Shown here: positions 1-64,000 of the stretch, piece after piece | Position numbering within the stretch: the first letter of the stretch is position 1 | How the letters are laid out: each line of letters starts with the position of its first letter | Assembly (NCBI GenBank): GCA_046329435.1 | Contig: JAXLUR010000012.1 | Coordinates: forward strand, 24,051-88,050 | Length of the DNA stretch: 64,000 bases | Source: Saprospiraceae bacterium | GTDB taxonomy: Bacteria > Bacteroidota > Bacteroidia > Chitinophagales > Saprospiraceae | Direction: 5' to 3' | Notes under the pieces: generated by a model | What the model was told of the DNA's origin: nothing | Databases searched by the model: none | Seen by the model: the letters and a program-made list of their open reading frames with translations, nothing else | Made by a program: the position numbers and the translations under genes

Positions 1-188
1 TGCTGGTGTTTGAGGACAATGGTGACCGTCACGCTATCCGTTTTGAGGGGAACAGGTGCTACCATAGAAGGGCCGGAAGAGCCCTGCGAGGGCTGGCCGG
101 CGGGGTTTTTATCCTTGGGTTGCTGGGCGGCAAGGGTGAAGCCGAGGCCAATCAGACAAATACTCAGGAGCAGAATTTTTTTCGACAT
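1..188 (-). CDS. hypothetical secreted protein, N-terminal fragment (gene runs off the window start)
   Basis: The reverse complement of 186-188 is ATG. My own translation gives MSKKILLLSICLIGLGFTLAAQQPKDKNPAGQPSQGSSGPS..., a typical signal peptide. The frame stays open to position 1. It is absent from the ORF track because no stop lies in the window. Confidence 0.55.
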   Translation of the reverse strand, partial: MSKKILLLSICLIGLGFTLAAQQPKDKNPAGQPSQGSSGPSMVAPVPLKTDSVTVTIVLKHQ

Positions 189-319
189 TTCGCTGCGTTC
201 AGGTGGCAAAATTAGGAAAGGATCAAAGGGAAGGCAAAAATAGTGTGCCGATCTGCTTTTGGCTTCTATTTTTGCCCGTCACTCAAGAATACTTTTGATC
301 AAACGCCAGCTCAGCCTTC

Positions 320-1960
320 ATGTTTAAACAACACCCGTCCGGATTACCCTATCTTTTTTTCACCGAAATGTGGGAACGCTTCGGCTATTACCTCATGATC
401 GGCATTTTCATGCTGTACATGACCGATGCCCAGCGCGGCGGCATGGCCATGGACCGCGGCGAAGCATCCGATATTTACGGCACCTTCATTGCACTGGTGT
501 ACCTCACGCCTTTCATCGGCGGACTGCTTGCCGACCGGGTGCTGGGCTATCGCCGCTCGATTGTGATCGGCGGCAGCCTCATGGGTATCGGCTATTTGCT
601 GCTGGCCATCCCGAACAACCTGACCACTTTTTACACTTCCCTGGGCATCATGATCCTGGGCAACGGCTTTTTCAAACCCAATATTTCGGTACTGCTCGGC
701 AACCTGTACAACGAGGACCGCTATAAAGGCATGAAAGACACCGGCTACAACATCTTCTACATGGGGATCAACATCGGCGCTTTCATTTGCAACTTTTTCG
801 CTGCCTGGCTGCGCTGGAACATCGGCTGGGGCGCTGCTTTTGCCGCTGCAGGCGTAGGAATGTTTATCGGCGTGGCGGTGTTCCTCATCGGCACCCGCCA
901 CTACCGGCACGCCGATGTGCGCAAAGCGCCCGAAAACGGTGAAATGGGGGTCGGCAGAATGCTGTCGTCCGTGCTGCTCCCGGCCGTCGTGACGGGTTTT
1001 GCAGGCTGGATGATCCCCGGCGATGTGTTTGGCTCCAACTCGACCGACGCTTTTATTTTCGGCAGCATGCCCGTGATCGCCTTTTATCTGTGGACCCTGA
1101 AACAGGCCAGCGCCGAAGACAAGCCGCGCATCAAATCGCTGCTGGCTATTTACGGCGTGGTCATCGTGTTTTGGGCGGTTTTCAAACAAAACGGCACGGC
1201 ACTGACCACCTGGGCGGAGTTTTACACCGACCGCAGCATACCGGCCAGTGTGGAGCCCCTTGCCAACCAGCTGCGTCTGGTGCAGGTGGTCAAAAACGAC
1301 ACTGCGCTGGTACCCCAATACGACCACCAGTTCCGCACCACGCGCGATGCGGCAGGCAAAATTGTCAAGATCAACAACATCGATCCCTATTTCCTCAATA
1401 TGCCGGAAGCAGCGCGGCCGCCCAGGGGCGAAAGCCGTTCGCTGGTATCGACCGAGTTGTACCAGTCGGTCAATCCCTTGTTTGTGATCCTGCTGACCCC
1501 GGTCGTGATCTGGGTGTTCGCCCGGCTCCGCAAACGAGGCAAGGAACCCACCACGCCCGCCAAAATCGGGTGGGGACTGGTCATTTCCGCCCTTTCTACC
1601 CTGGTTACCATCATGGCCGTTTACGCCTGCCACAACGGCGCGGTCAAGGCATCGGCCTGGTGGCTGATCGGCACCTACGCGGTCATCACTGCGGGCGAAT
1701 TGTGCCTCAGCCCGATGGGGCTTTCCATGGTGTCCAAAATGGCGCCGCGTCACATTACCGGCCTGATGATGGGCGGCTGGCAACTGGCCACCTCGCTCGG
1801 CAACAAGCTGAGCGGCGTGCTGGCCACCATGTGGGACCGCTACGATGATAAAGCCAGTTTCTTTTGGGTTAATTTTGTGCTGCTGACCATTGCCTCGCTG
1901 GCCTTGTTTGCCATGTTGCGATGGCTCAACCGCCTGTTTCGGGAACAAGGCCTGGTCTGA
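320..1960 (+). CDS. proton-dependent oligopeptide transporter (POT/PTR2 family, DtpT-like)
   Basis: 546-aa ORF with the N-terminal POT signature LFFTEMWERFGYYLM. It is polytopic and hydrophobic throughout. The long antisense ORF 344-1948 is a GC shadow. Confidence 0.9.
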   Translation: MFKQHPSGLPYLFFTEMWERFGYYLMIGIFMLYMTDAQRGGMAMDRGEASDIYGTFIALVYLTPFIGGLLADRVLGYRRSIVIGGSLMGIGYLLLAIPNNLTTFYTSLGIMILGNGFFKPNISVLLGNLYNEDRYKGMKDTGYNIFYMGINIGAFICNFFAAWLRWNIGWGAAFAAAGVGMFIGVAVFLIGTRHYRHADVRKAPENGEMGVGRMLSSVLLPAVVTGFAGWMIPGDVFGSNSTDAFIFGSMPVIAFYLWTLKQASAEDKPRIKSLLAIYGVVIVFWAVFKQNGTALTTWAEFYTDRSIPASVEPLANQLRLVQVVKNDTALVPQYDHQFRTTRDAAGKIVKINNIDPYFLNMPEAARPPRGESRSLVSTELYQSVNPLFVILLTPVVIWVFARLRKRGKEPTTPAKIGWGLVISALSTLVTIMAVYACHNGAVKASAWWLIGTYAVITAGELCLSPMGLSMVSKMAPRHITGLMMGGWQLATSLGNKLSGVLATMWDRYDDKASFFWVNFVLLTIASLALFAMLRWLNRLFREQGLV

Positions 1961-2053
1961 TGCCGGCCATTATTGCCTCGTACGGAGTCTTGAATCAAGA
2001 CATACTACTTGTTAACCAACCATATTTACTGCTCATTTAAAAATCACCGACTT

Positions 2054-2188
2054 ATGGCATCGAAAATGAAAGTTTCGAAGAAAAACGTGTATGCCAAACA
2101 GGACCGCGAAGACAACCGTAAATTTATGCTCGTCCTTGCCCTGGCAACCATCGCATTGATGTTGATGCTCTATTTCATCTTTGCCTGA
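2054..2188 (+). CDS. small hypothetical membrane protein (44 aa)
   Basis: ATG at 2054 and TGA at 2186-2188. My translation is MASKMKVSKKNVYAKQDREDNRKFMLVLALATIALMLMLYFIFA, a basic N-terminus plus one C-terminal TM helix. A strong hairpin terminator follows directly. It is below the ORF-track size cutoff. Confidence 0.4.
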   Translation: MASKMKVSKKNVYAKQDREDNRKFMLVLALATIALMLMLYFIFA

Positions 2189-2214
2189 ACCCGCCGTGAT
2201 CTGCCTGAACTAAA

Positions 2215-2254
2215 CAGGAGCCAGTCTGCGCAGACTGACTCCTGTTGTTTTTTA
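2215..2254. terminator. intrinsic terminator hairpin between convergent genes
   Basis: caggagCcagtctg-cgc-cagactgActcctg stem with one mismatch, followed by ttgtttttt. It lies between the small ORF (+) and the decarboxylase stop (-, 2279). Confidence 0.6.
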
Positions 2255-2278
2255 ATAACCGTCTTGTTGCCTGTTTTT

Positions 2279-3418
2279 TTACGACAGGCGGTTTTTGTAG
2301 TCGCGGTAGCCGAATTTACGCACCACATCGAGCCGGTCGTTTTCGCGCCAGATCGCGATGCCGGGGTGGGTGACGCCGTTGAAAGTGGTTGTTTTGACCA
2401 TGGTATAGTGGATCATGTCTTCAAAAACCAGTTTTTGACCCACTTTAAGGGGTTTGTCGAAGCCGTATTCGGTCATAAAATCGCCACTCAGGCAACTCAC
2501 GCCGCCCAGGCGGTAGCGGTAGCGTCCTTCCTCCGGTTCGAGATGGGCGCCGCGCACCCGCGGTCGGTACGGCATTTCGAGTGTGTCGGGCATGTGCGCC
2601 GTGAAAGACACGTCGAGAATGGCGGTTTTGATGCCTTTGTTCGACACAATATCGAGCACGGTAGCCACGAGAACGCCCGTGTCCCAGGCAAATGCGCTGC
2701 CCGGTTCGAGGATGACATGGAGATGCGGGTACCGCTGCCGAAAGGCTTTCAGTATCCGGATCAGGTGCTCGACGTCGTAGCCGGCGCGCGTCATGAGGTG
2801 GCCGCCGCCGAAATTGACCCATTTGAGTTGCGGGAAAAAGTGGCTGAACCGTTGTTCAAAATTTTCCATCACCTTTTCCAGGTCATAACTGCTTGATTCG
2901 CAAAGCACATGAACGTGCAATCCTTCGATCCCTTCCGGAAGTTTGCCTTTCAGGTTTTCGACAAGCTCGCCCAGCCGGGAGCCTGCCGAAGCCGGGTTGT
3001 ACAGGGCTGTTTCGACGGGCGACCATTCGGGATTGACGCGCAGCCCGGGGCTGACGTGCTCGGGATAACGTTCGAGCCGGCGCTTGTAACGGCGGTATTG
3101 TGTCAGCGAATTGAAGGTTATATGGCTGGAAAGTTTGAGTATTTGCCCGAATTCGCGCGGCAAATAGGCCACCGAATAGGTATGCGCCCTGGTTTTCATT
3201 TCTTCAAAACACAACCGCGCTTCGCTGAGCGAGGAAGCCGTGGCGCCGTGCACATACTGGCGCACCAGCGGAAAAGCGCTCCACATGGCGAAACCCTTGA
3301 AAGCCAGAATGATCTGTACGCCGGCCTCGCGCTGCACACGGCCGATCAATTCGAGATTGCGGCGCAGCAGCGCTTCATCGAGTACGAAACAGGGGGAAGG
3401 AATTTTGGCAATATCCAT
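2279..3418 (-). CDS. nspC: carboxynorspermidine/carboxyspermidine decarboxylase
   Basis: ORF-track frame 2279-3685 trimmed to the ATG at 3418 (MDIAKIPSPCFVLDEALLRRNLELIGRVQREAGVQIILAFKGFAMW...). It is an Orn/DAP/Arg-decarboxylase-fold PLP enzyme of NspC type. The discarded 89-codon extension is junk-like and overlaps the next gene. Confidence 0.85.
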   Translation of the reverse strand: MDIAKIPSPCFVLDEALLRRNLELIGRVQREAGVQIILAFKGFAMWSAFPLVRQYVHGATASSLSEARLCFEEMKTRAHTYSVAYLPREFGQILKLSSHITFNSLTQYRRYKRRLERYPEHVSPGLRVNPEWSPVETALYNPASAGSRLGELVENLKGKLPEGIEGLHVHVLCESSSYDLEKVMENFEQRFSHFFPQLKWVNFGGGHLMTRAGYDVEHLIRILKAFRQRYPHLHVILEPGSAFAWDTGVLVATVLDIVSNKGIKTAILDVSFTAHMPDTLEMPYRPRVRGAHLEPEEGRYRYRLGGVSCLSGDFMTEYGFDKPLKVGQKLVFEDMIHYTMVKTTTFNGVTHPGIAIWRENDRLDVVRKFGYRDYKNRLS

Positions 3419-3494
3419 ATTTGACAGTCGAATTTCAGGGGGCGAAGTTGGGGTTAATTGAGGGTTTGGGAGCGTTTTGAAGCCTTCGAATTTT

Positions 3495-3980
3495 TCAAAA
3501 CAGCCAGCAGAGCACGGGCAGTTCGCCTTTTGGGGCAAATACAAAGGCATTTTGACCAAAATCCGCGGCGAGGCGGGCGGCATTGCCCAGGGAAATCCCT
3601 GCGGCGCCAAAGATTTCTTCCGGCGGCCAGTCGCCCACATCGCCGATACCCAGGGCCGGCTCCAGGCAGGCGCAGTTGCCGGCAAGTTGTTGTTCGAGCA
3701 GGCGGTTGCGCGCTCGGTTGTCGGCCTCGGGCAGCCGAACCGAGCCGGGATTCCAGGCAGTCAGTACGGCCAGAGCGTCGGCCCGCTGCTGTGTCAGCCA
3801 CTCGTCGAGGGCCGGGCAAGGGCAATTGACGCGTATATCGACAGCCGGAGCGAGCAGCCGGTAGCAGGTATGTAAATAGGCTGTTAGCAGCCGTCGGTCG
3901 AGCTGTTTCGGAGAATCTTCGAGCGTTCGTATGGGTACGACGTGTTTTATCCTACTTTTGCGGCGCTTTAAGGCGGACAT
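3495..3980 (-). CDS. DUF3293-like hypothetical protein
   Basis: 161-aa ORF. The ...ALAVLTAWNPGSVRLPEADNRARNRLLEQQL... region resembles DUF3293 proteins. The family assignment is from memory, and the start codon is uncertain. Confidence 0.55.
   Translation of the reverse strand: MSALKRRKSRIKHVVPIRTLEDSPKQLDRRLLTAYLHTCYRLLAPAVDIRVNCPCPALDEWLTQQRADALAVLTAWNPGSVRLPEADNRARNRLLEQQLAGNCACLEPALGIGDVGDWPPEEIFGAAGISLGNAARLAADFGQNAFVFAPKGELPVLCWLF
3953..3960 (+). promoter_or_regulatory. putative Bacteroidota sigma-A -7 box (TAnnTTTG) for yidC
   Basis: TACTTTTG sits about 64 nt upstream of the yidC ATG at 4024. Confidence 0.4.
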
Positions 3981-4023
3981 CTTGCAAAGATTCCAACAAA
4001 CGCCCGCCTTGCAAACAGATTAC

Positions 4024-5931
4024 ATGGAAGAAAAACAAAGCAACCTTAGCACCTACATCGGCATGGGCCTGATTTTTCTGCTCCTTTTCTTTTGGATGCA
4101 GTACTCCGCGCCGCCCAAGCCAGATCAAACGGCACAACAAACGGCGCAGCAAACGACCGGAACGAACGCCGACCCTGCTGCAGCAGCCCCTACCCCTGCC
4201 GCCGCAGTGCCTGCCGCCGCAGCGGCGCCCCCCGACTCTCTTCAGAGCGCCCTGCTGGTCGCCAAATTCGGCGCTTTCACCCCGGCGGCTACCGGTCAGG
4301 AACAACTGCTCGAACTTGAAAACGACCTGGTAAAAATTGTTTTCACCAGCAAAGGCGGTCGCATTCGCGAAATCCGGCTCAAAAAGTATGACAAAATCAA
4401 TACGGATACGGCGGGTAACGACATCAAAAGCCCCGTTTACCTGCTGGAAGACGCCAAAAACCGCTTCGACTTCACGATTCCCGTGCAAGGCAGCGCCGCA
4501 GGCTCGGTCAATACCAGCGAACTGTACTTCGCAGGGGTCAAAAACGGCAACGCCGTCACGTTTCGCGCGCCGGTCAACGGCGGCGGGTATCTGGAACAAA
4601 GCTATACCCTGCGCGACGGCGATTACCACATCGACTACAAAATCGCCACGGTGGGTATGGAACAGGTGTTCCCCGCCGGGCAAGCCAACCTGCAACTGAC
4701 CTGGGTGAACCACCTCGACAAACTGGAGAAAAACCAGCAGTACGAGCGCACCATGTCAACGGTGTACTTCAAACCCAACGACAAAGACCCCGACTACTGC
4801 AACTGCCGTAAAAACGACAGCGAACAACTGGGCGACCAGCCGGTCAAGTGGATGGCGCACAACAACCAGTTTTTCAATACGTCGATCATTGCGCAGGATT
4901 TCTCTTTCCGCAATTTCACCGGCGAGACCCTGATGCTGACCGACGCCGACCCGGATCTGAAAATTCTGAAAACGACGGCCGTACTTCCGGTGCAAAACCC
5001 CAACGGCGGCTCGCTCAACATGGCCATTTACTCCGGCCCCAACGAATTCAAAAAACTACGGGCCTACGATGTCAGCCTGGAAGATATCATACCCTTCGGG
5101 TCCAGCATTTTCGGCGCCATCAACCGCTGGGTGATCCGGCCGATGTTCGTTTTCCTCTCGGGCTTTATCGGCAGCAAAGGCATTGTTATCCTGATGCTTA
5201 CGCTGCTGGTGAAACTGCTGGTGTATCCGCTCACCTACCGGATGGTGCACAGCCAGGCCAGAATGGCAGCCCTCAAGCCGCGTATGGAAGAACTGAAACG
5301 CAAACACGGCGACGACCAGCAGGCCATGTCGGTCGAGACGATGAAGATGTACAGCGAGTTCGGGGTCAATCCCCTGGGCGGCTGCTTCCCGATTTTGCTG
5401 CAAATGCCGATCTGGTTTGCGCTCTACCGCTTCTTCCCTGCGGCTATCGAATTCAGGCAGGAAGGTTTCCTGTGGGCGCACGACCTTTCGAGCTACGACG
5501 TGGCGTTCAAACTGCCGTTCATGATGCCCGGCTTCGGCAACCACATCAGCGCATTCACCCTGATCTGGGTAGCCACTACGCTCTGGTACACCTGGTATTC
5601 CATGAAGCAAATGGACAACTCGGCCATGCAAAATGACCAGATGAAGATCATGAAATACATGCAGTACTTCATGCCGGTCATGTTCATGTTCTTCTTCAAC
5701 AGTTTTGCTTCGGGCCTTACCCTGTACCTGTGTTTCAGCAACATCCTGAACATCGGCCAGACGGTGGTGACCAAACGGTACCTGATCAACCACGATAAAA
5801 TAAACGTGCAGCTGGAAAAAAACCGCCAGAAGCCCAAAAAGGAGACCGGGTTCCGCGCCCGGCTCGAACAGGCCATGAAGGAACAGCAACGCGTTCAGGA
5901 AGAACGGGCCAAACAGCAAAAAAAGAAGTAA
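4024..5931 (+). CDS. yidC: membrane protein insertase YidC (long Bacteroidota form)
   Basis: ORF 3931-5931 trimmed to MEEKQSNLSTYIGMGLIFLLLFFWMQY. It has a large periplasmic domain, then the conserved C-terminal 60-kDa insertase core (GCFPILLQMPIWFALYRFF). A Pro/Ala/Gln-rich low-complexity linker follows TM1. Confidence 0.92.
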   Translation: MEEKQSNLSTYIGMGLIFLLLFFWMQYSAPPKPDQTAQQTAQQTTGTNADPAAAAPTPAAAVPAAAAAPPDSLQSALLVAKFGAFTPAATGQEQLLELENDLVKIVFTSKGGRIREIRLKKYDKINTDTAGNDIKSPVYLLEDAKNRFDFTIPVQGSAAGSVNTSELYFAGVKNGNAVTFRAPVNGGGYLEQSYTLRDGDYHIDYKIATVGMEQVFPAGQANLQLTWVNHLDKLEKNQQYERTMSTVYFKPNDKDPDYCNCRKNDSEQLGDQPVKWMAHNNQFFNTSIIAQDFSFRNFTGETLMLTDADPDLKILKTTAVLPVQNPNGGSLNMAIYSGPNEFKKLRAYDVSLEDIIPFGSSIFGAINRWVIRPMFVFLSGFIGSKGIVILMLTLLVKLLVYPLTYRMVHSQARMAALKPRMEELKRKHGDDQQAMSVETMKMYSEFGVNPLGGCFPILLQMPIWFALYRFFPAAIEFRQEGFLWAHDLSSYDVAFKLPFMMPGFGNHISAFTLIWVATTLWYTWYSMKQMDNSAMQNDQMKIMKYMQYFMPVMFMFFFNSFASGLTLYLCFSNILNIGQTVVTKRYLINHDKINVQLEKNRQKPKKETGFRARLEQAMKEQQRVQEERAKQQKKK

Positions 5932-5947
5932 GGTGAATCAATAAAAA

Positions 5948-5985
5948 CAGCCCCGGCGCCTGTACAGGAACCGGGGCTGTTTTTT
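5948..5985. terminator. bidirectional intrinsic terminator
   Basis: acagccccgg ... ccggggctgt is a 10-bp perfect stem, preceded by aaaaa and followed by ttttt. It lies between convergent yidC (+) and the 6005-6370 gene (-). Confidence 0.75.
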
Positions 5986-6004
5986 GAGTGTATTCTTGCA
6001 GGCG

Positions 6005-6370
6005 CTAATTCGACCAGACGGTGTTGTAGGTATTGTCCCAGTTGACCTTGAGGCTGTAAAGGTTGCACATGTCGAAACCGGTGAATTTGTAAACCGTTCC
6101 GTCATAGGTCACGACTTTCACATCGAAATAGCAGGTCTGGCCATAACTGGCAGGGATATCGACCCGAATCTGGTATCCCTGATACAGGTACCCGTTGCCC
6201 AGCAGGTCGTAGCCCCAGCTGTCGCTTTCGGAGGGAGAAACAAAGACGCGGGCGACGGATTGGCCGGTGTTGTTGATGAGAAAGAAATAGAGCTGTTGGG
6301 CTTGCGATTGTGCAGGGGCGAGCAGCCAGAAGCAGACCAGAAAGGCCGCTGAAAAAAGATGCTTTTTCAT
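6005..6370 (-). CDS. small secreted hypothetical protein
   Basis: ORF 6005-6409 trimmed to MKKHLFSAAFLVCFWLLAPAQSQA (signal peptide). The mature part is beta-rich. I recognise no family. Confidence 0.65.
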   Translation of the reverse strand: MKKHLFSAAFLVCFWLLAPAQSQAQQLYFFLINNTGQSVARVFVSPSESDSWGYDLLGNGYLYQGYQIRVDIPASYGQTCYFDVKVVTYDGTVYKFTGFDMCNLYSLKVNWDNTYNTVWSN

Positions 6371-6463
6371 TTGGTATTGATGTTTGTTACAAAATTTGCA
6401 CTTGGTCAAGCAATATTAGCCAACTGTTTATACATACAAGATTAATAAATAATTAATTCTGCA

Positions 6464-7492
6464 ATGGACATCATCAATCTGATCTCGGACACCGTCACAA
6501 AACCTACCGCGGGCATGCTGAAAGCCATGTTTGCCGCCGAGGTGGGCGACGATGTTTTTCGCGACGACCCATCGGTCAATGCGCTGGAGGAAAAATGCGC
6601 GGCGCTTTTCGGGCATCAGGCCGCGCTGTTTTGCCCTTCGGGCACCATGGCCAACCAGATTGCCCTCAAGGTGCATACCCGTCCGCTGGACGAAGTGGTT
6701 TGCGACGAGATGAGCCATATTTATCAATACGAGGTCGGGGGCTACGCTTTTCACAGCGGCATTTCCGTCAACCTGCTGCGCACGCCCAACGGCATCCTGC
6801 TGCCCGAACTGGTGGACTGGTCCGTCAAGCCGCTGTTCGACTGGTTGCCGCGCACCCGTCTGGTCGTGCTGGAAAATACCTGTAACAAGGGCGGCGGCAG
6901 CATTTACCCGATCGAGACGATAAAAGCCATCCGCGAGGTGTGCCAGCGGCGCAAACTCGCGCTGCACATCGACGGGGCGCGCATCTTCAATGCCCTGGTG
7001 GAAACCGGCAACCAGCCTGCCGAGATCGGCGCGCTGACCGACAGCATCAGCGTTTGCCTGTCGAAAGGCCTGGGGGCGCCCGTGGGTTCCGTGCTGATCG
7101 GCTCTTCCGAATTTATTGCAGAAGCACGGCGGGTACGCAAGGCGATGGGCGGCGGCATGCGGCAGGCCGGTTATCTCGCCGCGGCCGGTATCTACGCGCT
7201 CGACCATCAGGTGGAGCGCCTGAAAGAAGACCACGACAATGCCCGCAGGATCGCGACGGCGCTGCTCGATCTTCCGTATGTGACCAACGTCAGGCCCGTG
7301 GAATCCAACATCCTCATTTTCGACCTGAAAGCGCCGCACACCCCGTCCGTTTTTCTCGAATACCTGGTACACAACGGCGTGGTGGCCTCCGCATTCGGGC
7401 CGCAGACGATCCGTTTTGTGACGCACCTGGATGTGACAGCCCTGATGATTGATCAAACCATCGCCGTATTGCGCAAATTCGGGCAGAATTAG
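6464..7492 (+). CDS. ltaE: low-specificity L-threonine aldolase (PLP-dependent)
   Basis: 342 aa. The N-terminal DLISDTVTKPTAGMLKAMFAAEVGDDVFRDDPSVNALE and CPSGTMANQIAL motifs are typical of the threonine aldolase (beta-eliminating lyase) family. Confidence 0.88.
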   Translation: MDIINLISDTVTKPTAGMLKAMFAAEVGDDVFRDDPSVNALEEKCAALFGHQAALFCPSGTMANQIALKVHTRPLDEVVCDEMSHIYQYEVGGYAFHSGISVNLLRTPNGILLPELVDWSVKPLFDWLPRTRLVVLENTCNKGGGSIYPIETIKAIREVCQRRKLALHIDGARIFNALVETGNQPAEIGALTDSISVCLSKGLGAPVGSVLIGSSEFIAEARRVRKAMGGGMRQAGYLAAAGIYALDHQVERLKEDHDNARRIATALLDLPYVTNVRPVESNILIFDLKAPHTPSVFLEYLVHNGVVASAFGPQTIRFVTHLDVTALMIDQTIAVLRKFGQN

Positions 7493-7501
7493 GCACAGGT
7501 T

Positions 7502-8299
7502 TCACTCGTCCGCTTCTTCCTGTTTTTGACGGCGGAGTTCTTCCATTTCCTCGTCGGTCAGGGGCGGGGCTACCGACCATTGTTCGCGCCAGGAGCGCAC
7601 GGGCAGGCGTTCGAGGGGATACCAGTTGCCCCACCAGTCGAAATATTCCAGGCCGTTGAAATTGAGTTTGTAATCGAATTCGCTGGGCAGGTCGTACACA
7701 AAACCGGGGTAATAATAGCGGCGGCCCGACAGCTGGGCCAGTTGAATTTCGAGCAGCATGGTGAGTTGGCCCAGGCTTCGTGCCGTTTCTTCGGGGCGGA
7801 AGATGCAATAATTGCCCGCCATGCTTTCCCAGCCGAGGTGGTAGAAACTGGTGGCGATCAGTTCGCCTTTGTCGTACACGTCGAGCAATTCGCCCCGGCA
7901 GGGCATGATATCGCTCCAGTTGCTGAAAAAGCCGAAGATGGATTGTGGGCGATGGTGCGGCAGGCGTTCGGCGTGCTGATGAAAAAGCGCTTCGTGCTCG
8001 GCCGTGATGACCAGGGGGCGGCGGTAAATTTTCAGGTCTTTGTTGCGGCGCAGGCATTTGCGCTGGCTTTTGGTGAGGGAAAAGTTGCGCAGGTCGATGC
8101 GCAGCAAAACCACCCGGCAGGGGTGCCCCCGCCATTCCCAGTAGTTGCGGCGAAAAATCAGGTCGGACCAGTAGCACCAGCCGTCTTCGCACAGCCGGTC
8201 GAAAACCAGCGGGTGCATCGGCTCCATCGGAATGTAGGTTTCGACAGGAGCCGGATTGAAGGAGATATTGCGAAAAACCGGCAATGTTTTTGGGTGCAT
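7502..8299 (-). CDS. aminoacyl-tRNA-protein transferase of the ATE/Bpt family (N-end-rule arginyl/leucyl transferase)
   Basis: 265 aa. The ATE_C-like segment is ATSFYHLGWESMAGNYCIFRPEE...RRYYYPGFVYDLPSEFDYKLNFNGLEYF. An alternative start lies at the internal MEPMHP. Confidence 0.75.
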   Translation of the reverse strand: MHPKTLPVFRNISFNPAPVETYIPMEPMHPLVFDRLCEDGWCYWSDLIFRRNYWEWRGHPCRVVLLRIDLRNFSLTKSQRKCLRRNKDLKIYRRPLVITAEHEALFHQHAERLPHHRPQSIFGFFSNWSDIMPCRGELLDVYDKGELIATSFYHLGWESMAGNYCIFRPEETARSLGQLTMLLEIQLAQLSGRRYYYPGFVYDLPSEFDYKLNFNGLEYFDWWGNWYPLERLPVRSWREQWSVAPPLTDEEMEELRRQKQEEADE

Positions 8300-8399
8300 G
8301 TCAGTCGGTTTTGGGTTTTAAAGGATTATCTGTGGGTAAAGTTGCGGAACAGTGTTGTGATTTGTTTTTCTTTCTTACCCCAAAAATAGCCAATCTGCC

Positions 8400-8407
8400 T
8401 ACTTTTG
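8400..8407 (+). promoter_or_regulatory. putative -7 box (TAnnTTTG) for the carboxynorspermidine dehydrogenase gene
   Basis: TACTTTTG sits about 41 nt upstream of the ATG at 8448, in a divergent intergenic region. Confidence 0.4.
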
Positions 8408-8447
8408 CGCGCCCGAAAATTCATCTTTTCATTCACCCGATCGCTCC

Positions 8448-9659
8448 ATGGCTTCTAAAGTATTAATCATCGGCGCCGGCGGCGTAGGTCGCGTAGTGGC
8501 CTACAAATGTGCCCAGCACCGCGATGTATTCGGCGAGATCATGCTCGCTTCCCGCACCAAATCCAAATGCGACGCCATCGCCGATGCCATTCACGCCGCT
8601 TACGGCGGCGCGCGCATCCAGACGGCCCAGCTCGATGCCGACCAGGTCCCGCAGACGGTGGCCCTGATCAAATCGTTTCAACCCGACCTCGTGGTCAACG
8701 TGGCCCTGCCCTATCAGGATTTGCCCATCATGGATGCCTGTCTCGAAACGGGGGTGAATTACATGGACACGGCCAATTACGAGCCCAAAGACGAAGCCAA
8801 GTTCGAATATTCCTGGCAATGGGCGTATCAGGACCGCTACAAAAACAAAGGCATCCTGGCCCTGCTGGGCTGCGGTTTCGACCCCGGCGTCACGTCCGTG
8901 TACACGGCCTACGCGGCCAAACACTACTTCGACGAGATCCACGAGCTCGACATCGTCGATGCCAACGCCGGCTCGCACGGCAAAGCCTTCGCCACCAACT
9001 TCAACCCGGAAATCAACATCCGCGAAGTGACGCAAAAAGGCCGCTACTGGGAAAACGGCCAGTGGATCGAAACCGAGCCGCACGAAATCTGGAAAGACAT
9101 CAACTACCCGGAAATCGGCCCCAAACGCTCCTACCTGATCTTCCATGAAGAGCTCGAAAGCCTGGTCAAAAACTACCCGACCCTGCGCCGCGCCCGCTTC
9201 TGGATGACCTTCTCCGAACAATACCTGACCCACCTGCGCGTCATCCAGAACATCGGCATGGCGGGCATCGAGCCGGTCAAATACAAAGGCGTGGACATCA
9301 TCCCGCTCGAATTTCTCAAAGCCGTGCTGCCCGCTCCCGAAGAACTGGGCGCCAACTATACCGGCTTTACCAGCATCGGCTGCCGCATCAAAGGCGTCAA
9401 GGACGGCAAAACCCGCACTTACTACGTCTGGAACAACTGCTCGCACCAGGATGCTTTCAGGGAAACCGGCACCCAGGCCGTGAGCTACACCACGGGTGTG
9501 CCGGCCATGATCGGGGCGCGCATGATCCTCGAAGGCAAGTGGAACGGCAAAGGCGTGTTCAACGTGGAGGAATTCAACCCCGACCCCTTCATGGAACGCC
9601 TCAACCTCGACGGCCTGCCCTGGCACGAACGGCTGGACATCGATCTGGAAATGGATTGA
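8448..9659 (+). CDS. carboxynorspermidine (carboxyspermidine) dehydrogenase/synthase, saccharopine dehydrogenase family
   Basis: 403 aa with an N-terminal Rossmann motif KVLIIGAGGVGRVVAYK. The length and sequence character match CANSDH/CASDH. The partner decarboxylase lies at 2279-3418. Confidence 0.85.
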   Translation: MASKVLIIGAGGVGRVVAYKCAQHRDVFGEIMLASRTKSKCDAIADAIHAAYGGARIQTAQLDADQVPQTVALIKSFQPDLVVNVALPYQDLPIMDACLETGVNYMDTANYEPKDEAKFEYSWQWAYQDRYKNKGILALLGCGFDPGVTSVYTAYAAKHYFDEIHELDIVDANAGSHGKAFATNFNPEINIREVTQKGRYWENGQWIETEPHEIWKDINYPEIGPKRSYLIFHEELESLVKNYPTLRRARFWMTFSEQYLTHLRVIQNIGMAGIEPVKYKGVDIIPLEFLKAVLPAPEELGANYTGFTSIGCRIKGVKDGKTRTYYVWNNCSHQDAFRETGTQAVSYTTGVPAMIGARMILEGKWNGKGVFNVEEFNPDPFMERLNLDGLPWHERLDIDLEMD

Positions 9660-9722
9660 TCAAACGGCATCGACCTTTTTACCCGCTCCGGCGGGCTTAT
9701 TCATAACAAGACCGTATGTTGG

Positions 9723-9755
9723 GCGCGCCGGACGCAAGTTCGGACGCGCTTTTTT
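9723..9755 (+). terminator. intrinsic terminator of the dehydrogenase gene
   Basis: gcgcgccgga-cgcaag-ttcgg(a)cgcgc is a 10-bp stem with one bulged A, followed by tttttt. Confidence 0.7.
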
Positions 9756-9757
9756 CT

Positions 9758-9765
9758 TATTTTTG
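9758..9765 (+). promoter_or_regulatory. putative -7 box (TAnnTTTG) for the ATPase/PIN-like gene pair
   Basis: TATTTTTG lies immediately after the upstream terminator and about 20 nt before the ATG at 9785. Confidence 0.45.
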
Positions 9766-9784
9766 TGCCTAAATTCCGCCAAAA

Positions 9785-10960
9785 ATGATTGTCAACCTGC
9801 ATATCGAAAACTTTCGAAGCCTCCGGAACGCCAGCCTGGAACTGGGGCGATTTACAGTATTGACCGGGGCGAACAACAGCGGAAAAAGCAGCGTGTTGTA
9901 TGCGTTGCAGGTGTTGCGGAATGTGGTGAAGAATCCGAATCGGTCGGTAGATGAGTTGCTGAATCTGGGTTTCCTCAATTTAAGCGGATTGGGTGCCTGC
10001 ATTTTTAATAAAGATAAACAGGAATCCATTTCTCTTTTTATCCATTCCATGAATCATCCGATACTTACTAGTTATGGATTTGGGATAAGAATGAGTGAAA
10101 AAGGAAGTACTCTGTTGGCAAATTCGAGTGGAGGCCCCCTGGATTATTCAATACACCTTCGGGTTAGTTTCCCCAACCCCTTGGACAAAGTTTATGTTAT
10201 GCGGGATTTGGGCATCGTTTGGAACGGCATACACGCCAGTCCATTAGTTGAAAAAGCCAAAGCCAACCTACTTCAAAAACAGGTAATTGACGGTATGAAC
10301 ACGCCGTCGACAGATATTGCCGCCACTGATATTACCCCAACCCATCGAGGCTTCTCCAAACCCGTTTTCAACCAAATTCCCCTCAACGGCACCATCCAGA
10401 CCGAAGACGAAGTTGCCACCCACCTGGCCATCGATAAAAATCTGCAGGCCAAAGTCAGCCATTATTTTGAAAAAATCACCGGCAAACGCTTTTCGGTACT
10501 GATGGGGCCCGGGGGCGGTTTTTTTTACCTTCAGGTACGGGAACCGGATTCGCCGTTTACCACTGAACTGGTCAACCAGGGCATGGGCGTCAACCAAATC
10601 CTTTTCCTGCTGGCCAAAATCCTGTACGACAAAAACCGGCTGATCGGCATCGACGAACCGGAAATACACCTGCACCCATCATTAATGGAGAAGTTTATCA
10701 GCGTGCTGGTTGAAATTGCGGAAAAAGAAGACAAACAATTCGTTTTCTCCACCCATAGCGAGCATTGGCTGATGTCGCTGCTCGCGGAAGTAAACGACAG
10801 TCATCTGAAAGCCAATGACCTGAAAGTCTATTACCTGTACAGAGAAGGTCCGGAGACCAAAATTGAATCGCAAAAAGTGGCGGACAACGGTCAACTGGAA
10901 GGCGGGTTACGTAATTTTCTGGAAGCGGAAATGCGGCTCACCCAACGTTTTCTGGACTAA
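9785..10960 (+). CDS. ABC-type AAA_21/AAA_15-family ATPase (DUF3696-like C-terminus); candidate defence-system ATPase
   Basis: 391 aa starting MIVNLHIENFRSLRN. It has Walker A GANNSGKS (K34), a signature-like QGMGVNQ, Walker B LIGIDEPEIHLHP (D290/E291) and H-loop FSTHSEH (H324). The tail is KVYYLYREGPETKIESQKVADNGQLEGGLRNFLE. A hand-counted sample, 10021-10120, is 36% GC. Confidence 0.85.
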   Translation: MIVNLHIENFRSLRNASLELGRFTVLTGANNSGKSSVLYALQVLRNVVKNPNRSVDELLNLGFLNLSGLGACIFNKDKQESISLFIHSMNHPILTSYGFGIRMSEKGSTLLANSSGGPLDYSIHLRVSFPNPLDKVYVMRDLGIVWNGIHASPLVEKAKANLLQKQVIDGMNTPSTDIAATDITPTHRGFSKPVFNQIPLNGTIQTEDEVATHLAIDKNLQAKVSHYFEKITGKRFSVLMGPGGGFFYLQVREPDSPFTTELVNQGMGVNQILFLLAKILYDKNRLIGIDEPEIHLHPSLMEKFISVLVEIAEKEDKQFVFSTHSEHWLMSLLAEVNDSHLKANDLKVYYLYREGPETKIESQKVADNGQLEGGLRNFLEAEMRLTQRFLD

Positions 10961-10977
10961 TCCCCCCACCGGAAGCC

Positions 10978-11466
10978 ATGGAATTTGTGTTCAACGAATG
11001 GTTTTTGAACTGGCACAGCCCGCTCGAAGCGACGCCAGAGCAAAGAAAAACCGTACACCGGATCATTAATTGGTTGATCGGCCAGCAAGATCACCGATTA
11101 GTGGTGATGAACCGAAGCCCCTTTATGGATAAATTAAACCTGTTCAGAAAAGACTTTGACTATGACCCTTTTTGCCGAAATTCATTAAAAACGTTTTACG
11201 CCCAAATAATTATCAACCTGACCATTTGCCGGCAAGTCGAAAAACCGCCTCAATTACCACCTGACATTGAAGAATTGCTGCAACGCCCCACAGAGCCGCC
11301 GTTCACGAATATCGAAAGTGATCGTTATCTGTTTGAATCGGCCGAAACAACCCATGAGAAGATCATCATTACAACTGATGAAAAACTCATCGGGCATTTT
11401 GCCCAAAGCGAACGATTTCGTCTCTGGACTGTTGATGAATTCCTGAAGAAACTGAACATTCCCTAA
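10978..11466 (+). CDS. hypothetical 162-aa protein with a PIN-like motif pattern (putative nuclease partner of the ATPase)
   Basis: It starts 17 nt after the ATPase stop. ESD115RYLFESAETTHEKIIITTD134EKL fits the PIN pattern (D-x3-h-x-A ... hhT-x-D). The N-terminus EFVFNEWFL resembles PIN strand 1, but with N6/E7 instead of Asp. A hand-counted sample, 11101-11200, is 37% GC. The fold call is inference only. Confidence 0.6.
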   Translation: MEFVFNEWFLNWHSPLEATPEQRKTVHRIINWLIGQQDHRLVVMNRSPFMDKLNLFRKDFDYDPFCRNSLKTFYAQIIINLTICRQVEKPPQLPPDIEELLQRPTEPPFTNIESDRYLFESAETTHEKIIITTDEKLIGHFAQSERFRLWTVDEFLKKLNIP

Positions 11467-11485
11467 GTGTCTGATACTCTGTAAC

Positions 11486-12169
11486 ATGCGCATCCTCCTC
11501 GTTGAAGACGAAGAATCCATCCGCGACCTTGTACGCCTCAACCTCGAACTGGAAGGCTACGAAGTCGTCACCACCAGCAATGGCAAAAAAGCCCTTGACC
11601 TCATCTATGGCCAGCATTTCGACCTGCTCCTCCTCGACGTCATGTTGCCCGACCTGGACGGGTTCACGATTACCGAACAGGTCCGCCTCAGCAACACGGA
11701 GGTGCCCATTCTGATGCTCACCGCCAAAGACATGGCCCAGGACCGCATCATGGGGCTGAAAAAAGGCGCCGACGACTACATCACCAAACCTTTTAACCTG
11801 GAAGAACTGCTGCTGCGCGTGCACAACCTCCTGCGGCGCAGCCAACGCGTCAAGGGTGAAGCGGCAGACGTGGTCGAATTCGGCCGCAACAAGGTGTCTT
11901 TCAACACTTTCGAGGCCATCACCTGGCGCGGCGAAACGCAGGTTTTGACCAAAAAAGAGGCCATGTTGCTCAAACTGCTCATCGAACGCCGCAACGAGGT
12001 GGTGAGCCGCAACCAGATCCTGCAGGCAGTTTGGGGCTACGATGTGTTTCCGAGCACCCGCACCATCGACAATTTTATCCTGGCCTTCCGCAAATACTTC
12101 GAGGAAGACCCCAAACAACCGAGGTTCTTCCACTCGATCCGCGGCGTGGGTTACAAGTTCACGGAGTAA
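11486..12169 (+). CDS. OmpR/PhoB-family two-component response regulator (no cognate kinase in the window)
   Basis: 227 aa. The receiver domain is MRILLVEDEESIRDLV...LLLLDVMLPDLDGF...LTAK, and the winged-helix output ends SIRGVGYKF. Confidence 0.92.
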   Translation: MRILLVEDEESIRDLVRLNLELEGYEVVTTSNGKKALDLIYGQHFDLLLLDVMLPDLDGFTITEQVRLSNTEVPILMLTAKDMAQDRIMGLKKGADDYITKPFNLEELLLRVHNLLRRSQRVKGEAADVVEFGRNKVSFNTFEAITWRGETQVLTKKEAMLLKLLIERRNEVVSRNQILQAVWGYDVFPSTRTIDNFILAFRKYFEEDPKQPRFFHSIRGVGYKFTE

Positions 12170-13089
12170 TGGAATTTGGCAAACTGCAGTCGCTCGAGGG
12201 CGTCGATTTTTCCCTGCCGCCCGATCCGCCCGAAAACGAGCTCGTGCTCGAACAACTTTTACCATCCGTGCAGCCCCGGGTTTATATCGGCGCCACAGGT
12301 TACAACATGAAACCCTGGGTCGGCAAATGGTATCCGGCAGGCGCGCGCGACCGCGATTTCGTGCGGCATTACGGGGCCCAGTTCAATACGATCGAACACA
12401 ACACCACCCATTACCGCATCCCCGACGAAGCCACCGTGGCGCGCTGGCGGGAAGAAGTGCCGGATGATTTCCGATACTGCCCGAAAGTGCCGCAAAGCCT
12501 GAGCCATGCGCGCGATCTGGGGGTGCATAGCCCCGAACTCCCTCTGTTTTGTCGGGCGATTGCCGGACTGGGCAACCGGCTGGGTTGTTGTTTTTTGCAG
12601 GTTTCGCCCCATTTTTCGCCGCAAAATCTGCCGGTGCTGGAGCGTTTTCTCGACAAATGGGCGCCCGATATTCCGCTTGCCGTGGAAGTGCGGCACGAAG
12701 ATTTTTTCCGTCCGACCGCCGCGGCACTGCGCTATTTTTCGCTGCTTGCCAGCGCCGGCGCCGCGGCCGTAATCACGGATGTGGCCGGACGCCGCGATGT
12801 TTGCCACATGCACCTGACCAACGGAACCGCCATGATCCGCTTCGTCGGCAACGGCCTGCACCCGACCGATTATTCCCGCATCGACGATTGGGCCTTGCGG
12901 CTCTCCACGTGGTTTGCAAAAGGGCTGCAAACGGCTTACGTCTTTACCCACGAACCCGACAACCTGCTCGCTCCCGAACTGGCCGCCTACGCCGCCGAGC
13001 GCTTTCAGGGCGCCGCACAAGGCCTGCAAACCCGTGGGCCCAAACCGCTCGGCCGCCCCGCGCAACAAACTTCGTTGTTTGACATTTAA
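12169..13089 (+). CDS. DUF72 (UPF0759/YecE-like) protein
   Basis: ORF 12031-13089 trimmed to the ATG at 12169 (MEFGKLQSLEGVDFSLPPDP...). That ATG overlaps the regulator stop as TAATG. The YIGATGYNMKPWVGKWYP...NTIEHNTTHYRIP motifs are typical of DUF72. Confidence 0.8.
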   Translation: MEFGKLQSLEGVDFSLPPDPPENELVLEQLLPSVQPRVYIGATGYNMKPWVGKWYPAGARDRDFVRHYGAQFNTIEHNTTHYRIPDEATVARWREEVPDDFRYCPKVPQSLSHARDLGVHSPELPLFCRAIAGLGNRLGCCFLQVSPHFSPQNLPVLERFLDKWAPDIPLAVEVRHEDFFRPTAAALRYFSLLASAGAAAVITDVAGRRDVCHMHLTNGTAMIRFVGNGLHPTDYSRIDDWALRLSTWFAKGLQTAYVFTHEPDNLLAPELAAYAAERFQGAAQGLQTRGPKPLGRPAQQTSLFDI

Positions 13090-13176
13090 GGAATGTTTCA
13101 CCTGGTAAAATGTCGTACAGCACGGCGACGTTTTTACCTTTCCCGCTCCAAAATCAAGCCGGCAAAAACTCCACCG

Positions 13177-15279
13177 ATGGCATTGTTACCCTTTGTTCAC
13201 CGAGATATTTCCTGGTTATCATTCAACTACCGCGTTCTGCAGGAAGCCAAGGACCCTGCCGTGCCACTGCTCGAACGTTTGAAATTTCTCGCGATCTACT
13301 CCTCCAACCTCGACGAATTTTTCCGCATCCGCGTAGCCAACCTCCGCAACCTCAAAAAGGTGGGTAAAAAAACCAAAGCCCAGCTCGATTTCGACCCGAC
13401 CGAGCTGTTGAAGGAGATTCACCGGATAGTAAATCGCCAGCAGGCCGAATTGTCAGAGGTTTTTTCCCGGCAGATCGTGCCCGAACTGGCCCGGCACCGC
13501 ATCCGCATGTTGCGGCGGCTCGACCTGAACGCCGATCAGCGCGCTTTTGTAGAAGCCTATTTCCGCGACAACCTGCTGCCGTTCGTGATGCCCGTGTTGC
13601 TGGTCAAACGCCGCATCCGGCCGTTTTTGGCCAATGCACACCTTTACCTGGCCGTACACCTGCGTCAGCGCAAAAAACCGATGGCAGCCAGCGAATACGC
13701 TCTGGTCAAGATTCCCAGCGACCAGTTGCCCAGGTTTGTGCCCCTGCCTTCGGCGCCCGGCACCCACGACCTGATCCTGCTCGACGACATCGTGAGGCAC
13801 TCCGTTTCCTGGCTGTTCCCCGGGTATGAAATTCAGGACACCTATTCCATCAAACTCACCCGCGACGCCGAACTGTATATCGAGGACGAATTCTCGGGCG
13901 ACCTCGTGCAAAAGATCAAATCCAGCCTGCAAAAACGCCAGGTCGGGCCGGCCAGCCGTTTCGTGTACGACCGCGAAATGCCGGGGCACCTGCTGGAGTA
14001 CCTGCAGGATACTTTCGACCTGGGCAAATACGACATGCTGCCGGAAGGCCGCTACCACAACAATTTCGACTTTTTCAAATTCCCCGATTTCGGGCTGACG
14101 CACCTCAAAAACAAGCCACTTCCTCCCCTGCCCCACCCTTTGTTGCACGACACGACCGATCCCTTCGGGGTCATTCGTGCAAAAGACCAGTTGTTGCACA
14201 TGCCCTACCAGGCCTACGACTCGGTCGTCAATTTTTTCGAACGCGCGGCCACCGACCCTGCCGTTACCCACATCAAGGTCATACAGTACCGCGTAGCGCG
14301 CAACAGCCGCATCATGCACGCTCTCATGGACGCAGTGCGGCACGGCAAGCAGGTTTCGGCATTTGTCGAGATCAAGGCGCGGTTCGACGAGGCTGCCAAC
14401 CTCGAATGGGGCGAACGGATGGAACGGGCCGGTGTTCGGGTGTATTACTCCCTGCCGGGCGTCAAGGTGCACGCCAAAGTAGGCCTGGTGCGGCGAATCG
14501 AACAGGGCGAGCCGCGCCTGTACACCTATTTCAGTACCGGCAACTTCCACGAAGACACGGCAAAAATCTACTCCGATTTCGGCCTTTTTACCGCCGATCC
14601 CCGATTGACTTCGGAGGCGAGCCTGTTGTTCAGCCACCTGGAAAACATCCAGCCCGGAGCGCTGAAATTTGAACACCTGCTGGTTGGCAAGTTCAACCTC
14701 AGGCCGGCATTTTACCACCTTATCGACCGGGAAATCGCCGCGGCAAAAAAGAAAAAGCAGGCCGGCATGATCCTGAAACTCAACAGCCTGGAAGACCGCG
14801 ACATCGTCCAGAAACTATACGAGGCATCGCGCGCCGGTGTCAGGATCAAATTGATCGTACGGGGCATTTGCTGCCTGGTACCCGGCATTCGCGACATCAG
14901 CGAGAACATTGAGGTCATCAGTATTGTTGATCGTTTTCTGGAACACGCGAGGATTCTGGTTTTCCACAATGGCGGACAGGAACGCTATTACATGTCGAGC
15001 GCCGACTGGATGGAGCGCAACCTGACCCACCGTATCGAAACCACCTACCCCGTGTACGACCCCGACCTGCAAAAAGAAATTCGCGAGCTGCTCGATCTTC
15101 AACTCAACGACAACGTCAAAGCGCGCATCATCGACCGCTACAACACCAACGAATACCGGCGCAGCGCATCCGATATCCCCGTGCGGGCCCAAATCGAAAC
15201 CTATTTTTATTACAAAAGAAAACTGGAAAATACCGCGGCCGGCGCCTTGCCATCGGCCAGTCCGGCAGCGGATCACTAA
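13177..15279 (+). CDS. ppk1: polyphosphate kinase 1
   Basis: ORF 13093-15279 trimmed to MALLPFVHRDISWLSFNYRVLQEAKDPAVPLLERLKFLAIYSSNLDEFF, the canonical PPK1 N-terminus. Two PLD-like HKD regions are present (KVHAKV..., FLEHARI...). Confidence 0.95.
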   Translation: MALLPFVHRDISWLSFNYRVLQEAKDPAVPLLERLKFLAIYSSNLDEFFRIRVANLRNLKKVGKKTKAQLDFDPTELLKEIHRIVNRQQAELSEVFSRQIVPELARHRIRMLRRLDLNADQRAFVEAYFRDNLLPFVMPVLLVKRRIRPFLANAHLYLAVHLRQRKKPMAASEYALVKIPSDQLPRFVPLPSAPGTHDLILLDDIVRHSVSWLFPGYEIQDTYSIKLTRDAELYIEDEFSGDLVQKIKSSLQKRQVGPASRFVYDREMPGHLLEYLQDTFDLGKYDMLPEGRYHNNFDFFKFPDFGLTHLKNKPLPPLPHPLLHDTTDPFGVIRAKDQLLHMPYQAYDSVVNFFERAATDPAVTHIKVIQYRVARNSRIMHALMDAVRHGKQVSAFVEIKARFDEAANLEWGERMERAGVRVYYSLPGVKVHAKVGLVRRIEQGEPRLYTYFSTGNFHEDTAKIYSDFGLFTADPRLTSEASLLFSHLENIQPGALKFEHLLVGKFNLRPAFYHLIDREIAAAKKKKQAGMILKLNSLEDRDIVQKLYEASRAGVRIKLIVRGICCLVPGIRDISENIEVISIVDRFLEHARILVFHNGGQERYYMSSADWMERNLTHRIETTYPVYDPDLQKEIRELLDLQLNDNVKARIIDRYNTNEYRRSASDIPVRAQIETYFYYKRKLENTAAGALPSASPAADH

Positions 15280-15282
15280 GCT

Positions 15283-15966
15283 ATGAACAACCATACAATG
15301 ACCGGGACCTACTTCACGCCCCAGGAAAGTGCCGACATCCGTGAGTGGTTTGGCCTTGCTCCTGAACAGATCGACGCAGAAATCCTGAAAAAAACGCTGC
15401 GCGAACTGCGCGCCAAATACCACCCCGACAATTTTGAAAAATTCGGCGACGCCACCGTAAAACAGCTGGCAACCGACCGGTTTCAGCGCATCGAGCAACT
15501 GGCTGAAAAACTGCAAGCCTGGTTCGAAGGCAAATTGCCGCAACTGCCCGACGCCCCCGCGCCGCCCGGCGCCACATTCGGCCCCGACGCACGCTTTGCT
15601 TTCCAGTCGATGAAAATCGAAATCCGCACGGGCGACAAAGACCTGAAATACCATCTGTTCGGCAGTTTTTACCGCTGGCTGACGCTGGGCGAAAAATTCA
15701 AGATCCCTCAAGCCGGCAATGCCTGGCTCATCGCCGACGAAGAATATCGGGGCCGCAACATCGGATTTCAGGAGACCATTCGTTTCTACCTGAGCTTCGA
15801 TGAAAACGATCCTGTGGATGCGATTGTCGACTGGCTCTGGGGCAAAATCGAAGGCAGAGCCGACGCCCTGTTGATCGAAGGCGAGCCGGTCGCGTCCAGC
15901 TACGAGGCTATCTTGTTGAATATCAAACGCCGTTCGTATCGCCGACTGGCGTCCAGCACAGGCTGA
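15283..15966 (+). CDS. J-domain (DnaJ-like, HPD motif) protein with an uncharacterised C-terminal domain
   Basis: 227 aa. The ATG lies 3 nt after the ppk1 stop. LKKTLRELRAKYHPDNFEKFGD...RFQRIEQLAEKL matches J-domain helices II-III with the HPD tripeptide. Confidence 0.7.
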   Translation: MNNHTMTGTYFTPQESADIREWFGLAPEQIDAEILKKTLRELRAKYHPDNFEKFGDATVKQLATDRFQRIEQLAEKLQAWFEGKLPQLPDAPAPPGATFGPDARFAFQSMKIEIRTGDKDLKYHLFGSFYRWLTLGEKFKIPQAGNAWLIADEEYRGRNIGFQETIRFYLSFDENDPVDAIVDWLWGKIEGRADALLIEGEPVASSYEAILLNIKRRSYRRLASSTG

Positions 15967-16022
15967 TCGGATGGCAGGCGGACAGGCCTGAAAAAAAATT
16001 TGAAAAAAATTTTTCCAAAGAC

Positions 16023-16054
16023 TTGTCGCTTCGAAAAAACGACTCTTATCTTTG
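16023..16054 (+). promoter_or_regulatory. putative Bacteroidota promoter (-33 TTG / -7 TATCTTTG) for tRNA-Gly
   Basis: TTG at 16023-16025 and TATCTTTG at 16047-16054, with a 21-nt spacer. It is about 39 nt upstream of the tRNA 5' end. Confidence 0.5.
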
Positions 16055-16092
16055 CACCCGCTAAGAACAAAGGTTCTTTACAAAAAACGAAT

Positions 16093-16168
16093 GCGGAAGT
16101 AGCTCAGTTGGTAGAGCGCAACCTTGCCAAGGTTGAGGTCGCGAGTTCGAATCTCGTTTTCCGCTCCA
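16093..16168 (+). tRNA. tRNA-Gly (anticodon GCC), CCA encoded
   Basis: I folded a cloverleaf by hand. The acceptor is GCGGAAG/TTTCCGC, the D arm GCTC-AGTTGGTA-GAGC, the anticodon stem CAACC/GGTTG with loop TTGCCAA, the T arm GCGAG-TTCGAAT-CTCGT, the discriminator T, then CCA. Confidence 0.93.
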
Positions 16169-16171
16169 AAA

Positions 16172-16198
16172 AGCTCGCTGGTTCAGCGGGCTTTTTTG
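16172..16198 (+). terminator. intrinsic terminator after tRNA-Gly
   Basis: agctcgct-ggttc-agcgggct is an 8-bp stem including one G-U pair, followed by tttttt. Confidence 0.6.
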
Positions 16199-16234
16199 CT
16201 TTTATGGCCTATTTTTGTGACCATGAGTTCAGGA

Positions 16235-16318
16235 GCCCGGGTGGTGAAAAGGTAGACACGAGGGACTTAAAATCCCTTGACCCCAAAGGTCGTGCAGGTT
16301 CGAGTCCTGTTCCGGGCA
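16235..16318 (+). tRNA. tRNA-Leu (anticodon TAA), long variable arm, no encoded CCA
   Basis: The acceptor is GCCCGGG/TCCGGGC, the anticodon stem AGGGA/TCCCT with loop CTTAAAA, a long extra arm (ttgaccccaaaggtcgt), the T arm GCAGG-TTCGAGT-CCTGT, and the discriminator A. Confidence 0.9.
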
Positions 16319-16326
16319 CATTTGAC

Positions 16327-16359
16327 AAGGCTCTCCTTCGGGGAGCCTTTTTTATTTTT
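16327..16359 (+). terminator. intrinsic terminator after tRNA-Leu
   Basis: aggctctcc-ttc-ggggagcct hairpin followed by ttttttattttt. Confidence 0.7.
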
Positions 16360-16427
16360 CCTGTTAAATTTTCAGCGTACACCTAAAAGTCCCGCGCCGC
16401 GCGTTTTGGAGAAAAAAATTCCCCCTT

Positions 16428-17300
16428 ATGCTGAGAAAACTCGCGTTGTGCAGCTTGCTAGCCCTCTTGTCCATGCCCCTGGGCGCCCAGCAGAAAAAAA
16501 CTGCGCCCAAAACCGCCGTCATCGACCTGGGCGATGCGCTGAGACAGGGACTGCTGGCCATCGAGGTCAGCGGAACGGGCGGCCACCAGGGCGAATGCCT
16601 CCGCCTGAGCGCCCGCAACCTGAGCGGCAAAAGCCTGCGCGTCCGTATTCCGGTCGGACAGTTTTTCGAGCCCGGCGACAGCAGTTTGCAGACCCTGGTC
16701 GTAGCCGAACAACACACCCTGGCGCTTCAAGGCAAAACGCCCGCTTCGTTGCTCCTCAAAACTTTCTGTGCGCAAGCGGGCGACCTTTCGCCGCAGCCCA
16801 ACGCCGCTTTCAGCGCAGGCGCAATGGCCCCCGAGCAACTCTGCAAGCTCCTGCTGTTCATCGCCCAATCGGGCAAAACCGATTCGCCGGCAGCGCAAAG
16901 CGCCGTCTGGTGCCTGACCAACCGCCATTCGCTGGGCGGGATCGGCGATGCCGAACTCACCAAATTTACCGCCGAATTGCTGGGGCGCACCCCGCCAGGC
17001 TACCGTATCCGCTATGAAAGCCGCGAAATCCGGCCGGGCGACCGGGCCCTGCCCGGGAAAGCCCTGGTGGTGGAAGGCAGCTATCAGTATGTGATCGCCC
17101 AAGATACCAAGGTGACCATGTTGCTGCTGCGCGAAGACGGCAGCCTGATCAAAAAACTGTCGGCCGCAGAAGACATGATTGCCGGCGAACACCGCGGCAG
17201 CCTGCACCTTGAGGTGTACAACCTTCCGCCCGGCAGATACATCGTTCGCTGGCAAACCCGCGAGGGTGAGGTCATCAAGGATATTCCGGTCGAATTTTGA
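16428..17300 (+). CDS. secreted hypothetical protein
   Basis: 290 aa with the signal peptide MLRKLALCSLLALLSMPLGAQQ. The C-terminal part looks like a beta-sandwich (GRYIVRWQTREGEVIKDIPVEF). I recognise no family. Confidence 0.65.
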   Translation: MLRKLALCSLLALLSMPLGAQQKKTAPKTAVIDLGDALRQGLLAIEVSGTGGHQGECLRLSARNLSGKSLRVRIPVGQFFEPGDSSLQTLVVAEQHTLALQGKTPASLLLKTFCAQAGDLSPQPNAAFSAGAMAPEQLCKLLLFIAQSGKTDSPAAQSAVWCLTNRHSLGGIGDAELTKFTAELLGRTPPGYRIRYESREIRPGDRALPGKALVVEGSYQYVIAQDTKVTMLLLREDGSLIKKLSAAEDMIAGEHRGSLHLEVYNLPPGRYIVRWQTREGEVIKDIPVEF

Positions 17301-17301
17301 C

Positions 17302-17336
17302 AAAAAAGCCCCGCCAGCCTGGGTAGGCGACGGGGC
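17302..17336 (-). terminator. intrinsic terminator for the minus-strand thioredoxin-like gene
   Basis: On the minus strand the sequence reads gccccgtcgcc-tacccagg-ctggcggggc followed by tttttt. Confidence 0.6.
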
Positions 17337-17363
17337 AATGTGCAGTCGGCAGGTTGTGACGCT

Positions 17364-17391
17364 GCGCCGTTCGGAACGGCGCTATTTTTTT
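17364..17391 (+). terminator. intrinsic terminator for the plus-strand 16428-17300 gene, overlapping the 3' end of the convergent gene
   Basis: gcgccgt-tcgg-aacggcgc hairpin followed by tattttttt. The T-tract overlaps the last codons and stop of the TlpA-like gene. Confidence 0.55.
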
Positions 17392-17873
17392 AATTCCTTG
17401 AGTTTTTCCTCGAGTTCGAGTTCGTCGCCGGGCGCGTAGCCGGTGTGTTCGAACACGATGTTGCCCGACTGGTCGAGCACCAGCATATGGGGCACGGACG
17501 AGACGTTGGCGGCCTGCTGGAATTCCTTGTTGCTGTCGACCAGCACGCGGTACTTCCAGCCTTTTTCAGCAACCATGGCGGGGATTTTGGCCGACGTTCG
17601 GGCATCATCGACACTGATTGCGATGAGTTCGACATCGTAGTCTTTTTGCCAGTCTTCGTAATAGTCTTTGATGGCGTCGAGTTCTTTTTTACAGGGCGAG
17701 CACCAGGTGGCCCAAAAACTGATGATGGTGATCTTGCCGGATTTGCCCAGTTCCTGCACGTTCAGGCTCTGTCCTTCCAGCGTTTTGACGTTGGCCGAGG
17801 GCAAGGATTTGTTTTGAGCAAATACGCTCAGGGCAACGAAACAGGCGACAAGGGCCAGCAGTGTTTTTTTCAT
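17382..17873 (-). CDS. TlpA/ResA-family thiol-disulfide oxidoreductase (thioredoxin fold)
   Basis: ORF 17382-17933 trimmed to MKKTLLALVACFVALSVFAQ (signal peptide). The active site is WATWCSPCKKE. Confidence 0.88.
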   Translation of the reverse strand: MKKTLLALVACFVALSVFAQNKSLPSANVKTLEGQSLNVQELGKSGKITIISFWATWCSPCKKELDAIKDYYEDWQKDYDVELIAISVDDARTSAKIPAMVAEKGWKYRVLVDSNKEFQQAANVSSVPHMLVLDQSGNIVFEHTGYAPGDELELEEKLKELKK

Positions 17874-17999
17874 GTTGAACAACTTGGTATAAATGATTGT
17901 AAATGACGCTCCAAAAATAGGTGGATTGTCCAATGTCGTGTCGGACTTAACCTCGGATTAACGAAAAGGGTCGTTCTGCGACAATTTCTTAACAGCCTT

Positions 18000-18818
18000 T
18001 CAGGGAATGCACAAACGTCGCAACGCGGCCTCGTCGCCGTAAAAAACGTTGAAATCAACCGGCTCGTTGATGCCGTTCACATTGCCGCGGTCGCTGTGTT
18101 GCCAGAAATGCCACCTGGAGTCGTCGGGCATGTCAAGATCCGTGACGTAGTAGTGCGCGATCCAGAAGCAGTAGGGCTTGAACTCCGGCTGATCGGCAAA
18201 ATGGTTTTTGTAAAAATCACGGTTGGTGTACAAAATAGGTTTCACCCCATAGCGCTTTTCCAGCAGGGCGATAAACTCAAGCGTCGCTTTGCGTATCTGG
18301 TCGCGGCCCATTCCTTTTTTTTCCTCGATATCGATCACAGGGGGCAAATCGCCGGGGCGCAGGCGCACGTTTTTGGCAAAATTCAAAGCCTGGTCGCGCG
18401 GACTGACGTTCGGCAAAAAAAAATGGTAGGCGCCGCGGATAATGTTGTTCTCCCGGGCATTATCCCAGTTGCGGTCAAACTCGGGGTCTTTGATCCAGGA
18501 ACCTTCCGTGGCCTTGATGAACGCGAAAGAAATACGCACGTCGTTCACCTGCATTTTGCTGACCCGCTCCCAGTCTACCCGGCGCTGATAACGGCTCACA
18601 TCGATGCCGTGCACCGAATATCCGTGGGGGATACGAATGCCAAAGTGTTTGTATTCCTTGTAATGAAAGGGGTAATCGAACAGGCTGAACACCTGATAAC
18701 GCAGCCAGGGGCTGAACAGCATACCCGTCATAAACGCCAGCAGAAGGCCGACCCACCAGGGCGCAGGCGGTTTGCCCGAAGAACGAAACGGCAGCAGTTT
18801 TTGGAATCCCTTGGCCAT
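18000..18818 (-). CDS. glycoside hydrolase family 25 muramidase (lysozyme) with an N-terminal membrane anchor
   Basis: 272 aa with GIDVSRYQRRVDWERV...FAFIKATEGSWIKDPEF...RGAYHFF (GH25 motifs). The N-terminal TM is WWVGLLLAFMTGMLFSPWL. Confidence 0.88.
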   Translation of the reverse strand: MAKGFQKLLPFRSSGKPPAPWWVGLLLAFMTGMLFSPWLRYQVFSLFDYPFHYKEYKHFGIRIPHGYSVHGIDVSRYQRRVDWERVSKMQVNDVRISFAFIKATEGSWIKDPEFDRNWDNARENNIIRGAYHFFLPNVSPRDQALNFAKNVRLRPGDLPPVIDIEEKKGMGRDQIRKATLEFIALLEKRYGVKPILYTNRDFYKNHFADQPEFKPYCFWIAHYYVTDLDMPDDSRWHFWQHSDRGNVNGINEPVDFNVFYGDEAALRRLCIP

Positions 18819-18824
18819 CGGCGC

Positions 18825-19601
18825 TTATTCCCCTTTAAACACCGGTTTGCGTTTTTCGAGGAAAGCGTTTACGCCCTCCCGATAGTCGTGCGTCTGGCCG
18901 GCGATCGACTGGAGTTCGTCTTCCAGGGCAAGCTGCGCGTTAAAGTCGTTGGAAAAGGATCGATTGAGGGCTTTTTTCGTCAGCGCAATGCCTCGCGTCG
19001 GCATCCGGGCAAGGGTCTCGGCGAGGGCGAGGCTCTCGGCCATGAAGGTCTCGTCGTGATAAACTTTCCAGATAAGGCCCATTTCAGCGGCTTCTCCGGC
19101 CGAAATTTTGTCCGACAACATCATCAGTGCCGCCGCGCGTTGCAGCCCTGCGAGGCGCGGGAGGGTCCAGGTGCCGCCACTGTCGGGTATCAGACCGATT
19201 TTGGAAAATGCCTGCGTAAAAGAAGCGGAGGCCGCCGCTACCGTAATATCGCAAGCCAGCGCAATGTTGGCCCCTGCGCCGGCCGCCACGCCGTTGACGG
19301 CGCAAACAACGGGTTTTTCCAGTTCGCGTATCTTCATGACAATGGGGTTGTACCCCGTTGAAATGATTTCGGTCAGCGAAGGCCCTTGCGGATCGATCAC
19401 TTCCTGCAAATCCTCGCCGGCGCAAAAAGCGCGCCCCTCGCCGGTAAGGTACACGGCCCGGATGCCCGGGTCGGCAGCACAGCGGTCGAGTGCGGCGATG
19501 AGTTCCTGACGCATGGCGTGGTTCATCGAATTGAACACGGCCGGGCGGTTCAGGCGGATTTGAGCGACCTGATTCTCAATGGTAAAGAGGATGTATTCCA
19601 T
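18825..19601 (-). CDS. enoyl-CoA hydratase/isomerase family protein (PaaG-like)
   Basis: ORF 18825-19796 trimmed to MEYILFTIENQVAQIRLNRPAVFNS. The crotonase motifs YLTGEGRAFCAGEDL and AVNGVAAGAGANIALACD are present. Confidence 0.88.
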   Translation of the reverse strand: MEYILFTIENQVAQIRLNRPAVFNSMNHAMRQELIAALDRCAADPGIRAVYLTGEGRAFCAGEDLQEVIDPQGPSLTEIISTGYNPIVMKIRELEKPVVCAVNGVAAGAGANIALACDITVAAASASFTQAFSKIGLIPDSGGTWTLPRLAGLQRAAALMMLSDKISAGEAAEMGLIWKVYHDETFMAESLALAETLARMPTRGIALTKKALNRSFSNDFNAQLALEDELQSIAGQTHDYREGVNAFLEKRKPVFKGE

Positions 19602-19690
19602 GGAAACGTTACGTTGTGGCAGGCTGGCGATATTTGGCCGGCCGGGTCGGGAGGGGTTCCTGGCTCCTCCCGGCCCGGCCGGCCACAAAG

Positions 19691-20977
19691 TTATGAGCTC
19701 TTCGCGATGGCGTGAATGGTCCGCACGAGTTTGTCCAGATCGTCGGTGGTGGTGTAAACGTTGGGCGTGATGCGGGCGCCCGAGACTTTTTCCCATTCGA
19801 TGCCGGTGGTATGAATTTTAGCGCGCTGAAACAACTGGTCCGAAAATTCGCTGCCTTTTTTCCCTTCCAAACCAATCGTCGCGATGGCACAGCCCCATTG
19901 GGGATGCAGGGAGGTATGCAGTTTGATGCCGGGTATGTCCTTCACCTGCTCGGCCCAGTAGTTTTTGAGGTAAAAAATACGGTCCTGTTTGCGTTTGGCG
20001 CCGATAAGGTTTTGCAAATCAATGGAATAGCCGATCGCCATTTCAATTGGAAAACTGCGGGTGCCCAGCGACTCGAATTTTCGGATATCGCCGCCATCGG
20101 GCGTTCCGTTGGAGAGCAGGGGCCAGACTTTGGCAATTTTTTCCTTTTTGATCCACAACATGCCGCTGCCAAAAGGCGCGCACAGCCATTTGTGCAGGCT
20201 GGTGCCCCAATAGTCGCAACCCAGGTCGGGGATTTTGTAATCAATCAGCGCGAAGGAATGCGCACCGTCAACCAGCACATCGATACCCTGTGCATGGGCG
20301 CGGTCGGCGATGGCGCGCACCGGCAGTATCTGGCCGCACCAGTTGATCACATGCGTGATGTGCACCACCCTGGTTTTGGCCGTAAACTTCGAGGTAAAGG
20401 CGTTTACGAAATATTCCTCATCTTCGGAAGGCAGGTCAAAATCCACCCACACGAGTTTGATTCCGTCGCGTTTTTCGCGCTGTTTCCAGGCGTTGATCAT
20501 ATTGGGGTAATCGTATTTCGACAGCACGACCTCATCGCCGGCTTTCAGGTCGAGGCCGAAAATGATGGTATTCAGCGATTCGGTTGCGTTGCGGTTGATG
20601 GCGATCTCTTCGATATCGGCGCCGGCCAGCGTGGCCAGGCTTTCGCGCAGCGGTTCGCGGTCCTGGTCGAGCACCCGCCACATGTAATAGGATGGCGCTT
20701 CGTTGCACATGCGGTTGTAGTAGTCGAGCGCGTCCATGGTCGCCCTGGGCGCCGGGCATACCCCGCCGTTGTTGAGGTTGATGATGGTAGGACTTGCGCC
20801 GTAAGCCAGACGGATTTGTCGCCAGAAATCTTCTTCATCGCCGTTTGGCGGCGCAACGAACACCCCCCTGGGAGCGTTCAGTTGAAAAGCTGCGAAAACA
20901 TCCTGATGCAGGGCCAGCCCGCCCAGCATGGCGGCGGTTCGGCGGATAAAACTTCGACGGGTGTTGAAATTGTTCAT
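19691..20977 (-). CDS. aminotransferase class V-fold PLP-dependent enzyme with a twin-arginine (Tat) signal peptide
   Basis: 428 aa. The N-terminus MNNFNTRRSFIRRTAAMLGGLALHQDVFAAF is a Tat-type signal. The core resembles isopenicillin-N-epimerase or cysteine-desulfurase-like class V enzymes (VDGAHSF...SLHKWL). Confidence 0.8.
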   Translation of the reverse strand: MNNFNTRRSFIRRTAAMLGGLALHQDVFAAFQLNAPRGVFVAPPNGDEEDFWRQIRLAYGASPTIINLNNGGVCPAPRATMDALDYYNRMCNEAPSYYMWRVLDQDREPLRESLATLAGADIEEIAINRNATESLNTIIFGLDLKAGDEVVLSKYDYPNMINAWKQREKRDGIKLVWVDFDLPSEDEEYFVNAFTSKFTAKTRVVHITHVINWCGQILPVRAIADRAHAQGIDVLVDGAHSFALIDYKIPDLGCDYWGTSLHKWLCAPFGSGMLWIKKEKIAKVWPLLSNGTPDGGDIRKFESLGTRSFPIEMAIGYSIDLQNLIGAKRKQDRIFYLKNYWAEQVKDIPGIKLHTSLHPQWGCAIATIGLEGKKGSEFSDQLFQRAKIHTTGIEWEKVSGARITPNVYTTTDDLDKLVRTIHAIAKSS

Positions 20978-21113
20978 GGCGCTTTTTAAGATTTGATGAA
21001 TAGTCTGGCAGGTGAAATGGTGAAAAAATCGTTAAAACCCAAGCAGTAAAGTGTCTTTCGACACCCTTGCCCGTATCAATACCGTATTTGATCAACAAAA
21101 GAAATCATATTAC

Positions 21114-21563
21114 ATGAAAAAGCATCTCGTAATCACCCTCGTTCTCGCCTTCTTCGCTTCGGCCAGCGCCTGGTCGCAAACCGAATCGAAAGCCAAAGAA
21201 CAGAAATCGAAAACGGAACAAGCTGCGAAGGCAGAAGAAAAATCGCACGGCGCTGCTTTCAGTGGCCAGGGCAAAGGCGGCGAAAAAGACCAGGTAGAAA
21301 AACAAAAAGGCGCCAAGACCAAAAAAGGCAAGAAAGGCCATCCGCACAAGGCGCATCAGGACAAAGACAAGGGCAAAGACCTGAAACAGGCGGGTGAAAA
21401 AGAAGAAATGCACGGTCGGCCGAAACCCGCTACCGAGCCGCAACCGGCTCCTAAAAATACGGAGCCCGTGAAACCGGCACCGCAAACACCACCCGTGAAA
21501 CCCTCGAAAGAGTCGCCGACCGAGGCAAAACCCAAACCGGCTCAAAAAAGCGGCGGCAATTAA
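21114..21563 (+). CDS. secreted Lys/Glu/Pro-rich low-complexity protein
   Basis: ORF 21051-21563 trimmed to MKKHLVITLVLAFFASASAWSQ (signal peptide). The remainder is KAKEQKSKTEQAAKAEEK...KKGKKGHPHKAHQDKDKGKD...PKPATEPQPAPKNTEPVKPAPQTPPVKP. Confidence 0.6.
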   Translation: MKKHLVITLVLAFFASASAWSQTESKAKEQKSKTEQAAKAEEKSHGAAFSGQGKGGEKDQVEKQKGAKTKKGKKGHPHKAHQDKDKGKDLKQAGEKEEMHGRPKPATEPQPAPKNTEPVKPAPQTPPVKPSKESPTEAKPKPAQKSGGN

Positions 21564-21590
21564 CTGACCGTGCGCTACCGATAATCAACC

Positions 21591-21629
21591 CCCCTGTTCG
21601 CTGCGAGGCGGGCAGGGGTTTGTTTTTTT
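21591..21629 (+). terminator. intrinsic terminator
   Basis: cccctg...caggggt stem with an inner cgc/gcg extension, followed by tttgttttttt. It lies between convergent genes. Confidence 0.6.
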
Positions 21630-21643
21630 CACCCGAGGTTGCA

Positions 21644-22114
21644 TCAGGCAGTTTTACCGTTCTCGATTCGTTCGATTCTGTGCAGAATTTCAAGTATGAG
21701 GTCGTTCTGGTTTTCAAGGTGTTTCAAAATTGCCTCTACTTCCTGTTCTGATTTCTTATTGATCCGAAAATCCTCTTCCGCCCTTAGTTCCGCATGCCTC
21801 GATTGCAGGTTTTGCCCGATCATAATCAGCGGCATCAGAAAGATCTGGATCATGTTGGAGATGAACAGCCACAGCACAAACGCGGGGAATGGGTCGAAGC
21901 GCCATGCCTGGGGGGCCAGGGTATTCCAGCCGAGCCAGACGACCGTCCAGCAAAAGATCAAAAAGAAAAACTGCATACTGCCGACGTGGTCGGTGATCCA
22001 GAGCGCCAGCCGATCAAGCGACGACAAGCCCTGCCGATGTTTCGCATTGACATTGTGCGCAGGAGCGTGCCTTTTCTTCAAGTCTTCGAGCGACTGGATG
22101 TCCTGGTGTTTCAT
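21644..22114 (-). CDS. DUF1003 domain-containing membrane protein
   Basis: 156 aa with SLDRLALWITDHVGSMQFFFLIFCWTVVWLGWN...FDPFPAFVLWLFISNMIQIFLMPLIMIGQN, typical of DUF1003. The C-terminal tail is coiled-coil. A hand-counted sample, 21701-21800, is 43% GC. Confidence 0.8.
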   Translation of the reverse strand: MKHQDIQSLEDLKKRHAPAHNVNAKHRQGLSSLDRLALWITDHVGSMQFFFLIFCWTVVWLGWNTLAPQAWRFDPFPAFVLWLFISNMIQIFLMPLIMIGQNLQSRHAELRAEEDFRINKKSEQEVEAILKHLENQNDLILEILHRIERIENGKTA

Positions 22115-22220
22115 CGACGGCGAGTTAAGTTGTGATCGGCTTTGATATATATATTGAAGGTCAAAAATAGCATTTCCCCGCTGTTAGGCGCCTTGACGCG
22201 CAATGGTATTGTATAAATGA

Positions 22221-22261
22221 ACGGCCCCTGCCTGACCAGTCGGTCGGCAGGGGCCGTTTTT
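22221..22261. terminator. 12-bp GC-rich hairpin downstream of rnr
   Basis: acggcccctgcc...ggcaggggccgt is a perfect stem. ttttt follows on the plus strand and ttcatttat on the minus strand. It is 28 nt beyond the rnr stop. Confidence 0.5.
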
Positions 22262-22288
22262 CAGCTGACGGCCGAATCATTTTCGGCT

Positions 22289-24619
22289 TCAATCCAGCCA
22301 TTCCATCTCGATCTGTCGCTTCGTCAGATCGACCGCCACGATACGCACCCGTACGCGGTCGCCCATTTTGATCTGGCGGCCATGACGGGTTCGGGCGCGC
22401 AGGTTGCCTTCATCGACGACCCATTGCTCGGGCAGGTACTTGAACTCCACCATACCCTCGGCATGCGAGTCGGGCAGGGTAACAAAGAAACCGCGGTCGA
22501 TGATGCCGCTCACCATGCCCTCAAATTCCTCGCCGATATGGCGGCGCACCAGTTCGGCCTGTTTGTACTTGACGCTTTCGCGCTCGGCATCAGCGGCTTT
22601 TTTCTCCTGGTTGCTGATGTGTTTGCACTGTTCCTCGAGTTTGGACTTGTCCACCCGCCACGCCCGGCCGTCGAGGTTGCGCTCGAGGATGCGGTGCGCC
22701 AGCACGTCGGCGTAGCGCCGTATGGGCGAGGTGAAGTGGGCGTAGTGGGTAAATCCGAGGCCGTAGTGCCCGATGTTGTCGGTGGAATACACGGCCTTTG
22801 CCATGGTACGGATAGCCAGGGGTTCGAGCAGTTTGAGGCGTTCGTTTTTGCGGGAAGCCTGCATGAGGCTGTTGTACGACTGCGCAATCTGTTTCGGGGT
22901 ATCGACTTTCATCGGATAGCCCATTTCGGCGGCGAATCGCGCAAATTCGGCCACTTTTTCCTGGTCGGGCAGGTCGTGCACGCGGTACACGTAGGGGATT
23001 TCCTGCTGGGCGCCGCCCTTCTGATCGATGAACCAGGCTACTTCCTTGTTGGCCAGCAGCATAAAATCCTCGATCAACAGGTGGGCGTCTTTGCGTTCCT
23101 TGACGTAGGCTTCGAGCGGGGCGCCGTCGGCATCGAGACGAAAACGGATTTCATCGGATTCAAACCCGATGGCGCCGTTTTTTTCGCGCTCCTTGCGCAT
23201 CTTTTTCGCCAGTCGGTCAAGGGTTGTGATGGCCCATTCCAGTTGCGGGTAAATGGCCAGGTGCGTCAGCGCTTCCTCAGGCTTTTTATCCAGAATGGTC
23301 TGCGCGGCCTCGTAGGTAAAACGGTGTGCCGAATGGATCACCGTTTTGCCAAACCAGCGCTTGACCAGTTTGTCTTTGGGGTCAAATTCAAATACTGCCG
23401 AAAAAGTGAGCCTGTCCTGATACGGCACGAGGGAGCAGAGGTTGTTCGACAATTTTTCGGGCAACATAGGGTTGACGCGATCGACCAGATAAACGGACGT
23501 ACTGCGCTGAAAAGCCTCCTTGTCCATCGGCGAATCGGGCTTGAGGTAATGCGTCACATCGGCGATGTGCACGCCGACTTCCAGGTTGCCGTTGTCGAGC
23601 TGGCGGATGCTGAGGGCATCGTCGAAGTCTTTGGCGTCTTCGGGGTCGATGGTAAAGGTCAGCACCTCGCGGAAGTCGCGGCGCATGGCAATCTCCGTTT
23701 CGGGGATTTGGTCGGGGATGCGGGCCGCTTCTGCGAGCGCTTCTTCGGAGTGGTCGAGTTCGAACCCTGCATTGATCAGGATTTTTTTCATCTCAAACTC
23801 ATTTCCGCCTACTTCGCCGAGGGTTTGGGTGACTTTCCCGATGGGCACGCGTCCTTTCCCTTCCTGCCAGTCGGTGACCCGCACCACCACCTTGTCGCCG
23901 TCGCGGGCCTGGCCGGTAGCGTCGAGGGGGACGTAAATATCAACCGGCATGTTCGGGTTGTCGGGGAGCAGCAGGGCATACTTGCGGCTTTTGCGAAGGG
24001 TGCCGATGAAAAACTCGTTGGCCCGGCGAAGCACTTGCAGCACCTCGCCTTCGGGTTTGCGGGGCGCCTGGCCCCGGCGGCGGGGCGCCGGCGGGAAAAG
24101 CAGAATGCGTACCGTGTCGCCATGCAGGGCGCCGTTGAGGTATTTGGGCGCGACGTACACGTCGGTATCTTCGAGTTCGCTGACGATGTAAGCGGCCCCG
24201 CTTCGCGTCATATCGACGCGCCCTTCCACCGTTTTGCGATGTCTGGAGGCGATTTCTCTGGCCGGCGCTTTGCTTTTCGCCACCGCGGCGAAGCGTTCGG
24301 GCGCCGGGGCGGGTTCCTTTTTCGGAGTCGGCCTTGCCGCGGGTTCGCTTTTTTCAACTCTCTCAGGCGTTTCCTCGCGGGTAAGGCGTTCGAGGGCTAC
24401 GCCGAATTTATTGTCTTCATATTCGCGTACCGAGCCGGCCTCGGCCAACTGGCGCAACGCGTATTCGACTGAATCCTTGTTATTTTCGAAGGAAAGGTGA
24501 TCGATGATCTGGCGGGCAGTAAGGCGCTTTTTGGGATGGGCAAGCAGAAACCGGAGGAGGAAAATTTGCAATTCACTGGCGGTCAACTTTTTACCGCCTT
24601 TTTTCTTTTTTTTGGTCAT
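22289..24619 (-). CDS. rnr: ribonuclease R
   Basis: ORF 22289-24739 trimmed to MTKKKKKGGKKLTASELQ. It has an RNB catalytic domain (TIDPEDAKDFDDALS), cold-shock-like domains and a C-terminal S1 domain (FEGMVSGIIDRGFFVTLP...). Confidence 0.93.
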   Translation of the reverse strand: MTKKKKKGGKKLTASELQIFLLRFLLAHPKKRLTARQIIDHLSFENNKDSVEYALRQLAEAGSVREYEDNKFGVALERLTREETPERVEKSEPAARPTPKKEPAPAPERFAAVAKSKAPAREIASRHRKTVEGRVDMTRSGAAYIVSELEDTDVYVAPKYLNGALHGDTVRILLFPPAPRRRGQAPRKPEGEVLQVLRRANEFFIGTLRKSRKYALLLPDNPNMPVDIYVPLDATGQARDGDKVVVRVTDWQEGKGRVPIGKVTQTLGEVGGNEFEMKKILINAGFELDHSEEALAEAARIPDQIPETEIAMRRDFREVLTFTIDPEDAKDFDDALSIRQLDNGNLEVGVHIADVTHYLKPDSPMDKEAFQRSTSVYLVDRVNPMLPEKLSNNLCSLVPYQDRLTFSAVFEFDPKDKLVKRWFGKTVIHSAHRFTYEAAQTILDKKPEEALTHLAIYPQLEWAITTLDRLAKKMRKEREKNGAIGFESDEIRFRLDADGAPLEAYVKERKDAHLLIEDFMLLANKEVAWFIDQKGGAQQEIPYVYRVHDLPDQEKVAEFARFAAEMGYPMKVDTPKQIAQSYNSLMQASRKNERLKLLEPLAIRTMAKAVYSTDNIGHYGLGFTHYAHFTSPIRRYADVLAHRILERNLDGRAWRVDKSKLEEQCKHISNQEKKAADAERESVKYKQAELVRRHIGEEFEGMVSGIIDRGFFVTLPDSHAEGMVEFKYLPEQWVVDEGNLRARTRHGRQIKMGDRVRVRIVAVDLTKRQIEMEWLD

Positions 24620-24843
24620 GTTAAAATTAAAAAATCTGGGGATAGGATGAATAATCAGATTAGACGTCCGGCGCCGTGAAAGTCTCGTTTTATTGCAGGT
24701 AAAACGGTTTTGAAACGGTAAAAGTTGCAGGCCGCTCATTTTTCCGCCCCGAGCGGCGCCGGCCGTATTAGCGAATCTTTAACCAGCGCCGCTGCAACTT
24801 GGGGCAGGGAAATGCCGTTTTTTGCACTAAATTCCATTCTGCA

Positions 24844-25518
24844 ATGACAAAACCACTTTTTTTAGCCCTGATTGCCCTTTTCACCGGCACTGTCGCGTTC
24901 GGCCAGACGGCGGGCGCCAAGGAAAAGTCCGACCCCGAAGCCAAGAAGATACTCGACAAGATTCGCAAAAAATACGAAGGGTATAAAAGTTTTGAGCTGG
25001 CTTTCAGCCTCACCGTCGAGGTGCCCGGCGAGGCGCAACAAGTGCAAAAAGGCACGACAGCCCAGGCAGACAGCCAATTCCGGCTCGATATGGACGACCA
25101 GGTGATTGTCAGCGACGGCAAAACGACCTGGGTCTATCTGAAAAAAAACAACGAGGTACAGATCAACGATGCCGACCCGAACGGACAAAGCGAATTCCTG
25201 ACGCCCAAAGAACTGCTCCGCCGCTATCAGAAAGGCGATTACCTCTATGCCATCACCGAAAAAACTTCGGCTGGAGGCAAATTACTGACGCACATCGAGT
25301 TCAAGCCGGTCAGTCGCAACTCCGAATACGCAAAGATTCGGGTTAGCGTGGATGAAAAGGCGCTCACCATCGAGTCGATCAAAGCTTTCGCCAAAGACGG
25401 CTCCCGCTATACTTTCAAGGTTACCCGCCTGACACCCAACAAGGTTTTCCCGGCCAACCATTTTACCTTCGATGCAAAGAAATATCCGGGCGTGCACGTC
25501 GAAGACCTGAGAAACTAG
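24844..25518 (+). CDS. LolA-like outer-membrane lipoprotein carrier protein
   Basis: ORF 24799-25518 trimmed to MTKPLFLALIALFTGTVAFGQ. ILDKIRKKYEGYKSFELAFSL...DGKTTWVYLKKNNEVQI is typical of LolA-family proteins. Confidence 0.8.
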   Translation: MTKPLFLALIALFTGTVAFGQTAGAKEKSDPEAKKILDKIRKKYEGYKSFELAFSLTVEVPGEAQQVQKGTTAQADSQFRLDMDDQVIVSDGKTTWVYLKKNNEVQINDADPNGQSEFLTPKELLRRYQKGDYLYAITEKTSAGGKLLTHIEFKPVSRNSEYAKIRVSVDEKALTIESIKAFAKDGSRYTFKVTRLTPNKVFPANHFTFDAKKYPGVHVEDLRN

Positions 25519-25532
25519 CGCCAGATGGCAAG

Positions 25533-25572
25533 GGGCAGTATTTCGTCGCCGATCAAAAGCGGAATACTGCCC
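25533..25572. terminator. 13-bp hairpin between convergent genes (bidirectional terminator)
   Basis: gggcagtatttcg ... cggaatactgccc includes one G-U pair and is followed by tgccttatttt. It lies between the lolA-like stop and the permease stop. Confidence 0.65.
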
Positions 25573-25576
25573 TGCC

Positions 25577-26842
25577 TTATTTTCGGATAGCCTCCACGGG
25601 ATCGAGGCCACTGGCCTGAACAGCGGGAATCATGCCCGACAGGATGCCAATGATGATGGAGGTGATCACCCCGATGGAGATATTGGCCAGGGAAAGATGG
25701 ATGTCGAAATCCCAAACGGCGGAAACGATCAGCGTAACCGGCCAAACCAGCATCAGGCCCATCATCCCTCCCACGACGCACAAAACGACGGCTTCGAAGA
25801 GAATTTCGAGCAAAATGAACCAGCGCTTGGCGCCAAGGGCCATTTTGATGCCGATGATGTTGGTGCGTTCCCTGACGGACACAAACATAATATTGGCCAC
25901 GGAGAACATGCCCACGATGAGCGCGAAGATACCGATCACAAAGCCGGCAACATTGAGCGTGCCGAACACACTTTCCATCAAATTGCTGAGGATGGTCAGG
26001 GTGTTGAGGGCAAAATTGGACTCTTCACGCGGTTTGAGCCGTCGCTCGCCGCGCAACACGCCAGTGATTTCGTCTTTCAACTGATCGAGGTTGGCGCCGG
26101 GTTTGGCGCGCACGCCGATGGTAGCACTGCCGACCCAGGGGTTGCCGTCGCGGATATTGAAACCGCGGCGCGCCAGGGTATGGCTGATAAGTACCACATT
26201 GTCAAAGTTCATCACCTTGATAATGTCGTCGCCCGATTGTTTGGTGACGCCGATGATGCGCAGTTTGCGCCCGCCTATATTGATCTCCTTGTCGAGGGGG
26301 TCGATTCCTTCGGGGAAAAGTCCTTCGGCAATAGCATAACCGATCACGCAGACGGGCGAGCCGCTCAGGTATTCGGAGCTGGAAAAATAGCGGCCTTCGC
26401 CTTCGAACTCGAGCCGGAAGATGTTGGCGCAGGCTTCCGTACAACTCAGGAATGCCGTGTTTTCAACGCTCGACGACTGCCATTTTACGGTTTTGGAGCC
26501 CAGGTATTGCCAATACCCGATTTCGGATGCATTGTCGAGGTTGTCTTTGAGGGCTTCGTACTCTGTGAAGGTAAAATTGGGGCGGCGCATCCATTTCCAG
26601 TAGTTGGCGCCGGGGTCTTCCGACCAGGAGAATTTTTCGAGGTAGATGACGTCGTTCCCCAGCTTGGAAAAACTGCTGCGGATATTGTCTTCGAGGGAGT
26701 TGACGGCGCTTTTCACGCCGATGATGCAAAAAATACCGATCGAAATACCCAACAGCGAAAGGAAAGAGCGCAGCTTGTTGGCCATCAGCTGTTGCCAGGC
26801 CTGGGCGGCGCCTTCGAGGAGGATGCGGATGATCTGACGCAT
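25577..26842 (-). CDS. ABC transporter permease, FtsX/MacB family
   Basis: 421 aa with an N-terminal TM, a large periplasmic MacB-like domain and a C-terminal FtsX 4-TM module (IGIKMALGAKRWFILLEILFEAVVL). No ATPase gene is adjacent. Confidence 0.85.
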   Translation of the reverse strand: MRQIIRILLEGAAQAWQQLMANKLRSFLSLLGISIGIFCIIGVKSAVNSLEDNIRSSFSKLGNDVIYLEKFSWSEDPGANYWKWMRRPNFTFTEYEALKDNLDNASEIGYWQYLGSKTVKWQSSSVENTAFLSCTEACANIFRLEFEGEGRYFSSSEYLSGSPVCVIGYAIAEGLFPEGIDPLDKEINIGGRKLRIIGVTKQSGDDIIKVMNFDNVVLISHTLARRGFNIRDGNPWVGSATIGVRAKPGANLDQLKDEITGVLRGERRLKPREESNFALNTLTILSNLMESVFGTLNVAGFVIGIFALIVGMFSVANIMFVSVRERTNIIGIKMALGAKRWFILLEILFEAVVLCVVGGMMGLMLVWPVTLIVSAVWDFDIHLSLANISIGVITSIIIGILSGMIPAVQASGLDPVEAIRK

Positions 26843-26959
26843 AGCGGGAGCGGGTAATGGTTACCGGCCGGCAAAACCGTACGGGTCGCTTGTTTCATAC
26901 GAAGGTAATCCTGATGGGCAGCCTTCGGCATATCGTTTCGATGAAAAGGCTGCACTCAT

Positions 26960-27865
26960 CTATGAAGGCGTGGGATTGGCGGCTTCTTTTTCGCGCAATT
27001 GATCGCTGGTCAGCGTGCTTCCGTCGTGGCTCCAGCCCGGCGCCCCGAACAGATAACGCCAGCGGTCGGTCCAGCGCGGGCTTTTGCCGAGGTCGCGGCC
27101 GATGTTGCGCCATTCGTGAAAAATGAGGTTGAACGCGTTGGGGTGATCGATATTTTTGGTAAGGCCGTAACGGATAGGCTGGTATTGCCCGGCCGGCAGC
27201 TCGGGTTGAAAAGTGCCGAACAATTTATCCCAAATAATCAGGAACATGCCCAGGTTGCGGTCGAGGTACAGGGCGTTGGAAGCATGATGCACGCGATGGT
27301 GCGAAGGCGTGACCAGGAATTTTTCCAGCCATCCCAAATGACCGATATGTTCGGTGTGCACCAGAATACCCCAGATTTGCGTGGCTGAAAATACGAACAC
27401 GATATCGAGCGGTTTGAAGCCGAGCAACGCCAGGGGAATAAAGTAGAGGAAGCGGTACAGGGGTTGAAAAACGGAGGAACGAAAGCCCACCGTCAGGTTG
27501 AATTGTTCGGACGAATGATGCGTCACATGCACTGCCCAGAAGAAGCGGCTCTGGTGGTCGATGCGGTGCAGCCAGTAAAACACAAAATCTTCGGCAATGA
27601 CGAGGCTGAACCAGTACCAAAAGCCGCTTGCGCTCCAGCCCACGAACTGATGTCGAAAAAACCAGTCGAGAACGAGGACATATACGCCCCTGAACAGCAG
27701 GTCGATACCGCTGTTGGCCAGCATCAGGTAAAGGTTGGACAGGGTATCGCGCCAGGTGTACGAGCGGGTGTGCCGCCAGTGGCTTAAAAGGATTTCCAGG
27801 CCGATGACAATGACATAAATCGGTGTCGAAATCAGGATCAGTAGTTGTTCGCGAAAAGCTTCCAT
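26960..27865 (-). CDS. sterol desaturase/fatty acid hydroxylase superfamily protein
   Basis: 301 aa with the histidine boxes HRIDH, HVTHHSS and HHRVHH. Confidence 0.85.
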   Translation of the reverse strand: MEAFREQLLILISTPIYVIVIGLEILLSHWRHTRSYTWRDTLSNLYLMLANSGIDLLFRGVYVLVLDWFFRHQFVGWSASGFWYWFSLVIAEDFVFYWLHRIDHQSRFFWAVHVTHHSSEQFNLTVGFRSSVFQPLYRFLYFIPLALLGFKPLDIVFVFSATQIWGILVHTEHIGHLGWLEKFLVTPSHHRVHHASNALYLDRNLGMFLIIWDKLFGTFQPELPAGQYQPIRYGLTKNIDHPNAFNLIFHEWRNIGRDLGKSPRWTDRWRYLFGAPGWSHDGSTLTSDQLREKEAANPTPS

Positions 27866-27895
27866 ATCAATAACGGTAAATAAAACGCTGCGCTT

Positions 27896-28543
27896 TCAGG
27901 CACGCCATATTTTGATGATGACACTCAACCCGACCATCATCAGCACCAGCCCGGCCAGGCGGGTGATATTGCGGGTCCAGCCCGGCGTCATCGTTTTCCC
28001 GATGCGATGCGCAATGAAAAGTTTGACCAGATCCATGCCCATCAGCATACACAGCGCAGCGAGCATGAAGTAACCAGGTTCGCCGGGTTTGCCGCTCGAC
28101 ATCACCTCCGCGCTGGCGGCCGTAGCCATGCCCAGCCAGAAAAACCAGTTGGATGGATTGATCAGGTTGATCGTAAGTCCTTGCATGAACGATACCCGGC
28201 GCCGGGCCAGAATAACCTCGGCTTCGGCATTTTCCAGTGCCTCGGCGTTGGCTTTGCGCGGAATCACAGCCGACAGGCCAAAGCCGAACAACAGCAGCCC
28301 GCTGGCTACTCCGAATACGGACTGGAATGTTTCCGAATGGACGACCGATGCCAGTTGGCCCGTTCCCCACCAGCCACCCAGCGCCAGTGCGGCATCGCTG
28401 ACAAATGCCCCGCCAATCAGTGCCAGACCATGTCGGAGGCCGCGTTCGAGCGTCACCCGCAAGCCGGCAAAAAACATGGGGCCCAACAGCAAACCGTACG
28501 CCAAGCCGGCAGCCGCTCCTTTAAACAGGGTTTCCATAGCCAA
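27896..28543 (-). CDS. LysE-family amino-acid efflux translocator
   Basis: 215 aa with about 6 TM segments. Its character is LysE/RhtB-like (GPMFFAGLRVTLERG...). Confidence 0.7.
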   Translation of the reverse strand: MAMETLFKGAAAGLAYGLLLGPMFFAGLRVTLERGLRHGLALIGGAFVSDAALALGGWWGTGQLASVVHSETFQSVFGVASGLLLFGFGLSAVIPRKANAEALENAEAEVILARRRVSFMQGLTINLINPSNWFFWLGMATAASAEVMSSGKPGEPGYFMLAALCMLMGMDLVKLFIAHRIGKTMTPGWTRNITRLAGLVLMMVGLSVIIKIWRA

Positions 28544-28554
28544 TCAGTTGTTTT

Positions 28555-30096
28555 TCAAAGTATTCTCAGCTCGTTGCGCAGAAACTGTGAAAAGTTTTCC
28601 TGGGTCACCCCCTTCAACACCCGCGGCACTTTGGCCTGACCATTCATTTTGCCCTGACTGTCGAGCCAGCGGTAAAAAAATTCATGTGGCAACAATTCCA
28701 CCCTGACTTCCTGCAAGGCATAGCGGCGTTCCACGCAGTAGTCGTCGTTGATCCGTTGTAAATGCCGGTCGAGCACACTGGCCATCTGAACGGCGTTGTG
28801 CATTTCGGGGTGATCGGCACTGATGAACCACTGGTGGGCCCAGTGCGTGCCGTTGGGTACAGCCATCACGGCAAATTCCTTGATTCCTACGCCGAGCTCC
28901 AGATCGGTCAGCCGGATGGCCTCGTTCATATTGTCGATGGAAAGGTGTTCGCCGACAACGCTGAGGTAGTGTTTTACCCGGCCGGTGACTTTGAACTCAA
29001 GGCGCGCCAGGTCGGTGAATTTGACCGTGTCGCCCAGCAGGTAACGCCATGCCCCGGAAGGAGTCGTCAGCAGAATGGCATATTCCTGATCGGCTTCGAT
29101 CTGGTCGATGGCAAAGGCGCGGGCGCCGGGCAAGAGGTCGCCGTTTTCATCAAAATTCTGGTCGTCGAACGGCACGAATTCGTAAAACAAACGGCAATCT
29201 GTCAGCAGTTTCAGGTCGCGCGATTCAGGGCGTGTCTGGTAGCCGATAAATCCTTCGGACGCCATGTAACTGTCCATGTATTTGACCGCGCGTCCGATCA
29301 GTTGTTCGAAGGTGACGCGATACGGCTCGAAGAAAATTCCGCCATGCGTCAGGAAGCGGAAATTGGGCCAGATTTCGTGGATATGACGCAAGCCGTGGCG
29401 TTCGATGATGCGTTCGAAAATCAGTTGCACCCACGCGACGTTGCCTACGATAAAGCCGATGTCCCACTGGGGTGCTTCTTCGGCAATTTTATCAATGCGG
29501 GCATCCCATTCCGGCAGATCAGTGATGTGTTTGCCGGGGCGGTAGTAGCGTTCGAGCCAGAAGGGGCGGTTCATGCCGATAATGCCCGACATATCGCCCA
29601 CGAAGTGATCGCCTTCATGGGTCAATTGCGTGCAACTGCCCACCATCAACATCTGACGGGTAAACTGATCGGGTGACAGGTCGAATTTTGACAGATCGCA
29701 GAACATGCGGCGCGAGACCTTTTTCATGGCCCGGATCATTTCGGCTGTCACCGGAATGTATTTGGACGCAGCGCCCGAAGTACCGCTGCTTACGGCAAAC
29801 CAGGGAATCTGCCCGGGCCAGGCCACATCCATCTCATCGGCGCGTGCGCGCGACCACCACTGGTTGTAAATCCGGTCGTAGTCGTGAATCGGCACATGTT
29901 CCTGAAAAGCCCTGATCAGATCGCGGGTAGTCAGAATATCGTGAAACCCGTAGGTATTCCCGATGGCAGTATCGCGGGCTTCCAGCAAAAGTCGTCGGAG
30001 CTGATGCCTTTGTTGAGCGATGGGGGAAAGTAGCGTCTCCTCGCGGGTGGCGCCGAGTCGAATACCGGTTTTGATGATCTTACCCAGCAGATACAT
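28555..30096 (-). CDS. GH3 auxin-responsive-promoter family (acyl-adenylate-forming) protein
   Basis: 513 aa. The FAVSSGTSGAASKYIPVT motif and overall pattern match the bacterial GH3 family common in Bacteroidota. Confidence 0.8.
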   Translation of the reverse strand: MYLLGKIIKTGIRLGATREETLLSPIAQQRHQLRRLLLEARDTAIGNTYGFHDILTTRDLIRAFQEHVPIHDYDRIYNQWWSRARADEMDVAWPGQIPWFAVSSGTSGAASKYIPVTAEMIRAMKKVSRRMFCDLSKFDLSPDQFTRQMLMVGSCTQLTHEGDHFVGDMSGIIGMNRPFWLERYYRPGKHITDLPEWDARIDKIAEEAPQWDIGFIVGNVAWVQLIFERIIERHGLRHIHEIWPNFRFLTHGGIFFEPYRVTFEQLIGRAVKYMDSYMASEGFIGYQTRPESRDLKLLTDCRLFYEFVPFDDQNFDENGDLLPGARAFAIDQIEADQEYAILLTTPSGAWRYLLGDTVKFTDLARLEFKVTGRVKHYLSVVGEHLSIDNMNEAIRLTDLELGVGIKEFAVMAVPNGTHWAHQWFISADHPEMHNAVQMASVLDRHLQRINDDYCVERRYALQEVRVELLPHEFFYRWLDSQGKMNGQAKVPRVLKGVTQENFSQFLRNELRIL

Positions 30097-30316
30097 AAGG
30101 CAGCAACTTTTTTTAAAGACAAACAGCGTTCGGTGTCTTTGTCAAAAATGACGGGCAAAAGTAAGCTACACACCTGTGCATCTGGTCAGTATCGTGTTAC
30201 AAATGCGTTAACGGCGTGGTAAACGTTTGATTTTTCGATCAATACATTGACCTGCCCGACAAGTTTTGACCTTCAACTTTGCCGCTTTGGCAAGTAGAAA
30301 TCGCCCTGCAGGTGTC

Positions 30317-32176
30317 TCAGAAGCGCCGTTTGCGATCGGCCCGTGTTTTTTGATCGGCCGGGCAACCGTTGTTGGCCGCTTCTCCTTTTTTGTCCGGGCA
30401 TTTGTCACTGGCGTCGGGCACCCCGTCGCCGTCTTTATCGCTGTCGGGCCCCTGCGCGTTTGCTTCTTTCTTTTCGTCGATGATGGTTTGGAGTTGTTGC
30501 CAGACGCTGCGTTTCAGATTCGCCTTGTCCGCCACAATTTCGCTCACCCGGGTCGCAACTTCGCTGCCTTCGAGGCGCTGCAGGGCAGGCATCAGTTGTT
30601 CGAGTTGTTCGGGTTGCGCCGCAGCGCTGGCGCGTTCCAGAATGCTTTGCTCGATGGCCGGCTGTACTGCTTTGAGCAATTCGGGCCGTTGGGCAGCCAG
30701 GTTGGTCACGTCGGCAAGGTGTTCGCTTTGCGGATAATTGCGCAGAAAATCGGTGATTTTAGCGGCGGTAGGGTGCTCCTGCATATTGTGCAGGTAAGCG
30801 GCTTCCACCTCGGCCTGCAACTCGGCCCGGAGCTCGGCCCGGTTGTCGACCAGCTGACGCACCTGGTCGAGGCGCTCGCTGTCGTAGTATTCCTTCATAT
30901 ACTGACGCACATTGCCGACCGAGGGATCGCGGTTTACGTATTCCCAGGCCTTTCCTTCGAGGGCTTTTACTTTTTCATTCGCGGCTTGTTCAAATTTTCC
31001 GCTGGCAAACCGACGCTGGTAAGCCCGCCAGTCGGTCAGGGCGCCGCTGATTTCTGCCCTGCGGAAATAGGCCGTTTCGAGGTAGGAATTGGTCTGATCG
31101 TGGTCATAGGTGTTGATGTATTCCTGATAGGCCTCGGGGCTGTCGCGCAAGCTGGCCATCCACCAGTCGCGGGTAGCGGGCGGCGTAAATGCCCAGGTTG
31201 CCGAAGTGCCGAACACCAGAAACGCCAGAAAAAACGCCACGGCCCGCAACCCTTTCCGGCTTCCCGATGCTTCTGATGGCTCGGGCGCCGGCAGTGGCTC
31301 CGCTTGCCCGATTACTATTTCAGGCATGGGCGGCGGCAATGGCGATGCCGGTGAATACTTCTCCAGTTCGGGCGTGTGGGGAGGCACGGGCGCGCTTCCG
31401 GCCCCCGGGCGCGATTCGAGGGTGACTTTTTCTCCACTTGCCTTCAAGGGCGTTTCCGGCAATTCCGCCGCGGCTTCCGTGACGATGGTAACGGTTTCAA
31501 GGATGGAGACTTCCCTCGGCACGTACTTGTTCAGGTTGGGATTAAATTCCAGCATCGACACCTTAACCATTAGCTGATGCTGGCCGTCTGTTTTGGGCGT
31601 CACGGAAAACAGCCATTGGGTGTAGCCCAACGGCCGCACCAGTTGCTCCGTTTCGCTCAGCGAACGAACGGCAAAAACCTCGCCCTCGGGGTCGATCAAT
31701 TCGGCTTTCATCATTTCCGACACTTCCACTTTGGGGCGGAGCCGTACATCGTCGTCGAGTACGATATCTTCCAGAATGGCGTCTTCGTCCATGGCTACCC
31801 GCACCGTGCAGATCGTCGGTTTGCGCAAGGGCATGCGATGCGGCACGCGGTACAGCACACTGCCCGTGCGTGCGGCCGGCCCGGCTTCACGGCCCGTGCC
31901 GGCTTCGAAATCCGCTTCTGCAAGCGCATTGATCATATCCAGACATTCCGCCCGGATGGTATCCACCCGCCGCTGGTAGTCTTCGGAACTGATGGTATTG
32001 CGAATACGCTCCTTGTTGGCATCTTTCAGGCGGGCCTGCAAGGCAAGCACCTGACTGTTCTTGTCGCCGTTTTCCGGCAGCAGTTCTTTCAGGGCCTGAA
32101 GTGTGGCAGCGAGGTCTTCGATCAGCAGTTCGCGCAGGTCTTTGACCAGGTCGGGCAGAGGTTTAGGGAGTGGCAT
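30317..32176 (-). CDS. multidomain membrane protein: EAD-like N-terminal helical domain, beta-rich domain, Pro-rich linker, TM, TPR-like repeats, C-terminal thrombospondin type-3 (Ca-binding) motif
   Basis: 619 aa. Residues 1-90 are LIEDLAATLQALKELLPENGDKNSQVLALQARLKDANKERIRNTISSEDYQRRVDTIRAECLDMINAL. The TM spans 309-330 (GLRAVAFFLAFLVFGTSATWAF). Repeated Y-x2-Y...YP-x-S-x-H-like motifs follow. The C-terminus is DSDKDGDGVPDASDKCPDKKGEAANNGCP. Confidence 0.7.
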   Translation of the reverse strand: MPLPKPLPDLVKDLRELLIEDLAATLQALKELLPENGDKNSQVLALQARLKDANKERIRNTISSEDYQRRVDTIRAECLDMINALAEADFEAGTGREAGPAARTGSVLYRVPHRMPLRKPTICTVRVAMDEDAILEDIVLDDDVRLRPKVEVSEMMKAELIDPEGEVFAVRSLSETEQLVRPLGYTQWLFSVTPKTDGQHQLMVKVSMLEFNPNLNKYVPREVSILETVTIVTEAAAELPETPLKASGEKVTLESRPGAGSAPVPPHTPELEKYSPASPLPPPMPEIVIGQAEPLPAPEPSEASGSRKGLRAVAFFLAFLVFGTSATWAFTPPATRDWWMASLRDSPEAYQEYINTYDHDQTNSYLETAYFRRAEISGALTDWRAYQRRFASGKFEQAANEKVKALEGKAWEYVNRDPSVGNVRQYMKEYYDSERLDQVRQLVDNRAELRAELQAEVEAAYLHNMQEHPTAAKITDFLRNYPQSEHLADVTNLAAQRPELLKAVQPAIEQSILERASAAAQPEQLEQLMPALQRLEGSEVATRVSEIVADKANLKRSVWQQLQTIIDEKKEANAQGPDSDKDGDGVPDASDKCPDKKGEAANNGCPADQKTRADRKRRF

Positions 32177-32197
32177 GACGCGGAGCGGTGGCTAAGC

Positions 32198-32239
32198 GTG
32201 TGTTTAAATTTCAGTCCGGCGACTGAAATTTAAACACAC
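32198..32239. repeat. perfect 19-bp inverted repeat with a 4-nt loop
   Basis: gtgtgtttaaatttcagtc-cggc-gactgaaatttaaacacac. It lies between the fucosidase stop (32291) and the start of the 30317-32176 gene. No adjacent U-tract is present on either strand. Confidence 0.8.
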
Positions 32240-32290
32240 TCAAAAATGAAGGATTTGGAAACGGGGTGTTTCCTGGAAGTGAATGACAAA

Positions 32291-34456
32291 TCAATGCGCC
32301 AGTTGGGCGGGCAAAAATTCCTGGAGCGTACTGCCTACGGTGCCGTGCCTAACCTTGAGATTGGCCGCGCCGCCGCTGTTGAAATACACCAGTTTGACGC
32401 CGTGCCAACCCTGCTGGAGCAAGGCCATACCGTTTTTGGTCTGATTGCTGTGATCGCCGTCATTGTTCACAACCAGTTCATTATCAATATATAATAAACT
32501 GCCATCATCGCTCTCTAGCGAGAATTCGTAGCCGCCCGTACGGGCCAACTTGATGTAGCCGGTCCAGATCATTCCGCAGCGGTCGGAATTGCAAAGCGGG
32601 TCGAGGGCGAAGTCAAACGATTCGTACTCGCGCTCCGTTTTGCCGTCGCGCTGCAGGGTGCTGGAGTTGTATTTCGAAGCCGTCAGCACCTGTGTGCGCA
32701 GGCCGGAAGCAGGTTCGCGAAGCATCGACAGGCTCGGCAGCATACGGTACGATTTGACCCGTACGGAATCTTCTCCGCTGGGCAACACGCCCGTTTTGAA
32801 TGCTTTTGCCCGAATGAGGCCCGAGCCGCTTACCGGCACGGTGGAGGTAAACAGATTGGAGTTTTCGCGCGGTTCGCTGCCGTCGGTAGTGTAACGGATG
32901 GTGGTTCCCGGAGTGGCGCATTTGATATCCATCGTGGCCTGCATCGACAAGGGGTTGTAATGCAGATCGATATCCGGTCGGGCAATGTAGTTGCCGTAGT
33001 TGTTGATTTTCAAGGCATAAGCATAATCGGTGGAAAATTTGGCAGGGTTGTATTCGGGCAGGTAAACCACCGTATTGCCGCCTTGCTGGGCCTCGATGCG
33101 CAGTTTTTCCCGGGTAGCCAGGAGCGTAACTTCGGTATTGGCTGGCAGCTGAATGCCGCGAAGAACAACTTTTCGGTCGGCCGGGTATTTGGGCAGAATG
33201 GCATACACCGCATTCTGCTTTGGATTCCAGGTGAAAAATACCTCTTTCACGGCGAAACCCGGATCGGGGTTGACGGTTTGTTTGAGAATGAGGTCGCCGC
33301 TTGTTTTCCACTGGTCTATTAATTCGGGCGTGAAATTGCGATTGCCGGCGCTCCACTGGCAGTCGTTGCGCCAGCGACGGGTGCCGTAAATGGCCTCGCC
33401 GTTGGCACTCAGCCATTTACCCATTTCAATCAGTCGTTCCTGCATGATCGGCGGAATCTGGCCGTGCGCGTCGGGGCCGATGTCGAGCAGGAAATTACCC
33501 CCGCGCGACACCTTGTCGATCAACTGAAGCACGAGTGATTGGGCCGAGTTGTAGTCCCAGGCATCTTCTGCGCGGTTGTAACCGTATGAATACCCGATAC
33601 CGCGGCTTTCTTCCCAGGGGTGGTCGGGGAAATCGAGATCGGGCTGGTATTCCGGCGTGTAAAAGCCTCCGTGGCTGAAACGCACGCCGGCGCCCCAACG
33701 ATCATTGACTGCAACATAGTCGCGTACAGGGCTTTGCGTGTACAGCCACGACAAAAACTGCGGCGACTGCCAGGTTTCGGGAGAAGCATCCCAGTCGCCG
33801 TCGGCCCAGAGCACCCAGGGTTGGTAATTTTGAACCAGTTCGTACAGTTGCGGGAGCATGTGTTCCTCCGCATACCGGCGCTGGTCGTAGCGCCAGAGCG
33901 GGTTGTACCATTCGTACAGGGAGTAATAAAGGCCGGGTTTGACCGAGGTTTTGCGCAAGGCGGTGAACAATTCGCCCACCAGGTCGCGGCGCGGGCCACG
34001 CGAGGCGGCGTTCCAGGGGATTCCCCAGTTGCGGTTGGCTTCCTCGCTTGGCCAGAGGCAAAAGCCGTCGTGGTGTTTGGAGGTCAAAACCACGTATTTG
34101 GCGCCGGCGTACTGAAACAGGTTGGCCCAGTCGTCGGCATTGAACAGTTCGGCGTGAAAATCGTCGGCGAGGTCGTAATAGGTACGGGTACCGAAATTGA
34201 TCTGGTGGTAAGCGCTGATGGCGCCGTCGGGATCATTCTGCTGAAGAGAATTCTGGTACCATTCTGCATAGCGCCCCTTGGGCGTAAAGGCCGGCACCGA
34301 GTACACCCCCCAATGGATAAAAATACCGAATTTGGCATCCTGCCACCATTCCGGCGTGGGGCGTTGATCGAGAGAAGACCAGGTGGGCTGGTAAACTTTT
34401 TGCGCCGAAACAGACAGGCAGACGAGGCAAAAAGCCAGAATAAACAATTTACGCAT
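32291..34456 (-). CDS. alpha-L-fucosidase (GH29) with C-terminal accessory domains including a PA14-like domain
   Basis: ORF 32291-34507 trimmed to MRKLFILAFCLVCLSVSAQ. The GH29 motifs are WWQDAKFGIFIHWGVYSVPAF and VVLTSKHHDGFCLWPS. The C-terminus GMIWTGYIKLARTGGYEFSLESDDGSLLYIDNELVVNNDGDH is PA14-like. Confidence 0.9.
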   Translation of the reverse strand: MRKLFILAFCLVCLSVSAQKVYQPTWSSLDQRPTPEWWQDAKFGIFIHWGVYSVPAFTPKGRYAEWYQNSLQQNDPDGAISAYHQINFGTRTYYDLADDFHAELFNADDWANLFQYAGAKYVVLTSKHHDGFCLWPSEEANRNWGIPWNAASRGPRRDLVGELFTALRKTSVKPGLYYSLYEWYNPLWRYDQRRYAEEHMLPQLYELVQNYQPWVLWADGDWDASPETWQSPQFLSWLYTQSPVRDYVAVNDRWGAGVRFSHGGFYTPEYQPDLDFPDHPWEESRGIGYSYGYNRAEDAWDYNSAQSLVLQLIDKVSRGGNFLLDIGPDAHGQIPPIMQERLIEMGKWLSANGEAIYGTRRWRNDCQWSAGNRNFTPELIDQWKTSGDLILKQTVNPDPGFAVKEVFFTWNPKQNAVYAILPKYPADRKVVLRGIQLPANTEVTLLATREKLRIEAQQGGNTVVYLPEYNPAKFSTDYAYALKINNYGNYIARPDIDLHYNPLSMQATMDIKCATPGTTIRYTTDGSEPRENSNLFTSTVPVSGSGLIRAKAFKTGVLPSGEDSVRVKSYRMLPSLSMLREPASGLRTQVLTASKYNSSTLQRDGKTEREYESFDFALDPLCNSDRCGMIWTGYIKLARTGGYEFSLESDDGSLLYIDNELVVNNDGDHSNQTKNGMALLQQGWHGVKLVYFNSGGAANLKVRHGTVGSTLQEFLPAQLAH

Positions 34457-34606
34457 GGCGAAAACGGGGAATTTGGAGGGTGAAGGAAATGGGTTTGACT
34501 TTGACAAAAGTAGCCTACAGCAGCATTGCTGAAAAAAAATTTACCACAGCGGGTTGCCGGATTCAAATTTAGCGCACATCTTTGCCGCATCAGTACAGTA
34601 GTACAC

Positions 34607-34699
34607 ATGCAACAACACCGCGCATATTATTTTGGCTTTTTGGGTTACTTTTTCTTTTTCGGAAAACGTGACAGGAACAGCCAGTGTGCCATGGTGTAA
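34607..34699 (+). CDS. putative Phe/Tyr-rich leader peptide (30 aa) of the pheA operon attenuator
   Basis: My own translation from ATG 34607 to TAA 34697-34699 gives MQQHRAYYFGFLGYFFFFGKRDRNSQCAMV. It has 6 Phe and 3 Tyr within 12 codons, including four consecutive Phe codons at 34649-34660. It is below the ORF-track cutoff and is followed by a terminator just before pheA. Confidence 0.6.
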   Translation: MQQHRAYYFGFLGYFFFFGKRDRNSQCAMV

Positions 34700-34728
34700 C
34701 TAACAGAAAAACAAAAATTCACCATCAT

Positions 34729-34769
34729 AACGGGAGTTCCTGCAACGCAGGGGCTCCCGTTTTCTTTTT
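34729..34769 (+). terminator. attenuator terminator immediately upstream of pheA
   Basis: aacgggagttcctgc-aac-gcaggggctcccgtt forms a stem of about 15 bp including two G-U pairs. It is followed by ttttcttttt and ends 15 nt before the ATG at 34784. Confidence 0.7.
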
Positions 34770-34783
34770 CTCCACACCCAGAT

Positions 34784-35677
34784 ATGAGCACATTGCCTTC
34801 TACACCTCCCATGCCTTCACCGGCCCGCGGCGCGATGCGCGTCGTCATTCAGGGTGTCCGCGGCGCGTTCCACGAAATTGCAGCGCGCCAGTTTTTCAAC
34901 GGCCCCGTGGAAGTCGTACCAGCCGCCACTTTCGCCGAACTCATTCGGCTTGCCGGACAAGCCGCGCAAACCGATGCCGCTGTAATGGCCATTGAAAACA
35001 GCATTGCCGGCAGCATTCTCGGCAATTACAAGTTGTTGCAAACGAGCGATCTGGCCATCACGGGCGAAATTTTTCTGCCCATTCGCCAAAACCTGCTTGC
35101 CCTGCCCGGCGTGCAAGCCGGCGACATCCGCGAGGTGCACTCCCACCCTATGGCGCTGGCCCAGTGCGCCGATTTTTTCCGACAATACCCACACTGGCAA
35201 CTGGTCGAAACCGACGACACCGCCGCAGCCGCAGCCCGCATCGCCCGCGACCGGCGCAACGACATGGCAGCCGTCGGCAGTGCCCTGGCAGCCGAACTCT
35301 ACGGCCTGACGGTACTTGCATCCGGCATCGAAACGCATGAAGCCAATTTCACCCGTTTCCTCGTACTCGAACGGCGCGAAACCGTCGCCAGCGCCGCGCC
35401 GAACGGCAGCATGAGCCGCCGCAAAATATCGGTCTGTTTCTCCGTGCCGCACCGCAGCGGAAGCCTGAGCCGTATCCTGACCGTGCTGGCCGGACAAAGC
35501 GCGAACCTGACCAAAATCCAGTCGGTGCCTATCGTCGGGAGGGTCGGTGAATACCTTTTTTTCGTCGATTTCACGCTCGAAAACCCCGCTGTCATCCCCG
35601 AAACACTGCGCCTGCTCGACGTGATGACCCAGGCCTGTCAGGTACTCGGTATTTACAAACCCGGCGAGCTCGCCTGA
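34784..35677 (+). CDS. pheA: prephenate dehydratase
   Basis: 297 aa with RVVIQGVRGAFHEIAARQFF (PDT domain) and a C-terminal ACT domain (KISVCFSVPHRSGSLSRILTVLA...ESRP-like). The start could be the downstream ATG at 34835 (MRVVIQG). Confidence 0.88.
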   Translation: MSTLPSTPPMPSPARGAMRVVIQGVRGAFHEIAARQFFNGPVEVVPAATFAELIRLAGQAAQTDAAVMAIENSIAGSILGNYKLLQTSDLAITGEIFLPIRQNLLALPGVQAGDIREVHSHPMALAQCADFFRQYPHWQLVETDDTAAAAARIARDRRNDMAAVGSALAAELYGLTVLASGIETHEANFTRFLVLERRETVASAAPNGSMSRRKISVCFSVPHRSGSLSRILTVLAGQSANLTKIQSVPIVGRVGEYLFFVDFTLENPAVIPETLRLLDVMTQACQVLGIYKPGELA

Positions 35678-35693
35678 AAACCCTCCATTCGAC

Positions 35694-36869
35694 ATGATCG
35701 CACCCGCCAGCCGCCTCGACGGCATTCAGGAATACTACTTCGCCGGCAAATTGCGCGAGATCGCACAAATGCGTGCAGCCGGCCTCCCCGTCATTAACCT
35801 CGGCATCGGCTCGCCCGACCTGCCCCCGCACCCCGATGTGGTTGAAGCGCTTCGGCACAGTTCTTCCGACCCCAAAGCCCACGGCTACCAATCGTACACG
35901 GGCCTGCCCGCGCTCCGCCAGGCCTGGGCCGACTGGTATGCGCGCCACTACGGCGTTGCGCTCAACCCCGACACTGAAATCCTTCCGCTGATCGGCTCCA
36001 AGGAAGGCATCGCGCACATCGCCTTCACTTTCCTGGAAAACGGCGACGAGGCGCTGGTGCCCAATCCCGGTTATCCGACCTACCGGGCTGCCACCCGGCT
36101 TGCCGGCGCAACCGTGCGCGAGTACCCGCTCGACGAAAAAAACAACTGGCTTCCCGAACTCCGCACACTGGCGCAGAGCGACCTGTCAAAGGTCAAGATC
36201 ATGTGGGTCAACTACCCGCACATGCCTACCGGCACGGCCGCACCCGAGCATTTTTTTCAGGAGTTGGTTGATTTTGGAAAGGAACATAAAATATTGATTG
36301 TCAATGACAACCCTTACAGTTTTATTCTCAACGACCGCCCCTTGAGTATTCTGCGGGCCAATGGCGCAGCAGGGGTGGCGCTCGAACTGAACTCGCTCAG
36401 CAAATCGCACAACCTCGCCGGATGGCGCGTAGGGGCGGTGCTAGGCCAGGATAAATACCTGAACGCCATCCTACGCTTCAAAAGCAACCTCGATTCCGGT
36501 CAGTTTCAGCCGGTACAGCTGGCCGCGGCAAAAGCCTTGCAAGCCGACGAATCGTGGTACCGGCAGGTCAATGAGCAATATCGCGAACGACAGCAAAAAG
36601 CGCTTGAATTGCTGACCGGAATCGGCTGCAACGTTGCAGCGGGCCAGCAGGGGCTGTTTCTGTGGGGGCGCATTCCGGGCCGTTTCGCCGACGCCTATAC
36701 ACTCAGCGATACCCTGCTGTACCAGGCGCATGTTTTTCTGACGCCCGGCGGCATTTTCGGCAGTGCCGGCGAACGGCACATCCGCATTTCCCTGTGCCAG
36801 CCGCCCGATGTACTTCAGGAAGCCATTGACCGCATCCAGTCCATTCATTTTAAAACCCTTGCCGCATGA
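35694..36869 (+). CDS. class I/II PLP-dependent aminotransferase (probable aromatic/prephenate aminotransferase of the operon)
   Basis: 391 aa with INLGIGSPDLPPHPDV..., NPGYPTY and SLSKSHNLAGWRVG (PLP-lysine motif). Confidence 0.85.
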   Translation: MIAPASRLDGIQEYYFAGKLREIAQMRAAGLPVINLGIGSPDLPPHPDVVEALRHSSSDPKAHGYQSYTGLPALRQAWADWYARHYGVALNPDTEILPLIGSKEGIAHIAFTFLENGDEALVPNPGYPTYRAATRLAGATVREYPLDEKNNWLPELRTLAQSDLSKVKIMWVNYPHMPTGTAAPEHFFQELVDFGKEHKILIVNDNPYSFILNDRPLSILRANGAAGVALELNSLSKSHNLAGWRVGAVLGQDKYLNAILRFKSNLDSGQFQPVQLAAAKALQADESWYRQVNEQYRERQQKALELLTGIGCNVAAGQQGLFLWGRIPGRFADAYTLSDTLLYQAHVFLTPGGIFGSAGERHIRISLCQPPDVLQEAIDRIQSIHFKTLAA

Positions 36870-37711
36870 CAATTTGCATTATTGGCATTGGTTTGATCGG
36901 AGGCTCCATAGCGCGCGATGTGCGCGAAAAAGGCCTGGCCAGGCGCATCATCGGCGTCGAAAAAAAAACCGTACATGCCCGCGAAGCGCTGGCGCTGGGG
37001 GTGGCAGACGAAATATTGCCCCTCGAGAAAGCCCTCGCCGCCAGCGATTTCATCATATGCGCTACTCCCGTGGATCATTTGTCGGATTTATTGCCCCGGG
37101 TGCTCGACCTGATCGGGCCGGAACAGGTGGTGATCGATGTGGGATCCACTAAATCGGCAGTTCTAGAAGCCGTCGAGCGCCATCCGCGACGCGACCGTTT
37201 CGTGGCCACGCACCCGATGGCCGGTACGGAATACTCCGGTCCGGGCGCTGCGATCAGCGGTTTGTTCAGCGGCAAATGTTGCGTACTCTGCGACAGGGCC
37301 GCCAGCGCGCCCGACGCCCTTGAAAAAGTGCAGCAATTCTACACGGCGCTGGGCATGCACCTCGTGGAGCTCGACGGCGCAGCGCACGACCTGCACGTAG
37401 CTTATGTGAGTCACATTTCGCACATCGCCTCGTTTGCGCTTGCCCTCACGGTGCTGGAAAAAGAGCGGGAGGAAGCCCGAATTTTCGAACTGGCCAGCGG
37501 TGGTTTCAGCAGCACCGTACGGCTTGCCAAAAGCAATGCCGACACCTGGATACCTATTTTTCAACAAAACCGGGAAAATGTGCTCGATGTGCTCGACGAA
37601 TACATCAACACCGTGAGCCGCTTTCGCACTTTACTGATCAAAAAAGACTTCGGCGCCTTCGATCAACTGATTCGGAAAGCCAATGACATCCGCAGGATTC
37701 TGCACCCTTGA
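36866..37711 (+). CDS. tyrA: prephenate dehydrogenase
   Basis: 281 aa. The start overlaps the upstream stop as ATGA. It has the Rossmann motif ICIIGIGLIGGSIA, and VATHPMAG is typical of TyrA. Confidence 0.88.
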   Translation: MTICIIGIGLIGGSIARDVREKGLARRIIGVEKKTVHAREALALGVADEILPLEKALAASDFIICATPVDHLSDLLPRVLDLIGPEQVVIDVGSTKSAVLEAVERHPRRDRFVATHPMAGTEYSGPGAAISGLFSGKCCVLCDRAASAPDALEKVQQFYTALGMHLVELDGAAHDLHVAYVSHISHIASFALALTVLEKEREEARIFELASGGFSSTVRLAKSNADTWIPIFQQNRENVLDVLDEYINTVSRFRTLLIKKDFGAFDQLIRKANDIRRILHP

Positions 37712-37766
37712 AACCGCCACTGACAGCTATCTATCTTCTTCACGATCAAAGAATTAATTATCCGCC

Positions 37767-38840
37767 ATGTTCAACAAATCCGCTTCCCGCCCCTTCCTCA
37801 TTGCCGGCCCCTGTTCGGCCGAGACCGAAGAACAAGTCATGGACGTCGCCCGGGGACTCTCCGGTCAGGGTATCGACCTGTTCCGTGCAGGCGTCTGGAA
37901 ACCGCGCACTCGCCCGGGCGCATTCGAAGGCAACGGCGCCACAGCCCTCCCCTGGCTGCGCCGTGTAAAAGCCGAAACTGGTCTGCGCACCACGATCGAG
38001 GTAGCCACAGGCCAGCAGGCTTATGAAGCGCTGAAATTCGGCGTGGATGTGTTGTGGATCGGCGCCCGCACCACCGTCAATCCCTTTTCCGTTCAGGAAA
38101 TCGCAGACGCACTGCGCGGAGTGGAGGTGCCGGTGTTGGTCAAAAATCCGGTCAACCCCGACCTGGAACTCTGGATCGGGGCCATCGAGCGTTTGCAGAA
38201 TGCCGGCGTCGGCCCGATCGGAGCCGTGCATCGCGGTTTTTCGGCTTACGCCAAAACCAGGTTTCGCAATGCGCCCTGGTGGGAAATTCCGATCGAATTG
38301 CGCCGCCGGATGCCCGATTTACCCCTGATCTGCGACAACAGCCACATCTGCGGCAACCGCGACGACCTGCTCGAAGTGGCCCAGCAAGCCCTCGACCTGA
38401 ACTACGACGGCCTGATGACCGAAGTCCATTGCCGCCCCGACGAAGCGTGGAGCGATGCCAAACAACAGATCACGCCTTTTGCCTACGGCGAAATGCTGCG
38501 CCGCCTGACCGTGCCGCAAGTGACCAGCGACAATCCGGAGTTTCTCGAAAACCTGGAACACCTGCGCCATAAAATTGACGAAATCGACCTCGAAATGTTC
38601 AATTTACTGGCCCGCCGGATGCGTTGCGCACAGGAAATCGGCCGCTACAAGCAGCGCAACAACATTGCCATCCTGCAATCGACGCGCTGGAACAGCATCC
38701 TGGAAAAGGCCTTTGCACAGGGCCGCCAGCGCGGACTGAGCGACGAGTTCGTGGAAAAAATGTTCACCGCCGTTCACCAGGAAAGTATTGCGCAACAAAC
38801 CGCCATTATGCACGGGGCTGCTGTCGAAGCGCAACATTGA
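37767..38840 (+). CDS. bifunctional 3-deoxy-7-phosphoheptulonate (DAHP) synthase / chorismate mutase type II
   Basis: 357 aa. The N-terminal KDO8P/DAHPS-I-beta-like barrel is PFLIAGPCSAETEEQV...RAGVWKPRT. The C-terminal CM_2 domain is LRHKIDEIDLEMFNLLARRMRCAQEIGRYK. Confidence 0.88.
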   Translation: MFNKSASRPFLIAGPCSAETEEQVMDVARGLSGQGIDLFRAGVWKPRTRPGAFEGNGATALPWLRRVKAETGLRTTIEVATGQQAYEALKFGVDVLWIGARTTVNPFSVQEIADALRGVEVPVLVKNPVNPDLELWIGAIERLQNAGVGPIGAVHRGFSAYAKTRFRNAPWWEIPIELRRRMPDLPLICDNSHICGNRDDLLEVAQQALDLNYDGLMTEVHCRPDEAWSDAKQQITPFAYGEMLRRLTVPQVTSDNPEFLENLEHLRHKIDEIDLEMFNLLARRMRCAQEIGRYKQRNNIAILQSTRWNSILEKAFAQGRQRGLSDEFVEKMFTAVHQESIAQQTAIMHGAAVEAQH

Positions 38841-38844
38841 GTCG

Positions 38845-38852
38845 TATTTTTG
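38845..38852 (+). promoter_or_regulatory. putative -7 box (TATTTTTG) only 4 nt from the next start codon (possible leaderless transcript)
   Basis: TATTTTTG at 38845-38852, with the ATG at 38857. Confidence 0.3.
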
Positions 38853-38856
38853 TCGC

Positions 38857-39462
38857 ATGAAAACTGTCGGACCGGGCGCTTACGGCGCACCTAAATATTA
38901 CCTCGTGTACAAACCCTACGGCATGTTGTCGCAGTTTACCCGCGAGGCGCCCGGGCAAACTACCCTGGCCGACCTGGATTTTACCTTCCCCAGGGATGTG
39001 TATCCAGTGGGCCGCCTCGATGCCGACAGCGAAGGCTTGCTGTTGCTGACCAGCGACAAATCCCTGAATACGCGGATGCTCGACCCGCGTTTCGAGCATC
39101 CGCGAACCTACTGGGCCCAGGTAGAAGGCATACCAGACGAAACGGCGCTCGTCCGCCTGCAAACCGGCGTCGATATTCAGGTCAATGGCAAACGGCACCA
39201 CACCAGGCCGGCCCTGGCAAGGGTGCTGTTACCGGCGCCGATGCTCCCCGAACGCAATCCGCCCATCCGTTTTCGGAAAACAGTGCCCGATACCTGGCTC
39301 GAGCTGACGCTGACCGAAGGTAAAAACCGGCAGGTACGACGGATGTGCGCAGCAGTCGGTTTGCCGGTGTTGCGCCTGGTACGGGCGGCCATCGGGCGTG
39401 TTCTACTGGGTGATATGCAGCCCGGAGAAGTGCGGGAAGCAAGCAGGGAGTTGTTCCAGTAG
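38857..39462 (+). CDS. pseudouridine synthase, RsuA/RluE family
   Basis: ORF 38788-39462 trimmed to MKTVGPGAYGAPKYYLVYKPYGMLSQF. It has the catalytic motif VGRLDADSEGLLLLTSD and GKNRQVRRM. Confidence 0.88.
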   Translation: MKTVGPGAYGAPKYYLVYKPYGMLSQFTREAPGQTTLADLDFTFPRDVYPVGRLDADSEGLLLLTSDKSLNTRMLDPRFEHPRTYWAQVEGIPDETALVRLQTGVDIQVNGKRHHTRPALARVLLPAPMLPERNPPIRFRKTVPDTWLELTLTEGKNRQVRRMCAAVGLPVLRLVRAAIGRVLLGDMQPGEVREASRELFQ

Positions 39463-39489
39463 ATGCCGGGGAATTTTTCGAAAAAAACA

Positions 39490-39963
39490 TCAGGCTGGCA
39501 TGACGCCGAACAGTTCCTCCAGTTTTTTCCAGCGGTAATTAAAAATGCCTTCCAGCTGCCGTCGTACGAAAATGGCGTGGGCAAGGCGACCCAAAATGCC
39601 GAGCGGAAGGCGATAATGAACGAGATCGGTCATTTCCACACCGCCTTCAATCGCCTTGAAATGGTGCTGATGATGCCAGAGCGCATAGGGGCCGACCCGT
39701 TGCTCATCCACAAAAAAGCGTTGGTGTTCGACGTGGGTGATTTCGGTCATCCAGTACAGCGGGATGCCCAGCAGGGGCGTGACGGTATAATCGATGATCT
39801 GACCGGCATACATGTGCGTCAAAAAAGCCGGGTCGGTGTGTACATGAAACCCCATGTAAGGTGGGGTAATCACTTTCAGGTTGTCGGGTGCGGAGAAGAA
39901 GTCCCAGGCGTGTTCGAGGGAGATGGGCAGTCGTTGTACTCTTTTTAACGTAAAAGTGGCCAT
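39490..39963 (-). CDS. SRPBCC (START/Bet v1-like) family protein
   Basis: ORF 39490-39996 trimmed to MATFTLKRVQRLPISLEHAWDFFSAPDNL. VDEQRVGPYALWHHQHHF is typical of the SRPBCC/DUF1731-associated group. Confidence 0.75.
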   Translation of the reverse strand: MATFTLKRVQRLPISLEHAWDFFSAPDNLKVITPPYMGFHVHTDPAFLTHMYAGQIIDYTVTPLLGIPLYWMTEITHVEHQRFFVDEQRVGPYALWHHQHHFKAIEGGVEMTDLVHYRLPLGILGRLAHAIFVRRQLEGIFNYRWKKLEELFGVMPA

Positions 39964-40021
39964 TGTTTGTGTTTTGACACCCCAAACAATGGCCACGGAC
40001 GACGGTTCAAAACCGGTGGTT

Positions 40022-40447
40022 TTACATGTTTTCCGGCACGAATTTCCCGAGATCTTCCGGGTACTCCTTGTTGTATTCGTAGCGAATCAGGTCGGTGGAA
40101 GTAATAATACCGACGAGTTCATGTTCATCGTTGACGATCGGAACAGCGTGGAAAAGGTGCTCCTTGAGTACTTCTGCCACGGCGCCCAGATGCTGATCGG
40201 GGTCGAGCGCGGCGATTTTACGAACCATCAATTCAGTTACGGGGATTTTGTCGTACTCCTCGGCCGATTTGCCGAGCCGGAAGATGTCCCACGAAGAAAT
40301 CAGGCCGACCAATTTCTTGCCTTCCAGAACGGGGAGGTGGTGAATGTGTTTTTCCAGCATGATCCGACGCGCGTCGCCGAGGGTGTTTTCCGGCGTCAGG
40401 GTGATCACATTCGAGGTCATCACCGCGCGCACATATTCGTTCATCAT
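40022..40447 (-). CDS. CBS-domain pair protein
   Basis: ORF 40022-40594 trimmed to MMNEYVRAVMTSNVITLTPENTLGDARRIMLEKHIHHLPVLEGKKLVGLIS. Two CBS repeats are present. Confidence 0.8.
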   Translation of the reverse strand: MMNEYVRAVMTSNVITLTPENTLGDARRIMLEKHIHHLPVLEGKKLVGLISSWDIFRLGKSAEEYDKIPVTELMVRKIAALDPDQHLGAVAEVLKEHLFHAVPIVNDEHELVGIITSTDLIRYEYNKEYPEDLGKFVPENM

Positions 40448-40646
40448 AGGCTGTAAAGCATAATATTTAGTGAAAAAATGGACAGTATTCTGTTTTACCC
40501 TCCAAAGTAGAGCCTTCCCCGGAAACCGGCAAGGAAATCCTTGATTTTGACAAATTTTAGGGTGCGCCCGGTCTGCCTTTTTTATCCGCAACAAATTGAT
40601 TATCAGGCATTGACAGCTTATCCTATGGCTAGACGCCGTGATTCTT

Positions 40647-41447
40647 TCAACTACCGAGCTCCCGGGCGCGTGCCAGGGCCGCTTCGGCGCCGGCCATCAC
40701 ACTGGAGTGCAAGGCCGTGTCTCTGAAAACCCGCAGGGCCGCTTCGGTAGTCCCTCCTTTGCTGGCAACCTTCCCGATCCATTCCTCGCACGACAAATCG
40801 GCTTTGTTGTAAAGATCGACCGCCCCAGTAAAAGTCTGGGCGACAAGCAGTTCGGCCTCCGAAGCGGAGAAACCCATATTGGTCGCAGCCTGTATCATGG
40901 CATTCATAAAAAAATACACATAGGCCGGCCCCGAGCCGGAAATAGCTGTTGCAGCATCAATCATCTCCTCTTTTTCCACGTAAAGGGTCTTGCCCGTCGT
41001 GTTAAGCAGGTTTTGCACCGTGACCAGTTCGATCCTCGTGACAGCATCCGTCGAGGTAAAAGCCGTGACGCCGGCGCCGATCTGGGCCGGCAGGTTGGGC
41101 ATGGCACGGATTACCTTTTGGGCGCCCAGGGCCTGCGAAATAGCGTGCAGCCGCACCCCAGCCATAATGCTGAGAAATACCTGACCGGGGTCGACCAGGC
41201 GGGCAATTTGTTCGAAAAGGCGCGGGGAATCCTGTGGTTTCACGGCCAGAATGCACAAATCTGCCTCGGGTACACAATACTCGGGTTCGCTAAAAAAACG
41301 CCCGTCGAAATGCTGGCTGAGGTGATTGGCCTTTTCGTACGAGCGGCAAAGAACCATCAGGTTGTCGGCGGTCACGATCCTGCTGCGCAAAAATGTTTGC
41401 GCGTAGGTCAGCCCCATGTTCCCTCCGCCGAGTATGAGAATTTTCAT
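40647..41447 (-). CDS. proC: pyrroline-5-carboxylate reductase
   Basis: ORF 40647-41549 trimmed to MKILILGGGNMGLTYAQ. The C-terminal motifs SGSGPAYVYFFMNAM and VASKGGTTEAAL are present. Confidence 0.9.
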   Translation of the reverse strand: MKILILGGGNMGLTYAQTFLRSRIVTADNLMVLCRSYEKANHLSQHFDGRFFSEPEYCVPEADLCILAVKPQDSPRLFEQIARLVDPGQVFLSIMAGVRLHAISQALGAQKVIRAMPNLPAQIGAGVTAFTSTDAVTRIELVTVQNLLNTTGKTLYVEKEEMIDAATAISGSGPAYVYFFMNAMIQAATNMGFSASEAELLVAQTFTGAVDLYNKADLSCEEWIGKVASKGGTTEAALRVFRDTALHSSVMAGAEAALARARELGS

Positions 41448-41499
41448 GTGTTCAGTTTTGCCGCAAAAATTGGACTTTTCGGCAGTAAAAATTCCATAC

Positions 41500-42543
41500 A
41501 TGAAAAAATTACACGTATTCAGCGCCGCTTTTGTCATGATCACCGCCATGTTGCTTTACAATCAGGGCTGTACGCCGGCCGGCCAAAACCCTACGGGCAG
41601 CAGTCAGCGCCCCCAATGGGCCATTGCCATCCACGGTGGCGCCGGCGCGCTGAGTCGCGCCGAAATGACGCCTGAAAAAGAAGCCGCGTACCGGGCAGCG
41701 CTCGACAGCGCCCTGCAAATCGGCGAAACCGTGCTGCGCAACGGCGGCACAGCCCTCGACGCCGTAACGCAAACGGTCAGCTGGCTCGAAGACTGTCCCC
41801 TGTTCAACGCCGGCCGGGGCGCCGTTTTCACGCACGACGGGCGCAATGAACTCGATGCCAGCATCATGGATGGCAGCACGCAAATGGCCGGCGCCGTGGG
41901 CGGCGTTACCATTGTCAAAAACCCGATCCGGCTTGCGCGCGCCGTGATGGAAAAATCACCTCACGTATTCCTCACGGGCAAAGGCGCCGAGCAGTTCGCC
42001 ATCGAACATGGCATCGATACCGTGGCGCCTTCGTGGTTTTTTACGCAGGAACGCTGGAATGCGCTCCAGAAAGCATTGGATGAGGAAAAAGCAAACGGAA
42101 AAACCGGGGCGCTCGGACACAATCCCGACTACAAATTCGGCACCGTCGGCTGCGTGGCGCTCGATCAGGCCGGCAACCTCGCGGCGGGCACCAGCACCGG
42201 AGGGATGACCAACAAACGCTGGAACCGGCTGGGCGACTCGCCGGTCATCGGCGCGGGCACTTATGCCTCCAACGACGCCTGCGCAGTGTCATGCACCGGG
42301 CACGGAGAATTTTTTATCCGCTACGCCGTGGCCCACGATGTCTGGGCGCTGATGTCGTACAAAGGCCTGTCGTTGCAAGAAGCCGCCGACTGGGTGGTCA
42401 ATAAAAAACTGGTGGAAAAAGGCGGCGAAGGCGGCCTGATCGCCGTGGATAAAAACGGCAACATTGCATTGCCTTTTAATTCGGAAGGAATGTACCGAGG
42501 CTACGCGCGGCCCGGGGAACGCAAAATTGATATTTACAAATAA
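41500..42543 (+). CDS. isoaspartyl peptidase / L-asparaginase (Ntn hydrolase)
   Basis: ORF 41416-42543 trimmed to MKKLHVFSAAFVMITAMLLYNQGC (lipoprotein-like signal). It has the autoproteolysis/nucleophile motif GTVGCVALD and TSTGGMTNK. Confidence 0.9.
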   Translation: MKKLHVFSAAFVMITAMLLYNQGCTPAGQNPTGSSQRPQWAIAIHGGAGALSRAEMTPEKEAAYRAALDSALQIGETVLRNGGTALDAVTQTVSWLEDCPLFNAGRGAVFTHDGRNELDASIMDGSTQMAGAVGGVTIVKNPIRLARAVMEKSPHVFLTGKGAEQFAIEHGIDTVAPSWFFTQERWNALQKALDEEKANGKTGALGHNPDYKFGTVGCVALDQAGNLAAGTSTGGMTNKRWNRLGDSPVIGAGTYASNDACAVSCTGHGEFFIRYAVAHDVWALMSYKGLSLQEAADWVVNKKLVEKGGEGGLIAVDKNGNIALPFNSEGMYRGYARPGERKIDIYK

Positions 42544-42675
42544 CAACCATCCGGCTGCCGGATACCGCGCTGGTTGCCTTCCCTAGCCGGAAGGCGCGGA
42601 TCGGATTTCAGGGTGAGCAGCCAGCGGGAAAGGTTTCGAAGCTTCGGCAAGCGGATTTTATCTGACTCAACAACT

Positions 42676-42740
42676 ACTTCGGTGTCCGATATTCGGTGTT
42701 CTGCCAAAAAAATTGAACACTGAATACCGAACACCGAAGT
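42676..42740. repeat. palindromic intergenic element, copy A (imperfect 25/26-nt arms)
   Basis: acttcggtgtccgatattcggtgttc-tgccaaaaaaatt-gaacactgaataccgaacaccgaagt. It shares the core cgatattcggtgtt...aaaaa-ttgaa and the outer acttc-g-gt arms with copy B at 63233-63291. It lies between convergent genes. Confidence 0.75.
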
Positions 42741-42789
42741 GTCAGCTGGAGACAGCCCTGTCCGTCTGAAACAAAGCAGCCGGGCGGGT

Positions 42790-45651
42790 TTATTGAACCA
42801 GCACCTTCCGGCGCACGGAGGACTGCTCGCTGGTCCATTCCAGCGTGTACACGCCCTTGGGCAAAGTGCCCAGGTCAACGGCCTGACGGGCATTGCCGGC
42901 CGGCCAGTTCAAATCCTTGCTTTGCATCAAGGCGCCCTGCATATTGCGCACGGTAAAGTGCAGTTTTCCGCCAGTAAAGCTGTCAAAATCGGCGAATACC
43001 AGCCCGGAGCTCGGGTTGGGCGACAGTTGCAGGTTGCGGGCAAACGAAGGCGCCGGCTCGACGCCGGAAGGCACCGTCACGACGGCCTCGGCGGCAACGA
43101 GGTTGCTGCGGCATTCCACGCCGGGAAAATCAATTTCCCAATTGTAGAAATAGTAATAGCGGTCGTTGGCCAGGTCAGAGGTTTTGATCGAAATGAAGCC
43201 GGGGAGATTGTAAGGATAGGCCACTCCCTGATCGCTGCGGCGGAGCTGCGGGCTGACGGTTCCCAGATTGGCCTGATTAACAAGGGCATCGGTCGTCAAA
43301 TGAAGATCGGTGGCCACCGGAAGCTGGAAATCGAGGTCGATAATGGTGGTGCCGGAGGGGATGGCCACGGTTTTGGTGGCCAGTATGGCGCCCTGGCTGT
43401 CTTTGAGGTCAATTTTACGAACCGCTGCCGTGGCCGTGTACACTTTCACTTTTTTGAGTACGCAAGGCGAATAGCAGTCGAAAATGAGCGCGCCGTTGAA
43501 CTGGTTGCCGCTGAGGGTGGTGCCCTGGTGATCGACCGGACCGACAAACTGGTTGGGCATGTCGTTGGTGCTCACATTCTGGACCCAGTAAGTGGTGTTT
43601 TCGGAAAGTGGCGGCGTGACAAAAGACGAACCCGTACCAACCACGCTGCCGCCGATGGAGGCGTCGTACCAGACGAGCGAATCGCCCGTAGCCGTCAGGA
43701 TGGCGCTTTCATTGATCAAAATCGTATCGGGCGAAGTCACGGGAGAGGCGGCAAACAACACTTCGACATGTTGCGCGGCAGACGTGAACGTGGCGCAAAG
43801 GCCTTGCGTCGTTACCGTATAAGCGCCGCTTGCATTGGCTACGATACTTTGCGTGGTGGCGCCATTGCTCCACGCATAGGAAGCCGCTTCTGAAGCCGTC
43901 AGCGTGACGGAGCCTCCGGCGCAGAACACCGTGTCGCCGGCAACCTCGATCGTCGGAATTTCTACCGGATCCACCACGATGTTGATGGCATTCGAGCCGG
44001 CATTGCAGCCTTCTGCCGAGCCTACGACCACCGAATACTGATCGGCCGAGGTAGCTTCGATCGACTGGGTCGTGGCGCCATTACTCCACAGGTAGGAAGC
44101 ATAGCCGTCGGGCGCGGTCAGCGTGACGCTCTGGCCGCTGCAAATGGTCGTAGGGCCGTTTGCGGTGATATCGACTTCAGGAATGGTACAACCGCCTTCC
44201 TGCAGGGAAATGTACTGATTGACTTCCTGATTGTACAGTTTGTCCACATGCCCCGAAGGCCAGCGAACCTCGACGGAATCGACCGTCGTCAGTTGGCCCA
44301 TACCAAAATGAATCAGCATGGAGTTTTGAATGCCATAGCTTTCGCCGGAACGCACCTCGCGGATCTGGATGCCCAGTGGGCTGTACAGCGTCACCCGGGC
44401 GCCCACGCCGTTTCGATTGCTTTGCACGCCGCGAAGACTCAGCCCGAAGTAGTGGTTGTTGTTGCCCTGATTCATCCAAAGCGCATCGGGAATGTTGCTC
44501 GGGTCGGTGTACACGTCGGCATAACCGCCGTAGATATCCTGGAAGCCGTCGTGGTTGAGATCGCCCACCGCGAAGGATTCCATCAGGTTGTTGTCGAAGG
44601 GATTGGGCACTTCGGTAAAGGTTTTGTCGCCGTTGTTGTGCAACAGGTGATGCGCGGTACCGGCCACGAGGATATCGACGAATCCATCGTTGTCAAAATC
44701 GCGAAAAATACCCTGGAGCGGCAGGCCGGTGATCTGCGTGGCAATGCCGGAGGCGGGACCGATATTGGTAAAATGGCCTGCGCCATCATTTTCCAGCAAC
44801 ATGCTCGGCACGTCGTGGTTGGTGACCAGACAATCGAAGTCGCCGTCGTTGTCGATATCGCCGAAATCGGCCGTCCAGCTTTGGGCGCCGATGCGCAGGC
44901 CGGCGGCATCGGCAGTGTCCTGGGTATACGTGCCGTCTCCGTTGTTGAGAAATAACTGGTTGATACGGCGCGGGTCGGTCGGGTCATTGACGCCCTGGCG
45001 GCATTTGGCGATGTAGAGGTCGAGGTCCTTGTCGTTGTCCACATCGCTCCAGACCGAGCCGTAATTGCCCGAATTGTCGGACGTAGGCACGGTGCGGAGG
45101 TCGATCCAGTTGGGCTGGTACACGAACTGACCCGCGCCGTTGTTGCCAAATATTTTGGCAACGCCGTCGTCATGGCAGGCAAAAATATCGAGCCAGCCGT
45201 CGTTGTTGATGTCGGCAAAATTGACCCCCTGCAAAAACACAGCGGGGCTGGTCAGGTTTTGAATGGTAAAAGTGGAGCCATCGGCGGAGAAAGTGACCAC
45301 CTTGATGCCGTCCTGATAACCGCCGGCCACCACATCGACGTAGCCGTTGTTGTCCATATCGCCGGCACACATGCCCCACTGGCTACCGCCGGGCAGGTCG
45401 GCCACGGCTTTGTGGGTAAAGGGCTGATTGGGAGAGGTTTGCAATTCGAGGGCAAGAACGGAGCCCTGATTCATTCGTGCGATATCGTCGAGGCCGTCGC
45501 CGTTGACATCGAGCACGGCAATGGCAACCCCGCTGTAATAGGGTGGCGTTTGCAGCAAACTGGTTTGTTTGGTAAAGGCTGTTTGAGCCGACAGGGCGCC
45601 GGCAAAGCCGATGGCCAATGTGAATAAAACAAGGCGGTTAAAGCATTTCAT
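42790..45651 (-). CDS. FG-GAP/VCBS-repeat (ASPIC/UnbV, CRTAC1-like) protein with Ig-like repeats and a T9SS C-terminal sorting domain
   Basis: 953 aa with a signal peptide and multiple FG-GAP-like repeats (DVNGDGLDDI, DINNDGWLDIF, DIDNDGDFDCL, DFDNDGFVDIL). It has ASPIC/UnbV-like RVTLYSPLGIQIREVRSGESY and duplicated CxGxSVTLTA...YxWSNGATTQSI modules. The C-terminal GVYTLEWTSEQSSVRRKVLVQ is typical of a T9SS type A CTD. Confidence 0.88.
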   Translation of the reverse strand: MKCFNRLVLFTLAIGFAGALSAQTAFTKQTSLLQTPPYYSGVAIAVLDVNGDGLDDIARMNQGSVLALELQTSPNQPFTHKAVADLPGGSQWGMCAGDMDNNGYVDVVAGGYQDGIKVVTFSADGSTFTIQNLTSPAVFLQGVNFADINNDGWLDIFACHDDGVAKIFGNNGAGQFVYQPNWIDLRTVPTSDNSGNYGSVWSDVDNDKDLDLYIAKCRQGVNDPTDPRRINQLFLNNGDGTYTQDTADAAGLRIGAQSWTADFGDIDNDGDFDCLVTNHDVPSMLLENDGAGHFTNIGPASGIATQITGLPLQGIFRDFDNDGFVDILVAGTAHHLLHNNGDKTFTEVPNPFDNNLMESFAVGDLNHDGFQDIYGGYADVYTDPSNIPDALWMNQGNNNHYFGLSLRGVQSNRNGVGARVTLYSPLGIQIREVRSGESYGIQNSMLIHFGMGQLTTVDSVEVRWPSGHVDKLYNQEVNQYISLQEGGCTIPEVDITANGPTTICSGQSVTLTAPDGYASYLWSNGATTQSIEATSADQYSVVVGSAEGCNAGSNAINIVVDPVEIPTIEVAGDTVFCAGGSVTLTASEAASYAWSNGATTQSIVANASGAYTVTTQGLCATFTSAAQHVEVLFAASPVTSPDTILINESAILTATGDSLVWYDASIGGSVVGTGSSFVTPPLSENTTYWVQNVSTNDMPNQFVGPVDHQGTTLSGNQFNGALIFDCYSPCVLKKVKVYTATAAVRKIDLKDSQGAILATKTVAIPSGTTIIDLDFQLPVATDLHLTTDALVNQANLGTVSPQLRRSDQGVAYPYNLPGFISIKTSDLANDRYYYFYNWEIDFPGVECRSNLVAAEAVVTVPSGVEPAPSFARNLQLSPNPSSGLVFADFDSFTGGKLHFTVRNMQGALMQSKDLNWPAGNARQAVDLGTLPKGVYTLEWTSEQSSVRRKVLVQ

Positions 45652-45861
45652 GTTTCGAAGGATAGAAAAAAGGGTTTGAAAAACGACGCGAAAGGTAGCC
45701 TAATATGCCTGCATTTCACGGCATGACCCGCGGCTTGGCTAATCCCGGACAAATGCTTAGGCGCGTTAAAAGCCTGTTAAAGCAGGTTCCGCGGGTTAAA
45801 CCGCTTTATTTTTCCTCCGTCAAAACCCATTATTCACACTCAAAATCAACACAGATTTTTT

Positions 45862-46281
45862 ATGAAAAAGCATCTGTTCCTGCTGTTCTGCCTGCTTTCT
45901 TTCGGCTTCGCCACCCAGCTCTGCGCCCAGCAACCCCAATCGGTCGACAAGGCTGAAAACAAAATTGATCGCGCCGAAAACAAAGCTGACCGCGCTGAAA
46001 ACAAAGCCGACCGCGCCGAAAACCGCCGTGATCGCGCCGAAAACAAAGCTGATCGCGCTGAAAACCGCCGCGACCGCCGCGAAGACAAACGCGACGAACG
46101 CCACGACGGGGGCCGGCTCGACAAAATGGAAGACAAAAGGGATAAAGCAGAAGACAAGGCCGATCGTGCCGAAAACAAACGCGACCGCGCCGAAAACAAG
46201 GCGGATCGCGCGGAGAACAAACGCGACCGTGCCGAAAACAAACGCGACCGGAAAGAAAATCGCCGCGACCGCAAAAACTGA
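45862..46281 (+). CDS. secreted heptad-repeat protein (D-[RK]-A-E-N-[KR]-x tandem repeats)
   Basis: 139 aa with the signal peptide MKKHLFLLFCLLSFGFATQLCAQ. About 14 in-frame 7-aa repeats follow in two blocks separated by ERHDGGRLDKMEDKR. Confidence 0.7.
   Translation: MKKHLFLLFCLLSFGFATQLCAQQPQSVDKAENKIDRAENKADRAENKADRAENRRDRAENKADRAENRRDRREDKRDERHDGGRLDKMEDKRDKAEDKADRAENKRDRAENKADRAENKRDRAENKRDRKENRRDRKN
45946..46278 (+). repeat. 21-nt coding tandem repeats (two blocks, 45946-46092 and 46141-46278)
   Basis: Units such as gaccgcgctgaaaacaaagct, gatcgcgccgaaaacaaagct and gaccgcgccgaaaacaaggcg. Synonymous third-position variation between units is visible. Confidence 0.85.
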
Positions 46282-46599
46282 TTTTGTTTTCTCTTGATCA
46301 GGAAGTCCGGCAGCCCGTAGTATTTGCGGGGCCGCCCCAAGTTTAACAGCGATCCCGAACAGGATGACAGGGTGTGCAGGAGCATGCGGCAAAACCGGCT
46401 GCTTTTGCGCACCCTGTTCCGTTGAGGCAAGCGCAGATGGACATCGGCGATAGCGCAGGTTTATGGAATAATAATTGGCCTCGTCCCGGTTTTTTATTTA
46501 ACAACCAAACAATCATTGGCTTGCCGGGCGCAAAAGCGGCTTGTAAGGCAGGCGCTGTTTATCCATAAACAAGGCGGCCTGAAAGCGGAAGCGCAGGTG

Positions 46600-47190
46600 T
46601 CATTCCCTGGCATTCCCGCCCGTGAACGAGTACCCGATGGCAAAAGACCACCACCATTTGCGGTTGTACTGCCAGTCGTCGCCCACCCCGCTGGCGTAAT
46701 CCTTGCCGAATACCAGCCCGATGTTGCAATCGCCCAGTTGCAGGATCAGGCCGCTGCCCCAGGTGATACCCGGGACCACGTCGCCGGCAGCCTGCTCCAG
46801 GTCGAGTGTCGAGTGGTCGTTTTCGAGATTGATGAAGGTAAGGCCGGCGGCCAGGGGGACCAGAAGGCGGTAATTTCGTTTTTCCGACAATTTTTTTTGG
46901 GCGCCGATATAACCGCCGATGGTCACGTCGGTGGTCAGCCGGAATGTGTGTTTCTCTGTTTCTTTGCGGATCTTGAAGGGAAGCGTCAGTTGTCCGCCGT
47001 TGAAATCCCAGTTTTGCAGCAATTCATTGTGCGAAGTAGTCGGTCGGACGGCGGTATGGGTTTCTTTTGTCGAATCAGGCGCCTTGCCCGGAGTTGGCGG
47101 CGTCTCACAGTTTTGGCTGAAAACTGATGGATCGACGTGTAAAAAAAAGCCTGAAAAGGCCAGACTGCGGAGGAAATTCTGAGGTTTCAT
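46600..47190 (-). CDS. hypothetical secreted protein, possibly a small outer-membrane beta-barrel
   Basis: 196 aa with an N-terminal signal-like segment. The C-terminal half has alternating hydrophobic beta-strand patterns ending WWWSFAIGYSF. Confidence 0.55.
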   Translation of the reverse strand: MKPQNFLRSLAFSGFFLHVDPSVFSQNCETPPTPGKAPDSTKETHTAVRPTTSHNELLQNWDFNGGQLTLPFKIRKETEKHTFRLTTDVTIGGYIGAQKKLSEKRNYRLLVPLAAGLTFINLENDHSTLDLEQAAGDVVPGITWGSGLILQLGDCNIGLVFGKDYASGVGDDWQYNRKWWWSFAIGYSFTGGNARE

Positions 47191-47335
47191 GATTGTACGG
47201 CTTTATGTTACACGATAACGAATCATACTGATGATTAAATTTATCTTAACTACATATTTACGATAAAATATTTTTTACACGCCCCCAAACGCGGTCTTAC
47301 AGCATGTAGGGCATCCCTTATCTTCGCCCCAGACC

Positions 47336-48361
47336 ATGACGATCAACGACCTTCTTCGCGACATACGGGCCGGCAAGTTTGCCCCGATCTACTTTTTGCA
47401 TGGCGAGGAGCCCTTTTTCATCGACCAGGTGGCCGATGCCATTGAGGCGCGCGCCTTGCCCGAAGCGGAGAAAAGTTTCAACCAGACGGTTTTGTACGGC
47501 AAAGACGTGGATGCCATCAGCCTGCTCGATTACCTGCGTCGTTACCCCATGATGAGCGAGCGACAGGTCATCATTCTGCGCGAAGCGCAGGAAATGAAGG
47601 GCATCGGCGAATTGCTGGGCTACGTGGAAAACCCCATGCCGACCACCCTTTTTGTGCTCTGTTTCAAGCATAAAAAATACGACCTCAACACCAAACTCGG
47701 CAAAGCCCTGAAAGCGCAGGCCGTGGTTTTTGAAAGCAAAAAACTGTACGACAACCAGGTGCCCGACTGGATTGCAACCTATTGCAAGGAGAACAAAATC
47801 GGCATCGAGCCTGCCGCGGCAGCCCTGCTGGCCGATTACCTCGGGACGGATCTCGCCAAAGTGGCCAACGAACTCGACAAACTGGCGCTCAACCTGCCGG
47901 CAGGCGCAACCGTGACCCCTCATCACGTGCAGGAATACGTCGGCATCAGCAAGGACTACAATGTTTTCGAACTGCAAAAAGCGCTGGCCATCAAAGACTT
48001 GCCCAAAGTAGCCCGCATCGAACAGTATTTCGCCGCCAACATCCGTCGCAACCCCTTTATCGTCGTACTGTCGAGCCTGCACAGTTTTTTTGCCAAGGTG
48101 TATGCCCTGCATTTTGTCAAAAACGCGCCCGAAGCTGAACAATTAAAGACGCTGGATTTGCGATCGGAATGGTTTTTGAAAGACTATAAAATCGCCGCCC
48201 AACACTATTCCCTGGAAAAAACCATCGCCATTCTTGGTTGGCTTCGCGATTATGACCTGCGTGCAAAAGGCGTATATCCGGAAGAACCCAGCCCCGACAA
48301 CAGCGACAACACCGACGAAACGCAACTGATGCGGGAGCTTTTCTGGAAAATCCTGCATTAG
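47336..48361 (+). CDS. holA: DNA polymerase III delta subunit
   Basis: 341 aa with IRAGKFAPIYFLHGEEPFFIDQV...ERQVIILREAQEM...YLGTDLAKVANELDKL, a typical HolA pattern. Confidence 0.88.
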   Translation: MTINDLLRDIRAGKFAPIYFLHGEEPFFIDQVADAIEARALPEAEKSFNQTVLYGKDVDAISLLDYLRRYPMMSERQVIILREAQEMKGIGELLGYVENPMPTTLFVLCFKHKKYDLNTKLGKALKAQAVVFESKKLYDNQVPDWIATYCKENKIGIEPAAAALLADYLGTDLAKVANELDKLALNLPAGATVTPHHVQEYVGISKDYNVFELQKALAIKDLPKVARIEQYFAANIRRNPFIVVLSSLHSFFAKVYALHFVKNAPEAEQLKTLDLRSEWFLKDYKIAAQHYSLEKTIAILGWLRDYDLRAKGVYPEEPSPDNSDNTDETQLMRELFWKILH

Positions 48362-48512
48362 AAAAACGGTTGGAGCAGCGACCAACAACATGCCTGGCAG
48401 GCATATGTTATGAGCAGGATTGTCCATCTTTTATGTCCGGATTCATAGCACTTAATGCAACAATTTAACTAACATCGCAGTTCCAACTGAATTATACTGC
48501 CAACATCGCTTT

Positions 48513-49697
48513 ATGAGAACACTCGCTACCTACACCGTCGCCGCAGGAGATACCCTGTACGGCATCGCCCGCCGGTTCGGCATGAGCGTGACGGAACTCC
48601 AGAACCTCAACAGCCTCAGCAGCAGCAGCCTGAGTATCGGTCAGAAACTCAAGGTTTGGGTCGACTCGGGCGGCACCACGCCTTCTGCTCCCACGCCTCC
48701 CGCACCAACCATACCGAGCACTCCGAGTACACCTCCCGCTCCCCCGTCCTCCGGCAACTGGGGCGGCTCGGACTATCGATCCGCCCGCCAGCAGTTTGCG
48801 CTCGACGTACGCCAGGATGCCGGCTTCAAACGCTACTTCCTGACCGTCCCCCTGCTCAACGGCAGCTCGGTCGTGGCCAATATGCGCGACAACCTGACCA
48901 ACTCGCGCTACATGGTGTACCCCAATGGCATCCTGTACGCCGGGCAATCCACACTGACCCTCGATATCAACTCCGTTCAATCGGTCGGACTCAGCTGGGC
49001 GCAGGCCAAAGCCTTGCAATACGTATCGACGCACGAAGGCAAGTTCGACGCGATCAACAGTTACGACAAAGCCATTTTTTCCTACGGATTTATCCAGTTT
49101 ACAGGCTCCTCGGCGGTTGGCGCCAGCCTCAACCGCTTGCTCGTCAGCATGGAACTCAATGCCCCCAGTCAGTTCGCCCGCGTTTTTCAGCGGGTCGGCA
49201 TCGATACGGAAGGGGGAAATGTTACCGTGCTCGACGATTACGGCAGAAAGCGATATGGCGACGACGCCTGGCTGTACATTCAGGGCAATCCGCGCTTGTA
49301 CGGTGCATTTATTCAGGCTGGCTTCGACCCTACCCTTGTGCGCGAACAACTGCGCATGGCAAATACGCTGTACGTACAACCTGCCCTCAATTACAAACTT
49401 GACCTCAATGTCGCCGGCATCCGCATCCAGGTGCCCCGCCTGAGCGACATCCTCACATCGGAAGCCATGCTGACCATCGTTATCGCGCTGGCGGTCAACC
49501 AGGGCAACGGCGGCATGAGCCGGATCGTCAGCGAAGCCGTGTCGCAGGTAGCCGCCCAAATGCGGCTGACTTCACTCGCCGCCCTCGGGCAAATCAACGA
49601 GCGCCAGGTGGCCCAGACCATCGCCGATACCACCATCGACGACCGAGTGCGCAACCGCGCAGTAGGCGTGCTCAACTCGGGTATGAGTTTTGCCTGA
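48513..49697 (+). CDS. LysM domain-containing protein with an uncharacterised C-terminal domain
   Basis: 394 aa with an N-terminal LysM (YTVAAGDTLYGIARRFGMSVTELQNLNSLSSSSLSIGQKLKV), then a Pro-rich linker and a domain of about 290 aa. Confidence 0.8.
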   Translation: MRTLATYTVAAGDTLYGIARRFGMSVTELQNLNSLSSSSLSIGQKLKVWVDSGGTTPSAPTPPAPTIPSTPSTPPAPPSSGNWGGSDYRSARQQFALDVRQDAGFKRYFLTVPLLNGSSVVANMRDNLTNSRYMVYPNGILYAGQSTLTLDINSVQSVGLSWAQAKALQYVSTHEGKFDAINSYDKAIFSYGFIQFTGSSAVGASLNRLLVSMELNAPSQFARVFQRVGIDTEGGNVTVLDDYGRKRYGDDAWLYIQGNPRLYGAFIQAGFDPTLVREQLRMANTLYVQPALNYKLDLNVAGIRIQVPRLSDILTSEAMLTIVIALAVNQGNGGMSRIVSEAVSQVAAQMRLTSLAALGQINERQVAQTIADTTIDDRVRNRAVGVLNSGMSFA

Positions 49698-49742
49698 AAT
49701 GCCGACAGATTTCGGGCGGGGTCGCCCCCTGCCCGAAACTTG

Positions 49743-50501
49743 TCAGTCCTTCAACAAATCGAGGTATTTCTGAAAATATGACGCTTCGGCCGGCCGGCCG
49801 GAGATGAACCACCGAACGGCCGTATCGCCGTGTTCGGCGGGGCGTTTCAACTGGTTCACAAGGTTATTGATCGTGCCGCGATTGCCGTCGAGTATCTGCA
49901 CATGTGCGGGCAAGACCTCTCGGAAGGCCTTTTTGAAAAAAATAAAATGGGTGCAGCCGAGTACGATGGCGCCGTAGGCGTCGAGGTCGAAGGCGCCCAG
50001 TTTTTGCCGCAGGTAAGGCACGATGACATCATCGGAAAATTCGAAGCGTTCGGCCCAGGCGACCAGTTCCTGCAGAGGCAGGTAATCGACCCGCTGGTGG
50101 GTATCGACACGTGCCACGAGGTGGTGAAACTTTTCTTCCCGAAGGGTCAGTTCTGTGGCCACCACCAGCACCCGTTTGTCGGGGCCGGTTGCGCCGACAG
50201 CCGGTTTGACGGCCGGCTCCATACCGATAACCGGAAAGGCATAACGCTGTCGCGCATCGACAATTGCGGCGCTGGTTGCTGTATTGCAGGCCACCACAAT
50301 GGCTTGCGGATCGAACCCGGCGAGGAAATCGAGGGCCTGGAGCAGCAAATCGCGTACCTCCGCTCTGGAGCGCACCCCGTAGGGGGCGTTGTCGCTGTCG
50401 GCAAAGTAGAGGTAATGTTCGTGCGGCAACAGCTGCAATGCTTCATGTAAAACAGAGAGCCCGCCGATGCCGGAGTCGAAAAAGCCGATGGGCTGTTGCA
50501 C
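49743..50501 (-). CDS. murI: glutamate racemase
   Basis: 252 aa with IGFFDSGIGGLSV, VVACNTATS and VLGCTHF (the two catalytic Cys motifs). Confidence 0.93.
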   Translation of the reverse strand: MQQPIGFFDSGIGGLSVLHEALQLLPHEHYLYFADSDNAPYGVRSRAEVRDLLLQALDFLAGFDPQAIVVACNTATSAAIVDARQRYAFPVIGMEPAVKPAVGATGPDKRVLVVATELTLREEKFHHLVARVDTHQRVDYLPLQELVAWAERFEFSDDVIVPYLRQKLGAFDLDAYGAIVLGCTHFIFFKKAFREVLPAHVQILDGNRGTINNLVNQLKRPAEHGDTAVRWFISGRPAEASYFQKYLDLLKD

Positions 50502-50507
50502 GGAAGA

Positions 50508-51014
50508 TCAGTGGGCTAATTTGGCCTTTACAAGCGGCGTGACGTCGAGCGATTCGTCGGCGTAAATCAGAATGGAAGAAGCCTGGTCGAACACCATGGT
50601 GAAACCTTGCTCATTGGCAACGTCTTTCATGGCCTGGTTGACGCGTTCGAGGATCGGGTTGTACAATTTCTGGCGTTTTTCGGCCAATTGGCGATACACA
50701 TCCTGCTGGTAGGCCTCTAATTTGGCCTGTTCTTCCTGCAAGGTTGCTGTTTGCGCATCGTAGTCTTTGGGCGAGATGAGGCCGTTTTCTTTTTTGCGAT
50801 CCAGTTCGGCCGCGCTATCCTGCAATTGTTTGAGCATTTCCTGGCCGCGTTTGTTGAGTTGGGTCTGGAAAGCCTGCAGATCACTGTCAGCCTGCTTGAC
50901 TTCGGGCAGTTCGGCGAGCAGCGACAGGGAGTTGCAATAGCCGAATTTTTGTGCGAACGTCGAAACGCTCAGGGTAAGGAGGAGACTCAGGGTCAGAACA
51001 ATCGTTTTCTTCAT
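50508..51014 (-). CDS. OmpH/Skp-family periplasmic chaperone
   Basis: ORF 50508-51047 trimmed to MKKTIVLTLSLLLTLSVSTFAQKFGYCN. Its coiled-coil Skp-like composition includes LQAFQTQLNKRGQEMLKQLQ. Confidence 0.85.
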   Translation of the reverse strand: MKKTIVLTLSLLLTLSVSTFAQKFGYCNSLSLLAELPEVKQADSDLQAFQTQLNKRGQEMLKQLQDSAAELDRKKENGLISPKDYDAQTATLQEEQAKLEAYQQDVYRQLAEKRQKLYNPILERVNQAMKDVANEQGFTMVFDQASSILIYADESLDVTPLVKAKLAH

Positions 51015-51131
51015 GTCAGATGTTGAATTTACCGCAAAGGTAATCAAAGTTGACGGCGGGCGGAGGGTGCGGGCAGTAATTTGACCGCCTTGCCGGGCGC
51101 CGCATTACTGCCCGCCGCAACCGTCAGTCGT

Positions 51132-51644
51132 TTACTTTTTCAGGAGGGCCTTGATGTCTTCAGTTTTGTCATAGCGTTTGTCGGCATACAACATGCCGGA
51201 AGCGCTGCCCTTGTCGAAGATAAAATCGAAGCCTTTGTCCTGGGCGTATTTTTCAATGGTGGAATACACGCGGTCCTGAATGGGTTTGACCAGTTCTTCG
51301 CGTTTTTTGAACAGGGCGCCTTCGGGGCCGAATTTCTGGCGCTGGAGTTCGCGCACTTCTTTTTCCTTGGCCACGATTTCGTCTTCGCGCTGTTTTTTCA
51401 TGTCCTCGCTAAGCAGTACCTGTTCGGCCTGAAACTTGCTGTACATGCCCTTGATTTTATCCTGCTCCTGGGCGATTTCCTGGCGCCACTGGGTAGCGAT
51501 CTTGTCGAGTTGCTCCTGGGCTTTCTGGTAATCGGGCAGGCTTTCCAGGACAGCGGTTACGTCAACATATGCGATGCGCTGCGCAGTAGTAATTCCGGTC
51601 AGCAACAGGGAGAACAAGGCCGTCGAAAGGATTTTCTTGATCAT
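51132..51644 (-). CDS. OmpH/Skp-family periplasmic chaperone (tandem paralogue)
   Basis: ORF 51132-51710 trimmed to MIKKILSTALFSLLLTGITTAQRIAYVD. It has the same architecture as the downstream paralogue. Confidence 0.85.
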   Translation of the reverse strand: MIKKILSTALFSLLLTGITTAQRIAYVDVTAVLESLPDYQKAQEQLDKIATQWRQEIAQEQDKIKGMYSKFQAEQVLLSEDMKKQREDEIVAKEKEVRELQRQKFGPEGALFKKREELVKPIQDRVYSTIEKYAQDKGFDFIFDKGSASGMLYADKRYDKTEDIKALLKK

Positions 51645-51998
51645 GGTGGGTCTTAATATTTGAATGGATAAATGAATGTGCAATCTCGGATGGCCGGATT
51701 TTTGCGTCAAAAGTAGGGGGTTTTACAATGAATCGCGGCCTTCTGACGAAAACGCAGCCCTCGGAGTTGCCTCCAGATTTTAACATTTTTTGCCAAACAA
51801 AACCTAACTGCCTGTCGTGCAAAACCTTGTGCAACAGCCTTCTGTCACGCCGGCGGGGTATTTAACCCCTGTTTAACCTGTTTTTAAAAGGGCCTTAACC
51901 GCCTTTGCGCGCAACGGCGCTTTGCGCGCCGAACATCGTAATTTCGCCGCCCGCATTTATCCCTGCTTTTTTCACCACACCCAACATCACCCCGCGCC

Positions 51999-53489
51999 GT
52001 GCATTACATACAGCCCGACCTGATCTCCCTCGAAACCATCGATCAAATCATGCGGCAGCGCCTGCCCATCGCACTCTCCGACGACGCGGTCCGGCGCATT
52101 ACGCATTGCCGCGAATATCTCGACCACAAGATCGGCGCCAACGACGAGTTGTTTTATGGCATCAATACTGGTTTCGGCTCGCTCTGCGACGTTCGAATTC
52201 CTGAAGAGGAGATCGGCCAGTTGCAGCACAACCTGGTCATGTCGCACGCGGCCGGCGCCGGCGACCTCGTGCCCGAGGAGATTGTGCGGATCATGCTGTT
52301 GCTCAAAATTCAAAGCCTTTCACAGGGCTTTTCGGCCGTCAGGGTCAAAGTAGTGGAGCGGCTGACCGATTTTTTCAATGCGGGCATCATCCCCGTCATT
52401 TTCGAACTGGGCTCGCTCGGCGCCTCGGGCGACCTGGCGCCGCTGGCGCATTTGTCGCTGCCCCTGGTCGGCCTCGGTGAAGTGTGGTTTGAAGGCCGGC
52501 GCCTGCGGGCCGACGCTGTGTTGCAACAACATGACCTGACGCCCCTGCAATTCAAGGCCAAGGAAGCGCTGGCGCTGCTCAATGGCACCCAGTTTTCCTC
52601 GGCTTATGCCGTCTGGTGCCTGTTGCAAAGCCGCCGGCTGGCCCAACTGGCCGATTTCAACGCCGCGCTCGGCTACGACGCCTTCAACTGCCGATTGTCG
52701 CCCCTCGACCACAATATCCACCGCATCCGACCGCATCAGGGACAGATCGCGGTTGCCGGGCGGCTGCGCAACTGGCTGGCCGACAGCCAGATCGCCGCTG
52801 CCCCCAAAACCAGCGTGCAAGACCCCTACGCGTTCCGCTGCGTCCCGCAGGTGCATGGCGCCTCGCACGACGCCCTCGCATTTATCGAAAAAACGGTGCT
52901 GACCGAGATCAACTCGGTAACCGACAACCCGAATGTGTTCCCCGATCAGGACCTGATCCTGTCGGGCGGCAACTTCCATGCGCAACCGCTCGCGCTTCCG
53001 CTCGACTATCTGGCGCTGGCCCTTTCCGAACTGGGCAGCATCGCCGAACGGCGGATCTATCAAATGATCGGTGGGCAAAGAGGCCTGCCGGCGTTTCTGA
53101 CCGCCGACCCCGGCCTGCATTCGGGTATGATGATCGCTCAATACACTGCCGCGGCGATCGTCAGTCAGAACAAAACGCTCTGCACCCCGGCCTCGGCCGA
53201 CAGTATAGTGAGTTGCAACGGACAGGAAGACCACGTGTCCATGGCTGCCAATGCCGCAACCAAGGTCCGCCGCGTCGTGCTCAATCTGGAAAGACTGCTG
53301 GCCATCGAGTTCATGGTCAGCATGCAGGCGCTCGAATTCAGAAGGCCCCTGCGCTCATCCGCCCCGATCGAGGCCGCACATACCGCCTATCGCGAACAGG
53401 TTGCGCGGCTCGACGGCGACCGGATACTCAGCGACGACATTGAAAAAACCATTCAGTTTTTGCGGGAAGATCACTCCTTTTTGCGGTAA
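51999..53489 (+). CDS. hutH: histidine ammonia-lyase
   Basis: 496 aa with a GTG start at 51999. It has YGINTGFGSL, the MIO-forming GSLGASGDLAPLAHL, and NGTQF. hutU and hutI are not adjacent. Confidence 0.92.
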   Translation: MHYIQPDLISLETIDQIMRQRLPIALSDDAVRRITHCREYLDHKIGANDELFYGINTGFGSLCDVRIPEEEIGQLQHNLVMSHAAGAGDLVPEEIVRIMLLLKIQSLSQGFSAVRVKVVERLTDFFNAGIIPVIFELGSLGASGDLAPLAHLSLPLVGLGEVWFEGRRLRADAVLQQHDLTPLQFKAKEALALLNGTQFSSAYAVWCLLQSRRLAQLADFNAALGYDAFNCRLSPLDHNIHRIRPHQGQIAVAGRLRNWLADSQIAAAPKTSVQDPYAFRCVPQVHGASHDALAFIEKTVLTEINSVTDNPNVFPDQDLILSGGNFHAQPLALPLDYLALALSELGSIAERRIYQMIGGQRGLPAFLTADPGLHSGMMIAQYTAAAIVSQNKTLCTPASADSIVSCNGQEDHVSMAANAATKVRRVVLNLERLLAIEFMVSMQALEFRRPLRSSAPIEAAHTAYREQVARLDGDRILSDDIEKTIQFLREDHSFLR

Positions 53490-54370
53490 TCCGCTTTGAG
53501 GAGACTCACGGTGACGTCGCCCGACCGATGCGCCAAACCGGCCAGTTCGCGGCCGATCATAGCCTCCCAATCGGCCAGCACGGCTTCCGAATAATTACTT
53601 CGTTGCCAGGCGGCGTCAAATTCGGCCGCGCGTTGCTGCCAGGCGTGTTCCGCTTCGGCCATGCGCGTTTTGGCCTGCCCCGTCATGGCGCGGAGGTCGG
53701 GCGCCAGGGCGACCAGTTCGTTTTTGAAGCGGCGCGCCGACAGTTCGGCGAGGTTGAAATGAAGTTGTGCGCGTCGCAGATAGAGCGATGACGAAGCGCC
53801 CCCCGAAGGCGTCCAGGTGCTGTCGGCCAGGAAATAGGTCTGGGTGCGCACGGTGAATTCGTTGAAAAAATCGCCCAGAAGCCGGTATTTCAGGACACAA
53901 CTGACCGGCGGCAGCCCCGACACGCCCATTCGCGCAGGGCCGCGCAGATCGCCCGGCAGCAGAGGACGAACCGTGTCCCAGCGAATCCTGGATTCCAGTC
54001 CTTCGAGGCTGGGCGCCGCGTAAACCTCCGCATAAATTCGGCTGCAACTCGACCCTGTCTGCGACGGCAGATCGTGCTCCACAATGACCATCACGTTGCC
54101 GCCGAGTTTCATTGCCTTGTTGCGCGCGCGCTCCACCACTTCCGGGTATTCGCAGTCGCGCGACCAGCCGCGATCCTTTATCCGGATGCCGGCCAGGTGG
54201 CGAAGGTTGAGCCCTGCAGGCCGGTTCTGCAGTTCGTTTTGCTCCAGAACGGCTGCGTAAGACACGGTATCCAGTCCTGTGACGACGTGCCGGGGAACGG
54301 TTTTGAGCGGCGGTTGGCAAGCCGCCAGCAGCAGGAAAAGCAAGAGGCCCAGGGGAATAATATTTTTCAT
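53471..54370 (-). CDS. hypothetical lipoprotein
   Basis: 299 aa with MKNIIPLGLLLFLLLAAC (lipobox). I recognise no family. Its 3' end overlaps hutH convergently by 19 nt. Confidence 0.6.
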   Translation of the reverse strand: MKNIIPLGLLLFLLLAACQPPLKTVPRHVVTGLDTVSYAAVLEQNELQNRPAGLNLRHLAGIRIKDRGWSRDCEYPEVVERARNKAMKLGGNVMVIVEHDLPSQTGSSCSRIYAEVYAAPSLEGLESRIRWDTVRPLLPGDLRGPARMGVSGLPPVSCVLKYRLLGDFFNEFTVRTQTYFLADSTWTPSGGASSSLYLRRAQLHFNLAELSARRFKNELVALAPDLRAMTGQAKTRMAEAEHAWQQRAAEFDAAWQRSNYSEAVLADWEAMIGRELAGLAHRSGDVTVSLLKADYRKKE

Positions 54371-54400
54371 AATTTATTTATTTTCAATTTTTTATAAAAA

Positions 54401-54634
54401 TTAGTGCTCGGGTATCTCGTCGCCGACATATTCAAAACGGCGACAAATTCCCTCCGCTGTTTTTACCATTTCAAAAAACATCGCTTTGGGCCGCACCCAC
54501 CAGCCGAACGCCCCGTACAGCGCCTGGTAAACAACCATTTCTTCTTCCGTTTCGGAATGCCGGGCAAAGCCCAGCACGCGGTAAAAACGGCCTTTGTAGT
54601 GGCGGTAAACGCCGGTTTGCAACTGATTTGTCAT
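54401..54634 (-). CDS. DUF1653 domain-containing protein
   Basis: ORF 54401-55258 trimmed to the ATG at 54634. The product is MTNQLQTGVYRHYKGRFYRVLGFARHSETEEEMVVYQALYGAFGWWVRPKAMFFE, 77 aa, typical of DUF1653. The start overlaps the nnr stop as ATGA. Confidence 0.8.
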   Translation of the reverse strand: MTNQLQTGVYRHYKGRFYRVLGFARHSETEEEMVVYQALYGAFGWWVRPKAMFFEMVKTAEGICRRFEYVGDEIPEH

Positions 54635-56148
54635 AATGAGCGGGGGTTGGTCAAATACAGCCAGGCTTGCGGGATGGCATCGACGAGGTCGCCGGCCGTC
54701 ATGCCCTGCATGCTCTTGTGGCGAGCGGCAAGGTCGCCGGCCAGCCCGTGCAGAAACACCCCCAGTCGGGCTGCCTGCGCAGGCAGGTACCCGGAAGCGA
54801 GCAAGCCGGTCAGTATGCCGGTCAGCACATCGCCCGAACCGGCCGTGGCCATACCAGGATTGCCGGTGGAATTGAACCAGCAAGCGCCGTCGGGACCGGC
54901 AATGGCCGTGTGTGCGCCTTTGAGTACGATGACTACCCGGCGTTCGATCGCCATGGCGCGTTGCAGGTCGTTGCGGGCAAAATCGTCGGCAGAAGCGCCG
55001 AAAAGGCGTTCGAACTCTTTTGGGTGAGGGGTCAGGATACTGTTTTCGGGCAGCGAGAGCCACCAATCGGGATGGGTGGCGAGCAGGTTCAGCGCATCGG
55101 CGTCCAGCACGAGCGGGCGGCTTGCTTTTTGCAACAACTGGTCGAGGGCGGCGGCCGTCGGCCGGCCGGTTCCGATTCCCGGGCCAACGCCAATGGCAGC
55201 ATACGTCTCCGTCGCGCAAAAATCCGACCAGCAGTCGGCGTTCGAATCCGGGCTGCACATGGCTTCGGGCACGGCCGATTGCAACACATCAAGGCCACAG
55301 GCCGGACAGTGCACCGTGAGCAAACCGGCGCCCGCGCGCAAGACCGCACGGGCGGCCAGCACGGCCGCGCCCGTCTTGCCCCTGCTGCCGGCAATCAGCA
55401 AGGCGTGCCCATAGTTGCCCTTGTGCGAAAATCTGGGTCGCGGCAACACCAGATGGCGCGCTTCGGTTTCGTCCAGGTAGTAGCAGTCGGTGGGCGTATG
55501 CGCGGCAAAATCGGGCAGCAAGCCGATATCGCCAACGGTCCATTCTCCTGTAAACACGTTGTTTTCGGGAAAAAAGAAGGCTTTTTTGGGTTGTTGGAAC
55601 GAAAAACAGCGATCGGCCCTGACACAGGCTCCTGTGGTGTGCGCATCTGCCGAAAGGCCTGCGGGCAGGTCGATCGACACGACCTCGTTGGGCAGGGCGT
55701 TGACCCATTCCACCGCCGAAGCCCATGCTCCTTCAAGGGGCCGGTTGAGCCCGGTGCCGAACAATGCTTCGATTATCACGGCATCGGCGGGCAGCTCGGG
55801 CCATCCACCCGCCTGTTCGAGCCATTGCACCGGCACTGCCTGGTCGGCGGGCAAATCGTCAATTTGCGCATCGAAATCGGCAGAATGACGGTTGGAAAAA
55901 TCGCAAACCAATACCTTTGGCTCGTAAAAACGCCGGTACAACAAGCGGGCTGCTGCAATGCCGTCGCCGCCGTTGTTGCCGGTGCCGGCCAGTACAAACA
56001 CCGGGCGCTGCGTATCGGGGTAAAGGCGTGTAAACCATTCGGTAAACGCCGTTGCCGCCCGGTTCATCAGTTCCAGGGAGGAAACAGGCTCGCGATCGAT
56101 CGTGTATGCATCCCAATCGCGTATCTGGCTGGCGTTGAAGACTTTCAT
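54631..56148 (-). CDS. nnr: bifunctional NAD(P)H-hydrate repair enzyme (epimerase + ADP-dependent dehydratase)
   Basis: ORF 54631-56322 trimmed to MKVFNASQIRDWDAYTI. It has a YjeF_N domain (VLAGTGNNGGDG) and a C-terminal carbohydrate-kinase domain (GPGIGT...TAGSGDVLTGI). Confidence 0.9.
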   Translation of the reverse strand: MKVFNASQIRDWDAYTIDREPVSSLELMNRAATAFTEWFTRLYPDTQRPVFVLAGTGNNGGDGIAAARLLYRRFYEPKVLVCDFSNRHSADFDAQIDDLPADQAVPVQWLEQAGGWPELPADAVIIEALFGTGLNRPLEGAWASAVEWVNALPNEVVSIDLPAGLSADAHTTGACVRADRCFSFQQPKKAFFFPENNVFTGEWTVGDIGLLPDFAAHTPTDCYYLDETEARHLVLPRPRFSHKGNYGHALLIAGSRGKTGAAVLAARAVLRAGAGLLTVHCPACGLDVLQSAVPEAMCSPDSNADCWSDFCATETYAAIGVGPGIGTGRPTAAALDQLLQKASRPLVLDADALNLLATHPDWWLSLPENSILTPHPKEFERLFGASADDFARNDLQRAMAIERRVVIVLKGAHTAIAGPDGACWFNSTGNPGMATAGSGDVLTGILTGLLASGYLPAQAARLGVFLHGLAGDLAARHKSMQGMTAGDLVDAIPQAWLYLTNPRSL

Positions 56149-56179
56149 GATACTCCTTTGATTTGACGAATTGGCGCGT

Positions 56180-57271
56180 ATGGCTACCCAGACTTCATTT
56201 TTTTCCGGCCTAAAAGTAGTTGAATTTGCCAGCGTACTGGCGGGCCCTGCCGTCGGGATGTTTTTTGCAGAACTCGGGGCGGAAGTGATCAAAATCGAAA
56301 ACCAAACGACTGCGGGCGACATGACGCGTTGCTGGAAGCTGCCCTGCGAACCTGCCGAATCGGCCGAGTCGGCCTATTTCTGCTGTGTCAACTGGGGCAA
56401 AAAACATCTTTTCCTCGACCTGGGCCGGCCGGCCGACTTGCAACAGGCCTTGGAAATAGCGCTTTCCGCCGATGTGGTCATCACCAATTTCAAACCTTCT
56501 TCGGCGCGGCGTTTCGGACTTGATCCCGCCGGTTTGCGCGCCCGCAACCCACGGCTGATCGTTGCGCAGCTCAACGCTTTTTCCGACCCCGAAGACGAAA
56601 GCCCCGCCTTCGATGTCGTGCTGCAGGCCGAAGCCGGCTTTTTGCACATGAATGGCGAGCCCGACGGCCCCCCGGTCAAAATGCCCGTCGCCCTCATCGA
56701 CCTGCTGGCCGCCCACCAACTCAAGGAAGCCATTTTGCTGGCCCTGCTCCACCGCGAACGCAGCGGCAAGGGCGCCACCGTCAGCACCTCTCTGTTTGAA
56801 AGCGCCGTGGCATCGCTGGCCAACCAGGCGGCCAACTACCTGATGGCAGGCCATATTCCGCAGCGAATGGGTACCCGCCACCCGAACATTGCACCCTACG
56901 GCGATGTTTTTACGACGGCCGACAAACAATCGGTGGTGCTGGCCGTAGGCACAGAACGACAGTTTCACCACCTTTGCGCCGTGCTGGGCCACGAAGATCT
57001 TTTGCAGCATCCTGATTTTCAAACCAATACGGCGCGCGTTCAGCACCGCGAAAGTTTGATTGCCCTTCTTTCTGCGAAAATAGCGCTGCACAACGCCGAC
57101 GAACTGCTCCTGAAACTGAAAACCACGGGGGTTCCGGCAGCCCGCATCCGCGACATGAAAGCCGTGTTCGACCTGCCCGATGCGCAAAGCCTGGTGATCG
57201 ACGACATCTTGCCGGACGGCCGCACCGGGAAACGTGTGAAAACCGCGGCATTTCACCTCAATTTTGACTAA
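56180..57271 (+). CDS. CoA-transferase family III (CaiB/BaiF) protein
   Basis: The ORF-track start at 56171 is TTG, and I prefer the ATG at 56180. The motifs GLKVVEFASVLAGPAVGMFFAELGAEVIKIE and RHPNIAPYG are typical of the family. Confidence 0.85.
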   Translation: MATQTSFFSGLKVVEFASVLAGPAVGMFFAELGAEVIKIENQTTAGDMTRCWKLPCEPAESAESAYFCCVNWGKKHLFLDLGRPADLQQALEIALSADVVITNFKPSSARRFGLDPAGLRARNPRLIVAQLNAFSDPEDESPAFDVVLQAEAGFLHMNGEPDGPPVKMPVALIDLLAAHQLKEAILLALLHRERSGKGATVSTSLFESAVASLANQAANYLMAGHIPQRMGTRHPNIAPYGDVFTTADKQSVVLAVGTERQFHHLCAVLGHEDLLQHPDFQTNTARVQHRESLIALLSAKIALHNADELLLKLKTTGVPAARIRDMKAVFDLPDAQSLVIDDILPDGRTGKRVKTAAFHLNFD

Positions 57272-57288
57272 GCAAGACTACCAGATTT

Positions 57289-58383
57289 ATGAATAAAGAC
57301 GCCATCCTCCAGACCCTGCGCGCCGTACGCGATCCGCAAACCGGACAAGACATCGTCAGTGCCGGCATGTTACAAAATATTGATATTGAGGGAAATAATG
57401 TCAACGTTACGCTTTCGGTGCCGTCGTTGCAAATGCAAGGAAAATCCGATTTGAACTTTGCCTGCATCGGCCTCATCGTGGAAAAATTTCCGGAAGCGCA
57501 GGTCAACGTCCATTTCACCGCCCGCGCACCGGGCGCCGAAAACGTTTCGCCCAGTGTAGTGCCACATATCCGCAACATCATCGCTGTTGCATCCGGCAAG
57601 GGCGGCGTAGGCAAAAGCACGGTAGCCGTCAACCTCGCGCTCGGCCTCAAAGCCCTGGGCGCCCGTGTGGGTCTGATGGACGCCGATGTGTACGGTCCCA
57701 GCCTGCCGACCATGCTGGGTCTTGCCGGACAACGCCCGCAGGTGCAGCAAGTGACCGGCCAGATCAAAATGATCCCGCTCGAAGCGCACGGCTTGCCCAG
57801 CATCAGCATCGGCAACATTATTGAACCCGACCAGGCGGTTGTGTTGCGCGGCCCCAGACTCGCCGCAGTCATTAAACAGTTTTTCAATGACGTGATCTGG
57901 CCGCCGCTCGATTTTCTGGTCGTTGACCTGCCGCCCGGCACTGGCGACGTGCAATTGACCCTCGTACAAACCGTACCGGTCACGGGCGTGGTGCTCGTCA
58001 CCACCCCGCAGGAGGTCGCCCTGGCCGATGCCATGAAGGCCATGAATATGTTTTTGCTCGACCAGATCAAGGTGCCAATTCTCGGCGTCGTGGAAAACAT
58101 GGCCTGGTTCACTCCGGCAGAATTGCCTGAGAACAAATACTTTATCTTCGGGCAAGGCGGCGGGAAGAAACTCGCGCTGGCCAGCAACTCAGTATTATTG
58201 GGGCAAATTCCGCTTGTGCAGGGCATACGGGAAGGAGGCGACACCGGCATGCCGGCAGTGTTGCAGGAAGGCAGTCCCGTGGCGGCCGCATTTCTGGAAG
58301 TAGCCAAAAACACCCTTCGTCAGATCGCCATACGAAATGAACTGCTGGAACCCAGCCAGATCGTCCACCTGGGAGGCCACTAG
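57289..58383 (+). CDS. apbC: Mrp/NBP35-family Fe-S cluster carrier ATPase (ApbC)
   Basis: 364 aa with an N-terminal DUF59-like domain (DPQTGQDIVSAGMLQNIDIEG), a deviant Walker A (VASGKGGVGKSTVAVNLA) and DLPPGTGD. Confidence 0.92.
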   Translation: MNKDAILQTLRAVRDPQTGQDIVSAGMLQNIDIEGNNVNVTLSVPSLQMQGKSDLNFACIGLIVEKFPEAQVNVHFTARAPGAENVSPSVVPHIRNIIAVASGKGGVGKSTVAVNLALGLKALGARVGLMDADVYGPSLPTMLGLAGQRPQVQQVTGQIKMIPLEAHGLPSISIGNIIEPDQAVVLRGPRLAAVIKQFFNDVIWPPLDFLVVDLPPGTGDVQLTLVQTVPVTGVVLVTTPQEVALADAMKAMNMFLLDQIKVPILGVVENMAWFTPAELPENKYFIFGQGGGKKLALASNSVLLGQIPLVQGIREGGDTGMPAVLQEGSPVAAAFLEVAKNTLRQIAIRNELLEPSQIVHLGGH

Positions 58384-58471
58384 GTTTTTGGGGTAAAGCA
58401 GGAACGCCCCTTTTTCGCGGCTTGCGGAAAAGGGGCGTTTCTGCTTCAGGCCTTGAGCGAGGCTTGCCGGT

Positions 58472-59500
58472 TCAGAATTTCGGGCAAAGGATTTCCTCGC
58501 TGTCGTAGTTGCCAAGGTAGGCAATGGACAGTTCGAAGGCGCCCTGGCGCTGGTTGGCCGACAGGGCATGGAGGTTGAGATCGTAGCTGACCCCTACCAG
58601 TACATTGCTGAATTCGATGCCGACCAAGCCCACTACTGCGTCGAGGCCGAATCCGTCGCTGTTGCGCACGGGACGGGCCCAGCCGCCGATGTGCAAGGCT
58701 GTGGAGCCGTACTGACCGATTTCCGTACGGAAATTGGCGCCTGCATTGACTTCCATGTGCGGCCCCTGCACGGCTACCAGCAAGCGGGGCTGAAATGACA
58801 CTTGGCGGTTGACCGGAATTGTAGCGGCCAGTTGACCCGACATTTTCATGTACAGTTTGTCGCCTTCGTTTTTGTTGCGGTTGAAAGAAATAACCGGCTG
58901 GAGAAAGTGGTGCAGAGCGGCCCCGGCGAAAACGGCGCCGTCCTGGCCGAAGCGGGCGGTGTAATTGAGGCCGACATTGTAGTCGGTGTAAGCGATATTG
59001 TTTTCCGGTAATAATTCACTTGTCGGTCCGGTAAAGCCGTTTCCTTCAAATTCGTCATTGAAATTGAGCGACTCATAGTTGACGCTGCGCTGCGTGAGGC
59101 CGCCTTGCAGGCCAATGGAGAGGTATTGCCGGTTGTCGACTCCCAGCGCTTTATGATAGGCCAGCGAAAGCGCGATCTGGGTCGTATTGAAATCGACGAC
59201 GCTCACTTTGTCGTTAAAAAAAAGAATGCCGAGGCCGACGGCGTCGTCGTACACCGATTTGCCGGGCGCGTCGAAACGAAGGTCGGCGCCGAGGGCGAAC
59301 GATTTGATGGGGTTGTCGAGGATACTGCGCCATTGATCGCGGTAGATCATCCCGACCCGGTATTTTCCTTCAAAATTGCCCGAAAGCGCCGGGTTCAGCG
59401 TGAGCGGAGCAGCGTAGAACTGGGTAAAATGTTTGTCCTGGGAAAAGACTGCGAGGGAAAAAGAAAAGAAGCAAAGTGTCAGGAGGAAAAATTTCTTCAT
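58472..59500 (-). CDS. porP: type IX secretion system membrane protein PorP/SprF
   Basis: 342 aa with MKKFFLLTLCFFSFSLAVFSQDKHFTQFYAAPLTLNPALSG, the hallmark PorP/SprF N-terminus. The rest is beta-barrel-like. Confidence 0.9.
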   Translation of the reverse strand: MKKFFLLTLCFFSFSLAVFSQDKHFTQFYAAPLTLNPALSGNFEGKYRVGMIYRDQWRSILDNPIKSFALGADLRFDAPGKSVYDDAVGLGILFFNDKVSVVDFNTTQIALSLAYHKALGVDNRQYLSIGLQGGLTQRSVNYESLNFNDEFEGNGFTGPTSELLPENNIAYTDYNVGLNYTARFGQDGAVFAGAALHHFLQPVISFNRNKNEGDKLYMKMSGQLAATIPVNRQVSFQPRLLVAVQGPHMEVNAGANFRTEIGQYGSTALHIGGWARPVRNSDGFGLDAVVGLVGIEFSNVLVGVSYDLNLHALSANQRQGAFELSIAYLGNYDSEEILCPKF

Positions 59501-59754
59501 GTCGTCGGGATAAAAATTTGGGCAAAGGTAGCCAAGGGCGCCGGGTTTAGGTATCGGAAACCGTGGCCGTTTTTACAAACAATATGGGCGGAAACGCCGG
59601 GCGGGATTGAAAATTGGCGCGGGAATGAAGTTTAAGAACAGAAGAGGCGCATTTTTCCAAAATTTCTACCTTTCGCCTGCCCTTGGAGCATGTTGCTCTT
59701 CTACCTTCATGAGTTGCTTACGTCCAACCTGTTATCAGTCCAAACCAACTATCC

Positions 59755-61800
59755 ATGGAACAATCCAACACTGAATTCAAACCTTACATTCCTTCCTCCG
59801 ACATGTCGGTGAAGGAGTTTACGCTACGCGCTATCCTCCTGGGCTCCGGCTTCGGCATCCTGTTCGGGGCGGCCACCGTGTACCTGGCGCTGAAAGCCGG
59901 CCTTACCGTTTCGGCATCGATCCCGATTGCCGTTCTGGCTATTTCACTGGGCCGGAAGTTTTTAAAAACGACCATCCTGGAAAACAACATCATCCAGACG
60001 GCCGGTTCGGCTGGCGAATCGGTGGCTGCCGGCGTGGTGTTTACACTGCCGGCCTTTTTGTTTCTCAGTGAAGGCATTGGAGAGGGCTACTTCAACTATT
60101 GGACCATCCTGATGCTGGCTATTTTCGGCGGCATACTGGGTGTGCTGATGATGATTCCGTTGCGTCGTTCGCTGATTGTCAAAGAACACGACAACCTGCC
60201 CTATCCCGAAGGGACCGCTTGCGCCCAGGTGCTCATTGCCGGTGAAAAAGGTGGTGATTTTGCCAAAACTGCCTATCAGGGTCTGGGCTTTGCCATGTTG
60301 TACGCCATGCTGCAAAGGGTTTTTCACGTGGTGGCCGAGTCGCCAGCCGTCGAAAGCGGTCAGACGAACAAATACCTGCCCGCCGCCCGCGTCAGCGGCG
60401 AGATCACGCCCGAATACCTGGGGGTCGGTTACATCATCGGCCCGCGTATTGCCGGCGTGCTCGTAGCCGGTGGCGTACTGGCCTGGCTCGGGCTGATTCC
60501 ATTGCTGGCTACCCTGGTGCCGCCGGATACCATTGCCGCCCAATTGACCAAACTCGACTTGCTGAAACCCATCCAGGATGCCGCGGGCGCCATACGGTAT
60601 CCGTTCGGCTGGGACCCCGGCACCCATTCCTTTACTGATCTGACCAGCGCCGTATATCGCGCCTATGTACGCCAGATCGGCGCCGGCGCCGTGGCGGGCG
60701 CGGGTTTCATTACCCTGATCAAAACCATTCCGACCATCGTCTCCTCCTTCCGCGAAAGCGTGAGCGCACTGCGCAACCGCGATACGTCGGTTGCCGTGGC
60801 GCGTACGGAAGACGACCTGTCGATCAAGGTAGTAGCCTTCGGCAGCCTGGCGCTGATCGTATTGATGGCCATTCTGCCCAATATTCCGGGCGACAGCATT
60901 ATCAGCAAACTGCTGATCGGTCTGCTGGTTATCGTGTTCGGGTTCTTCTTCGTGACTGTTTCGAGCCGTATCGTCGGTATCATCGGCTCCTCCAACAACC
61001 CGATCTCGGGTATGACCATCGCCACGATTATGGGCACCGCGCTCGTATTTATCGGCGTGAGCTGGACCGGCAAGGCATACGAGCCGCTGGCGCTCGTGGT
61101 CGGAAGTATGATCTGCATTGCAGCTGCCAATGCCGGCGCTACCTCGCAGGATCTGAAAACGGGGCATCTGGTCGGCGCCACGCCGAGGTACCAGCAATTG
61201 GCGCTGTTCATCGGCGTAGTTGTCTCGTCACTGGTCATCGGCTGGACCGTCAAAGTGCTGGATACCCCCTCTCAGGAAATGATCAACCAGGGTATCAAAC
61301 ACGCCATCGGAGAAAAATACAACGCCCCGCAGGCGACGCTGATGGCTACTTTGATCAAAGGCCTCCTGTCTTATAACCTAGACTGGCAATTCGTGCTTGT
61401 AGGCGTTTTCGTCGCCATCACGATGGAACTCTGTGGCGTCAAATCGCTGTCGTTTGCCGTGGGGCTGTACCTGCCGCTGTCCACTACCCTTCCCATTTGG
61501 GTGGGCGGCGCGCTGCGCGGGCTGGCCGACTGGATGGCCAAACGCAAGGGCGAAGAAGCGGAAGACGCCGACCTGGGCAAGGGAAGTTTGTTTGCCACGG
61601 GGCTGGTAGCAGGCGGTGCGCTGGCAGGCGTGGTCGTGGCCTTGCTTTCGGTCAATGAAACGGTTGCCGGTTGGCTGGCTGCCATCAATACCGAACACGG
61701 CATCACACACCTCATCGGCGCAGGCGGCTACCAACTGCTGGGCGTATTGGCCTTTGCCGGCCTGGCCCTGCTGTTGCTGAGGGCGGCCAGGAAAAAATAG
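59755..61800 (+). CDS. OPT-family oligopeptide transporter
   Basis: 681 aa and polytopic. FTLRAILLGSGFGILFGAATVYLALKAGLTVSASIP and NPISGMTIAT are typical of the OPT superfamily. Confidence 0.88.
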   Translation: MEQSNTEFKPYIPSSDMSVKEFTLRAILLGSGFGILFGAATVYLALKAGLTVSASIPIAVLAISLGRKFLKTTILENNIIQTAGSAGESVAAGVVFTLPAFLFLSEGIGEGYFNYWTILMLAIFGGILGVLMMIPLRRSLIVKEHDNLPYPEGTACAQVLIAGEKGGDFAKTAYQGLGFAMLYAMLQRVFHVVAESPAVESGQTNKYLPAARVSGEITPEYLGVGYIIGPRIAGVLVAGGVLAWLGLIPLLATLVPPDTIAAQLTKLDLLKPIQDAAGAIRYPFGWDPGTHSFTDLTSAVYRAYVRQIGAGAVAGAGFITLIKTIPTIVSSFRESVSALRNRDTSVAVARTEDDLSIKVVAFGSLALIVLMAILPNIPGDSIISKLLIGLLVIVFGFFFVTVSSRIVGIIGSSNNPISGMTIATIMGTALVFIGVSWTGKAYEPLALVVGSMICIAAANAGATSQDLKTGHLVGATPRYQQLALFIGVVVSSLVIGWTVKVLDTPSQEMINQGIKHAIGEKYNAPQATLMATLIKGLLSYNLDWQFVLVGVFVAITMELCGVKSLSFAVGLYLPLSTTLPIWVGGALRGLADWMAKRKGEEAEDADLGKGSLFATGLVAGGALAGVVVALLSVNETVAGWLAAINTEHGITHLIGAGGYQLLGVLAFAGLALLLLRAARKK

Positions 61801-61871
61801 CGCCCCGGAGAGCAGATCGGGAGGGGCGATGCCTCGAACCGGCAATTGAGCCCCAAGCTGTTTTCGAAATA

Positions 61872-61930
61872 AAAAGATGCGCCGCCGGGTGGCTGGAAAG
61901 TGATCCAGACTACCCGGCGGCGCATCTTTT
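61872..61930. terminator. bidirectional intrinsic terminator (19-bp stem)
   Basis: aaaagatgcgccgccgggt ... acccggcggcgcatctttt has a flanking A-tract and T-tract. It lies between convergent OPT (+) and the 61948-62382 gene (-). Confidence 0.8.
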
Positions 61931-61947
61931 TATCCTGAAAAAACGAA

Positions 61948-62382
61948 TCAAACTTCGAAAGTCACGACAAAACAATCGCCTTCAGAGCGAATTGGATAGC
62001 AGCCCGGCTGCAATACATTGCTCGACAAATGCATGGCTTGCGCCAGCGCACCCGGCAGTTCGCAGCTTTGCGGCAAGTGAAAAACATCGTAGCGGAAATA
62101 GTTGCGCAACAAATGGCTGCACAAATCGCTCCGGCGAAAACGAGCGACCAGGGTTTGCGGGTCAGGAGCAGATAAAGCAGCGCGGGAGCGGCGGCATTCG
62201 CGAGGGCCGGCAGCCGAAGGCATATCGGCGATGGCTTCTATTTTGCAAATGCCGGTACCTGCACAATCTTCGCGGGGAGAGCCGAAAATGACGTCGGCGA
62301 GAATAAAATCAGGCAGGATCGAAACAATTGCCCGGGGCCTTTCGGCCTGCAGGCTGAAACCGGTTGTTGAGCTATGAAACAT
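61948..62382 (-). CDS. hypothetical protein (Cys-containing, no family recognised)
   Basis: 144-aa ORF bracketed by a terminator downstream and a 125-nt divergent intergenic region upstream. It contains FGSPREDCAGTGICKIEAI. Confidence 0.5.
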   Translation of the reverse strand: MFHSSTTGFSLQAERPRAIVSILPDFILADVIFGSPREDCAGTGICKIEAIADMPSAAGPRECRRSRAALSAPDPQTLVARFRRSDLCSHLLRNYFRYDVFHLPQSCELPGALAQAMHLSSNVLQPGCYPIRSEGDCFVVTFEV

Positions 62383-62507
62383 AGTGTTGTTAGTGGTTGA
62401 TTAAAGGCAGGAGTGAAAAAGGATTAAAGGATTCCTGATCGCGTTTTTATCAATAACTATTCCAAAATCCATGTTGTTTCCACGAGGCTGTAACCTTTTG
62501 TCACAAA

Positions 62508-63221
62508 ATGCCATCAGACGCGACAAAACAATTGAACACAATGACGACAACAGCTGCCAGCATCCGCCCGAGGATGTACGACATTCCCCACAAGGGCCTG
62601 CGCAATGCCCTTGCCCATTTTTCCCTGCTCGCCGGCAATACCGACTACCGCGATTCCTTTGCCATTGCCCAATTGCACCGCCTCGGCCAGGAAGTTTTTA
62701 CCATGCTCGACGAACACGCGGAGGGCGAAAACTCCGTATTGCTCGCTGAACTGGAACTCCGCCACCCCGGCGCCGGGCGACACAACTTCGACGACCACGA
62801 CCAGATCGAACAACAACAGGCCGCTCTGGCGCAGTCGCTCGACACCTTGCTGACGCTTTCTAAAACCGGCGCCAATCTCCGCCTCGAAGGCGAACAGTTT
62901 TTCCATCGGCTCAACCAGTTTTACAGTGCCTATATGCAGCACATGGAAGAGGAAGAAGAAGATACCCAGGCTGAACTCTGGGCTCATTTTACCGACGAAG
63001 AACTGGAAGGACTCACCCGCCGCATCATCGCGCACATCAAGCCCGAAGTGATGCTTTTGTGGGTCAAATGGTCGGCGCCCGCGCTGCCGCACACCGAGCG
63101 CAGCGCCTGGATGCGCGCCATGAAAGCCGGCGCTCCTGCGCCGTTCTTTGCACAGGTGATGGCTACGCTGGAAGCGGCGTTACCGCCGCTCGATCTTGAA
63201 ATGCTGAAGGGGGAATTATAA
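62508..63221 (+). CDS. hemerythrin-like (HHE cation-binding) domain protein
   Basis: 237 aa. The spaced H/E motifs are IPHKGLRNAL, EHAEGENSVLLAELE, DDHDQIEQ and QHMEEEEEDTQAELWAHFTDEEL. The start could be the internal MTTTAAS or MYDIPHKG. Confidence 0.6.
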   Translation: MPSDATKQLNTMTTTAASIRPRMYDIPHKGLRNALAHFSLLAGNTDYRDSFAIAQLHRLGQEVFTMLDEHAEGENSVLLAELELRHPGAGRHNFDDHDQIEQQQAALAQSLDTLLTLSKTGANLRLEGEQFFHRLNQFYSAYMQHMEEEEEDTQAELWAHFTDEELEGLTRRIIAHIKPEVMLLWVKWSAPALPHTERSAWMRAMKAGAPAPFFAQVMATLEAALPPLDLEMLKGEL

Positions 63222-63232
63222 ACCGCTACTAC

Positions 63233-63291
63233 ACTTCTGCGTTCGATATTCGGTGTTTTTTATTAAAAACTTGAATGTCGAACGCAGAAGT
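63233..63291. repeat. palindromic intergenic element, copy B (19-bp stem)
   Basis: acttctgcgttcgatattc-ggtgttttttattaaaaactt-gaatgtcgaacgcagaagt includes one G-U pair. It shares its core and outer-arm pattern with copy A at 42676-42740. It also lies between convergent genes and abuts the stop of the minus-strand gene. Confidence 0.75.
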
Positions 63292-63959
63292 CAAAACTTT
63301 GAAAAACGGCGAATCATCGGGTAAGCCAGCGTCGTATCGGTCGCCTTGCGTTCGAGTTCCTGAAAACCGCCGGCCCCGATTTTGTACACAAAACTGGAAT
63401 CCTCGCAGGTGATCGAATCCAGGTCTTCTTCATCTTCGGGCGAGCAGAGCGTTTCAAATTGATAAGCTGTCCAGCCTTCGGGGCTTCGGCAGAGTAAAGT
63501 TCCGAGGCTATGCGAATCGCCTGCGTCGCCCCATTCAATGGCGGCTTCGAGGCTTTTCACCGTTTTGCCAATTTGCCGGTCGAATAAATAAATCCGGATG
63601 GCATTGTCCCAATACTCGTAAGGTTCGCGAAAAATCAAGCCCTCGGTTTGCTCATCGATGCGAAACCGGAAACAGGCATGCAGGTTGCTGTCGTCGCCAT
63701 TGACGAAGCGCATTACATCGGGCGCATCGATAAAGGCATACCAGGTCGAATCCAGTTTTTGTCCCCAATAACCGGCCAGTTCTACTTCCTCTTCGACATT
63801 ACCCGTTTCGATCCAGATCGTGTCTGTCGTTAACTCGGAAAACAGGGAAAGGAATTGGTCGGCAGGCGTCGGAACAGGCTTATGCGGCGCTGTTTGTTTC
63901 GACTGGCAGGCGCCGAGCAGGCAAAACAGCAGTACGCTAACGGACCATTTCATCATCAA
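63291..63959 (-). CDS. hypothetical lipoprotein
   Basis: 222 aa with MMMKWSVSVLLFCLLGAC (lipobox). I recognise no family. Confidence 0.6.
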   Translation of the reverse strand: MMMKWSVSVLLFCLLGACQSKQTAPHKPVPTPADQFLSLFSELTTDTIWIETGNVEEEVELAGYWGQKLDSTWYAFIDAPDVMRFVNGDDSNLHACFRFRIDEQTEGLIFREPYEYWDNAIRIYLFDRQIGKTVKSLEAAIEWGDAGDSHSLGTLLCRSPEGWTAYQFETLCSPEDEEDLDSITCEDSSFVYKIGAGGFQELERKATDTTLAYPMIRRFSKF

Positions 63960-64000
63960 TTATTGAATTCTGCCCGGTTCCGCTTCACGAATCAGGTTGA

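Follow-up and report, generated by a model that had tools for sequence, protein, structure and literature searches.

An NsnB-like ABC ATPase and a stand-alone PIN-fold protein form an old two-gene module in Saprospiraceae with a possible role in phage conflict

The Menshen system (NsnA-NsnB-NsnC) is said to go back to Millman et al. in 2022. Its NsnC proteins carry an N-terminal PIN-like domain followed by a C-terminal nuclease or toxin domain; the catalytic acidic residues are missing from the PIN-like domains (inPIN), which have been judged inactive, and in AlphaFold 3 models an NsnB dimer encloses the PIN-like domain of NsnC with its C-terminal tails (PMC12065111). Sporadic domain loss is mentioned for Menshen, and the Walker B motif of NsnB from S. 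silvestris reads E-N (PMC12065111). A second system, HEC-03, was discovered embedded in Hma defence systems and combines an ABC ATPase with a VapC-like PIN protein encoded by a gene of its own; defence of E. coli against phages requires the two genes together, and over-expression of the system is toxic (Payne et al., bioRxiv 10.1101/2024.01.29.577857). PARIS and Septu likewise join an OLD-type ABC ATPase to a separate nuclease, which in those systems is bound to the ATPase oligomer and is under the control of ATP.

A locus to be compared with these systems is present in a 64-kb window (the whole stretch of DNA that was analysed) of a Saprospiraceae bacterium, where two genes between positions 9723 and 11486 encode an ATPase and a small protein. 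The features of the locus are:

9721..9757, + strand: intrinsic-terminator-like hairpin and T-run (from RNA folding and sequence), ending the gene of a carboxynorspermidine/saccharopine-type dehydrogenase
9758..9765, + strand: candidate Bacteroidota-type -7 box TATTTTTG (TAnnTTTG; from sequence), 20 nt 5' of the ATPase ATG
9785..10960, + strand: ATPase gene, 391 aa, ATG start, TAA stop; NsnB-like ABC-type (AAA_15/AAA_21, "OLD-ABC")
10978..11466, + strand: PIN-fold gene, 162 aa, ATG start, TAA stop; stand-alone, of an uncatalogued family
11486..12169, + strand: OmpR-type response-regulator gene (ORF; context, outside the module)

Both reading frames, the spacing of 17 nt between the ATPase and PIN genes and of 19 nt between the PIN gene and the ATG of the response regulator (11486), and the upstream terminator, all of which had been described in an initial annotation of this DNA, were reproduced from the sequence, and every motif quoted there for the two proteins was recovered in its place. 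The terminator hairpin (9721-9751, followed by the T-run) folds with -21.2 kcal/mol (z = -2.5 vs shuffles) and marks the upstream edge of the transcription unit of the pair; it is absent from the list of a simple terminator scanner. The motif TAnnTTTG is found 5' of several genes of the window and of both tRNAs, and its 28 occurrences (vs 23.4 expected) are not in excess over chance, so that TATTTTTG is only a plausible promoter of the pair. At the downstream end, the response-regulator gene is probably co-transcribed with the pair, because the gap is only 19 nt long and a terminator scan found no + strand terminator at 11466-11486. The homologues of the regulator in relatives carry Response_reg and Trans_reg_C domains and are separated from the PIN gene by 0-72 nt. 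The genes downstream of the pair form the series response regulator-DUF72-polyphosphate kinase.

The first gene encodes an AAA_15/AAA_21 ABC ATPase with intact catalytic motifs. Its Walker A (GANNSGKS, 28-35; K34), GxG signature (QGMGVNQ, 265-271; G266/G268), Walker B (LIGIDEPEIHLHP, 286-298; D290-E291), and H-loop (STHSEH, 322-327; H324) are invariant in an alignment of 61 homologues. The assignment to the class of PtuA, AriA, OLD, and GajA proposed in the initial annotation is upheld by the agreement of Pfam (AAA_15, 2.2e-28; AAA_21, 4.4e-24), PADLOC (top model NsnB, 1.3e-37; residues 1-378 aligned to positions 1-331 of 345), profile searches against the PDB (OLD, 2e-13; GajA, 3e-8; PtuA, 4e-6), and Foldseek, which matches the AlphaFold2 (AF2) model (pLDDT 89.4) to Rad50, SMC, PtuA, and OLD, with the Rad50 and SMC heads among the best. 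The protein contains a variable insert at residues ~60-180, and a coiled-coil insert of the Rad50/SMC type is absent from the model. The C-terminus consists of a beta-hairpin (346-363), a conserved NGQxEGGLxNF loop, and a terminal helix (376-389) predicted at lower confidence. The additional label "DUF3696-like" is not supported by Pfam, in which PF12476 has no match in the ATPase at E <= 1 and is found in only 1 of 120 homologues; the protein is predicted to end in the terminal helix.

The second protein has no match in Pfam, PADLOC, NCBIfam, PHROGs, or the PDB (phmmer and profile search), and a scan of 130 members of its family against the libraries returned only single matches at chance level; in the PIN clan of Pfam, 1 of the 130 matches PIN_9 at E 0.0075 and the protein of the window matches none. 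Its AF2 model (pLDDT 91.6) comprises a single domain, and its best Foldseek matches are almost all PIN nucleases at modest E-values, headed in the PDB by HARP (7og5; E 1.1e-3, TM 0.57) and including also VapC4, Nmd4, PRORP, and SMG5; PIN proteins rank first in a viral library as well. Together with the invariance of D115 and D134, these matches bear out the initial suggestion of a PIN-like protein, and the second gene product models confidently as a PIN fold of a family outside Pfam, PADLOC, NCBIfam, and PHROGs. The family forms 182 clusters among 1.8 billion representatives, almost all of them 145-170 aa long.

The conserved site of the small protein consists of N6-E7-W8 at the end of strand 1, K52, S114-D115 at the N-terminus of a helix, and T132-T133-D134 after strand 4. 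In the family alignment (130 sequences, 24% mean identity), every sequence has D115, L118, and D134, and conservation reaches at least 90% at E7, W8, K52, Y117, T132, and L137. Measured against the canonical D-E-D-D site of PIN domains, D115 and D134 occupy the third and fourth positions, with T132 as part of T-x-D; the first position is N6 with the conserved E7 beside it, and the second is non-acidic with the conserved K52 nearby. The T-x-D motif and a D-x-x-hydrophobic-x-x-x-A motif are, in our reading, in line with the positions of the canonical PIN consensus. Judged by these residues, the stand-alone PIN protein is possibly catalytically active.

The ATPase and the PIN protein constitute a genuine two-gene module, because the pairing is kept in 64 of the 65 informative metagenome loci that were retrieved with a profile from a 31-sequence subset of the PIN family. 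There, a homologue of the small protein lies directly 3' of a homologous ATPase on the same strand, mostly at a distance of 16-50 nt, and the ATPase directly precedes the PIN gene also in every genome locus examined; the two genes are thus conserved neighbours, as the initial annotation had anticipated. Both are under purifying selection (dN/dS ~0.08; 0.081 for the ATPase and 0.082 for the PIN gene vs the homologous locus L093). The family is rare and patchy and occupies different junctions in different lineages; outside the lineage of the window, the pair is found at unrelated junctions without a response regulator. One locus (L104) holds a decayed copy, in which the ATPase is degraded and the PIN reading frame is still open, although its product has lost conserved residues as well; the pair is therefore dispensable.

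The pair resembles Menshen in several respects. The ATPase matches the PADLOC model of NsnB over its full length (1.3e-37) and shares with NsnB the layout of ABC core and terminal helix, a signature that reads GxG instead of SGG, and possibly an Arg (putatively R188) instead of the Gln of the Q-loop; in both cases, a PIN-fold domain is encoded immediately 3' of the ATPase, which in Menshen is the N-terminus of NsnC. By contrast, the gene 5' of the ATPase encodes the dehydrogenase instead of NsnA (ParB-DUF262 + ParBDB). DUF262 does not occur among the 25 recurrent families tabulated from 130 neighbour ORFs of 36 loci, and a weak test at the level of motifs found no DGxQR in a plausible frame of the 64-kb window. 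Other differences from Menshen are that the ATPase is partnered by one PIN domain of about 150-160 aa without a C-terminal nuclease, that the acidic residues of this domain are kept (D115 and D134 invariant, E7 at least 90% conserved), that the Walker B of the ATPase is a canonical D-E and not E-N, and that DUF3696 is undetected in the ATPase at the threshold given above; none of the 130 members of the small-protein family matches the NsnC models of PADLOC. The pair is best described as an NsnB-like ATPase with a stand-alone, possibly active PIN protein that lacks both NsnA and a fused effector. It is a tentative and rather doubtful extension of this comparison that the PIN protein is an active nuclease with an N-E / K / D / D site and that the two-gene module represents Menshen in a minimal and possibly ancestral state, where the ATPase alone would act as sensor and switch; the PIN domain would have become an inactive adaptor only later, after fusion of a nuclease and the addition of NsnA as DNA sensor.

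HEC-03 shares with the pair the two-gene operon of an ABC ATPase and a separate PIN protein. It is validated by experiment, and with the PIN-like N-terminus of Menshen NsnC it contradicts the view in the initial annotation that no named system pairs such an ATPase with a PIN protein. The ATPase of the pair matches the PADLOC model of the HEC-03 ATPase (labelled HEC-03B) at 1e-27; unlike the match to NsnB, however, this match is weaker and split into two stretches. The PIN partners show no detectable relationship in sequence, with no match of the window protein to the HEC-03A model and a single match among the 130 family members at noise level (E 0.0033), and in contrast to HEC-03, the pair is solitary among housekeeping genes. 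As regards Septu, PtuA is one of the solved proteins nearest to the ATPase in both structure and sequence, whereas the effectors of PARIS and Septu are AriB (Toprim/DUF4435) and PtuB (HNH) and not PIN proteins. No homologue of AriB or PtuB is found at the pair; PADLOC and Pfam give no match for the small protein, whose predicted fold is PIN and not Toprim. The PADLOC "AriA" models that match the ATPase comprise 373 and 304 positions, approximately the lengths of the generic Pfam models AAA_15 and AAA_21.

The low GC of the pair was the reason why it had been regarded as a recently acquired foreign islet. The underlying hand counts hold at 0.36 (10021-10120), 0.37 (11101-11200), and 0.53 (9001-9100), with a minor correction to 0.58 at 11601-11700 (given as 59%), and the ATPase and PIN genes have the lowest GC among the ~50 ORFs of the window (0.474 and 0.436, respectively); their GC3 is 0.56 and 0.50, compared with a window mean of 0.68 (sd 0.06). 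Recent acquisition is nevertheless refuted, because diverged Saprospiraceae carry the pair at the identical junction with an equally low GC and because it has diverged together with its flanks. The junction of dehydrogenase and response regulator holds the pair in seven other loci (L005, L011, L013, L016, L093, L094, and L096), and an eighth (L009), whose contig begins at the ATPase, shares the downstream side; low GC3 recurs in all loci in which it was measured (L005, L009, L011, L013, and L016). Flanking genes and pair agree in grouping the window with L093 and L013 with L016. The pair evolves faster than its flanks, and its higher dS is at the level of weakly codon-biased flanking genes, such as those for PPK and ATE.

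The pair has therefore long resided in this Saprospiraceae lineage by vertical inheritance and is not a recent insertion, and since its low GC persists under vertical inheritance, low GC is no mark of recent acquisition here. Repeated replacement of the cassette as a cause of the low GC is unnecessary, given the agreement of the groupings. Among close relatives, there is no clean case of an empty site with the dehydrogenase directly followed by the regulator: two loci without the pair (L014 and L017) have unrelated genes on the opposite strand at the site, which breaks synteny, and a third (L015) is too short; the time of insertion is therefore undatable. No integrase, transposase, or real flanking repeat accompanies the pair in the window, as had been noted initially. 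An exact direct repeat of 15 nt on either side of the pair was considered as a target-site duplication and rejected: each copy codes for a conserved RLNL(D/E) peptide of the flanking protein, and the identity at the DNA level is lost in relatives, so that the repeat is a coding coincidence.

By a plain tally, the 130 neighbour ORFs of the 36 loci belong nearly all to housekeeping families, and the PADLOC matches among them are generic (radical SAM, subtilase, and one UvrD-like helicase). An association with defence islands, which the initial annotation would have led one to expect, was not seen among these ORFs, and collections of plasmids and phages contained no matches to the pair. Persistence at one junction and co-divergence with the flanks are less typical of mobile defence cargo. 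In two loci (L011 and L095), ParE-type toxin-antitoxin genes adjoin the pair.

The most probable function, favoured at somewhat better than even confidence, is that of a self-contained two-component conflict module of the type "ABC ATPase + nuclease effector", active in phage defence or abortive infection. The NsnB-like ATPase would oligomerise via its ABC head and hold the small PIN-fold protein with its C-terminal hairpin and helix tail. An infection cue may be sensed by the variable insert (~60-180), whereupon ATP binding or hydrolysis would release or activate the PIN protein, whose putative acidic pocket (the conserved E7/D115/D134) might then cut RNA (tRNA, rRNA, or mRNA) and arrest the infected cell. 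A complex via the tail, the nuclease activity, the RNA target, the phage trigger, and a defence phenotype are suggested by the likeness to Menshen, HEC-03, PARIS, and Septu. In favour of such a module speak the class of the ATPase, the PIN fold with its conserved acidic residues, the close pairing, the purifying selection, the precedents of HEC-03 and Menshen, and the behaviour of the pair as an accessory gene set, with its rare and patchy occurrence, varied junctions, evolution faster than the flanks, low GC, and the ParE neighbours in two loci; against it stand the lack of a defence-island signal and of plasmid or phage occurrence, the long stay at one junction, the non-canonical PIN site, and the judgement that the PIN-like domains of Menshen are inactive.

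The persistently housekeeping neighbourhood, the vertical inheritance at one junction 0-72 nt from the response-regulator gene, the purifying selection, and the absence from plasmids and phages would also suit a pair that maintains or processes cellular nucleic acids, with a Rad50/RecF/SbcC-like ATPase and a PIN/FEN-like nuclease serving DNA repair or RNA turnover, possibly tied to the response regulator-DUF72-polyphosphate kinase genes. Rad50 and SMC heads are indeed among the best structural matches of the ATPase, which lacks, however, the coiled-coil insert of these proteins and has its closest specific sequence relatives among the defence ATPases NsnB, OLD, GajA, and PtuA. The extreme rarity and patchiness of the family (182 clusters in 1.8 billion representatives), the unrelated junctions without a regulator in other lineages, the faster evolution than the flanks with retention of an atypical GC, and the dispensability indicated by the decayed copy make a maintenance function unlikely.

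It is likewise improbable that the pair is an addiction module that persists selfishly by post-segregational effects rather than by conferring immunity, with the PIN protein as a VapC-like RNase toxin neutralised by the ATPase. The small protein has the fold and the size of VapC (VapC4 and other VapC structures are among its best fold matches), the operon is tight, the cassettes are solitary and scattered amid housekeeping genes, two of them adjoin ParDE modules, and HEC-03 is toxic upon induction. Unlike in VapBC, however, the place of a small DNA-binding antitoxin is taken by an ABC ATPase of 391 aa whose catalytic motifs are intact, and the small protein has no Pfam PIN match, an Asn in place of the first catalytic Asp, and no acidic residue at the second position. 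The pair is also absent from the plasmid collection, and an open PIN reading frame next to a decayed ATPase (L104) fits poorly with a lethal toxin, even if this PIN protein has lost conserved residues as well; since the border between toxin-antitoxin and abortive-infection systems is blurred, such a module would partly overlap with the preferred conflict module.

A stripped-down remnant of Menshen, which lost NsnA and the effector domain and retains the PIN protein as a non-catalytic adaptor as in NsnC, so that the pair would be non-functional or merely bind RNA, is very unlikely: NsnB is the best model of the ATPase, the Menshen PIN-like domains act as adaptors, have been judged inactive, and are predicted to contact the tail of NsnB, the first canonical Asp is an Asn and the canonical Glu is missing in the small protein, and sporadic domain loss is on record in Menshen (PMC12065111), but the stand-alone form is the rule in ~180 clusters and not an occasional truncation, purifying selection acts on both genes, the family keeps at 24% identity D115 and D134 in every sequence and E7 and T132 in nearly all (unlike domains reported to be devoid of the catalytic residues), 0 of 130 family members match the NsnC model of PADLOC, and the Walker B is a canonical D-E where that of S. 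silvestris NsnB is E-N.

If the function as a conflict module is confirmed, a compact, Bacteroidota-centred branch would join the immune systems built from an ABC ATPase and a nuclease, and a PIN-fold family would be defined that is missed by Pfam, PADLOC, NCBIfam, and PHROGs alike. The pair offers a simple two-protein system for the control of a PIN partner by an NsnB-type ATPase and bears on how Menshen works, a system whose PIN-like domain is taken for no more than an adaptor. It also calls for caution in island-based discovery, because screens based on "guilt by association" would overlook a solitary module that is passed on vertically and keeps a low GC.

The genes for an NsnB-like ABC ATPase and a small protein with a predicted PIN fold lie in tandem between a dehydrogenase gene (carboxynorspermidine/saccharopine-type) and the gene of an OmpR-type response regulator. 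The ORFs and their spacing (17 nt within the pair, 19 nt from the small-protein gene to the ATG of the response regulator) agree with the initial annotation, whose quoted motifs were all found at the residues assigned to them and whose hand-counted GC values were reproduced.

9721-9751: hairpin, with T-run; RNA fold of -21.2 kcal/mol, z = -2.5
9758-9765: TAnnTTTG-type box TATTTTTG, sequence match
9785-10960: ATPase ORF, 391 aa, co-directional with the small-protein ORF
10978-11466: small-protein ORF, 162 aa, co-directional with the ATPase ORF

The two genes form a real two-gene module. The small-protein profile recovered 73 metagenome loci, 65 of them informative for pairing; in 64 of these, an ATPase homolog is located directly upstream on the same strand, mostly with gaps of 16-50 nt, and the pairing persists even where the small protein is only 22-30% identical. 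The same arrangement is present in every genome locus examined. The apparent exceptions belong to one group of similar loci: L102 and L104 have kept only an N-terminal ATPase fragment and were scored as adjacent, and L103, the single locus scored as unpaired, has no ATPase match. L104 carries a decaying copy (5319-6474) that consists of a 73-aa Walker-A fragment, frameshifted pieces of the ATPase, and a PIN ORF that is still open and has lost conserved residues (SDTCLLKAA in place of SDxYLFExA), which shows that the pair is not essential and that a PIN gene can persist after the ATPase gene has decayed.

The ATPase matches AAA_15 (2.2e-28) and AAA_21 (4.4e-24) in Pfam; DUF3696 (PF12476) gave no match at E <= 1. 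Its top PADLOC match and sole full-length specific match is NsnB of the Menshen system (1.3e-37; residues 1-378 against model positions 1-331 of 345), followed by the 'AriA' models, which are about as long as the generic models for AAA_15 and AAA_21; the HEC-03B model matches at 1e-27. The names of the HEC-03 subunits (PADLOC models PDLC04147 and PDLC04148) are swapped between sources: PADLOC-DB labels the ATPase-matching 458-position model HEC-03B, whereas in the preprint HEC-03A is the ABC ATPase and HEC-03B the PIN protein (bioRxiv 10.1101/2024.01.29.577857). In an alignment of 61 ATPase sequences, Walker A (G28 to K34, S36), the GxG signature N264-x-G266-x-G268-x-N270-Q271, D290-E291-P-E-x-H-L-H-P, S322-T-H324-S-E, and the C-terminal G369-Q370-x-x-G373-G374-x-x-x-F378 motif are invariant. 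In the AF2 model (pLDDT 89.4), the C-terminal end comprises a beta-hairpin (346-363) followed by a terminal helix (376-389). Among solved structures, the relatives of the ATPase by sequence are OLD, GajA, and PtuA; fold comparison gives Rad50/SMC heads, PtuA, and OLD.

The small protein has no match in Pfam, PADLOC, NCBIfam, PHROGs, or PDB sequences. A word-indexed search yielded 21 clusters, whose organism-naming sources are mostly Saprospiraceae, and an exhaustive profile search yielded 182 clusters at 50% identity, with lengths almost always of 145-170 aa, so the family consists of stand-alone single-domain proteins. In its confident AF2 model (pLDDT 91.6, pTM 0.85), strands and helices alternate, and almost all of the best Foldseek matches in the PDB are PIN-domain nucleases, namely HARP RNase P (E 1.1e-3, TM 0.57), VapC4, Nmd4, PRORP, SMG5, and Utp23/Utp24-type proteins; PIN proteins rank first also in a viral structure library. 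The E-values are modest, but the matches agree with one another. Over 130 family members with a mean identity of 24%, D115, L118, and D134 are invariant, and conservation is 90% or higher at E7, W8, K52, Y117, T132, and L137. The canonical PIN consensus reads 'vvlDTnvl ... D..l.A.A ... lvT.D..f'. We take D115 to be position 3 and T132-x-D134 to be position 4 of this consensus; N6, adjoined by E7, presumably occupies position 1, and the Glu of position 2 appears to be missing. The putative active site is thus conserved yet non-canonical, and the small protein is predicted to be catalytically competent, which we consider likely.

The pair has a long history at its present junction. The order dehydrogenase, pair, response regulator is common to seven related loci (L005, L011, L013, L016, L093, L094, and L096), and an eighth, L009, whose contig begins at the ATPase, shares the downstream order of pair, regulator, DUF72, and polyphosphate kinase (PPK).

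Amino acid identity to the window of related locus L093 and of the more distant loci
Dehydrogenase: L093 99%; more distant loci 88-90%
Response regulator: L093 97%; more distant loci 81-84%
ATE, encoded divergently from the dehydrogenase: L093 94%; more distant loci 65-69% (L011 45%, ATE call doubtful)
ATPase: L093 87%; more distant loci 58-63%
Small protein: L093 88%; more distant loci 45-54%

Flank genes and pair genes yield the same groupings (the window with L093, L013 with L016). Between the window and L093, both pair genes are under purifying selection, and their dN/dS (ATPase 0.081, small protein 0.082) compared with that of the flanks (ATE 0.064, regulator 0.041, PPK 0.035, dehydrogenase 0.012) indicates that they are functional and evolve faster than their neighbors. 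They are the lowest-GC ORFs among about 50 in the window (ATPase 0.474, small protein 0.436), with a GC3 of 0.56 and 0.50, respectively, against a window mean of 0.68 (sd 0.06). At the shared junction, however, a GC3 of about 0.5 in the pair versus 0.72-0.79 in the flanks recurs in each measured relative, and at a second junction the pair is likewise below its flanks; low GC is therefore a persistent property of the pair rather than a sign of recent arrival. Together with the shared junction and the agreement of the groupings, this contradicts the recently acquired islet proposed earlier. In other lineages, the pair occupies unrelated junctions (e.g., SmpB/peptidase S8 or a GSDH-like gene), so it relocated at some point.

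A clean empty site, with the regulator directly following the dehydrogenase, was not found; synteny is broken at this point in L014 and L017. At the pair's place in L014, directly downstream of the dehydrogenase, lies a highly repetitive Ala/Lys-rich ORF (7101-7580, minus strand) that recalls histone H1-like or AlgP-like proteins; its near-identical repeat units (MEKARAAAAANRAAKGQSAKPKK...) each measure about 50 aa. A 15-nt exact direct repeat bracketing the pair, ACGCCTCAACCTCGA (9596-9610 and 11533-11547), was rejected as a target-site duplication. Read in frame, each copy yields the peptide RLNL(D/E), at the C-terminus of the dehydrogenase in one case and at the N-terminus of the response regulator in the other; relatives have kept the peptides but not the DNA identity, which makes the repeat a coding coincidence.

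The 130 ORFs analyzed next to the pair at 36 loci represent housekeeping families, such as radical SAM, PdxB-like dehydrogenases, MetH, response regulators, and carboxyltransferase. They include no recurrent third gene, ParB-DUF262 is absent from their recurrent families, and PADLOC returned only generic matches among them; tblastn searches with the small protein against 72,556 plasmids and 50,697 phage records gave no match. Because an association with defence islands or mobile elements is missing and the pair has long been inherited vertically, a cellular pair acting in repair or RNA processing is a live alternative to a defence module, and for the same reasons so is a toxin-antitoxin-like module.

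The TAnnTTTG-type box is a plausible candidate promoter of the pair, and only plausible since the motif occurs across the window no more often than chance predicts (28 observed, 23.4 expected). Further boxes are located just 5' of the ATE and dehydrogenase genes, which diverge from each other (8381-8388, minus strand; 8400-8407, plus strand) and of tRNA-Gly and tRNA-Leu (16047-16054 and 16210-16217, both plus strand). Despite the chance-level count across the window, such gene-proximal boxes are consistent with Bacteroidota-type promoters. In the window (11466-13089) and in all same-junction relatives (e.g., L013 10027-10030; L009 1833-1838), the response regulator follows the PIN gene by 0-72 nt with no terminator between them, and the genes for DUF72 and polyphosphate kinase come next. 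Transcription of the regulator probably begins at the pair's promoter or at another one within the PIN gene. The listed 352-aa ORF at 12031-13089 begins at a TTG within the regulator gene; in L093, the homologous DUF72 gene (306 aa) begins at the stop codon of the regulator, so the window gene probably has its true start close to 12169. ParE-type toxin-antitoxin genes adjoin the pair in two loci, as a ParE-toxin/antitoxin insertion separating the PIN gene from the regulator in L011 (3979-4551) and as a ParDE module about 800 nt downstream of the pair in L095 (8521-9062); possibly, the 3' side of the pair is a minor hotspot for insertions.

Comparison with Menshen and HEC-03 shows that the combination of an ABC ATPase with a PIN protein is already known and validated, so the earlier claim that it lacked precedent was wrong. 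HEC-03 comprises two genes, for an ABC ATPase and a VapC-like PIN protein, which are both required for defence and whose induction is toxic (bioRxiv 10.1101/2024.01.29.577857). In Menshen, NsnB, an ABC ATPase of the AAA_15 type, carries a DUF3696 terminal helix, and NsnC combines an N-terminal PIN-like domain devoid of the D-E-D-D residues with a C-terminal nuclease; in AlphaFold 3 models, the tails of two NsnB molecules surround the PIN-like domain (PMC12065111). That survey was seeded on NsnA and therefore could not collect pairs without it (PMC12065111). The present pair belongs to neither system. It differs from Menshen in lacking NsnA and an effector domain and in having conserved acidic residues in the small protein, which in turn shows no detectable relationship to the PIN protein of HEC-03 or to any PADLOC model. 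A degenerate Menshen remnant is less likely, because the stand-alone family is large and coherent.

The domain identities, conserved sites, gene pairing, and purifying selection are results of the analysis; complex formation, nuclease activity, the target, and a role in defence are proposed by analogy with known systems. The mechanism that we consider most likely, with moderate confidence, is that of a nuclease held in check by its partner. An oligomer of the ATPase would form a complex with the PIN protein, sequestering and controlling it via the C-terminal tail, and the variable insert of the ATPase would sense a trigger. The PIN protein would then be released or activated in an ATP-dependent manner and cleave RNA, its presumed target, in what may be a defence response.

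Follow-up and report, generated by a model that had tools for sequence, protein, structure and literature searches.

A probable Phe/Tyr leader-peptide attenuator and a candidate TrpR-family operator upstream of the pheA operon of a Saprospiraceae bacterium

Introduction

Attenuators upstream of pheA of the kind reported here are already described in Bacteroidota, and their presence is not a discovery. Vitreschak et al. in 2004 and Lopatovskaya et al. in 2010 reportedly predicted attenuators in Bacteroidetes/Chlorobi. The pheA leader of Flavobacterium psychrophilum, THC0290_N_0195, was published in 2021 (PMC9723704, supplementary Table S7, SI D9). For that locus a start site was mapped, a 171-nt 5′ segment was found to be expressed separately and read-through was conditional, with expression highest in minimal medium (PMC9723704). 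As in the locus examined here, a sigma-A-type promoter and a short 5′ UTR are followed by a Phe/Tyr-rich leader (27 aa in F. psychrophilum, MNTNNTFYSNNSFYFYWNIGRDCYMVI) and a terminator, and these precede pheA and an aminotransferase gene. The two loci differ in the sequence and length of the leader and in the sequences of the terminator and antiterminator. The operon described here has tyrA and DAHPS/CM in addition, and its promoter carries an operator-like motif that none of the examined Flavobacteriales loci has.

The enterobacterial systems are similar in architecture. E. coli pheL-pheA (RF01859) and the trpL, hisL, leuL, thrL and ilv leaders share with the present locus a leader containing cognate codons, helices 1:2, 2:3 and 3:4 and a terminator before the first gene, but we found no sequence or covariance-model similarity to E. 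coli pheL (Rfam, E up to 10). While enterobacterial pheL is Phe-only (PMC3082878), the leader described here mixes Phe and Tyr codons, which makes its control multivalent in the manner of the ilv and thr leaders. In contrast to E. coli pheA, the operon unites genes of both the Phe and the Tyr branch with DAHPS/CM, and it differs from pheL in having a Bacteroidota-type promoter and no Shine-Dalgarno sequence. An attenuator is also predicted upstream of the Bacteroides thetaiotaomicron genes pheA>hisHb>aroA-aroQ>tyrA in the Merino attenuator database (Song et al. 2005, PMC1173090, Table 7). The gene set matches that of our locus and the predicted attenuator has an identical position; as far as that table goes, the entry is a database prediction of alternative hairpins given without a leader peptide or comparative analysis. 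TrpR regulons were described by Leyn et al. (2016) in gammaproteobacteria only, and TrpR control of aroF-tyrA was predicted in Shewanella (PMC5343134).

We analyzed 64,000 nucleotides from a Saprospiraceae bacterium (GCA_046329435.1, contig JAXLUR010000012.1, positions 24,051 to 88,050), referred to hereafter as the window. Coordinates are those of the window unless a contig is given. An initial annotation, made from the letters alone, had proposed that a ribosome-mediated attenuator lies in front of pheA.

Results

The leader peptide ORF (pheL-like) begins with an ATG at 34607 and ends with a stop codon at 34697-34699 on the plus strand, and its 30 codons (34607-34699) specify MQQHRAYYFGFLGYFFFFGKRDRNSQCAMV. 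Six Phe codons (UUU/UUC) and three Tyr codons (UAU/UAC) lie in 34625-34660, such that codons 7-18 hold all nine; four of the Phe codons stand in a row at 34649-34660. Both the ORF and the Phe run match the initial annotation to the nucleotide. The clustered codons are those for the operon's own amino acids, since pheA and tyrA are both encoded downstream. The absence of a Shine-Dalgarno sequence before the ORF is normal for Bacteroidota and means that translation of the leader is not readable from the sequence. Short ORFs with at least six F/Y in 10 residues and a terminator behind them occur four times in the whole 5.7-Mb genome, and a chance origin can be excluded because only one of the four, the pheA leader, precedes an aromatic amino acid gene.

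All four genes of the operon are on the plus strand, and their Pfam and NCBIfam matches agree with the gene order first proposed (pheA, aminotransferase, tyrA, DAHPS/CM). The first, pheA (34784-35677, with alternative starts at 34811 or 34835), encodes prephenate dehydratase with an ACT domain (Pfam PDT, 1.5e-55; NCBIfam prephenate dehydratase). It is followed by a gene for a class I/II aminotransferase (35694-36869; Pfam Aminotran_1_2, 7.9e-64), whose NCBIfam matches are under the equivalog cut-offs, and by tyrA (36866-37711), whose start overlaps the stop codon of the aminotransferase gene and which encodes prephenate dehydrogenase (Pfam PDH_N and PDH_C; NCBIfam NF006307, 333.6 bits, cut-off 295). 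The last gene (37767-38840) specifies a type I-beta DAHP synthase fused to chorismate mutase (Pfam DAHP_synth_1 and CM_2).

An intrinsic terminator (34729-34771, plus strand) lies between the leader ORF and pheA, the first structural gene. According to the terminator scan, its stem (34729-34761) has 15 pairs, 9 of them G-C, and a 3-nt loop, and is followed by the U tract TTCTTTTTCT. Its stability was estimated by script at -24.7 kcal/mol, and among the nine terminator-like sites in 34000-39500 none of the others comes near it in strength. The upstream neighbor of the leader is a fucosidase gene, which is divergent (minus strand), so the terminator does not serve the end of another gene. The hairpin and the ttttcttttt run (34760-34769) were correctly recognized in the initial annotation, with spacings that needed adjustment: the stop codon is 29 nt rather than 30 nt from the hairpin, and the run ends 14 nt rather than 15 nt before the pheA ATG.

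Upstream of the leader, on the plus strand, are a -33 element, TTG (34554-34556), and a -7 element, cATCTTTG (34577-34584; consensus TAnnTTTG), of a Bacteroidota sigma-A-type promoter. The 20-nt gap between them is kept in four relatives (L002-L005). The pattern TTG-N18-21-nAnnTTTG was present upstream of the leader in 39/78 related loci, compared to 2/78 on the reverse strand, and the -7 box in 51/78, compared to 8/78 controls. Both boxes that had been singled out as a near-consensus promoter are present, and the promoter motif is conserved in relatives. If the spacing at the mapped pheA start of F. psychrophilum (TTTG-N5-+1) holds here, transcription should start near 34590. Four metatranscriptome runs yielded three short contigs, a depth too low to reveal a start site or premature termination. 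One insert of 143 nt (34648-34790) crosses the terminator and one contig, from a relative with 95% identity, covers 34595-34743; either may be contaminating DNA.

The element is widespread in the phylum. A Phe/Tyr-rich upstream ORF was found at 69/74 Bacteroidota pheA loci and at 0/74 on the reverse strand; such ORFs appeared in 7/1480 shuffles and 0/74 coding controls. Eight relatives in the genus have homologous F/Y-rich leader ORFs. Among loci that carry a leader, 70/71 have a terminator behind it, and at every related locus the element immediately precedes pheA. All 80 related leaders contain at least two Phe and at least two Tyr codons (5.3 F and 3.6 Y on average). Across the phylum the leaders range from 14 to 34 residues and vary freely in sequence outside of the F/Y run. 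Bacteroides-like loci (L043, L046 and L053) have F/Y leaders of 15-16 aa, and Flavobacteriales loci (L048, L070, L071, L082, L085 and L088) form a continuous series of similar leaders between the present locus and the F. psychrophilum type. As at THC0290_N_0195, an F/Y leader and a terminator directly precede pheA and the aminotransferase gene here. A search of 34300-35000 against Rfam with E up to 10, which included Phe_leader (RF01859) and the other leader models, returned no leader family and only noise (sR51 and StyR-143, E ~7); 20 related loci gave no match at the gathering score.

When the regions upstream of pheA were aligned, the F/Y run was conserved and the stems showed compensatory changes. 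The 201-nt leader folds with -60.7 kcal/mol, compared to -42.3 ± 3.9 for shuffled sequences (z = -4.7; 0/200 shuffles were as good). Helix 1:2 (34633-34683), which is found in both the MFE structure and the RNAalifold consensus, pairs the U-rich Phe/Tyr codon tract (34633-34655) with a purine-rich segment (34661-34683); the GG:CC base of this helix is invariant and 11 of its pairs have compensatory changes. All 15 pairs of the terminator stem are kept in 8 aligned genus leaders, some by compensatory changes, apart from three single-sequence exceptions.

The initial annotation had identified caggaac (34672-34678) and gttcctg (34736-34742) as an antiterminator pairing of 7 nt. The pairing stands, but it is part of a longer, composite antiterminator (34672-34742) that is indicated by footprint-constrained folds, covariation and shuffle and swap tests. 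The 5′ strand consists of CAGGAAC (34672-78), CC (34681-82), UGUG (34685-88) and AUGGUG (34691-96), and the 3′ strand of CACCAU (34720-25), CAUA (34726-29), GG (34732-33) and GUUCCUG (34736-42). By prediction, the antiterminator cannot coexist with the terminator, and its formation is governed by where the ribosome stands. A footprint on Tyr7, Phe9 or Phe15 gave the antiterminator in the predicted nascent RNA fold; it was absent from the fold predicted with no ribosome or with a ribosome at the stop codon. Placing the A site at F18, the last of the Phe codons, gave a predicted nascent fold other than the antiterminator. What did not survive is the idea that a ribosome at the stop codon masks caggaac, which lies outside the footprint of such a ribosome (~34682-34709). 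The ribosome would cover the inner helices of the composite antiterminator instead and leave caggaac free, and footprint-constrained folding predicts that the freed segment would re-pair with the U-rich Phe codons. The switch must be kinetic, because thermodynamics favors the terminator (-24.7 kcal/mol) over the antiterminator (-22 kcal/mol in the nascent fold).

The antiterminator architecture is common to all members of the clade and covaries in L026 and L019 (AGAGAACUCC:GGAGUUCUCU), where the covariation is three-way. Region 2 of these two loci was out of register in the MAFFT alignment (A3), and for this reason per-sequence folds and a swap test were used in place of formal pair counting. 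In the stalled state, 75% of the 5′-arm bases were sequestered in 73 loci compared to 44% in shuffles (mean z = -2.8). Duplexes between region 2 and the arm averaged -12.7 kcal/mol for cognate and -8.1 kcal/mol for non-cognate combinations, and at 50/71 loci the proportion of foreign region-2 segments that bound the arm better than the locus's own was below 10%. For roughly half of the related loci, folding predicts the antiterminator with no ribosome present, so the three-state trp-type model is not universal.

A 23-nt operator-like motif, GCCGCATCAGTACAGTAGTACAC (34584-34606), spans the predicted start site and fills the space separating the -7 box and the leader ATG; it is a candidate site for a TrpR-family repressor based on its PWM rank, its conservation in the genus and the co-occurrence of trpR. 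The three highest scores in the genome, from a PWM built from relatives' sites only, were those of the trpE promoter (28.0 bits), the pheL site (25.5 bits) and the trpG-D promoter (24.1 bits). At the pheL promoter, the motif is conserved in the genus and in L015-L017, and it was found at 0/67 other Bacteroidota loci. A supposed third copy located beyond the aroC 3′ end (G000 C1:700691) was a loose regular expression match that scored <14.8 bits, and PWM matches 5 and 6 (C6 and C10:135053) had no aromatic-pathway gene downstream; all of these were discarded.

The genome encodes a TrpR-family protein of 87 aa (G000 C16, about 267304-267567; PF01371 at 267328-267564, 37.9-38.3 bits, cut-off 27) that can be aligned with structures of E. 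coli TrpR across residues 6-80. It retains the counterparts of Arg54, Thr81 and Arg84 of E. coli TrpR. The trpR gene adjoins trpE and is directly upstream of the best-scoring site. Among genomes of the genus, those with trpR had a mean of 5.6 pattern matches and those without had 0.58 (Mann-Whitney p = 3e-5). The motif copies at the trp promoters are quasi-palindromic on DNA (20/28 positions) and match the pattern on both strands. The pheL promoter shares this candidate operator in an asymmetric form, with 10/28 positions self-complementary and without 3 nt of the left arm found at the trp sites. The arrangement recalls the E. coli TrpR regulon (trpEDCBA, aroH, aroL, mtr and trpR) in that a TrpR-family gene adjoins trpE, and TrpR regulons likewise have GTAC-containing quasi-palindromes over the promoters of trp genes and a DAHP synthase operon. 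It differs from gammaproteobacterial TrpR in phylum and in the candidate operator, which is about TGyATCAwyGTAyC|GrTACrwTGATrCA.

From these comparisons we consider the chances slightly better than even that 34584-34606 serves as an operator bound by the TrpR-family repressor of this genome, which would add a tryptophan input at initiation. A serious competitor, for this second layer only and at somewhat less than even odds, is that 34584-34606 binds a different regulator, or that aromatic amino acid promoters share it as a conserved 5′-terminal RNA element or initially transcribed sequence. The asymmetry of the pheL copy would fit such an origin, as would the ability of GUAC-N4-GUAC in the pheL copies to make a 4-bp hairpin, for which L005 has two compensatory changes, and the co-occurrence with trpR may stem in part from shared ancestry within the genus. 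However, the trp copies are quasi-palindromic as DNA yet unable to form the RNA hairpin, which led us to reject the hairpin as the main cause of the conserved 5′ UTR. The location of trpR next to the best site, the abundance of matches in genomes that carry trpR and the retention of the three TrpR residues also favor an operator over the other origins. Because the motif is common to trpE and trpG-D and co-occurs with trpR, dual control by a Trp operator and Phe/Tyr attenuation is suggested.

Discussion

We estimate a probability of roughly 90% that the element before pheA is a classical ribosome-mediated transcription attenuator, as was initially proposed; relatives retain the leader, the terminator, the complementarity behind the antiterminator and the promoter in the manner expected of such a switch. 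From the anatomy, conservation, covariation and predicted folding we infer that the leader is translated, that ribosomes stall on it and that transcription terminates prematurely. Transcription would begin near 34590 at the Bacteroidota-type promoter, and the 30-codon leader would be translated as RNA polymerase advances. If charged tRNA-Phe or tRNA-Tyr were scarce, the ribosome would stall within codons 7-18, leaving the purine-rich segment 34661-34696 free to bind the terminator's 5′ arm (34720-34742). This pairing would block the terminator and allow the polymerase to enter the pheA, aminotransferase, tyrA and DAHPS/CM genes. With Phe and Tyr both plentiful, the ribosome would reach the stop codon and cover the inner antiterminator helices, CAGGAAC would re-pair with the Phe-codon tract, the 15-bp terminator would form and transcription would end at ~34770. 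The mixture of Phe and Tyr codons would make the switch answer to either product of the operon.

Two other accounts of the leader are each very improbable. In one, the short ORF makes a functional small hydrophobic peptide, or the ~180-nt transcript is a trans-acting sRNA, whose termination is all that the hairpin serves and whose location next to pheA is incidental or secondary. The leader transcript would indeed be released as a discrete RNA of ~180 nt, the rnTrpL sRNA and peTrpL peptide of Sinorhizobium offer precedents (PMC6614838, PMC7298713), and the peptide C-terminus RNSxC looks conserved within the genus; but phylum-wide only the F/Y run is conserved while the length varies, conservation of RNSxC is explained by RNA pairing because its codons coincide with AGGAAC..CC, the stretch of RNA complementary to the terminator arm, the element is always immediately before pheA, and a role in trans would supplement attenuation, not supplant it. 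In the other, a protein, tRNA or metabolite acting on the leader RNA governs the terminator (TRAP-, T-box- or riboswitch-like) and the F/Y ORF is a by-product of U-rich RNA, as the lack of a recognizable ribosome-binding signal and the need of helix 1:2 for a U-rich strand, which by itself enriches UUU/UUC codons, might suggest; this is countered by the open frame with ATG and in-frame stop in 69/74 loci, by UAU/UAC codons beside the Phe codons in 80/80 leaders, which U-richness alone would not lead one to expect, by the failure of riboswitch, T-box or other Rfam families to match the region or the 20 related loci, and by the absence of TRAP-like repeats from the leader.

The ribosome-mediated attenuator is itself textbook biology and its value to the field lies in annotation, as both routine annotation and Rfam overlook a switch that stands before pheA in ~90% of the sampled Bacteroidota. 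The switch always reads Phe together with Tyr, which fits an operon that makes both, and the ~80 instances gathered could serve as the basis for an Rfam family or an annotation rule.

What appears to be new here is the promoter motif common to pheL, trpE and trpG-D together with the TrpR-family gene. Whether the Phe/Tyr operon is under two-level control by three amino acids, with a swap from attenuation to repression at the trp genes, is in our judgment evenly balanced. If it is, a TrpR-family repressor would act at a lineage-specific operator over the start site (34584-34606), and the leader peptide would set the read-through and thereby provide the Phe and Tyr inputs. The trp genes of this lineage would have exchanged an ancestral WWW-leader attenuator for the operator; sister species without a TrpR-linked trpE keep the WWW leader. 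At one operon repression would then have taken the place of attenuation, and at another the two would work together. Trp operator control and attenuation are likewise joined in the E. coli trp operon, but the attenuator here would sense Phe and Tyr, not Trp. If confirmed, this would be the first TrpR regulon in Bacteroidota, a compact three-input control with Trp acting at initiation and Phe and Tyr at elongation, and a case of evolutionary exchange of attenuation and repression among closely related species.

A search of the whole genome for leader peptides was very noisy. The candidate Leu, Ile, Trp and Thr leader ORFs that it returned were set aside because the genes downstream were unrelated, and the sole other convincing case was a His leader before hisG.

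The leader, terminator and promoter of the pheA operon

The initial annotation proposed a Phe/Tyr leader-peptide attenuator in front of pheA. The leader ORF, the Phe/Tyr run, the hairpin and the promoter all read in the sequence as described, and the interpretation is supported with minor corrections. The 30-codon leader ORF, pheL (MQQHRAYYFGFLGYFFFFGKRDRNSQCAMV; ATG at 34607, stop at 34697-34699, read directly), carries six Phe and three Tyr codons in codons 7-18 (34625-34660), with four Phe in a row. Its stop codon is separated by 29 nt from the stem of an intrinsic terminator (34729-34761, then a T tract; 15 bp, nine G-C pairs, 3-nt loop; -24.7 kcal/mol), which was the top terminator-like site when 34000-39500 was scanned. 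Because the upstream neighbour, a fucosidase gene, lies on the opposite strand, this terminator ends no other gene. The 201-nt leader folded into a structure far more stable than those of its shuffled copies (z = -4.7). Promoters of Bacteroidota have a -33/-7 layout, which is matched by TTG (34554-34556) and cATCTTTG (34577-34584) at a spacing of 20 nt.

Downstream of the leader, pheA (34784-35677) is followed by a class I/II aminotransferase gene (35694-36869), tyrA (36866-37711) and a DAHP synthase/chorismate mutase (DAHPS/CM) fusion gene (37767-38840). A pseudouridine synthase gene (38857-39462, + strand; PF00849, 78 bits) begins 16 nt past the DAHPS/CM stop codon, no terminator was seen between the two, and the stop codon of the former is overlapped by the next ORF. 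The attenuator-controlled transcript may extend into these non-aromatic genes. Three in-frame ATGs (34784, 34811 and 34835) are present at the start of pheA. Since similarity to relatives starts near residue 18, the third (MRVVIQG...) may be the true start, which would lengthen the spacer 3' of the terminator.

Direct evidence is sparse. One adapter-flanked metatranscriptome insert covers 34648-34790; it would represent a transcript that had read through the terminator. A metatranscriptome contig of a relative (95% identical) extends over 34595-34743, and one contig falls within pheA.

Conservation of the leader

The nearest pheA loci in public genomes belong to Saprospiraceae and Lewinellaceae MAGs, and DNA of the window was found again in metagenomes of activated sludge and wastewater. 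Homologous leaders are present in eight relatives within the genus (e.g. MQQHTFYFGFSFYFFFYGKEKRNSLCASV and MNNSRTFYFGFCFFYFFFGKRKGNYLCDSV) and in a relative from another family (MNNTFFYGYYFFRN). Conservation was scored at 74 pheA loci with sufficient upstream sequence (Saprospiraceae, Bacteroidales, Marinilabiliales and Flavobacteriales), a leader being defined by an ATG start, 8-60 codons and at least six F/Y in 10 residues. Such an ORF lies upstream of pheA in 69/74 loci, compared to 0/74 on the reverse strand, 0/74 in coding windows and 7/1480 in shuffles. A hairpin and T tract separate leader and pheA in 70 of 71 leader-bearing loci, and 39/78 loci have a -33/-7 promoter ahead of the leader (2/78 in the control). 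All 80 of 80 leaders contain at least two Phe and at least two Tyr (means 5.3 and 3.6, respectively), which argues that joint Phe/Tyr sensing by the leader is the rule across Bacteroidota. At four loci (L027, L030, L034 and L084), 115-210 nt separate the F/Y leader from the detected terminator downstream of it; these might be tandem leader/terminator units.

The Rfam search proposed in the initial annotation, for Phe_leader and other leader models, matched no family to the element. The pheA attenuator is nevertheless an ordinary one, previously described in the phylum. For the F. psychrophilum pheA leader (Guerin et al.; PMC9723704 supplement), a sigma-A start site was mapped and a 171-nt 5' segment quantified separately, with read-through in some conditions; for B. 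thetaiotaomicron, Table 7 of a 2005 paper (PMC1173090) lists an attenuator upstream of the pheA operon. The enterobacterial pheL class has been reviewed (PMC3082878). The genome under study has a second leader-peptide attenuator, outside the window (contig C2:64544-64600, + strand), in which a His leader (MNIAIIQLHHRHHLPRGK) and a -24.9 kcal/mol terminator lie directly upstream of hisG (TIGR00070, 196 bits).

Alternative folds of the leader RNA

RNAalifold recovered two helices from eight genus sequences: the terminator, in which 15/15 pairs are kept save three single-sequence exceptions, several via compensatory changes, and helix 1:2, in which the U-rich Phe/Tyr codons (34633-34655) pair with a purine-rich segment (34661-34683). 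Nascent RNA transcribed as far as the terminator loop was then folded with a ribosome footprint at varied positions. When Tyr7, Phe9 or Phe15 occupied the A site, the predicted fold was a composite antiterminator (CAGGAAC, CC, UGUG and AUGGUG with CACCAU, CAUA, GG and GUUCCUG) that sequesters the terminator 5' arm. Helix 1:2 took its place in the footprint-free fold. Placing the A site on the final Phe codon gave a predicted fold other than the antiterminator, and at many related loci the antiterminator was predicted even without a ribosome.

The outer antiterminator helix is common to all clade members and covaries with the terminator at two related loci, L026 (AGAGAACUCC:GGAGUUCUCU) and L019. 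In the stalled state, 75% of 5'-arm bases were paired upstream over 73 loci, compared to 44% in shuffled sequences (mean z = -2.8). When the leader segment that pairs with the arm (region 2) was swapped among 71 loci, cognate duplexes averaged -12.7 kcal/mol and non-cognate duplexes -8.1 kcal/mol, and fewer than 10% of foreign segments outdid the cognate one in 50/71 loci. The initial annotation proposed that caggaac could pair with the terminator 5' arm until masked by a ribosome at the stop codon. The pairing is supported by the footprint folds, the covariation and the shuffle and swap tests, but a ribosome at the stop codon (~34682-34709) leaves caggaac uncovered; it covers the inner antiterminator helices, which would allow helix 1:2 to form again in its wake. 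Of the two alternatives, terminator and antiterminator, the former is stronger in thermodynamic terms, and selection between them must therefore be kinetic.

A candidate TrpR operator at the pheL and trp promoters

The only part that goes beyond existing knowledge is a candidate TrpR operator. The interval that separates the leader ATG from the -7 box holds a genus-conserved motif, CGTAnyAGTACAnnAGTACA, which also occurs, 3' of a -7 box, immediately in front of trpG-trpD and trpE in the same genome; the copy before trpG-trpD is kept in six relatives. When a PWM trained on relatives' sites only was scanned over the 5.7-Mb genome, these promoters took ranks 1-3 of all positions (trpE 28.0, pheL 25.5 and trpG-trpD 24.1 bits). 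Read in reverse, the two trp sites also took ranks 4 and 7 and are therefore quasi-palindromic. The pheL copy is asymmetric. It is present in 7/7 trpR-positive relatives with a pheA locus, degenerate in the sole trpR-negative relative and absent at 67 other Bacteroidota pheL promoters.

Both trp sites lie outside the window. On contig C16 (267304-267680) a TrpR-family gene directly upstream of trpE is followed by a terminator and the trpE promoter, where a 28-bp quasi-palindrome (TGCATCATCGTACCGATACATTGATACA) ends 3 nt 5' of the trpE ATG. The similar trpG-trpD site (contig C10, ~465290-465320, minus strand) precedes a fusion gene heading a trpCF-trpB-trpA-DAHPS cluster. A Trp leader peptide is absent at both trpE and trpG-trpD. 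The TrpR-family gene scores above the PF01371 cut-off, and its product aligns to E. coli TrpR over residues 6-80. Within the genus, a degenerate 20-nt pattern had a mean of 5.6 matches in 13 trpR-positive genomes versus 0.58 in 12 trpR-negative genomes (p = 3e-5, uncorrected for phylogeny); the reversed-pattern control gave 0-3 matches per genome. From these sequence comparisons we infer that a Trp-responsive repressor would act at a putative site in the pheL promoter, atop Phe/Tyr attenuation.

A divergent trpE (~35% identical to that of the genome under study) in the relatives G027, G004 and G011 has a classical WWW leader and terminator instead (L168, MTINKFWWWNSKRQ; L170, MKNINFINNNWWWQISASQPRR; L171, MISRLNIQNIWWWLPFCDSSGE, respectively). 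As a module, the TrpR-linked trpE type may have been replaced or acquired horizontally.

A weaker motif copy outside the window (contig C1:700691, + strand; GAGTACATTAATACA) fell below the PWM threshold; together with a promoter-like -7 box it faces the 3' end of aroC (chorismate synthase; NF003793, 478 bits) in antisense orientation. The three genes behind the motif (pheL at 34607, trpE and trpG-trpD) start with ATGCAA, encoding Met-Gln (MQQH, MQTH and MQKI), at unequal spacings of 19, 23 and 25 nt among the three sites. TTGCAT...ATGCAA at trpE makes up an outer inverted repeat, of which the start codon is a part.
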